A DNA stretch of 63,499 bases, filler included, from Collodictyon triciliatum (taxonomy: Eukaryota), in the NCBI GenBank assembly GCA_043381765.1. It is 5 parts of 5 records of this genome, joined end to end, with 100 filler letters (N's around TTAATTAATTAA, not from the genome) between each part and the next. Parts side by side here need not be neighbours in the genome. Positions count along the whole stretch, not along the records: positions 54,115 to 63,499 come from JBHJMP010001931.1; 4 more parts are not named here. One strand, 5' to 3'. Shown piece after piece: positions 1 through 63,499 of this stretch (within the stretch, counting starts at the first letter, position 1; each line of letters begins with the position of its first letter). A model generated the notes under the pieces. The model did not search any database. It was given only the letters and a program-made list of their open reading frames with translations, and was not told where the DNA came from. The translations under genes were made by a program, and so were the position numbers.

Positions 1-2432
1 CTTTTTTTCTTCTTTTTTTCTTCTTTTTTTCTTCTTTTTTCAAAGTCTTCTCGTGCTGATTCTACCATTACCATCACGCGCGATCACAAGAGGAAAATGC
101 TAACACCTAGTAATCGGTTATACATATATGGAATTTATTGTTTAATACTTATTTAACATTGACTGGAGACAATCACATTTCCACTTACAATTTTCATACT
201 TCAGTAATACATAAATATTTTAACCCCGAAAGATGCCAACAGATAATCTTCTATGTGGAGATTCGTATAACATTGCGCCATTTCGCGTGCAGCTTCGCAC
301 CTTGTAAAATCGATGGTTGTGGGAAATAGGTATTTGGACGGGTAAATGGGCAACAAAATAGCCTTAATTGGATGTGTGCAGTTTCATAAGGGCTCTGTTG
401 ACATCCAAGACTCTCGCCAAAAGGAGGTTGCAGAACGTGGCCGGCTTTGTCCACAGAACGTGCGCTCTCTTATAATGTGCCTATGTTTATGATACATTCT
501 TCCTGCGGTTGTTGGAATCACACGATCACGCCGCCATGTAACCAAACACCCAACGAACTGCCACGAAGAGCATTCAGGATGCGTACGAACCAGGCCATCA
601 TCTTCTTGAGAAAGACCAAAGGCCATGGATGCAAAGCAAAGAACAGACGGAGCCTTGGTCGGTGAAGGGATGCGCCTGACAGCTCAGAAAGCCAAGCTTA
701 TCTATGTTTCGACACAGGATTTGCAAAATGCTTTCCCCCCCTTCTCCTTTCTGCAAATGCTGCTTCCTATGGCCTTCACCTCTGCTGAATTTCAAGACAG
801 AGCAACGAGGCGTTGCGATAGATTCGGTCACTTTCCACCACCTGTGTGCGGTCGGTCAGACGCCATATTCAATATCCTTTCTTTCCTGGCTCCTTTCTTT
901 CTTGACTCCATTCTTTCCTTCTTTACATCCCCTGTAACTGACGATGTATTTGACAGAGTTTCTTTCGGCCTCCCCCAACAAATATCTTCCACAAGAATCA
1001 GACTTGTGCTTTCATTCAGGCCATGAATGTGTAGAGGGGGTTCAGTGTTTGTTGCGGCGCGTTCTCTGATGCACCAAACACCCCAAGCACAACCAACCCA
1101 TCGCCTGCAACCCCAAACCCTTTCTGCAAGATGACAAAAAATCCTGCCTCACTTGCGCAAATATCAATCCACCCACGGCACATAAATACCTACTTTGACA
1201 AACACTGCCCTGTTAATATGATCAGGCGTTTGGAATCATTTGGGACAAAGCAATAACACGCCCAGAGAAATCCACCCAACAAACACACAAAGAACCACAA
1301 AATAACGCCACATGCATTCCCTTCCAGCAGACTCCCTCGAGTGGCGATTGCCTCACTCCTGCCAGTCTCCCTCGCAAAGGACTTCAGATACCCACTCGCT
1401 CGATCTCAGCCGACGTCCGTCCGTCCGCCCGAGACTCCGCCCCAACTAAAACACACAGGCCAGGGCTCCTTCTCACACACCGAGAAACAAACAAAGAGAA
1501 AGGATACGGCCACAAGGAGAGAGTTCTCCAAGTCTCAAGCCGACTGGCAGAAAGAGAGAAACAGAACCAAGGCCCGTGTGTCTACTGGTGCGGTCTTCTT
1601 CTCTTGCAAATCGGAATCTCGGGCGGACTGGCGGTGTGCCTCGTCCGATAGCCCGGAAGGACGTCGAGTCTGCTCATCTTTCATCGTCGCTTCGCCTCTC
1701 CTCAACTTGTGCTCCTGACTCTGCGTCTGCAGTTGGTGTTGTCGGAGAGAAAGAAAAAGAATACGTCTCTCACGTGCTTGTGCGGCGTTTCTTTTCCCCT
1801 TTGGATTCAGGCAGTCGGTGGTACCACGCCTGAACAAACCTTTCCTACTATTATTTTTTTCTTCCCCTCCATCGTTGCTTTCTATCTTTCTTTTTCTTCC
1901 TCTTTTTTTTTCTCCCTTCAAACATTTACTTCGTCTGTGCGCTTAGACACGCCCAATTCTCAGATTTCTTTTTCCTTTTTCTCTTCCTTGCTCACCCACG
2001 CTCTTTGAGAGCTTTGACCTCTTTGTTCAATCGTTTTTCTTCTTTCATTCCCTCCAAACACGCTCACACACAACAAGAACTCATCTGTGACTCACATACC
2101 ACTACTCGTGCTGTCCGTCTACTTCTCAAGAAAGAACCTGCTGCATCTGGAACCCCACATAGCCACAGTAAGACAAGATCGAAAATCCAGCTTCTTCACG
2201 CATACATTTTTTTTAATAATACATACAAATTTGAAAATGGCACGCAGTTGACATTGAATACTGAAGTTGCTGCCGTATATACTATTTTTAGATATATACT
2301 GTTGCTGTTTTTCTTTTCTTTTTTCAACAAAACATTCAGAATTTTTCTTAGGGCTCCCTGAAAAGATATTCAGTAGAATACCCCGAATCACCCATTAACT
2401 CTAAGATATATAAGCAATCCAGTGCCTGTCCC

Positions 2433-4481
2433 ATGAGTAGGAGCCCACCCGAGAGCCTACTACCACAGGATACCACAAACCCTTCAAGAAAAAAGATCAA
2501 GCCTTCAAACACCAACACAGAAGTAGAAAGTTCTAATACTCAGGCGATGCACCTGCCTTCCAGAGGAGCGTATGCCCTGAACCCCCCTCATCTTTTGAGT
2601 GCTACAATTCAGTCACCACTACAACAGCCCCTAAAAGGCCCAAGCTGGTTTATGGACAGTCCCGAGCAACACTACCGTGAGTATACGGGACAACCAAGCA
2701 GAAAGTCTGACCGAGCTGGTGCTCGAGAGACAACACAAATGGTACTGTCGTCATCAGAGAGCTATGAAGTTGCTCACCTTGACATGAAAGGGAGTATCCT
2801 TCCTTCGAAGTCAAGTCACATACTACGCATAGCTACCGATGAACAGTATTCTCACACACATGGTGCCAGTTATAAGCCGATAGTAAAAACACCACAGCAA
2901 TCATCGCTTTTACCTGATTCCCAACACAGCAGTTTTGTCGAAAGCGAAGACGAAGCTGAATATAGTGACGACGTTACAGAACTCGAGAGCCCTGAGGGTG
3001 GCAGAGGAAGACAGATTCCCAAAGCATTTTCAAAGTCTGTACCCACAAAAAATGGAAGTAGAGGAAATAAGTTCTCCTATGAGCAAGATGATTGTCTCTC
3101 TTCTCACGAAGAGAGCAGTGGTGCTCCGAAGAAGCAAAAAACAGCCAGTCACCATAGGAGAGTCGGTAAGGTCATAATGCAGGAGACAGGTGTTCAGACG
3201 AATTCCTGTGAACCCGATACATCACAGGAGGGCCACCCCAGCAAAAAGATTGAAAAGAGCACAGCTGGGAATGAAGGAGCAAGGAAAATCTCCGTATCTG
3301 CATCCTCTCCCTCAGCTACATCCTCCGGGTCGAACTCTGGCAGGGCCAAAGGAAGCAACGCCCCCAAACAAACCACTAAAGTTCAAGCCCAACGGCAGGA
3401 CGAAGCCCAGACCCAGGCGCAGACACAGACGCAGACACAGACACAGACACAGACACAGAGTCGACCGACAGCCCAGAACAGCCGCTCAAACAACCCTGTT
3501 CGAACACAGCTAAGCGAAGAGCAGCGCGCGACGATACTTCAGATGCACGCAGAAGGCCGAAGCTTGCGGGTGATTGCTCGCAGCGTCGGATGCACCCTGT
3601 CGTCTGTTCAGTACACAGTGCAGAAGTTTGAACGATATCACACCATCCAGAACCTCCCAAAGTCAGGGCGAACGCGGCTTCTAGGGACTGTGAACGACGC
3701 CAAGTTTTTCGAGATTGTCGCTATGACAGAAGGCCAGACCCTCACGGAGCGCCTCCAGACCATATCGCACCAGCTGGAGCCCATCATCAAGCACTCTGCA
3801 TCCACGAAAACAATCTACAACGAATGGAAGCGGCGGATTCTGCAATACCCGGCGTCCTGCAGCTACCCCCGACCGCCATCCATGACGATGAACTCCGACA
3901 AGCCCGAAGCGCCAGGACAGAGCCTCGCACAGGAGCCGAAAGCAGAAGCCCACTCACAAGCAACCATCATGGCAGTGGCCTCTGCGCTGGACCAACTCGC
4001 TTCGCAGCAGTTCCTGCCAAGGCCGCAGCAGAACAGCCCAGGTTCACAGAAGCAGCAGCAGCTATCGCCATTGTCGGGTCCGGTAGGGCAAAGCAGACAG
4101 TCGCCCTTGATGCAGGCCCTCATCTCGCGGCTGCCTCCGGCACACCCCATCGACCCGCCCAGGCCGTCGTTCTCGGGCATGCAGGTGCCTTATCTTGCGT
4201 ACTATGTGCCCGGCAGCGGCGCGCCAGCCAACCAGAGCCAGACGTTGTCCGCCCACAGGCACGCGTATCAGGCGTATGCGGCCCTCTTTGGGCATCAGAC
4301 GACGGGGGCGGCCGCGCACACACCCGCAATGCTGCCTCCAATCACGGCGTTCTCTGCTCTCCAAGGTGGCGACAATGACAATGATGACAATGATGACAAT
4401 GATAATGATGATGATAACGATGGCGATGGCGCAAGAGACAACTCCGAGCATTCCGGCCCCCAGACGGAAGGTAACGCATGA
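2433..4481 (+). CDS. Intronless 682-aa low-complexity protein with a Tc1/mariner-type bipartite (paired-like) HTH DNA-binding domain; probable transcription factor
   Basis: Long uninterrupted ORF. Contains LSEEQRATILQMHAEGRSLRVIARSVGCTLSSVQYTVQKF...LPKSGRTR (HTH plus GRPR-like linker) and a second HTH-like stretch ending SASTKTIYNEWKRR (~3507-3840). Flanks are S/Q/P-rich with an acidic tail and an N-terminal RKKIK NLS-like motif. Confidence 0.75.
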   Translation: MSRSPPESLLPQDTTNPSRKKIKPSNTNTEVESSNTQAMHLPSRGAYALNPPHLLSATIQSPLQQPLKGPSWFMDSPEQHYREYTGQPSRKSDRAGARETTQMVLSSSESYEVAHLDMKGSILPSKSSHILRIATDEQYSHTHGASYKPIVKTPQQSSLLPDSQHSSFVESEDEAEYSDDVTELESPEGGRGRQIPKAFSKSVPTKNGSRGNKFSYEQDDCLSSHEESSGAPKKQKTASHHRRVGKVIMQETGVQTNSCEPDTSQEGHPSKKIEKSTAGNEGARKISVSASSPSATSSGSNSGRAKGSNAPKQTTKVQAQRQDEAQTQAQTQTQTQTQTQTQSRPTAQNSRSNNPVRTQLSEEQRATILQMHAEGRSLRVIARSVGCTLSSVQYTVQKFERYHTIQNLPKSGRTRLLGTVNDAKFFEIVAMTEGQTLTERLQTISHQLEPIIKHSASTKTIYNEWKRRILQYPASCSYPRPPSMTMNSDKPEAPGQSLAQEPKAEAHSQATIMAVASALDQLASQQFLPRPQQNSPGSQKQQQLSPLSGPVGQSRQSPLMQALISRLPPAHPIDPPRPSFSGMQVPYLAYYVPGSGAPANQSQTLSAHRHAYQAYAALFGHQTTGAAAHTPAMLPPITAFSALQGGDNDNDDNDDNDNDDDNDGDGARDNSEHSGPQTEGNA

Positions 4482-5957
4482 TGCATATCCCGAGCCCGTG
4501 ACCCATCGCGAGAGTTTCTGTCAAACAGCCCTGTGTGGCCCACCTCACGTCTCATTATCCCGCCGTAGAGACTGAGGAGTATGTGGAAGGCGCGCAATGA
4601 GGCAGACGCACCAGCGCCCCACAGGAACCCACCCTGCTTCTTCACTCGCTTGTACGGCTTAGCCGCCCCTGGTCAGCGTCGCTAATCAGTGGGCCAACTG
4701 TGCTCTTTTCCTTTGCTTTTCTTTCTTTTCCTTTGCTTTCAGGCCCGCGTGTTGGCACCCCAAATAAATTATGCGAATGCATCCAAACCCTGGCGAGGGC
4801 AAAATTTGGCGGTCGGTGCGATTATCTTGCGCTTTGCTGGTTTATGCGCATGCAGTGGATTATACCCGTCATAAAGCCGAGGCAGTTGCGGGCGTACCAG
4901 TATCAGAGACACATAGAAGGGGGCTGATGAGGAAATAGTGTGGGCGAGAGAATGGTGAAGGGAGAATGGAGCGGGAGATATCCAGGGTTGGCAGCTCTAG
5001 TAGGGTTTGTTCCCAAAGCGACGGATGTCCTCCACTATTTTTGTTTCCTCGCAGTAGTGAGCAGGTCGATGGAAGTTCTCGTTTGGCTTTGTCTGAGAAG
5101 GTTGGTCGGTTTGTTTGTGTTTCTTTGTGAGAGAAATGACTAGAGTTGCCCGACGCAGACCTTCTTTTTTTTTCCCTGGAAAAATAGATTATGGGAAGAA
5201 ATGAAAAGGAACATACCAGGCGTTCGTGGAACCAGCCAACCTCCTGGGATGATGTCTGGGGCCCTACATACTTTTCCTTGGGCGTCTTGTAGCTGTCGTG
5301 CAGGGTTCCAAGATAAGGATCTGATTATGTGTGCGTATCGTCAGCAGGATTGCGGTTCTCTGGTCATAAGAGACAGGACGGATGAAGTATACCGCTTGTA
5401 GAAGAGGAGGCTCTGGTGACGTCGAGCTCTTTGCTGGGTGTTGTGTGGTTGGGTTTTTCTGGAATGGCGTGGACTACAGCAGAGAGACAGGGTCAGTCAC
5501 GTGGATCTGTCGGCCGCAACGTGCTCATTCTCGTACACTACCTGTCTTTGGGTGGCACTGGAACTGAGCCCCTTCGAAGTTTGCGGCGTGGTGGATCTTT
5601 TCCTTCTGCAGGTGTTCGCGCCAAATGGACTCTAGCTTGACTTGATCGCTCTTTGTGTGCTTCGGATCCCAATTCATTCTGCGACCGGGCTGGGGTTTTT
5701 TTTACTTGTTTTGCTCTGCTGGGTAAAGAGGCGTGAGAGGAAGGCATGGGACAAGGCCTTAGAATAACTTCCCTTGCACGGTGTTTCGCCAAGCAGGTTG
5801 CGATTTCGAGCGCTGTTTGATTCATCTTCCGCACAGAAAATGTACGATTCGCAATCGGCCCGACACGGGCAGGCGTCGTCGAATTCCCATAGGCACTGGT
5901 CGTTGCAACGGCCGACAACGCTTCCCTATTCTGGAGATATGGCACATTTCTTTATTC

Positions 5958-7488
5958 TCAGCAGCGCGCCTTCTTCGAGGGCACAGCACTTCCAGATGTG
6001 GCGCCTGCAGCGAGCGACTGCAGCAGCTCGGTCATGTTTGCGCCCACACTCTCGTCCGACTCCACGCCAAGCGTGTCCTGCAGATCGTATCAGTCGCGTT
6101 TGTCAGCCTTGGGATGGCCATATCTGGATTCATGGTCTGATTGTCTCATGGTTGGCGTGCTTGCTATGCAGCTTCAAGAGAAGGAAAAGTGCGGCGCATA
6201 CCATCATCTGGCTCGGCTTCTGGTCGGCCTGGTCGCTGAGTGCCCGCACAACCCCCATGCACTGCAATCAGCACAGGAAAGAGATAAAAACAAGAGCGTC
6301 TGCAACGCTATAAACTCTGAAATATGCTGATGCTTGTAGGAAAGAATTTTTTTCTGGCTAAGAATAGGGAGGATTTGGAGGAGTATTGGTGGAGGGCTTA
6401 CCATATTCTTTCGCTTTTTCCATTCCCCCTACGCATATTTGCAATTTTAGACTCTGATATTTTTTTCTTTTTATGATTGAAAAATGCTGTCCAAGAATGT
6501 CTTTGAATTAATTATATTGTATTGCATCGTATTGTACTGTATTGTATTGCATTGTATTGAATTGAATTTGTTTGTATAACCCTGCCACTCACAAAGGCCT
6601 GGTTCTGAATCTTGTCCACCCTCGCTTTCTCCTCTGGTGATATCAAGTTGGAACCATCTCCCAGTCTTTCAAGTCGTGCTTGGAGCCGCACATTCTAATT
6701 TTTGAATGTTTTAACATATAGGACCCAAACCAAATAGACATTTGCAAATCTTTTCTGTATTAAGGTGACGAATCGTTGCAGGTGCATCCATCTTGAAGGT
6801 GTTTTCTTCTTCTTCGATGACATATCAAACGAATAAGATGGGCATGAAAACCTCGTCTTTAAGGGCTTGAATGCGCAGTTCTATATCCTCATCCGTGAGA
6901 GCTGACTCTAACTGTGATAAATCTGGATTGTATACATGTTAGTATAAGTGTGTGGAATTCGTGAGTGGTTTTCTGGGTGTTTGATGCAGAGGCGACCCAC
7001 TAGTAAGAAGCTGCTTGTTCTCTGATGTGTGCTCTTGTAATACAGCCACGAGCTTCTTCGTTTCTTCGTCCATTTTGGTCAGCTCTTCCTTGTCGGGTAT
7101 TGGGAACTGATCCTGGCGCGCATAATATATAGTCATTTTGCCATTGGGTTTTGCTGTTATCTTTCCAGATGCCGATAAGGTATCTAAAGCTTTTTGCGTC
7201 AAAGTTTTGCCAACTTTCTGGTGCAAGTTATTGAAGATGAGAAGATGATTAAACGGCCTGTTCTGCGAGTTTATGTAGTCGAGTATCGTCTGTATTCCTA
7301 TTGTTTAGAAGCGTTAGAGCGGGTTGTTTGGTTGGTCTCGTGAAAATTGGCTCCGTCTCTCGGTTAATTGCACGCATCATACCCTCAGCCTCCCCAGCAT
7401 CTGCTGCTGCTGCTGCTTTTCCCTGCTTTGTTGTTGCCTTCTCCTTCTTCTCCTTGGGTGCTGCCCCTTCCTTCTTTTCTCTGGCCAT
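5958..7488 (-). CDS. HOP2: Homologous-pairing protein Hop2/TBPIP (multi-exon)
   Basis: Spliced translation ILDYINSQNRPFN...VGKTLTQKALDTLSASGKITAKPNGKMTIYYARQD (winged helix), then coiled coil, GEWKKRKNM and DTLGVESDE. GT-AG introns; stop at 5958-5960. Confidence 0.88.
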
Positions 7489-8299
7489 TACTGCGCCCTT
7501 ACAACAAACGATATTCTGAAGCTTTAAAACATGTCAAATCGATTAGTAACCTTGGAAATTCCTGATTGAAGCACACGGGCAGCGAACGGCGACACATTCA
7601 ATCTTTAACCACTGCAAATTCCTTCGTCATCCTCTTGTGCGGGTGTGCCAGTCCGCTCGTCCTTAGATGCAGAGAAGCTTTATACCCCACCCACCTGGCC
7701 AAAGAATATAAGCCAGGTTCTCGGTACTTGTGTTCGGCGAAAAGTCGGTGCCTTTATTATTTCTGGAAATTAAACGGTGATTGATTTATTATGATACATA
7801 ATCCACATAGGGCTCATTATGTAAAATATTTATGCACTGTGTATAGATATGTGTATTAATATGTCTTATGTATGCTCAACCGACCCTCCATTTCTGGATA
7901 ATGACGGCATCGTGATTCTCGTCATTGGCAAATGGAATATATTCGCTCAGCCTCCTCATTAATGCATTGGACGATTCATTTAGTTTCTTCGCTCCACTCG
8001 CATCAGTGGCGAAGTTCCACAAGCACCTGGCAAACACTGGACTACTTGAAAGATTTTTTTTTTTCCAAAATCTAGGCCAAGGAGTCTTCTGATCGGCCAT
8101 GCAGAGGCGCACAGGGTTAAGAAAGGCTGCAGAAGTTGTAAGCGGCTTTTTTTTTTCCTTCTTATTTCCTCCTGTAGTTGTTTTTTTTCTTTTGCCACCA
8201 ACAGAAGACAGTTATAATTGTTATTATTTATATAAAAATATTTGTGTTTAAATGAGCCCGGAATATGGCTCACGTTAAACGCATACTTGATTAACTTTC

Positions 8300-11200
8300 A
8301 TGGGGCTATATTTTCGACCTGATGGTATACACGTTCAACAACCACTAACCACCAAAGTAAAGGGCGAGGAAAAGGAAGACAAAGCGCTCAGTGATATACG
8401 GAGGAATCAAAGCCCCTGGGGCCCGATTGTAGCCCTTCTCGTCTTCATTGGAGTGGTCTTCACTCTGTCGTTCAATGCCAGATTCATCCTTCCCGAGGCT
8501 CTCCCAAAAGATGCTCCACCAGATCAATTCTCTGAAGGACGTGCTTTCACATATCTCGAATATTTGACAAAAAAGATTGGACCCCGTAGGTTATATATAT
8601 GAGAGAAGTATATTTGTAGCCTCCATTATTCATCTTACTCCTTGTCAGCTATTATCAGGATGCCTACTGAAAATCCCTTCTCCTGAAGGACCCGAACTTA
8701 CAGTTGTTTTATTCAGGTGTTGTTGGCAGCCCTCAGAACGAAGAACAGGCCGCAGCATACATACAGCACGTCCTTCTTGACATTCAGAAACTCTCGCACC
8801 CAGTGAGTATCTTTCATACCTCACTTCACTTACTCGGCGTAGTGCCTACGTAGGATTTTTTTATATATATTTTCGCTTAGAAAGTTGGTTCGATTCTTTG
8901 AATCAAATAAAGGACTAAGAAATAATGTTGGTATGATTGTGGGAATAATATTTAAAGAATCAGCATCATCGTAAAATGAGGATGGCATCCAAATTAGAAC
9001 TCCAGAGGGAAAATTAGCTTAAATACACATTTTTCTTATCAACTACTCGGCATACAGCAAACAAACATGGAGATAATGATTCAATCCGCGACAGGATCTT
9101 ATTTCCTTAACTACCGTGGGTTTAAGGTATGCTGATAAATCTGTGTGCCCTCGTTTGAAATGAATCAAAACAACCTCATGGAAAATCCAATTGATCGGTT
9201 ATGGATAAAGTCGAAGACGTGGATTCACACGCCAATATAGTATCGAAAAAAAAGAAAAATAGAAGATAAAAAAAAAAGCCCTCCAAAGATCGATGAAATC
9301 TATTTGCTCATATTCAAACAAAATATATTACTATAATCATAATTAGAAGGTTAATACCTAACGTTATCCAAAAATATCGGAAACCGATTAACTCAACCAT
9401 TCTTGCCATCTCTCTTATTCAAGGGCTTCGTCAATGTGTACACAAACATCACAAACATCATAGTTCGCATCCACCGAAAGCGAGTTTCTTCTCCAGATGC
9501 CATTTTACTATCATGTCATTACGACTCTATGACAGGAACCGAAGGTGTGATGAGCTACATAATTTTTCTTATACTAACTTTAGAATGATAAAATTATATA
9601 CTGTGAAAGACAGAAGCCTATTGATATATCTTCTAATTTCCTCAACAAAAATAAAATTTTATATGTTGTTAAAATTACCGTATCATATTTATATTTTTTA
9701 CACCTCATATACCCTAGGTGCATCTGACAACGGAGCTGCCGTTTCTGTGATGTTGGAGACTATCCGAGCCCTCGTGGTAACCTCACCACCGATTAACGAA
9801 TACGTCATTCTGTTCAATGGTAAAACTAATAGCGCCATGAAAACTGCCAAAAAAAAAAAAACACTAGTTGGAGTAAGACACTTTAGCAATTTTAATATTT
9901 CTTCACACAAACGTACTATTCACAGGAGCCGAAGAGATGGGACTTCAAGGGGCTCATGGATTCATCGAACACCACCCTATTGCCAAAAAGTATGTAACAA
10001 AACTAATAGCAAGCTTAAATGCTACAAATTGCTGGCCCGAGCTTTTATCAATGTTGTTTATTCTTTATATTGTACAATACCAAATCTTTTTTGAAACATA
10101 TCCAGACTGCGAGTCTTTATCAATCTCGATAGTGGAGGATGCGGTGGGCGCACTACTTTGCTGCAAACAGGTCCTGGCCATGCATGGTTGACTGAAGTTT
10201 ATAACAAGTATGCGCCACGCCGAATGGGCAGTGTTGGGGTAAGCTTTATACGAATCCGACCAAAATTCTTGGAGTGATTTTTCAAATAGAATAAGATAAA
10301 AAGATACACGTTAAGATGTCCATGGCTTCTTTCAAATATAGAGTCAAGATGTTTTTCAGTCAGGCGTTGTCCCTAGCGACACAGGTGCTACATGTTTTTG
10401 GTGTGAATTTCCTCTAGAAGGGGCACTCAAATGTTCTTTATGAAACACGACTTTTGCTAACAATTTCACTGTCATGGTAATATCAATTTTAGACTTTCGG
10501 ATATTTGCAGAATTTGGGAATATCCCTGGCCTTGACTTTGTTTACTTCAAGGACGGGTAGCAAAATATTTATTGTTCCGAACTTTAAAAATGCTAAAACC
10601 ATACGCCCATTCTTACCAAAAAACTTAAGAATCAAGTTTAATCGAATTACCAGATTCGCATACCATACACATTTGGACACACTCGAGAGAATGCCACAGG
10701 GCAGTTTGCAGTTTTCCGGTGACAACATCTTAGCAATTGCCACCGCTTTAGGTCACGACACAGAGCTTGGAGCGAAAGCATCGTGAAACTTAAAATTTGC
10801 ATCATTTATAATTTTTTTTTTTATTTATTTACGTAACATTGTAGATATTCCATCATGAAATGGCTTGCGATTCATTCAACCTTTTTTCCCCCCCAAAATG
10901 ATAAAAATTTAACATGATTTCAATATCACGCGCTTCATAGCGGTCCACCAGGGCATTCATCAGTCTATTATGATATCCTTGGTAAATAGTGCATGTTATG
11001 GTCAAATTTTAACTACCTTTTCAACCTTTAAATTTCTTTTCACGGTAAAATTTAAGGGAGACTTTTCTAGCCATTTTGTCACGATTTTCCCACCTCAAAC
11101 CGTCACCGAATATATACCTCCTCAAAGTCATGCACTGAACATTATGCCACATCCTACAGGTATCATCGGAATCGTCTATAGTTGGTCAGTAGCTAAATTG

Positions 11201-12076
11201 ATAAACTATTCTTCTGTGCTTCTTGGGGTCGCTGTTTGTAGGCAAATACTGTTATCTCCAAAAGAAAAGAAAGATGATACTCAAGTCCCCAGATTGGATT
11301 ACGATTCAACAAGATTGGTCGTACTAGCAAGTTCATTTGGAATGGTGGTCGGAGAATTGGTACAGTTGCCTCTTATTTAGTTTAAGTAATTGTACTTTAT
11401 ATCTTGATTTTGAGTAGCTTTTTTGTTTACATCAAATAATCAGTATTTTTTTTTAAAAAAGAAAACCAGATTTTAAGTTCTTGATATATCACGGGAATCT
11501 TTCTGAAATCGAGCATACTTATTTCACATGGAAGGTTCTCAGTGCGCTCTTCTCGGTGCTCACTGGTGTCTTCATTTCCATCATTCTGGGTAGACAAATG
11601 ACATTCTATTCAGCTCCTTGGACATCGGTTGTCCTATACGGGTCACCAGCAATAATAGCGATACTTGTTATTCAGGCATGCACATCAGCAATTCATTTCT
11701 TCCGAGCCAAATCACAATTGTATTAGCACAAAAGTCAACCTAATAACACGCTCAAGCTACTATATTTTTAAAAACTTTTTTATCTGGAGCTTTTGGAATG
11801 GCTTCTCTCTCGAAATATCCACTAACACAAAATTATGGTACCATCCGACGCAGCTCTTGTACCTGAATGATTCTATTCTTTCGTTCTCGACTGGGACCCT
11901 TCTCCACCCATCTGAATATCCTGGGGTAATGCTCTACATGGGGACACTGCTGTTTTTCATGTTTATGAATAGTGCACTCACTGCACTTGGGGCTGGGTTA
12001 TCTTACATTCCCATGCTCTGGACAGTATACTTGTCAATTGCCATTATATTCCTGTCAAAACAGAGACCGAAAACAG
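8300..12076 (+). CDS. ERMP1: ER metallopeptidase 1-like M28 peptidase with TM region; 3' end cut by contig end
   Basis: Exons encode FSEGRA, LLSCHYDS, GASDNGAAVSVMLE, LFNG|AEEMGLQGAHGF, FINLDSGG, PSDT|DFR, PGLDF and YHTHLD, followed by hydrophobic TM exons. Confidence 0.88.
8895..8923 (+). mobile_element. Mini A-tailed insertion, family B (degenerate copy) in ERMP1 intron
   Basis: TCTTTGAATCAAATAAAGGA plus A-rich tail; imperfect flanking repeat 8881-8894/8924-8937 (11/14). Confidence 0.5.
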
Positions 12077-12187
12077 GTAAAGCTTTATGTTGGATGCTAC
12101 TATTTATAGTTCCTTCGCTTACCTTTTCCGCATTATTTCATCCCTTGATGTCTATTCTTAGTATAATTTTCTAGTCCCCTTCCCCCC

Positions 12188-12219
<32 letters not shown>

Positions 12220-12270
12220 GGTTATCTTTTTTCTTTCTTTTTTTTTTTTTTTGATATTTCTTTTTTTTTT

Positions 12271-12370
12271 NNNNNNNNNNNNNNNNNNNNNNNNNNNNNN
12301 NNNNNNNNNNNNNNTTAATTAATTAANNNNNNNNNNNNNNNNNNNNNNNNNNNNNNNNNNNNNNNNNNNN
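12271..12370. other. Artificial contig spacer
   Basis: N44-TTAATTAATTAA-N44 (six-frame stop linker). Confidence 0.97.
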
Positions 12371-12540
12371 AAAAAGAGAGAAAAAAGAGAGAAAAAAGAG
12401 AGAAAAAAGAGAGAAAAAAGAGAGAAAAAAGAGAGAAAAAAGAGAGAAAAAAGAGAGAAAAAAGAGAGATAAAAAGAGAGATAAAAAGAGAGATAAAAAG
12501 AGAGAGAAAAAGAGAGAAAAAAGAGAGAAAAAAGAGAAAA
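12371..12540. repeat. (AAAAAGAGAG)n tandem repeat in RRP45 intron
   Basis: Visible 10-mer array at the contig edge. Confidence 0.9.
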
Positions 12541-12562
12541 GACCTTAACAAAAAGGAAGTAC

Positions 12563-12723
12563 CTTGTCTGCCCCAACTGTACTTCAACCTGGCCAAACTG
12601 CTGCCCAAGTTTCAGCTGTAGTTTACGAACATCGGCCAAGCCGCGCCCATCTATGCGCTGCTGCTGCTGGAGTCCAGTCTGAATGAACTTTTGCTCGTTG
12701 AGGCTCAGGAGTCTTTCGCGCAT
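12563..12723 (-). CDS. RRP45: Exosome component RRP45/EXOSC9, first exon only (remainder lost at contig end)
   Basis: MRERLLSLNEQKFI...RIDGRGLADVRKLQLKLGQQFGQVEVQLGQTR followed by a GT donor; RNase PH-family N-terminus. Confidence 0.85.
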
Positions 12724-13310
12724 CTTCACCGGGCGATCGTTTAGCGCTTCAAGACCGACTTTCTTTTATATGTATTCATACAAGTACATACAAGTGAGTA
12801 TCATATAAATAAATAAATAAATAAATATGTATTCCCTTTGCGCCTTTCCTCCTGTTGCCACGCACGTTGGAAAGAGTTGTGGTTAGTTTTGCCGCTGCTG
12901 AAAATGTGGTTGATTTGTGGTAGTCTTTTGCCCTTCGGCCTTGTCTGTGGGGGCGACAAAACAAAAGTCGACCAGAGCGCAAAGAAGTGCACAACACCGA
13001 TCGCGGAGGGCGAGGAAGGGCGAGACGAGTCACAAGGATGGCGTTTGCCCGACCCAGTTTATTGTTATTATCATTATCATTATCATTATCATCACTATTA
13101 TTGTGGCTATGGGTGTGAAGACCATCTCCACTGTTACAGACTATTCCTGCTGCTGTTGTAGTTTTTGTTGACACATGTTGACCACACCCTGAGACATAGT
13201 GGAAAGAAAAGGGTACTTTTTTTCCTTCTTTTTCTTTTCTTCTTTCTTTCTTCTTTTTTCCTTTTTCTTAGAGAGCGATAGGATATGCTTTCAGACAAAG
13301 GAGATGTTTT

Positions 13311-15126
13311 CTATTTGAATGGGATTGAAGCTCTTGAGACGGGCGGCTTCGATAACCTAGACAAATAAAAAAAAATGATCATGGCAATAACAAGCAGAGC
13401 CTGATATATATAAAAGAAATGATAAAAAAGGAAAAAAAAAAAGAAAGAACAGAGGGGGAAATAAACAAATAAACAAATAAATAAAAGACAGAACAAAGGA
13501 GGGGAATACATAGAAGCAATTCGCAAGATATGTGGATTTTGATGCATACCCCCGTGTGGATGTATGAGAGGGAGACGATAATGGATTCGTCGGGTGCACA
13601 GCTGATGAAGACGCTGCTGCTGCTGTATTTGCGCTAAATGATCCGGTGGGAGTTCGGCCGCGTTTTGATGCCGCACTGGACGCGATGCTCGATGGGAGAG
13701 AATGGGCGGCAGAGGCTGTGTTGTGTTTAAAGGCTGCGTGAGAGGAATGGTTGAGATACACCCTTGTCCATGGCTTCAGTTCGTTGGCTGGCTTCACTGA
13801 AATTAAATTGTGTAAAATGGTAGATGAAAAAAGATGAAAAAAGATGAAAAAAGATGAAAAAAGATGAAAAAAGATGAAAAAAGATGAAAAAAGATGAAAA
13901 AAGATGAAAAAAGGTGAAAAAGGTGAAAAAAAAAGTGAAAAAAATGAAAAAAAGATGAAATGGGAACCTGGTGTGGGCTTTCGCTCTCTTTCTCGCGTAA
14001 CTTCATTGTGAACGTCTCCTGCTGTCTGTTCTTTAGGCGGGATTTTCTCCGCTGTAAAATTATGCGTTCCATAGAGTTAGTTTTGGGTACCTATCGGACG
14101 CAGGTGAGGTATATGATTTTACTATTTCAAAATCAGGAGAGAACGGAGGAATTTCAACGAAAAAAAAATAATTGAATAATCCAGTATGAACCAAAGACAA
14201 AATAAAATAATAGACGAGACGTTATTTGGCTATTTTCGTTTCTTTTCTTCACTCCTAATATTCTGAATTAGAATTTAGAATGACAAACTCAAGGCACGAA
14301 GAAAGACATTCGCCTCGTCGATTGTTCTGAATCGAGATGCTTTGAGTTTGTGAACTAATTGCACTATTCCATCTAATGACTTTTCAGCCGTTGACTATGT
14401 GTCGCAAGGTGATAATCAGAGTTCTGGGATTTCAGTACATCACAGAAAACACCAAGTTGTTGAGCGATACATAAATATTCTAGATTCAAATTATATCAAC
14501 ATACTTTGGTTTGCGAAAGCTCCTCTTTATGACGCGCCCTGGATGGCTCGCTCTCTGTATTACTTGTCACAGACCCATCTAGTGATATAGACTCATCCGT
14601 ATTTTCTGCCTCCTATTAGTGAAAAGACATAGAGATTAAATATTGCCCATTTCCTGTTTGCTATCGTGCTCTGTTTCTTTCTTCTTTTTCTCCTTCTCCT
14701 TAAATATAGAATGATGTAAGTAACAAAGAAACCTGAATGGTCTGTCGTCCTGAGGACTTTGGTGAAACAATAGTTGATAGGAGTGCATGGGCATTTGATA
14801 GTTTTTCTGCAAGATGGTCTCGCTCGAAAAGGAGCTACACGCACACACGCAAAAATAAAACAAAATACATAAAATATAATTCTATGGTCATTAAGAATCG
14901 TAATCAATTCGGCCTATCATGATAGAACGTGGTTTTCGAATGCTTTTCATATTACAATATCATATTTATGCATGAAAGATTATAAAACATAATACAGGTT
15001 GTAATTTCTCCATCTCCAGTGTGGCCATGAGTTTTCGTAAGTCGTGCTGTTGATTTAAAACAGTTCCCAAACATTGTACAAGTTCGGAAATCTTCGATGA
15101 AATTGCTCGAAGGTTTTCCTCTTGCT

Positions 15127-15175
<49 letters not shown>

Positions 15176-18100
15176 AGACAGTCATAAATCAGCGTATTTA
15201 CTTGCGAGATACGAATATTGAGAAATTCAAAAGAAATCTAAGACTGAGATTTAATAAAAAGCAATACAATTATTACCATGGCTGGGTTGTTCGATATGTC
15301 CATCGCACCAAGCGAAAGCGCAGACAAGTCAACCTTATCGATCGGGTTGTTTTTTTTTTAATAAGACATTTTTAAGATTCAGTTTGGTGCATATATATGA
15401 ATTCAGTTAGATATATACATAACTACAATACCTCCAGCTTCTCTGCTGTTACAAGTAGACTGGTATATTCTTCTTGGGCGACCTTAAGCGATACAATTAT
15501 TTGCTGAGCCGCAGATGGGTGCCTATATTAAAATTTTGGTTCGTTAAAGGTAACTTCAAAATTAATTATCTTTTTCACTAAGATATCTTTTTTTTTTTTA
15601 AAAAAAAAAAAGGTTCAGATAGTGAATTCATTTTTGAAACACTTTTTTCCTTTCTTTCTTTGTTTTAAATAGCAATATTTGTCAATATACAAATGATTTT
15701 ACATGGTTTCCATGCTCAGCTGTGGGAAAATTACAGCCGGCTGCGATATTGACTGCACACATGCAAATTCGATTGGGGTCTCCATACTTTTTTTTTTTTT
15801 TTTTGCTCTCGTTAATAGCGTTGAAAGTAATCATCAAAGTCGATGAATAGGATACTATGAGAATAGTCGAACATAGATAAATACAACAAACCCAGGAAAC
15901 TGGCATGGAGGTAAAAGTGTGGTGCGAATAGCGCTAGGAGAAACCTCTTTTGTGGCAGATTCCAAGGTACTTTGCGAAATATTGTTGATCAGAAAATTGA
16001 TCAATTGAGTAAACTCGATACAAAAAGACTGGTATATCATAGTGTGAGGTTGTAGTGGGTAATTTTTTTTTCAAATAGGATTACATTTTTGTGAGTAGTA
16101 GCTGCCCTGGATGTGCGCAACTTGCCAGTGTGAATGCAATCTGCACATCCAAACCCAAATAATCATATCTGTTGGCAACAATATTATGAAGTACCTCGGG
16201 CTACAATGGTATCATGTAGGTAAAGAGGTCTTAAGAGTTATTAATATAATTTTAATATATTTACACGAGACTTTGAACAGAAAAGCAATTAAAACAAGAA
16301 TTAAAACAAGAATAGACATATAAATAGAAATAGACCTTTCCTTCGTGCACACCAACTTTCAATTGGATTGCAGGTATGTTTTGATGTTCTACAGAAAGGC
16401 CTGTTTGCTCCAACGGGTCGATGTAATTGACAAGTTTTACTTCGGAGGAGAAAAATGTGAGTAGCCTATTCAAACGTTACTGTTTATGCAACTATGAAAT
16501 TGTGATTATATGGTCTATATAAGTTCTCACTTTGAAGTACTTCGGTCATTACTGAGAGACACCAATTCAAGGCCTTTGCAGACGACGAGAAAGCAACAAG
16601 GTTTACGTGGCCGACCGTAAAGACTTCATAACCTCCATGGATTGGCATCTATTAGACAAAATAAGAAAATTTGCAACGAGAATATTACAGCAATTGGGTT
16701 AAATATGACAGTGTGTAAAACTATTGCAATAGCCAATAATGTATCGTGCGGATAATAATTTGAATTTGAATATGAATGACTCCATACATGCTTTCGGAGA
16801 CATTTGTTTACTTCGTTTGTAACCATGGCACATGATTTTGGATTGTCAGTCCACGAGAACGCAGGAGAAAATATTTCAATGCACACTAGCGTAACGTCAC
16901 CTACGGGATTTCAAAGAGGAGGGAAAATGGATTTCAGTCAAAATGGTATGCTTTATGGATGCCATCTATTGGGGAAGGTTTTTTTTTTTTAAAAAAAAAA
17001 CCTGATGGTGGTTGGGTGCTTCTATAGCACTCAGAGGCTGACTGGTCGTTATACTCGATTCGAAATAAAATGGCGTTCATCTATACACGGCATTACATTG
17101 TTGTAAAGTATTATAAAAATGATACATAGACGATTAAAAGATTACAGAGTCGGAAGAATTATATATGATTACTTGTTGGCCAATCCCCTGAAGTCGATTG
17201 AGGCATACGCGCAATTGGTTTGATGATTCCCTCACTCCTTGAAATATCATTTCAAGGCGGGGCTTTTCCAATCCTGCGGGTTATCACATTGGTTTTCAAA
17301 TTTAGAAAGTCACGATAAAATAAGTTAAAGTGTCATTTTTTTTTTTCAGAGTTTGCATATATGCATAGTCACTTTTAATTTTGATAAGAAACCTGCACTG
17401 TCTCGAACTTGCGATAGTTGGGTTTCTAGATGCGACCTATCCCAATATTCAGTGGTAGAAAAAAATATGAAAAATCAAACAAATTCAAAAAAAAAAACCA
17501 AGCAAGACAGAAAGAAACAAAGAAAAAAGTATGAAATAGAAGAAATAGTACAGTAAACCGTTCTTCTCGGCAATTAGAATGCGGTTCTCTTCTTCTAAAT
17601 CCTATTTTTAGACCAGTATTAAAACATGTCCAGAGAAACTTAGGGGCTACACAATTACAAAATTTATAATACGGTAGTATGAAGCGTATTCATAAAGATG
17701 ATAAAGGAAAACACTTGCTTTTAGCTTGTGAACTAGGTCTTCAATTTTTTTGATCGCGTCAGCTAAGATTTCATTTTTTCTTGAAGATGCCTATAACAAT
17801 TCATTTAAATAAGGTTATATTTTACATCACAAAGTTTGTGAATTGGTTATATCTTTAAGTGAATGAGTAGTCTTACTTCATGGAATTGTTTTTCCTTCTC
17901 TGCAATCTCAATAATAAGCATCTCGCGTTCGTTGATAAGTTCCTGTAAATTGAATTAGAATTTTGATACTAAAACATATTAGCGAGAAAAAAATTTGCAA
18001 AAAACAAAAAAACAAAAAAACAAAAAAAAAACTGTAAGCTGACGAGTTCTTTTCTGAATTGTATACTTCATTTTGTTTCTTGATAGCCACCAAGGTACTA

Positions 18101-20693
18101 GGTTCTAACGAATGCTCTGTAGAGACCAAACAAGAAATACCGTTACACTGTATTTTTTCTTATTTATTTCCTCAAAAAATAAAGAATTGACGGGAATAAC
18201 AAACTTCACAGACACATATATCAACGTACCTTTCATAATGTTTTCAAACTCTGCAACACGAGCGGAAATTTCGAAATTTTTGAGTGTTTCCTGTTACATA
18301 ATATTACATAAATTAGGATATTACAATCAGATGTTGCTTGGGGGATAATCTTTCAATAAAATTAAAATTAAGCTTTCTTCTATATAAAAAAGTATATGCC
18401 ATTACTGTCTTGTATTTATGTTCGCTCTCTTTGAGCTTCTCTTGCAATTCAAGGACTTCTGTTTGATGCTTGGATTTCAACTCTCGCATCATTTTTTCTT
18501 GCTCGACGATTTTAGATCGGAGAGATTCTAGGCTATTGGCGTGTGTCACAATGAGAACATCGAGAATTGACAAATTGCTGCTATTCACATAAGTAAATGC
18601 TAAAGTATTTTTCTTCACTATCCTATCTTAAATCAAGAATACAACCTATCCTCTTCTGCCTTTGTCTCGTTTAGTGAACGCAGATACCTCAGGAGGGCAA
18701 AAGTCCCTTGTTTACTGATATCTGCGAGTTGGCGGTCCAATGGGTTACCCTTTAGGGGAAGAAAAAAAAAAGAATCAGTAGTATTTTTCTTTGTTTTGTT
18801 TATTGCATGGAATCGGTGAAAATAATAAATTTTATGTATTTTTTTTTTAAAAAAAAGGACCAAACTTATGATGATATCTGAATTGTAATATATTTATTAC
18901 GGTAATATTCAGCTTAGAAAGAGACTTCATCCCTCCAATTTCTTTAGGAAGTATCGTGATGTAATTGTGCTCCACATTCAACTTTTTTTTTAAAAAAAAA
19001 TAAATAATAGTAATCATAATGAATAAAATAAAAAAATTCATGTGAAAATCAAATTTTAATGATTTTAGCTACATCGAGGCCAAATTTTGAAAAGCAATTG
19101 AGTATAGGATGAAAAATACCTGAACTAAAGATGACATTTGTGCAATTACTATAGGCATGTTAGCAATTCTATTATTGTTAATCTCCAAAACCAGAAGGTT
19201 TGTCAGAGTCTTCATTTCTTCAGGCAACGACATTATTTGATTGTCGTTCAAATTAAGTTCCTAAGATAAAATATATTTCAAAAACATGAATTCTATTTAA
19301 ATCCTCAGAAAAATATGATATCTCAGTGACATATTCTTGCGTAGTTACCTGCAACCGAGTAGAGTTCTCGATTGTATTTGGAATCTAGAATAAGATATAA
19401 AAGCAAAATCAAGATTACTTACCATTTGATTGACCAATGAAAATAATTAAGAATATTTTTAAATAATAGAATAGATAGTACTATTGATATAAGATTTCCA
19501 TGGAGATCGAGACATCTTAAATTAGTCACTGCTTGGAAGAACGAGGGTGTGATTTCGAATATTTGATTGTTGTTCATATCAACTTCCTCTAAATTGATAA
19601 CCAAAGAATCATGCATTTCAGAGTTTGTGGATAGGTTTAAATTTATCCCCACTGATAAGATGAATCAAAATCTGCGAAATGAAAGGTTGGAAAATACCAA
19701 AAAAAAAAATTAAATAGATAATTAATTGCCTATTCTTTTCAAACGGATTATATCCACCGGAAACCTAATTATACGATTATGTCCAAGATTGACAGATACC
19801 AGTGACGACAAAAGGCCAATTTCTGGAATGAGAGAAAACAAATTTCGACTGCAAATATGCTTCATGTTAGTATTTAAGGAGGAATTATTTCTTAAAAAAA
19901 AAAAAAAGGCTAATTCTTTTCAGATATATACAAGGATACTTGATAGAGTTTTCTACATATTAATCACAGATAATGTAGGATATTTTCAGAGGAGAACCTA
20001 AGGTTCAAAATCCTCAATTTAGAGAGTGTGCTGACACTCGGTGGCAGATTGGACAATTTATTGCCAGAGAGGTCCAACTCCTCCACGTTCCCAATTGAAA
20101 TGACCTGGATTTAATTAGTATAGGATGGATATGCTAAAAGTTAGGAGAATCCACTTCTTTATGATACTGAATGCCTGTATATATGAACGTATTCAGATTC
20201 AATATTGTCGATTGTTTTTTGGATTTATTTTTATATGACAAACCTGATCAGGGAACTGCTCAAGCATCATATTCGAAAAGTGTACGCCGTTTTTACTGAC
20301 AGACATGCGACGTAGCCGAACATCGGATAGGTTGAAAGAGGAGCCGTCATATTGCCTGGTAATAGTATCATTTTATATGTGAGAACGTTAGAAAAACATT
20401 AATAAGGATATTGGGTATAATTATTAACTATTTATTAACCGATACATGTATTTTAAAATAACAAAAAAAAGAAAAAAGAAAGAAATAAAGAAAAGAAGAG
20501 ACTGAACAAGTCAGAAAATTAAGAAAAAAAATAAAAACCATGATTACTTTGACCTGACCGTCACAAATGACTGTGATCGGTGTGGCGAGTTTATGGTCTC
20601 GGATGATTCATTCCATCCAGATACTGGTCTCTGAAAATCACGACTGAAACTTCCCATGCTCCCAGTCTTTGGTGACCGAAGCGGATCAGACAT
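13311..20693 (-). CDS. Multi-exon protein: LRRs, coiled coil, two degenerate class III nucleotide cyclase domains, low-complexity tail (exon joining partly inferred)
   Basis: LRR exons (VEELDLSGNKLSNLPPSV, LRCLDLHGNLI, LLVLEINNNRIANMP, GNPL cap). Cyclase-like exons PPSG|DVTLVCIEIF, GGYEVFTVGHVNLVAF..ALNWCL, LKVGVHEG and YDYLGLDVQIAFTLASCAHPGQLLL. Second copy MFGNCFKSTARL near 15000-15125. Confidence 0.6.
13822..13960. repeat. (GATGAAAAAA)n intronic tandem repeat
   Basis: Visible 10-mer array. Confidence 0.9.
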
Positions 20694-21607
20694 GGAGCTG
20701 TGATTCTGATTGCCTATTTCACTCGACGGCTCTGCTTTTTTTTTTTAAAAAAAAAAAAAAACGGCTTAAATCTACATACGGGGACTGCTTTGACTGATTC
20801 GTATGAAACAAATCGAGGAGAAGCTTCGGAAACTAAATGTGTTTCAACTAGCCTGTCTGGTACGGGTCATATTCCTTTCTCTGGAGAGTGATGGGAGTTG
20901 TTTCTGAATTGGTCGTTTGGGTGAAAAAAAAAAAATTTCAGGCAGAGTTCACAAAACTATTTAGGTGCATATAGAAAATCTATCAAATTGCAAAAAAATA
21001 AATATAATATAAACCTAACGAAACTGGACGCTTTGAAAAGCTATTTGGTGGCCTATATATGAATTTCAATAATAGCATTAATGCTTAGTTCATTCTTTAA
21101 CACGCTTTCAAAAAATTTGGCTTTGGAAGAAGTTTATATATGTAGATAGAAAACAAGATAGTATCTACAGTACAACATTTATATTAAGTTTCAGCGGATT
21201 TCTTATGACTTTGTTATATTTGTTTGTTTTGCAACTACTTTCATTTGTGTTCACCTTGCCAAATGCTGATTTAGACCAGGATCGAAGGCAGGCACACTCG
21301 AAGAAGAGTACCCTGGAATAGTGAATTTTTGTAAATGAAATAAGAAAGGGCTATCTATATGAAAAGGACGTTCATTATTCACAGCATACCGAAGGAGGGT
21401 ATAGGATAATGGTTTGCAGCGAGCGGGCTCTGATGTACCGTCTGGCGGTTCTGTGCACTTCTGTTGCATGCATCCAATTAAGAAACAAGTTTCACTTTAG
21501 CACATTTGCGAGTAATATTTGTTCAATGATTCCTATTAGTTTGTAACCAAAATACGAATACAAAAAGGCTAAAAAAAAAATTCTTGAATTGAAGAACTAA
21601 ATGAAAG

Positions 21608-21608
<1 letters not shown>

Positions 21609-21676
<68 letters not shown>

Positions 21677-21686
21677 NNNNNNNNNN

Positions 21687-21735
<49 letters not shown>
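21609..21735. repeat. (TTA)n microsatellite containing a small gap
   Basis: Visible trinucleotide array. Confidence 0.95.
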
Positions 21736-22536
21736 TGGGTGTTACCACACATCTTATGCGGTACAAGCAACAATTACGGTGTAAAGGCACTTCACTTACG
21801 CAGAAAACTCCACTTCGTTGTATTTCGCAGCCGAGCGGTCCACGTCAGCGCCCCAATGCGGCCGTCCGATCAGATTGGAAGTGCTCTGGATGCGAAACGG
21901 GCCTTTCCCTCCACCTTGTTTGGTTTCTGGCTGCATATGCCCAGCAGACCTACTTTCTGTTTATGATTCTGTAAGCAACAACTCCAGTCTTTGGCCCGGC
22001 CTTTGTCTCAAGAAGCAAAAGCCTGCAAAGTGTGCTTTCCTTCGTTTGGGATATTGGCGCCTCGCGATTATTTTGTGTTCGGGTAGTTAAAAGCTTGTTC
22101 AGAAGAGGAATGGTAATCAGTCCAGAGATAGAGATATTCGTTAGAGAAGGCTGCAAAATATGCTACAACCCGATTCCTGCTTTGTACTGTAATGCCTCGA
22201 TTTTGATTTTTAATATTTTTATTATTGTTATTATTTTCGGACACGCCAGAACAGTATTTATTCTTCTTTCCTAGTCTTTGGCGACCAAGTGTGCCACGGG
22301 GAGAAGTCAGAGCCTCTCTGAGAAAGCCTCTCCAACGTTTCATTGGGACGAAGCGCGGTTTGGTGGTGGAATTTTGTTGGTTTGCATGTAGGAGAGGAAC
22401 TGCGATATGATTGCGAGATTCGTTTAAGAGCAGAGAAGGAAAGCGCAAATCAAAAGATCAAAACATCAGCAACAAATGAAAAAAGAAAGAAAAAACAGGA
22501 TGCTAGTATGTTGCAAATTATGGAAATGCTGCTGAC

Positions 22537-25500
22537 TTGTTCAGGGACTTCAGCCAGGGTGTAAGCCGCGATTGCCTCGGGGTCGTCGGCAGGTAATTCA
22601 CGGAGTGGGACAAACTGCGCAATACGGTATGAGGAATTATCAGTGGTATGGGATTAATTTTGCCGTTAAATTATAAAAGAATCCATCGGCGTAATTATTT
22701 CAACTAAATGCTATGTAATAAGAAAATAAAAATAAAAAAAGAGAGAGAAATCCACGAGTTTACCTGGACAATATCACGAGAGGCAGCAACCCCACGCGAG
22801 TTAACAAGACTCTTTTCATCACCATCCAAAATTTTCATTTTAGAGAAGTTGGAATGGCCGATGCTATGGTCAGGGATTATAAATCATAAAAGATATATAA
22901 GTTTGCAAGAATGAAAGATATTAATGATATTATCACCACTGTTAATTAATCGTGGAAAAGTAAATACCCTGTAATAATGATGGAAATAGGAAGAGTGGAG
23001 GCATCCACAATGGCGTCGACTGTCCTCTCCATATCTGAGAAAACAGTTGCCCAAAATACATCTTAATTTCAAACCTCCTTACTCTACTTTTATTGTTTAT
23101 TATACTTTTTTTTTCATAATCTAATCCTTAATCACATTTCTTTTCCTTTTTTCCTTTTTTTTTGTTTTTGTTGGAAAAATGTGGGTACATACCTGTAATT
23201 TCTCCATCGGTGAGAATCTAAATCGTTCAGAGTAATGTTTGCATGAGCGATTATTTTGAAAAGAAAGTATCACATTACACAAAAAAGAAAATATTTAGAA
23301 TTACCAAGAGGATGAAGTACTTTAGCTCCTTTCGAGTAACAGATTCACGGGCCAGTTGCGAAACGTTTGATATTACCTAGCAGAATGTTAAGATATGATC
23401 ATTGTGGATTCATTCACATATATTAGATTGCTTGACAATCGAAACCACTGATTTGATACGACCTACAGGTGCAAAGTTCGTCGGGCCTGCAAGGGCAACA
23501 TTAGCAACGCAGTTCGTGTATGCCCCCAAGACTCCATCGATACCATAAACTTCGGGCTAAGACATTAAACATATAATATTACTGCGAAAATTTACTACAA
23601 TGACTCACGAGCGACTGTATAAAGAACACCACACCTCATCACTGGTACTTGCAAGATAAATGAGTTTATAATTGCCCGCTTACGTGAGATTCATTTCCTG
23701 TCAGAGAGAAATTATGTGACACTGGGCTATTGGCAGGAAAGCATCCTCCAAAACCAAAAACCTGGAAGGGAATGTAACGATTAAAAAAATTGCTGATAAC
23801 AGGCTGTAATTTTATCAGAGATATTACTGAAAAGGCTAATAAAATATAGCATGCGCAATCCCATTTGCTGAGAGAAGCTTACGGGGAATTTTCGGTCATT
23901 GTCAAAGTTTGCGATGACATTACCAACAGAGGTGATAGCCGTCTTTGATGCAACAAGGAGATTTAATCTTTCTGTACTTGAATACAAATATAACTAATGC
24001 GTATATATAGAATTTAGGAGTGACCAGAGACCTGATATCCATTGAGTTTCTCTGGATTAAGATGGTGCAGGCTGGAAATGTAAGATGGACCACCGTTGCT
24101 GCCGGTAAAATCAATTGCAAAGACCTTTGTCGAATTTTAGATTCCATGAACTTGATTACATTTTTATTATCCCTTTTAAGGTTCATAAGAAAAGATAACA
24201 TATACTCCAAAGAAAAATAATTACGATATTCATGTTGTATCCGCCAGCGATGTAATCAAGAAACGACGGACATGCGATTTGCTCGACATGCTCGAGAACA
24301 AGGACACCAGAATTTTTATACCCACTCTTTGATTTCTTTTGGGGGTTTATTAGGTCGAACCGGCCTGGTTTCAAGAGCTCTCCGGCTGGAACCTATATTT
24401 TTGAAGCAAATATTTAGAATATAGCCTGCCTACCAATTAAAAATTCAATTTTAACGTAGAACGATGCAGTTGAGCAGGTTTGTTCACACCTCACATGAAC
24501 CGATGAAATCATTTTCGGTTATTGAGTCCCAGTCAAAACACTCAATCTTTTTTTTTTTAATGATAACATATGGTCAGTAAGACAATATAATCATATATAT
24601 TCATCGCTAGATGTCTTGTGGTTTGAAAAAATAATTGTAAAAGATCTGATATAATTGAAGGGAAAGAATGAAATTAAAACGTTGTGAGATAATACTGCAA
24701 ACCCTGATGATTGAGTCGAGCTTTCCATTGCACAACTCAGATAAGGAAATGTGTGCGGGCTTCCATGATCTAAGAATGATAATATCTTGTGTATCAGGCA
24801 TTGAGCAAGGGAATGATATTCATAGGAATACAATGAAAGTTACGGATTTAGAGTTTTCTCAATGATTTCACTCTTGTATATCGGAGGCAGCGTCTTTTCG
24901 CCAACTTTTCGGCTGATGACGATGAAAGGGTCTTTGGGAATATTTATGAATAATAAGATCACTAAAACTTACATTTAAATTTGCAAAGTCTTATTCTTCT
25001 TTAGATCGGAATAAAGTAAACTTTAATGAATATCAGGAATAGAGGTTGCAATTTTTCTCTTTTTTCTCTTTTTTTTATACCGCTTTTGCCGAAAGTATCC
25101 ATCTTGTCCACATTCTCAGCGCGGAACTTGAGGCTAAATGCAAAATAAATTATTGAACTGATCATTCAGCATGTTACCACATAAATATATACAATTATGC
25201 AAGTAACGCCGGAATATAATATACCTACGAGAGGATACCTATATTTTTCGTGCGTATAAAATAAATCATTACATAAGGGAAAGCTTGCAGTCGTTCAACT
25301 CCTCTCCGTAGATTTTAATCGTTCCACGAGAGCTATCCGGACGAGCATGCTTCCTGTCACATTTCACGAGATAATTATTATCGCCTCCAAAAATTGCATT
25401 TACGCATCATGCGCAGGAGCCTGTTGACTCACAGGCAAGGTAATACTAGTAGAGTGGATTAACCTATCCTTGAATGTAATGTTAAATGGTGCTAAAGAAA

Positions 25501-26070
25501 TGGTGCCTGAGTGTTCGGGTGATGGTCTGGCCTTTGGAACCAGCTACCTCGCCAAGAGTGAATAACTAAATTTCGTGGAATAAAATTATAATTACAGACT
25601 CTATATTCGACATATTAGTATGACAGTGTGGATAGCAAGACAACGGTGAAAGGTGAGGAAGTCATACATATCAACAAGCAGACAAAATTGAGACCAGTCA
25701 TCAGTACACATAAAGCTACAAAGAATAGCGATAGAGAATAAATATACGCTCTCTCCAATCAATTCCTGAGCGTCAAGCCCTTTTGAAAGGTCACTGATAT
25801 TGTAAACACCGACGCGGAGATGCATAGTCTAAAGTGATTTTCCAAAAGAATTAATTTTGTATTCCATAAATTTGGTTTTGTCTTCTGACAGAAAAAAAAT
25901 TACTATCAAAATACAAACCAATTACATTATACGCATCGAAATGATTCGAAAAGATGAGAGAAATAGAAAAAGAAAAGAAGAAAAGAAAAGAAAGCACAAG
26001 TGAAGGCCAAACTTTCTCAAAGTTAAACTGAACAGTGATTCCTTGGACGAATTCAGGATTCGAGTTTTCG
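22537..26070 (-). CDS. Copine (C2A-C2B-vWA); 5' truncated, last exon unresolved
   Basis: Exons NSNPEF..FNFEK, KMDTFGKS|DPF, IECFDWD..NDFIG, SFLDYIAGG, IDFTGSNG, VFGFGG, LAGPTNFAP, ILTDGEIT, LPISIII, RDIVQ|FVP and LAEVPEQ. Confidence 0.92.
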
Positions 26071-26120
26071 CTACGTTAGATAGTAAGCTAAATATTGTAC
26101 AGCGTCTTATACAAATTGGA

Positions 26121-26172
<52 letters not shown>

Positions 26173-26217
26173 AAAGAAAAGAAAAGAAAAGAAAAGAAAA
26201 GAAAAGAAAAGAAAAGA

Positions 26218-26317
26218 NNNNNNNNNNNNNNNNNNNNNNNNNNNNNNNNNNNNNNNNNNNNTTAATTAATTAANNNNNNNNNNNNNNNNNNNNNNNNNNN
26301 NNNNNNNNNNNNNNNNN
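26218..26317. other. Artificial contig spacer
   Basis: N44-TTAATTAATTAA-N44. Confidence 0.97.
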
Positions 26318-26469
26318 TTTTTTTTTTTTTTTTCTTTTTTTTTTTTTGTTATTATTTTTTGGACATTTTTGGGTACTTTAATTATTATTTGCCTTCATTT
26401 TTTTAACTTTCACCGCGTGAGTAACACTTGTCATGTCTGACCTATCGCCATTATCTAAAACTACACCAG

Positions 26470-26682
26470 ATTCTCACGTTCTTTGTCGTCCGAATCTGCG
26501 GACAATTTTACGTGATGCGTCTGACGTATGAGCTGAGGCATGATTTCCTTCTTATCGAGCCTTACATGGTGGCCATCTACTTTATCAAGTTTTCTGCAAT
26601 CATATACTTGAACACCACGTGGTTCATCAGCATGCTGAAGATCGCTTCGAAGATGTTTTCATCAAAACCCTCGAAGGAGTGA
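26470..26682 (+). CDS. Terminal exon of a TLC (TRAM/LAG1/CLN8)-domain membrane protein
   Basis: CAG acceptor, then ILTFFVVRI...IIYLNTTWFISMLKIASK-stop; matches the FFxxRI / LNxxWF TLC C-terminal pattern. Confidence 0.6.
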   Translation: MLTFFVVRICGQFYVMRLTYELRHDFLLIEPYMVAIYFIKFSAIIYLNTTWFISMLKIASKMFSSKPSKE

Positions 26683-27223
26683 GCGCAGGGTTGTATCTCT
26701 GCCCAATAAATCACCATACCTTGATTGGGTTCTTGGTATCTCTCCTTCCTCTTTTGTGAGCTCTTGCTCTTTTTTTTTCTTTTTTTTTCCTTGATGAGGT
26801 TTTGGGTTGGCTTGTGGGTGCGAAAGTGAATAAACCTCAAGCGCACAACCCCAAAAAGGTAAAAATAAAGTATAGTTATGGAAAATATAATATGAAATTC
26901 TTTTGTTTACAAATAAACAACCAATATTTATGATATATACTACACAGAATAATAATTAGTTAATATGTCGACAATTAACTGAAATTAGTTTCAATGTGTA
27001 TTTTGATGGCATTTGGCCGTTTTCGATGAATTTTCTGTTTTTTTTTCTTCAGCCGGATTATATGGCAGCGACATGAAGGGATTTCCAGCACCGGAATGGA
27101 GCCTTCTATGTGCCGCAACCTCGATCGGCATTAATGCTCAGACCGAGCGAGACCGAGCGGACAGCAGCCTGCGAAGAGGCCTTGTATACTCGACAGTCAG
27201 ATTGGGTTGATCAAAGAACCAAT

Positions 27224-27448
27224 AAACAAAGAAACAAAGAAACAAAGAAACAAAGAAACAAAGAAACAAAGAAACAAAGAAACAAAGAAACAAAGAAACA
27301 AAGAAACAAAGAAACAAAGAAACAAAGAAACAAAGAGACAAAGAGACAAAGAGACAAAGAGACAAAGAGACAAAGAGACAAAGAGACAAAGAGACAAAGA
27401 GACAAAGAGACAAAGAAACAAAGAAACAAAGAAACATAGAGACAAAGA
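27224..27448. repeat. Compound 8-mer tandem repeat (AAAGAAAC)n(AAAGAGAC)n upstream of prolidase
   Basis: Visible array. Confidence 0.95.
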
Positions 27449-27508
27449 GAGTCATCCTACGCATTGTGTGGAGAGACCGATCGAAACCGACTCAACCTTT
27501 GCCACAGA

Positions 27509-30500
27509 ATGAACGGACGCAGCGCTCTAATCGCCGCCATCCTTTTGTCGGCACTCTCTGCCCACGCCATCCAAGTGATCACGCAGTTGCCACCCTGCAC
27601 GATCAATGATCCCGTCGACAAGAGAGGTAGAAATAAACCGCCCGCTTCCGCCCCAACTTGAACAGCTTTCACAAGCTCTTCGCCTAGTATTTTTTTAATC
27701 ATTTTTCTCTTTTTCTCTCTTTTTCTCTCTTTTTCTCTCTTTTTCTCTCTTTTTCTCTCTTTTTCTCTCTTTTTCTCTCTTTTTCTCTATTTCTCTATTA
27801 TTGCTATTCGATCCCTCGATCCTTGAAAGCAACAACTTCCTCTCCCTGCCCCCCTCACCAATATGCTTCTCTATATCCGGATCTTAGACTTGCACGGTGG
27901 AATCCGCAGCAAAGTTTGGTCCCTCTTTGGAATCCAGACGGCCTCTGTGATGTACCTGAAGGGAAAGTCCGTTGGTACGGAGTCCTATGCCGTCTTCCGG
28001 TAAGGGTCACAAGCACTATGAGCTTGACTCATTTTCGCTCTGCTGTCTTCCTTTTGGATTCACATTTTTTTTTTCGGTTTCATTTCAGTTTATTTGGCCA
28101 ATCGAGGTGGTTTCACGTCTTAAAACTCGACAGTTTGCCAACTTGTTATAGATCTTCTGACAGCGAAAACAATACTCTTATTATAATCTAGCCAAGACCC
28201 GAATTTCATGTACGTGACCGGCGCTGCTGAAGAAGATCTGCAGTTTGTTTACGACCTCTCCAACGGCGATTCCCACCTGTTTGTCCCTTACCGTGACCAA
28301 TACTGGGCTGTTTGGAATGGTTTGCTCTTTTTTATTTACTAATTTATTTGCAGTTTCCCGACAGAGCCCGCATTTAGTCTGTGTCCTAGACAATAATAGA
28401 AAAAATGAAACAAAAAATGAAACAAAAAATGAAACAAAAAATGAAACAAAAAATGAAACAAAAAATGAAACAAGCAAACAAGCAAACAAGCAAAATAATG
28501 CCAAGAAACCATGAACATAGAAACTCATCAAAGATTCGTAATCAAATGTCAAAACTCTTTTCTGTAGATAAAAAGAGGCTCAGTGAAATGACTAACTTCT
28601 CGTTCAATAAAACATTACCAGGTGTTGTGCGAACCCTCGAGGAGATCAAGCAGGACTATGGAGTCAGTGCTGTCCACTACAACGAGGATCTGTTAAAGGT
28701 CCTTACCGACATCGGAGCCCGCAATGTTTACATCATTCCAGGCACCACCTTCAGTGGTTAGTACCCATCCAGATCTGCTATCAGTCACAGATGTTTTAGT
28801 TTCTCAGCGCTTGTTATATCACCACCACATCGTACTCCCGTAGTTACATTTGAACAATAAAATAAGCTAATTACCACAACATCCCCTTCGTAGGGATGGA
28901 GCGTTTCAATGTAATTGCTGGAGACACCCTCGAGCAAGTTCTCCGTACTTCGCGCCAGATCAAGACACCCGAAGAAGTCGAAGTCATGCGCATTACTGCA
29001 ACCATCAGCGGAAATGCCCACAATATCGTGATGCAAAACATCAAACCTGGTGGGCTCAAGAGACTCTTTAAACCCCAAAGAAATTATACTGAATGCCGGA
29101 CAAATGATTATGATTAATATCATCCATTGCCTTGAATTCCTCCTTTCAGCATGAAAGTTTCCTGTATGAAATCACACAAACAATTCCATGTCCCACTTGG
29201 CACGCAGATTGGGCTGAGTACCAGGGAGAGTCTTTGTTCCTGCATGAGACCTACAATTGCGGCTGCCGTCACCAGAGCTACACCCCAATTTTCGGGGGAA
29301 GCGTTCGCTCCGCAATCCTCCACTACAATGCCAACACTGAGGCTACTGGTGATGGTGAAATCATTCTGGTAAGCACAAGCAGGCTTTCGTTACACAGAAG
29401 ACTTTCCCCATAGATATAAGAGAGCGGAGTCATTACCAAAAAAAAAAAATTTTTTTTTGGAATGAAACTATTTTATTTCTTCCAAGATCCACAAAGATTC
29501 ACCAATCCAACATCTAACAACCCCTTGCTACGATTCATCGTCGTAGATCGACGCTGGAGCCGAATACCGCGGATACACTTCTGACATCACCCGTCTGTCA
29601 AAACAACCTCTATCGATCCAATCTAACCTTATGCGGATTCGCAAGAGTTTTTTGGCAAAANNNNNNNNNNNNNNNNNNNNNNNNNNNNNNNNNNNNNNNN
29701 NNNNNNNNNNNNNNNNNNNNNNNNNNNNNNNNNNNNNNNNNNNNNNNNNNNNNNNNNNNNNNNNNNNNNNNNNNNNNNNNNNNNNNNNNNNNNNNNNNNN
29801 NNNNNNNNNNNNNNNNNNNNNNNNNNNNNNNNNNNNNNNNNNNNNNNNNNNNNNNNNNNNNNNNNNNNNNNNNNNNNNNNNNNNNNNNNNNNNNNNNNNN
29901 NNNNNNNNNNNNNNNNNNNNNNNNNNNNNNNNNNNNNNNNNNNNNNNNNNNNNNNNNNNNNNNNNNNNNNNNNNNNNNNNNNNNNNNNNNNNNNNNNNNN
30001 NNNNNNNNNNNNNNNNNNNNNNNNNNNNNNNNNNNNNNNNNNNNNNNNNNNNNNNNNNNNNNNNNNNNNNNNNNNTCCATACGCAACAAAACCACATCCA
30101 TGGAGCACAATCGAAATGGATTGCGTGCGCCCCCACGTCACACCACACCACACCACACCACAGGACACCGACGAGCTGATCACCAAGAAGGTCTACAGCC
30201 TCTTCTACCCCCACTCCCTGGGACACATGCTCGGACTGCAGTGAGTCTCCCCACCCCACCCCACCCCAGCCCAGCCCTCCTCCTGCGGTCGGCCATCGAG
30301 CCATGCGCAGCACAACCCTCTCCGTCTCTGCAAAGAGCGCCTAACCCACACGGGCCGCACACAGAGTCCACGACCCGGAGCCCAAGGTCCCGGTGGGCAT
30401 CTTCAACGAACAGCAGCGCCACGAGATGGGCATCGACATGATCAGCACCCTGCGCCCCGGGATGATTCTGACCGTGGAGCCCGTGAGTACTCTTTCCCCC

Positions 30501-30828
30501 GCACTGGCCCCTGTGCTCGGCAGCAGCCTCACCCGCGCCACTCCGTGCAGGGCATCTACTTCATCCCGGCCCTTCTCGAGCCCGCCTTTGTGGACCCCCG
30601 CTACGACGGCCACCTGAACGAGCGCCTGATTCGCGAGTACATCCCTGTCGGCGGCGTCCGCATCGAAGACGTAAGCCCGACCCGTCCCTCATCCTCGCCC
30701 CGCCCACTCACCAGAACGCCCCGCAGGACCTGATGATCACCGATTCGGGCTTCGAGGACTTCTCGGCCTTCATCCCCAAGGAAATCGACGAGATCGAGGC
30801 GTTCATGGCCGGCGTTGTCCAGCACTAG
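27509..30828 (+). CDS. Xaa-Pro dipeptidase / aminopeptidase P (M24B) with N-terminal signal peptide; internal gap
   Basis: MNGRSALIAAILLSALSAHA; FR|QDPNFMYVTG; IKTPEEVEVMR; SAILHY; IDAGAEYRGYTSDITR; YPHSLGHMLGL..VHD; MILTVEP|GIYF; GGVRIED|D. Metal ligands are present. Confidence 0.9.
28402..28472. repeat. (AAAATGAAACAA)n 12-mer intronic repeat
   Basis: About six visible units. Confidence 0.9.
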
Positions 30829-30979
30829 AGAGCCCGCCCGCCCGCCCGCCCGCAATAAATGCCGCGGCTGCTGTCTGTCTTTCTGTCTTTCTCTCCAACC
30901 TTGTCTTATCCTCGTTGCCACTGTCTCTGGGCTGGTGTTTATGCGATGGCCGCGCAGAACGGTCCTCTTCTGCCGCTGC

Positions 30980-32138
30980 CTACTCCTTCTTGGGCTGCAC
31001 CTGCTCGACCTTCTCGCGCAGCTCCTGAATCTGCTCCTCCGCCTTCTGCAGACGCTTCTGCAGCTCCTCGACCTACGCGCCAAGCCCATTGTTAGGACCA
31101 CGATAGACACACACACATCACACACATCACACACAAGACCACGCCCTGTCTCGGTGGCCGCCCGTATCTTACCTCCCGCTTGCCGTCCGCAGTCGAGGCG
31201 TCGGGTGAGCTCAGCTTCCGCACCTTCTTGTCAAACTCGGGGTGCTCCATTGTGGGTAGGCGCGCACGGATGCCTCTGTGTGGCGGGAGAGTCGGGTTAA
31301 TCCGGTGGCGGCAAGCGAGGGAGACTATGGGTGAGTGCACAAACCGGATGCCGGGCAGGGCGTCCTTTGCCCCCAGGGAAATCAGGGCGTCCGCAGCCTC
31401 CTTTGCGGCCGGCAGCGAGTCTGTGGTGAGCTGTTCGCGGAGGAAGGCAACCACGCGCTTCTTCTTCCACGGCTCCAGCCATGCGCCCTGATGCGCAGTG
31501 ACAGAGTGAGTCCACGACGCACGTAGCAGGCCGCAAGGGCACATGCACGGCTCGCCGCTTTGAGGAGAGAGAATGGGGGAAAGAGAACAAGGAAGGAAGG
31601 AAGGAAGGAAGGAAGGAAGGAAGGAAGGAAGGAAGGAAGGAAGGAAGGAAGGAAGGAAAGTGCCATACCAAGACGCCCAGCTCATGGAGGGCTGCGGGGC
31701 GTACGCTCTCGTCGGTCAAGAGATTCTGCTGCACCCCAGAAAAGGCGGGGTGCGAGAATGTATCTGCGGCGCCGTCGGCGTTGTACGGGAGCGAACGTCT
31801 GCGCACCATAGAATGATTGACAGATAAAGCAGGCGATTATCCACAAATTCCAGCACAACCAAACGCGTGACTCGAAAAAAGTACGCAGGGGTTCTGTTGT
31901 GTACGCACCTCTTGAGATATTTTAGCACATCGTCAACGATCTCGTCATAATGGCGGGCGAGTTGGGAGAGTCCGCGGAGTGCCCCGTTCTGAGCAGATAT
32001 GCGATATTGGGTAGGTGTAATAATTTGTTTTTCTTATTAAAAAAATTTTTTTTAAAAAAAGGTAAACGATTAAAAATAAACAAATAAAACGTGACGCCCC
32101 TTCGATTACGGTGGTCTAAGGCTTTCATTTCTTCTACA

Positions 32139-32235
<97 letters not shown>

Positions 32236-35200
32236 CGAAAAGCGATACTATGCGGTCTTAAAGGGCATCAACATGAGACAACATAAAAAAAAAAAGACTC
32301 AAAAATATCAACTAGAGCAATAGCAATAAAATGGTAATCGTGCTTATACACAAAGATATTGAATACCTGAACGAGTCCGTATAAGGAGTTGGTCTCAGCG
32401 AATTGAATCAGAAGCGGGAGGTCGTCCATATTGTGCTGGAGGCCAAGTCCATGGAGAAGTCTGCCGAGAGCGCGGTATGGGAATGAGGCCGTCTCGTCAA
32501 TAGCAGGAATTCTATTCAAGAAAGCCGCTCTGATGCGTGGATGAATCAGCGAATTCGAAGCCAGAACAATTTCGCTAAGAGCTAGAATGGAGATATAATC
32601 ATTTAATTTATCATAATTGGAATGGAGTAGTGGTGGGGCTTTTAAGAAAGAATAAATAGACACATTTGCGGACCAAAGCCAACATCTCCACCATCCTGCA
32701 CAAAATTGAAAGGAAGAATAAAAAAAAAAAATAGACACATTTATCCCAGCATATATACACTTGGGCAAAGAAAGAAAACAGGAAAGAAACATAAATAAGT
32801 AAATAGATAAACAAATATAAGAGAGTTACCGTAGAAGTTTTCCTCCGATTGAATCATTTGCGCCAAAATAGGTATCGCCAATCCGGATTTTGTCTTTGCA
32901 AGAGCGTTCGCTGCCTATGTAATATTTGCAAATAATTTAATTACATAGGTAAATTTAATATCAAAGAAAGAACACATAAATCATTAATGTAGGTTTAGGT
33001 TATAGGTGGCGAGTTTTTTTTTGGGTACGTAAAGAATAAATAGTAATGGACCTGGATACGAACGCCATAAAATTTCTCTTCTGATATTAGCTCTTCGATG
33101 ACCTTGAAGGATTGGGGGGAAGCAATCTAGTTAAATTGTACATATTTAGGTTAAGCAATCTTTGGAGGCCCGATCCATGGACTTTCTGCATCAAACCTTT
33201 GCAATTTCCTGAATTGCTCGGATGCGGCCAATAACAGATGGATGGTGACGAGCTGTTTGTGTCAAAATATCCAAGCCGGGGTTGAATTCCAGACTCATCA
33301 CATAGTGGTTATGCGGGTCGATATGAACCTCAAAAACGTGCCCTTGGATATCAGAGAATACTGCCTCGCTCTATAAGGAATGAATTTGTAACCGCTTCTT
33401 CAGATGTACAGAGTAAACGAGAGCAAACAGGGAATACTCAAAAAGTATGCCCATATAAAGTTGATATTGGAGACTCTTTGAATCGAATAAAGGAGAAAAA
33501 AAAAAAGTTGATATTGGAGACCAGATGCAGAAGGGACGGAAAACAAAACAAAACAAAACAAAACCTTGTTTGAGGTTCCATCGAACGAGATTATTTGGGA
33601 GTGTGAGATACGGTTCTCTGGGAGAGTGTCCTTCTTATCGCCGACAATAATTTTCACCTCAATATCCATGGCAAAGAGGTTCTTTGTATCAAATTTCTTC
33701 TCAAGATCATCCTTTTCAAAATGGAAAGAGAGCTTACTTAGTTATTAAAAAGGAAGAAATTAATCAAAAAGAACCCGAATTAATTCTTTGTGTGCAAGAA
33801 CAGTCTAGGAAAATCGCTCAAACCTGTGTTTGCTGAAGCCCGACCTTAACTATTTTCTTTTGAGATGAGAAAGAATATGACCTATGATAAAAAAAAAAAA
33901 AAAACGGTTGCATTAACGAAAAGACAGATAAATCCTCACCATCAATTAAAAAATAAAACATTGTCATAATTAGCATACATATATGATACACCACATGAAT
34001 TGATAATATTGATGTGATTACCCCTTCAAGATGGGATAGCCAACGCCGTATATCCAGCGATCGAAAAACGGAACCAAGTTGAGGCCACTCTCTGCCTCCA
34101 ATTCCTTGCGGAAGTCTTCGGTTTCAACAAATCGGTGGGCATACTTTTCTGTAAATGCATATTAGAGGTCGATAAGTTAGTTGAATTGTAGCATACTTTT
34201 TGGTCGACCAAACATTTTAGTTCTACTAATTCTAATCCTTACTAAGGTATTTCGAAACAGCACTCCAAAAGGTCTCTGAGCCAAGCATCATTTCAAGCAT
34301 GTGTAATCTAGAATAGCAAGTTGATGTGAACTTGGCAAGAAACAANNNNNNNNNNNNNNNNNNNNNNNNNNNNNNNNNNNNNNNNNNNNNNNNNNNNNNN
34401 NNNNNNNNNNNNNNNNNNNNNNNNNNNNNNNNNNNNNNNNNNNNNNNNNNNNNNNNNNNNNNNNNNNNNNNNNNNNNNNNNNNNNNNNNNNNNNNNNNNN
34501 NNNNNNNNNNNNNNNNNNNNNNNNNNNNNNNNNNNNNNNNNNNNNNNNNNNNNNNNNNNNNNNNNNNNNNNNNNNNNNNNNNNNNNNNNNNNNNNNNNNN
34601 NNNNNNNNNNNNNNNNNNNNNNNNNNNNNNNNNNNNNNNNNNNNNNNNNNNNNNNNNNNNNNNNNNNNNNNNNNNNNNNNNNNNNNNNNNNNNNNNNNNN
34701 NNNNNNNNNNNNNNNNNNNNNNNNNNNNNNNNNNNNNNNNNNNNNNNNNNNNNNNNNNNNNNNNNNNNNNNNNNNNNNNNNNNNNNNNNNNNNNNNNNNN
34801 NNNNNNNNNNNNNNNNNNNNNNNNNNNNNNNNNNNNNNNNNNNNNNNNNNNNNNNNNNNNNNNNNNNNNNNAAATGATAACACATAGTAGAATAATGCAG
34901 TTGATATTACAAACCGTGGTCAAAGTGACGGATGGACACAAGGTCCCCAAAATAAGTATGGGCCAGTTCTATTAATTTGAAAAACACAATTATAAACTTA
35001 ACAATAGCAATAGCTTGTCTTTGAATTCTGAAGGTATATGTAGTTCAGGGTCGGATTGGCTTATTATTATTGTTTGCTTTTTGAGAAAAATGACCATGAA
35101 CATTCGTCATATTTGTGCTATCAAAGAACTCTTTAATCCAAGCTTCGTCTAAAACAAACCGCTCGTTCCAAGTGACAAGCGTAACCTTAGAAATGAAATG

Positions 35201-37702
35201 AAAAGAAATGAAAAGAAAAGAAAAGACAGTCAGCACGATTCTCAATTCTATGAGATGCAACTTGGGCTAATGTCTTTTTCATCTTGATCATATACAAATG
35301 ATCAATAACAAACATTTTCCATGGCAGTGGGGTAAATTGGAAGGCTTATCTATTGATTTATTTTTTGCTTTAGCATGATAGAAGATATGGTTTCTAACTG
35401 TGGTTCATAGTCTCTTCGTTTTTACTTATTTCATCTTGAATTAAATTCGTAATGTTTAATACATGGGCCTGTTTCGCAAAAGGATATTCCATTCCCAATT
35501 TCTTCTCCATCCAAAGGATAATATCACCTACATAATCAAGCGAAACACATAACTCGTCGGTTGAAAATGTAAAGATTTTTGTATTGTTATTCTTTCCTTC
35601 AAGAATTAATGAATGAGTAGTAAACAGACGTGTGTTTTGGAAGGAACGCCGTAAGTCAGCCTCTTTAACGTTCTTGGACGCATAGTAAGAAATTGGTATT
35701 CCGTGTACATCGCCATCGTCGACTCTGACGAAATCTCCAGCAGCAAAGCATGAGAGGTATGAAGAAAAAGCAAGCTTTTCAGACCAGTGTACTGTCTTGA
35801 TACCATTGTCAATTGTTTCGCTCTTCATCAGTCCGTTTGCGACAACGGTCTATGTGGCCACCAATTTTAAACAAGGAATTTTATAAATGCGGACAAAAGA
35901 GGACAATAAAAAGAAAATAATTACATTTTTTTTTNNNNNNNNNNNNNNNNNNNNNNNNNNNNNNNNNNNNNNNNNNNNNNNNNNNNNNNNNNNNNNNNNN
36001 NNNNNNNNNNNNNNNNNNNNNNNNNNNNNNNNNNNNNNNNNNNNNNNNNNNNNNNNNNNNNNNNNNNNNNNNNNNNNNNNNNNNNNNNNNNNNNNNNNNN
36101 NNNNNNNNNNNNNNNNNNNNNNNNNNNNNNNNNNNNNNNNNNNNNNNNNNNNNNNNNNNNNNNNNNNNNNNNNNNNNNNNNNNNNNNNNNNNNNNNNNNN
36201 NNNNNNNNNNNNNNNNNNNNNNNNNNNNNNNNNNNNNNNNNNNNNNNNNNNNNNNNNNNNNNNNNNNNNNNNNNNNNNNNNNNNNNNNNNNNNNNNNNNN
36301 NNNNNNNNNNNNNNNNNNNNNNNNNNNNNNNNNNNNNNNNNNNNNNNNNNNNNNNNNNNNNNNNNNNNNNNNNNNNNNNNNNNNNNNNNNNNNNNNNNNN
36401 NNNNNNNNNNNNNNNNNNNNNNNNNNNNNNNNNNNNNNNNNNNNNNNNNNNNNNNNNNNNNTAACGCTTTTCGCAGATGGGGTCTACACATATCTTTATC
36501 ATCGAAGCTAAGAGAAATTTCAAAGAAGACGTTTGTATGGATAGTTTTTCGCAAGTATGTAGATTGATACCTTGTAGTTATTTCCCTTTTTCAAATCATG
36601 CTCCCACACTACAGTAATGAAATTACCGTCGTACCTTGAAGTAATTCATAAGATTCCAATCAGTATTACATCTTGTGCATATTTGAATCGTATAATACAA
36701 TTAATTTTGTCTATCTCTAAAAGAAATAAAAGAAATAAAAGAAAGAAAAGAAAGAATATCAACCTGAAGTCAAGCTGAGCAGGTGGTTCACTAGCATCAG
36801 AAACTTGAACATGAGCGAATGAAATCGCGTTTAGCTTGAGTGTTCGCGAATCTCTGTTACATTTAATTGTCATACTGTTTTTTCCTATTTTATTTTTGTC
36901 GCATTGGGGCTGTTAGTTGTGTAAGAACAATTCAACAATATTTCATTTATCACAGCTTTATTGGCATCATTTGAGGTAAAAAGATAGCATATTGCATGGC
37001 GTATGTTTTATATTATTTTTTGGGTATTCAAGCTTACATATACATGCTGCTTCCAAGCAAGACAAAAGAAAAGCAAAAACAAAAAAGAAACAAAAAACAA
37101 CTTCCAAGCGATTTATGGGTTTTTTTTACCGATCATCTTTTTGAGAGGAAAATCAAACGAGAGGTCCAGCCGCATGTGGGTGGGCTCGAGAAGCAGATCT
37201 GGCGCATACTTCAGAGGTGTTGTCTCGTCGGCAAACTTTGCGTCGGGTGCTGGTCGTCGTTGTTGTTTGTCGAGTGGACGNNNNNNNNNNNNNNNNNNNN
37301 NNNNNNNNNNNNNNNNNNNNNNNNNNNNNNNNNNNNNNNNNNNNNNNNNNNNNNNNNNNNNNNNNNNNNNNNNNNNNNNNNNNNNNNNNNNNNNNNNNNN
37401 NNNNNNNNNNNNNNNNNNNNNNNNNNNNNNNNNNNNNNNNNNNNNNNNNNNNNNNNNNNNNNNNNNNNNNNNNNNNNNNNNNNNNNNNNNNNNNNNNNNN
37501 NNNNNNNNNNNNNNNNNNNNNNNNNNNNNNNNNNNNNNNNNNNNNNNNNNNNNNNNNNNNNNNNNNNNNNNNNNNNNNNNNNNNNNNNNNNNNNNNNNNN
37601 NNNAATAAATACAAAATAACGCACAAAGAAAAGCGAAAACCAACCAGCAGCAGCGAAGAGACTATGCCCGCGACAGCAGAAGGCACCTTTTTCAAGAGGC
37701 AT
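30980..37702 (-). CDS. M1 zinc aminopeptidase (PepN-like) with HEAT-like helical region and C-terminal coiled coil; several gaps
   Basis: FADETTPLKYAPDLLLEPTHMRLDLSFD; VVANG; SSYLSCFAAGDF; YPF; TAMEN; H|ELAHTYFGD (HEXXH split by an intron); LHMLEMMLGSETFW; FFDRWIYGVGYP; ends VEELQKRLQKAEEQIQELREKVEQ. First exon at 37702 is tentative. Confidence 0.87.
31588..31657. repeat. (GAAG)n microsatellite
   Basis: Visible array in an intron. Confidence 0.95.
32138..32233. repeat. (AAT)n microsatellite
   Basis: Visible array in an intron. Confidence 0.95.
32668..32728 (+). mobile_element. Mini poly(A) retroposon insertion, family A
   Basis: GCGGACCAAAGCCAACATCTCCACCATCCTGCACAAAATTGAAAGGAAGAAT(A)n with perfect 14-bp TSD AAATAGACACATTT (32654-32667/32729-32742). 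Confidence 0.85.
33475..33503 (+). mobile_element. Mini poly(A) retroposon insertion, family B
   Basis: TCTTTGAATCGAATAAAGGAG(A)n with perfect 18-bp TSD AAAGTTGATATTGGAGAC (33457-33474/33504-33521). Confidence 0.8.
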
Positions 37703-38106
37703 TTTTTTTCAGGTGGAGGACTGTGCGATCCTGGATTTGAAGGTGTCGAATCTAAGAATGATGCATCGCTCAGTCAGCCAAGTAGTCCAAGCGCCCGAGA
37801 AGCCCCCACACGATTCCGCGGCCGTCGATCGAGTTGTATTCGGCCATTCAAGGCTCGACCTTATGTTTGCCCAGACGCACACGATCATATATATATTTAT
37901 CATCAATGTTTTAAAAAAAAACCCCTCGCTTGTATCCAAACGTCAGCAAAAGTGCGCGAATCGAATGCTTCGATCAGGTTCAGAGAGGGGTTTCAGGGGA
38001 GAAGCGAGAGGTGGCAAGGAAAAGAGCAAGATTGACGCATCATCCCGTCACTTTCTTGCCTTCTCGTTCTTTTCGTCCTCTCGCTACCGCTCTCAGCTGC
38101 TACTGT

Positions 38107-39455
38107 TTATTCAGTCAGCCCCTTCTGACGAAGATACTCTGCAATCTCGTCGAAGCCGCCAAGGTCCGCATAGTAGAGTGCGCTCTCTCCATCTCGTGCT
38201 TTGCGATGCAAGTCCACGCCGGCCTTTGCAAGCAGAACCACACAAGGCGTGTGGCCGTGGAATGCCGCAAGATGCAAAGGCGGGACACCATCGGAGTCAG
38301 AAACCGAGTTCAGGATGCCTATGATGTTTGGTGTAGACAACAGGGCTCTCAAAGCCGCCTCGTTGCCGTGGAAAACAGCCTCCACAGCCAAAATCCCGAG
38401 ATTGTCCTCCGAGCCGTAAAGCTCCTTCTCAATCAACAGCGAGAATATTTGCTGGAATCCCGGCAGCCTCTTTGATACAATCACAAAGAGGGCGTCTCGA
38501 GACAGAGCAGCACGAAACGCATCGGCTCCAATCTCAGTCCTTGAAGATATCAGCTGCACGAGGTCGAGATGTCCCTCGACAGCCGCCAAATACACTGGAG
38601 TGATGCCTTCATATATGCTCTGTGTGTTGATAAGGTCAGGCTGTCGCTCAAGAAGAAGTTCCACGGCTTTGCGCATTCCTCTAATCGATGCAAGAATCAT
38701 ATTATGGCAACTGTAGATATCAAGGGACATTTGCACTTTCAGAAATATAGTACGATACCAAATAATAAAGATATGAACCAAAATTCATATTGTGCGTTGT
38801 GTATTATAAGATGTCTTAATATAAATAAAAATTAGATAAAATTTAAAAAAATTGATAAAAGTTAAAAAAAAAAAAAAGAAGCAAATCTACTTTGAGCAGG
38901 CCATATGAAGGAGAGAAAATCCTGCTGTTGTGAGAGCATTTAACTTTGCATCGGGTCTGGAAGCGAGGTAAATAAAGTAATCCTCCTTCTGAAAGTAAAG
39001 CGAGAAATACAAAGGAGTTTCTCCGGCAAAGTTGGGGCTGTTAATATCTGCGCCTGCCTCTTCAACCAGGATTCGGAGGATTTCCCAACTTCCTTTGGAA
39101 ACCGCTGTGTGTAGTGCTGTTCGTCCGTCTGTGCTGGGATTGTTCACACGAGCACCGGCCTTCTCTACTGCACACCAACCAATATGTCAGTCATTTCGTT
39201 CTAATCGTAGCTATGCATAAACATATTTGCATTCATTTAAAAGGGGGACGCAATACATCAATTTCTGTCTTCCAGTTGATCTAAATAGAGAGAGAGTCTC
39301 ATCTGATATACATGTAAATATATGTAAAAGAGACATATTATATGTTTAACAAAATGGTTATACAAAAGTATCTTGTTGCCTTTGGTTTGTTGTGAAAGAC
39401 GGCCCAGGCGAGAGGCGGAATGTATGCGATCTTAACAGGCAGGAAACCAAAAATA

Positions 39456-39487
<32 letters not shown>

Positions 39488-39969
39488 AGAGCTTAGGAGT
39501 AAAAGAAACATATAGCTCAATAAGCTAATAAAAAGAGGAAATAAAAGACAGTTGAATCAAGATTAAACAAATTAACATGTGAATATGTATAGATATGCAA
39601 ATACATGGTTAAAAAATCATAAAATATATAAAAGAATAGTATGTAAGGCAAGAAATATAAAAGAGAAAAGTAAATACAGACTTCGGGAGGATCAACCAAG
39701 AAGAGGCCATTTTCGATGCTTTTGGGCTCTTTCGAGACCGCGGCAATTCTGCGAGCGTTTTTAACAGGATCCGCGTCCGCATCTTCGTTGACAAGATCGA
39801 ACTGCGCCTGCTCCAGAAGACGCTTGATCTCCGTAGACTTGCCGTCCTGAATCGCCTGCATCAGGTCAGCGAGGTATTGCCGACGAACTTGAGCCTGCGT
39901 GTCGCCTTCTGGCTTGTGCGACGGTGGACAACAACTCTCACTTGTGCCGTCGCTGCCGCAGGCGCTCAT
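38107..39969 (-). CDS. Ankyrin-repeat protein (multi-exon)
   Basis: PPLAWAV, GRTALHTAV, GETPLYFS, GITPVYLAA, GVPPLHLAA and GESALYYA repeats; GT-AG introns. Confidence 0.88.
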
Positions 39970-40060
39970 CTCCCAGTGCTTGCCTGCTTTATGGGTCTGT
40001 GCCGCAGTTTGTCATATGCCCAAGCAGATTCTGTTTTTTTTTGTTTTTTTGTTTTTTTTT

Positions 40061-40118
<58 letters not shown>

Positions 40119-40218
40119 NNNNNNNNNNNNNNNNNNNNNNNNNNNNNNNNNNNNNNNNNNNNTTAATTAATTAANNNNNNNNNNNNNNNNNNNNNNNNNN
40201 NNNNNNNNNNNNNNNNNN
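40119..40218. other. Artificial contig spacer
   Basis: N44-TTAATTAATTAA-N44. Confidence 0.97.
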
Positions 40219-40234
40219 TAAAAAAAAAAAAAAA

Positions 40235-40344
<110 letters not shown>

Positions 40345-60599: not shown

Positions 60600-62454
60600 C
60601 TTTGTTGAGTTTATTTTGAGCGCTGTTAAAGTCCGTTGTCAAGAATACACTTTTTTTGCTTTCTGAGCGATTGCATTCTTTGCACATGAGAGATCTAAAC
60701 ACGTTTTTTGAGTTTCCTTTCAGTTTCATATTTTCCAGTTCTTTTTCGCAGTTACAACACATCTTAGAGGTCTAAATTCATTTACACTAACTGTTTCAAA
60801 TCGTTTGGATAGTATTTTTCGTAATCCTCCTCCGATTGATGGCATAAAATGTTTCACCTGACATTTTCTGCTCCAGTCTCCATACGCCAGAACAACATCA
60901 TTACCAAATGCCTTTTCGATTCAGCCCATAAACAATGGTTCACTTCTTTTTGTATTAACATACTGTCTCCATCTCATCTTTCGAAAAGTTACTTGTTCAT
61001 AAAATCTGGATAGTTCTATCTGATATCTTGATTTCATAGATACATATTCTCGAAATTTTTCATAATCGACGGTGCATGAATTATGTTTACTCAGTCCCGT
61101 CTCTAAATCGATTAAAGATACTCTTGATGCCTCAAACTGCTGATTCTCATCAAAAGTCATGAGACCAAAAGAAACAGCACTTTGTATATCTGTTGTCATG
61201 CATATACCTGAAGCATTGTACTTTTCTTTTTTCTTCTCGCGCAAGAGTATTTTGTGATTTTTAAGAGGTTTGTTATCATGTCTTGTTTGGTGTGCAGTGT
61301 AACATAATTTCTTACCTGCCTCATCCACCATGGAAACCAAATTAAACTTGCCTGCATCCACTCCAACTATTTTTTTTTTTTTACGCTAATAAACATAACT
61401 GCTCTTCGGAAAGTTCATCTATAGAAACATATTCTTGGGGGTGTTTTTGGTTATATTTGAATCTTGAATTTGAAATACCTTTTTTTTCAAACAATAATGA
61501 CACCACCTAGCCGTCTGTTTGTATCATGTATTTAAAATTATAGTCTCTTTGATGAAAGACTCTCTTCTTCATTTCAAAGAACTTATCTCATAGGGTCTCT
61601 TTGCCTCCAATATATTCTTCATTAATGATGTTTTTCCAGTTGGTACTAATAGATATATCAAACATGCGGTATCTAGAGTAATATGACATGGTATATTGGT
61701 AGTTCTTTTAGGGATTGGTTGGTACTGTTTACGTCCAATGTCCTCAAAAATGCGATTCATGTAAATCAGACATGGAATGTACTTATTTGGATTGACTTTG
61801 ACGTCATACTCGATCCCCTTTACAATATCGCTGGAAATGATACGACGCAAATGCGTTATAGACCATTCTTTATATTGTTCCGGTATTTCGAGATACTTGG
61901 AGATGAATTATTTTTTTTTCAACTTTCGTAACTCTGCCTTTTTAATAGTTTCCGTAATATTCTCATCTTTAGGAACTGTTTTATTTATATAGCGCAGTAG
62001 CCTCTTTACAAAATGTTCCTTAATGTTATTATGATAAGCTTTAACATTTGCTTCGCCAAGTACGGTAATACATGAGACAGTCCAACCAACGGAAAGCGTT
62101 CTTCTCGGGACAGAAGGAATAGAAAATCATTGAGATAAAAAAGTCATCATGTCGATACTCAAACCTGGATGTTTTAATCTTGCGGGTCTATCTTGTGAAA
62201 CTATTCCGACTGTCTTGAAAGCATACAAAAAACAACATTTCATCGATTGTTGGGAGTTGTTGTGATTTCAATATGTAACATCTTGCAAATAAATAGGTGT
62301 GGGTAACCAAGTTATGATACAATAAAACCGTACCGTTGATTTTGTCATAGTCATTCGCATTCTTTACATCCGACTTCAGAGGTGTTTTCACATATCGATA
62401 GTCTGGTTTTACAGACTTTAGATTCTCAGATTCAAGAGGTTTTCTTTTCTTCAT
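60600..62454 (-). pseudogene. Fanzor1 (TnpB-like RNA-guided RuvC nuclease) pseudogene
   Basis: Frame-corrected motifs: KTPLKS..KINGTV..NLVTHTYLF; YHNNIKEHF; YDVKVNP; PIPKRTTNIPCHITLDT; YMIQTDG.VVSLLF; IVGVDAGK (RuvC-I); FRKMRWRQY; AYGDWS; NEF.TSKMCCNC (RuvC-II plus Zn finger); CKEC; TTDFNSAQN (RuvC-III). About five stops and five frameshifts; no introns. Confidence 0.88.
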
Positions 62455-63499
62455 CTGAAAGTCTTCGGTTTACTTTTTCCTTTAGAAAACCACCGATTCA
62501 ATTTTAATAAAACTTAAGTCAATTAGTCAATTTAATAAATTAGTGATAATAAAAACCAAATACATAAAATCAATTTATGTAAAATTAAGCATCTACTGAG
62601 ACTTTCAAAATATGCGAATTGCACAAACAAACACACAAAGTTTTTTATAAGTGATTTGAGACAAAACGCTGAGAGCCGATTCGGCGAGTTCGAAAGGACA
62701 GCCGTGTAGTCATTGCGACTGAAAGTCAACATATCGACCCCAAACAATATGATTACCACCGCAAGTGTGGATAATATGCTTTTTTGAAATGCATGTTTGG
62801 TGGCAGCTTTATAGGGTGGGTTCTGTCTAGGCCAAGGCCACGGGCTTGTTTGTAATTTTTGAATTTTAATGATATTACATAACGGAAAATAAAATGTATA
62901 TTGATTACAGGAATAGAATGATATTAATAAGTATTTTTAATCGTATTATAGTACTAATTATTCAAATCTATTATACAGATTGTTTCTTGGATTCATCAAA
63001 ACTAGCTTTCATCAATCCAGATTTAATTTAATAATTGTCTATGCAATAAACTGCTATATATAAGTACACTATCGTGGCATAAAAAGTGTTGTGGGTTGAA
63101 AGGGATAAAACCAAGTTCGTCACAGCCATTGTGATGAAATTTATCCATTTACAGGCTGAATGAGACTGAAGAGAAAGAAAACGAGAAAGAAAAGGAAAAA
63201 AGGAACGGATGAATGAAACAGAGCAACTAACACTGAGCACTATATTCATACTTATTTTGCTACCCGCGGGTTGATGACTTGAGCCTGATAGGTCTTTTTT
63301 TTATTCCTCCTTATTATATATTATTTATTTGTTTCAAAGAGCTCGCTCCGTCTTATTCGTAGGTTGTTGTACTCACGGGTCGGTGCAGCTGGTGTCTTGA
63401 TCGTTGGTGTGTCTCGATGCATAACCTGCGCTGCGAGGGGAGTGGTCAAGCGACCTTTTCGCTCTCTGGGTTGGCTGCGTCGGCCTTCTCGGTTTGCGT

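Follow-up and report, generated by a model that had tools for sequence, protein, structure and literature searches.

The window (the whole stretch of Collodictyon triciliatum DNA that was analysed, 63,499 nucleotides with its filler) carries on its minus strand, from 62454 to 60505, what is very probably a dead Fanzor1 copy: a solo relic of a multi-copy family of the host lineage that has decayed neutrally. Fanzor1 proteins are TnpB-like, guide-RNA-dependent RuvC endonucleases of eukaryotes and viruses, and are carried as passengers in DNA transposons. Frameshift-aware alignment together with ORF reading showed a single intronless gene of ~649 codons with 11 disabling lesions (Table 1).

The window (60351-62520, minus strand) was aligned to P0171, a metagenomic protein of 648 aa that is its closest intact relative. 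The alignment ran from the ATG at 62454 down to 60517 and covered residues 1-642 of P0171 with 391/636 identities (61.5%); beyond 60517 the final reading frame stayed open until the terminal stop. P0004, an intact 634-aa relative from a giant-virus clade, was 43.9% identical to the window (267/608 residues; tblastn E = 3e-90). The original prediction, that broken minus-strand ORFs join into one intronless protein, was borne out, in that the gene was collinear with P0171 and the alignment held no intron-sized gaps, although we counted seven ORF pieces (41-154 aa) rather than four. Its start at 62454 stood, while its end moved ~100 nt farther, from 60600 to 60505. No second copy of the gene was found within the window.

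Two features that might have altered this gene model were rejected. The ~35-codon insert could be read as an intron (GT..AG, 87 nt, in frame), but both P0171, which is intact, and the fragment P0003 have a similar insert in their coding frame, and no joint that would match its excision was listed among contigs of public sequencing runs. A frameshift at ~60564, taken from the P0004 alignment, was dismissed, as the tail is in frame with P0171.

Assignment of the gene to Fanzor1 is supported by sequence and profile matches to all three solved Fanzor1 proteins, from Spizellomyces punctatus (SpuFz1, 8GKH), Parasitella parasitica (PpFz1, 9CF0) and Guillardia theta (GtFz1, 9CER); nothing else was comparably significant, which agrees with the call first made from the DNA alone. 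In PDB searches, the REC/WED-like middle part (P0002) matched PpFz1 (E = 5.8e-7), GtFz1 (1.6e-5) and SpuFz1 (2.6e-4), three of the six matches listed at E ≤ 10, with the rest at 0.43 or above. The RuvC part (P0001) matched PpFz1 (1.1e-4), SpuFz1 (3.7e-4) and GtFz1 (3e-3), three of the four matches listed, with the next at 0.82. The two queries do not overlap, and their matches were collinear on the solved Fanzor1 chains. Searching a protein library with the RuvC part returned 1459 relatives at E ≤ 1e-3, 561 of them at ≤ 1e-10. P0004 and SpuFz1 aligned along their whole length (E = 9.2e-37), and a profile of 27 intact relatives matched the three Fanzor1 chains at E = 1.3e-93, 3.6e-90 and 4.2e-71, the next match being LaTranC at 9e-4. 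Pfam matches to the seven ORF pieces were all sub-threshold (OrfB_IS605 at 17.7 bits, below its cut-off of 30.5; Cas12f1-like_TNB at E = 0.38), P0171 matched no Pfam family at E ≤ 0.1, and the C-terminal piece alone (88 aa) had no Fanzor match in the PDB. Nothing pointed to a Fanzor2 or IS607-type element: the strong PDB matches were all named Fanzor1, and a recombinase ORF was absent from the flanks.

The catalytic and structural motifs survive to a large extent. The RuvC D/E/D codons of the window align to D372, E530 and D581, each invariant in the 27 relatives (alignment A1). E530 lies 34 residues past the invariant G496 of AYGDWS in this alignment; the pair corresponds to the conserved G500 and E536 given in PMC3627910, and also to the alternative Glu that PMC10530073 places "approximately 45 residues away". 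From these sources we infer that the Glu codon of the window specifies the Fanzor-type (alternative) RuvC-II glutamate, and G496 probably marks the site of the lost canonical one. The rearranged RuvC-II of Fanzor1, with the canonical Glu gone and a conserved Glu downstream, is present. All four ligand cysteines of the zinc finger are intact, at positions that are well conserved among the 27 relatives (C537 in 25, C540 in 24, C564 and C567 in 25 each). The possibility of a lost zinc ligand at 60692, a Ser in the window and a Cys in other copies, was rejected: the position (561) is not conserved and is Leu in 17 of the 27. The RuvC triad codons were read directly; they, the zinc finger and the T-D-G motif, all noted previously as surviving, fell on conserved positions of the relatives.

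One conserved residue is missing. The abstract of PMC3627910 gives the Fanzor1 motif as D-X(125,275)-[TS][TS]-X-X-C4 zinc finger-X(5,50)-RD. Of this motif the window keeps the first D, the TS, all four Cys and the closing D, and in P0171 numbering the TS lies 194 residues after the D (D364 and T558), but the Arg of RD (R580, found in 26 of the 27 relatives) is replaced by Thr (LTTDF in the window, LTRDF in P0171).

Alignment to P0171 gave a total of five stop codons and six frameshifts, the placements of the frameshifts being approximate. The five stops coincide exactly with those already reported, and all five frameshifts reported earlier were recovered; a sixth, at ~62141, had been overlooked. 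Two of the window's frameshifts, those at ~60770 and ~62040, are not shared by all copies among the public-run contigs: 3 contigs of run X1 (depth 32.9/32.9) and 6 contigs of run X3 (120.2/167.4) have one more G behind 62040, and 2 contigs of X1 (16.2/25.4) and 3 contigs of X3 (47.7/128.1) have one more T behind 60770. In addition, the 3 nt at 61381 are missing in two contigs of X3. Judged on its sequence, the window copy is a pseudogene of Fanzor1, with no open frame able to give a nuclease.

Could the gene be intact in the organism, its lesions explained by errors in assembly or in homopolymers, by programmed frameshifting or by a deviant genetic code? The draft assembly contains N gaps, and A or T runs contain or adjoin three of the six frameshifts and two of the five stops. 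However, sequencing error cannot rescue the frame, because three frameshifts (~62040, ~61603 and ~60772) and three stops (61588, 61507 and 60921) are not beside homopolymers. All three types of stop codon are present, and the loss of the RD-motif Arg also argues against an intact gene. The substitution pattern points the same way. Other copies differ from the window at 507 positions, and we counted the 40 best supported; 39 of these lie in codons, spread evenly over codon positions (14/12/13), and 11 are synonymous. At 14 of the positions counted, P0171 agrees in residue with the other copies and not with the window, while the reverse holds at 2, and in the tree the terminal branch of the window (0.451) is twice that of P0171 (0.232). 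An intact gene behind these lesions is therefore extremely improbable.

Table 1. Coordinates of the decayed Fanzor1 gene and its features, on the numbering of the window.
Feature	Position	Strand	Remark
Decayed Fanzor1 gene	60505..62454	-	ATG 62452-62454, terminal stop 60505-60507
Frameshift in T run	62232	-	P0004 and P0171 alignments
Frameshift in T run, newly found	62141	-	P0004 and P0171 alignments
REC/WED-like middle part (P0002), one TAA read as X	61569..62126	-	PDB search
Frameshift, window short by 1 nt	62040..62041	-	P0171 alignment
In-frame TAA stop, after A9 run	61908..61910	-	P0171 alignment
Frameshift, window short by 1 nt, outside homopolymer	61603..61604	-	P0171 alignment
In-frame TGA stop, 13 nt past frameshift ~61603	61588..61590	-	P0171 alignment
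T-D-G motif, then in-frame TAG	61507..61518 (motif 61510-61518)	-	T318 invariant; D319, G320 at least 90% in A1
In-frame TAG stop, immediately behind T-D-G motif	61507..61509	-	P0171 alignment
RuvC part (P0001), RuvC-I Asp and predicted Fanzor-type Glu, one TGA read as X	60726..61385	-	PDB search
Extra TAA codon (61381-83) and 1-nt frameshift, head of A13 run	61380..61383	-	P0171 alignment
RuvC-I Asp codon GAT, motif VGVDAGK	61356..61358	-	Aligns to invariant D372 of A1
Subfamily-specific coding insert, ~35 codons relative to giant-virus clade	61119..61223	-	Common to P0171 and P0003
In-frame TGA stop	60921..60923	-	P0171 alignment
Glu codon GAA, motif VNEF just before TSK-CxxC	60777..60779	-	E530 invariant, 27/27
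Frameshift between NEF and TSK, window short by 1 nt	60772..60773	-	P0171 alignment
C4 zinc finger, MCCNC ... MCKEC	60673..60759	-	C-x2-C at 60748-60759 and 60673-60684
RuvC-III Asp codon GAC	60631..60633	-	D581, 27/27
Putative omega RNA-like scaffold relic, two hairpins spanning last codons and stop codon	60465..60560	-	R1 match

The relic is one of many. Contigs 85-99% alike to the gene numbered 329 in run X3 and 114 in run X1, covering 30/30 and 29/30 bins of the gene, respectively. The runs consist of contigs from coded or metagenomic samples; the best share of the stretch's words in any run was 0.12, so that none reached half, and the coverage gaps in runs X2 and X7 are uninformative. The family is multi-copy, because hundreds of such contig pieces occur in the public runs, and since they span the whole gene they agree with the expectation that the host lineage has a Fanzor family. 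That intact copies may exist elsewhere was upheld for metagenomes only, where natural intact relatives of the subfamily are at hand (P0171 and P0173, on contigs of ~2.6 kb; 648 aa, 61.5% identity). Both multi-copy and degenerate Fanzor1 elements have precedents in PMC3627910 and PMC10530073.

In the tree, the window and P0171 formed a clade (support 1.0), and its sister clade (0.984) resides on giant-virus contigs 57-254 kb long, in line with the suggested link to giant viruses. The sister-clade gene lies within a 3.3-kb Tc1/mariner-type unit with 32-nt inverted ends and a transposase with DDE_3 and HTH domains (PF13358, 1.3e-13), and there is also L013, a 2-kb Fanzor-only derivative. These relationships raise the possibility that the relic came with an integrated giant-virus fragment, as a leftover of an endogenised virus and not by transposition within the host. 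A total of 39 distinct loci of the wider family were found in the viral collection, the flanks of locus L003 code for SNF2-type helicases and a fused mRNA-capping enzyme, and virus-integrated Fanzor elements in host contigs are known from Bao and Jurka (PMC3627910). Yet identity to P0171 is no more than 44-47% even for the closest viral proteins, a scan of the viral collection with P0171 alone found no viral locus, and the hundreds of closely alike pieces suggest amplification in a cellular genome. Moreover, Pfam searches of seven large ORFs of the window found ankyrin repeats in two, an HTH domain in one and no virus-specific family, and viral-type inverted ends were absent: the only match to the viral-type end motifs in the window was a chance-level one at 39234, with 3 mismatches. 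We consider arrival with a virus unlikely, and favour a relic of the host-lineage family.

The flanks of the relic were equally bare of transposon features. The window ends 1045 nt upstream of the gene, and the reported lack of a transposase in this ~1 kb agreed with our searches of the window, by tblastn with the viral-clade transposase (best E = 0.54) and by Pfam on the seven large ORFs. A repeat search over 58.5-63.5 kb gave nothing convincing as recognisable inverted ends, local alignment of the 3' flank to the 1 kb upstream scored 20 (shuffles, 19.2 ± 2.4), and no target-site duplication was found in the window.

At the 3' end, a two-hairpin guide-RNA-like scaffold may survive as a relic across the stop codon. 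This reading comes from a covariance model (R1) built from the 3' ends of giant-virus elements, with 6 sequences and an effective number of 1.2, so that its E-values are rough; in the viral relatives 9 of the 41 predicted pairs covary. Searching the whole window with filters off gave a match of 26.1 bits (E = 2.8e-5), located as expected, the next best being 7.8 bits; with default filters no match was found in the window. The match covers the first two hairpins only, the distal 69 positions of the model being answered by 9 nt. A single-sequence fold showed the same two hairpins, although for the 246-nt fold z was -1.34 and 19 of 200 shuffles folded equally well. An Rfam scan of the window found no family. 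With the predicted hairpins kept and the encoded tail different, the relic would offer a compact illustration of how constraint at the RNA level acts on a coding region.

The relic ends ~115 nt upstream of the first ATG of an unrelated 309-codon ORF on the same strand (59493-60422), so we also considered a domesticated or regulatory remnant, in which the guide-RNA-like hairpins or a transcript would serve this downstream host ORF. A 170-nt contig from a metatranscriptome run is identical to 61413-61582. However, a contig from an RNA library does not by itself show transcription, and the coding part has the pattern of neutral decay, which makes such a role very improbable.

Under the preferred reading of a dead copy from a host-lineage family, the intact ancestor would have encoded a protein of ~648 aa with a basic KKRK N-terminus, REC and WED domains, a split RuvC bearing the Fanzor-type glutamate and a C4 zinc finger, and transcription of the gene's 3' end would have yielded its guide-RNA scaffold. 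After insertion, neutral decay would account for the 5 stops, the 6 frameshifts, the loss of the RD Arg and replacements spread evenly over codon positions. The ancestor was probably active as an RNA-guided nuclease; its mobility may have relied on a transposase supplied in trans, and the family may have originated by exchange with giant viruses.

A further reading is tentative, and we think it somewhat doubtful: that the freshwater host lineage still holds a young, possibly active Fanzor1 family with natural intact 648-aa members, in which the two-hairpin shape of the scaffold was kept though the overlapping peptide changed completely compared with the giant-virus sister clade. If so, RNA-guided nucleases were recently exchanged between giant viruses and the host, and a nuclease/guide pair would be ready for testing. 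The window copy itself is an ordinary decayed relic of an already known kind, of modest interest; being dead, it leaves the understanding of Fanzors unchanged, and the family may already figure among the Fanzors catalogued in the PMC10432273 and PMC10530073 supplements. The value of the copy is in pointing to a multi-copy Fanzor1 family in a host lineage; the tree ties this family, with good support, to a clade carried by Tc1/mariner-type elements of freshwater giant viruses, a fit with the published idea of spread by viruses.

How does this relic compare with known systems? It has the domain order of the solved Fanzor1 proteins (SpuFz1, PpFz1 and GtFz1) over the full length, and in common with them a RuvC D/E/D, a zinc finger of the TSK-C4 type and an RD-N-A-N tail. 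Unlike them, the window copy carries 11 disabling lesions and lacks the RD-motif Arg; its subfamily also differs in the C-terminal tail and in having the ~35-aa insert within its RuvC region. TnpB of IS200/IS605 and Cas12 (including LaTranC and Cas12g) have a homologous RuvC-III/zinc-finger part, matched at profile E-values of 9e-4 to 0.05, together with the weak OrfB_IS605 and TNB Pfam matches, but the similarity falls short of that to Fanzor1 by over 60 orders of magnitude, TnpA is absent and the setting is eukaryotic or viral.

Among mobile elements, Bao and Jurka (2013, PMC3627910) describe giant-virus elements of the PGv-1 type with Mariner and Fanzor1, and Fanzor1-only elements. The sister clade, in its 3.3-kb DDE_3 units, resembles the former and L013 matches the latter, whereas the window has neither their transposase nor their ends, and the protein identity is ~44%. 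Old cellular multi-copy families include CMe-1A of Cyanidioschyzon, with ~150 copies that are ~80% alike, and PMC10530073 gives up to 122 Fanzor1 copies per genome. The family of the window resembles these old cellular families: it too has many diverged copies, some without the window's lesions, and intact relatives persist.

On the minus strand from 62469 to 60505, seven stop-to-stop open reading frame (ORF) pieces of 41–154 aa each are arranged head to tail. A frameshift-aware dynamic programme aligned this DNA to P0171, the closest intact relative (metagenomic, 648 aa), from an ATG at 62454 to 60517 (residues 1–642; identity 391/636, 61.5%) with no intron-sized gaps, and the final reading frame ends at a stop at 60505–60507. 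By the same method identity to P0004, an intact 634-aa relative, was 267/608; in plain tblastn P0004 found a single matching place in the window (E = 3e-90). An intron was ruled out for a ~35-aa insert after EKKKEK: P0171 and the fragment P0003, from the same subfamily, also encode it, so the insert is coding.

Pfam gave nothing above cut-off for the pieces (best OrfB_IS605, 17.7 bits against a cut-off of 30.5) and so is insufficient alone; solved structures decide the family. The middle fragment (one TAA read as X) matched the Parasitella (E = 5.8e-7), Guillardia (1.6e-5) and Spizellomyces (2.6e-4) proteins, all Fanzor1, with the next match at 0.43. The RuvC fragment (one TGA read as X) matched Parasitella, Spizellomyces and Guillardia Fanzor1 (1.1e-4, 3.7e-4 and 3e-3; next match 0.82), and the two fragments align to consecutive stretches of these chains. 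The 88-aa C-terminal tail, searched alone against solved structures, gave no Fanzor match. With the RuvC fragment as query, an exhaustive HMMER search returned 1459 proteins at E ≤ 1e-3, of which 561 reached ≤ 1e-10 and 10 reached ≤ 1e-30; the full-length ones were mostly of 580–760 aa. P0004 aligned to SpuFz1 over residues 14–607 (E = 9.2e-37), and a profile of 27 relatives, chosen from 66 full-length representatives and mostly the best-ranked, matched all three solved Fanzor1 proteins (E = 1.3e-93, 3.6e-90 and 4.2e-71). TnpB/Cas12-like proteins, the next profile matches, scored 9e-4 or weaker and were confined to the zinc-finger/RuvC-III end. Fragments and profile thus bear out the Fanzor1 identity proposed in the original prediction.

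The predicted catalytic codons, read directly, are GAT (61356–61358), GAA (60777–60779) and GAC (60631–60633). They align to D372, E530 and D581, invariant across the 27 full-length relatives. The zinc finger retains all four cysteines (Cys in 24–25 of 27 relatives at the aligned positions), and the T-D-G motif is still present, both as predicted. The Arg preceding the last Asp, found in P0171 and 26 of 27 relatives, is Thr in the window. We infer that the Gly conserved in AYGDWS and the Glu immediately preceding TSK-CxxC correspond to G500 and E536, extremely conserved in Fanzor1 according to passages of Bao and Jurka (PMC3627910), and that this Glu may be the 'alternative glutamate' of passages of Jiang et al. 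(PMC10530073).

In a word-indexed search for longer proteins, P0171 was the single match at E ≤ 1e-20 among 896 candidates (4.6e-82 against the RuvC fragment; 68% identity over 92% of it). The P0171 cluster includes two full-length proteins, encoded by contigs 2610 and 2597 nt long. Four viral contigs of 57–254 kb, one labelled a giant-virus bin, carry genes 80–88% identical to P0004, as do metagenome contigs. One locus (L003) is flanked by genes for a fused mRNA-capping enzyme and for SNF2-type helicases and another (L001) by one for HSP70, both consistent with giant viruses. Homology among the viral loci ends at 32-nt inverted ends enclosing 3.3 kb, a unit with a divergent 346-aa ORF carrying DDE_3 (PF13358, 1.3e-13) and HTH domains (transposase), then the Fanzor gene, whose stop is 15 nt from the right end. 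The units are 74–80% alike between contigs and occupy different insertion sites, with varying flanks. A viral scan with a four-protein alignment gave 39 distinct loci, the best 44–47% identical to P0171; with P0171 alone as query it gave none.

The phylogeny against viral Fanzors advised with the original prediction (FastTree, LG+gamma, midpoint root, 599 columns) had 74 rows: the window (X at breaks), P0171, six locus translations and 66 representatives of 560–760 aa (of 150 listed; 84 shorter or longer were left out). Window and P0171 formed a clade (support 1.0), sister to the giant-virus-borne clade (0.984). Known sources are lacking for most of the other leaves, so the direction of transfer is not readable from the tree.

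Ten of the eleven lesions in the P0171 alignment lie within a few bases of their predicted places; the frameshift near 62141 was absent from the prediction. Three frameshifts and two stops touch A/T runs, and these homopolymer-linked lesions should be treated with caution, given the draft assembly. The remaining six are clear of such runs, so the frame would stay broken even if every homopolymer-linked lesion were an error. Draft assembly is also visible across the window as N runs (assembly gaps) at 12.3, 21.7, 29.6–30.1, 34.3–34.9, 35.9–36.5, 37.3–37.6 and 40.1 kb, and many microsatellites.

Lesions of the relic, placed by alignment to P0171, and associated elements and ORF
Feature	Position	Strand	Remarks
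In-frame stop TAA	61908–61910	minus	touches A/T run
In-frame stop TGA	61588–61590	minus	
In-frame stop TAG	61507–61509	minus	
In-frame stop TAA	61381–61383	minus	extra codon; touches A/T run
In-frame stop TGA	60921–60923	minus	
Frameshift	near 62232	minus	touches A/T run
Frameshift	near 62141	minus	touches A/T run
Frameshift	near 62040	minus	window one base short
Frameshift	near 61603	minus	
Frameshift	near 61380	minus	touches A/T run
Frameshift	near 60772	minus	window one base short
309-codon ORF	59493–60422	minus	directly downstream of relic; no Pfam match; hydrophobic stretches
Tc1/mariner-type 3.3-kb element with Fanzor1	L001 8637–11952; also L003, L006, L010, L009		freshwater giant-virus contigs
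Fanzor-only 2-kb derivative	L013 3609–5637		25-nt ends
Shared 3' fold region	L001 11795–11952; same region of L003, L006, L009, L010, L013		overlaps last ~35 codons

Contigs, not reads, from four public runs were placed on the gene at a likeness of at least 85%; among all public runs, the best share of the stretch's sampled words was 0.12. X3, from one organism with its library type guessed, gave 329 contigs covering 30/30 bins (22, 71, 138 and 98 at ≥99, 95–99, 90–95 and <90% likeness), and X1, a freshwater metagenome, 114 covering 29/30. X2, another freshwater metagenome, gave six, one identical over 151 nt (61635–61785), and X7, a freshwater metatranscriptome, one, identical over 170 nt (61413–61582), which as a contig from an RNA library is no proof of transcription. 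These identical contigs may reflect a freshwater habitat of the source organism or of one very closely related to it. At two sites with one base missing from the window, other copies have an extra G behind 62040 (3 X1 contigs, all depth; 6 X3 contigs, 120.2 of 167.4 depth) or T behind 60770 (2 X1 contigs; 3 X3 contigs, 47.7 of 128.1 depth), and two X3 contigs lack three bases at 61381, site of the extra TAA. As expected from the Fanzor family predicted for this lineage, the X1 and X3 contigs show that diverged copies exist, some free of the window's lesions; contigs give neither copy number nor organism.

There are 507 positions at which contigs from other copies depart from the window, and the 40 best-supported were all used. 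Of the 40, 39 lie within codons, with 14 at first, 12 at second and 13 at third positions, and 11 are synonymous. The P0171 residue was present in other copies and not in the window in 14 cases, the reverse held in 2, and neither matched in 12. The terminal branch was 0.451 for the window versus 0.232 for P0171 in the FastTree tree. The codon-position spread, the 14:2 residue losses and the long branch are evidence of neutral decay.

In six distinct viral/metagenomic elements, the final 160 nt to the right end share a fold in which both partners have changed in 9 of 41 pairs. This fold probably represents the guide-RNA scaffold that goes with the viral Fanzor genes; overlap of guide RNA with the ORF end is expected for Fanzor in passages of PMC10432273. 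With filters off, a covariance model of this region scored 26.1 bits at window 60465–60560, minus strand (next best 7.8; E = 2.4e-6 for a 5.5-kb search and 2.8e-5 for the entire window); with default filters the match disappears. It is limited to the first two hairpins, where every pair is standard despite altered sequence and encoded peptide, and the distal 69 model positions face only 9 nt. Single-sequence folding gives the same two hairpins at ordinary energy (z = -1.34). With moderate confidence, we regard this segment as a putative partial relic of the scaffold.

Searches of the window for the viral transposase (best E = 0.54) and the viral end motifs (one chance-level match elsewhere) found neither, and no inverted repeat joining the relic's flanks was found. 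In the 1045 nt upstream, predicted to lack a transposase, all ORFs are short or of low complexity and none matches Pfam. Near 60400 the AT-rich relic changes to GC-richer DNA with the 309-codon ORF, whose first ATG (~60368) lies ~100 nt past the guide-RNA-like hairpins. Roughly 1.3 kb downstream from the relic, odd low-complexity DNA at 59102–59211 consists of two 55-nt units in tandem, both with a long G run (~16–20 G) between A runs. Elsewhere, a low-complexity-rich 709-codon open frame (2352–4481, plus) has a Sleeping-Beauty-type/HTH_38 helix-turn-helix at residues ~384–432 (E ~1e-6) and no DDE domain; this may be a transposase-derived DNA-binding domain within a host gene. Two open frames, at 52396–53283 (plus) and 38107–38784 (minus), encode ankyrin repeats (Ank_2, E = 6.5e-36 and 1e-17).

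In main-text passages of the published Fanzor literature, nothing makes a decayed copy surprising. Those passages (PMC3627910, PMC10432273, PMC10530073) describe Fanzor1 in protists, fungi, plants, arthropods and giant viruses, riding on Mariner/Tc1 and other transposons, together with Fanzor-only elements bearing Mariner ends, degenerate coding sequences, old families of ~150 copies and genomes with up to 122 copies. The window copy is a new, broken member of Fanzor1, of a kind already known.
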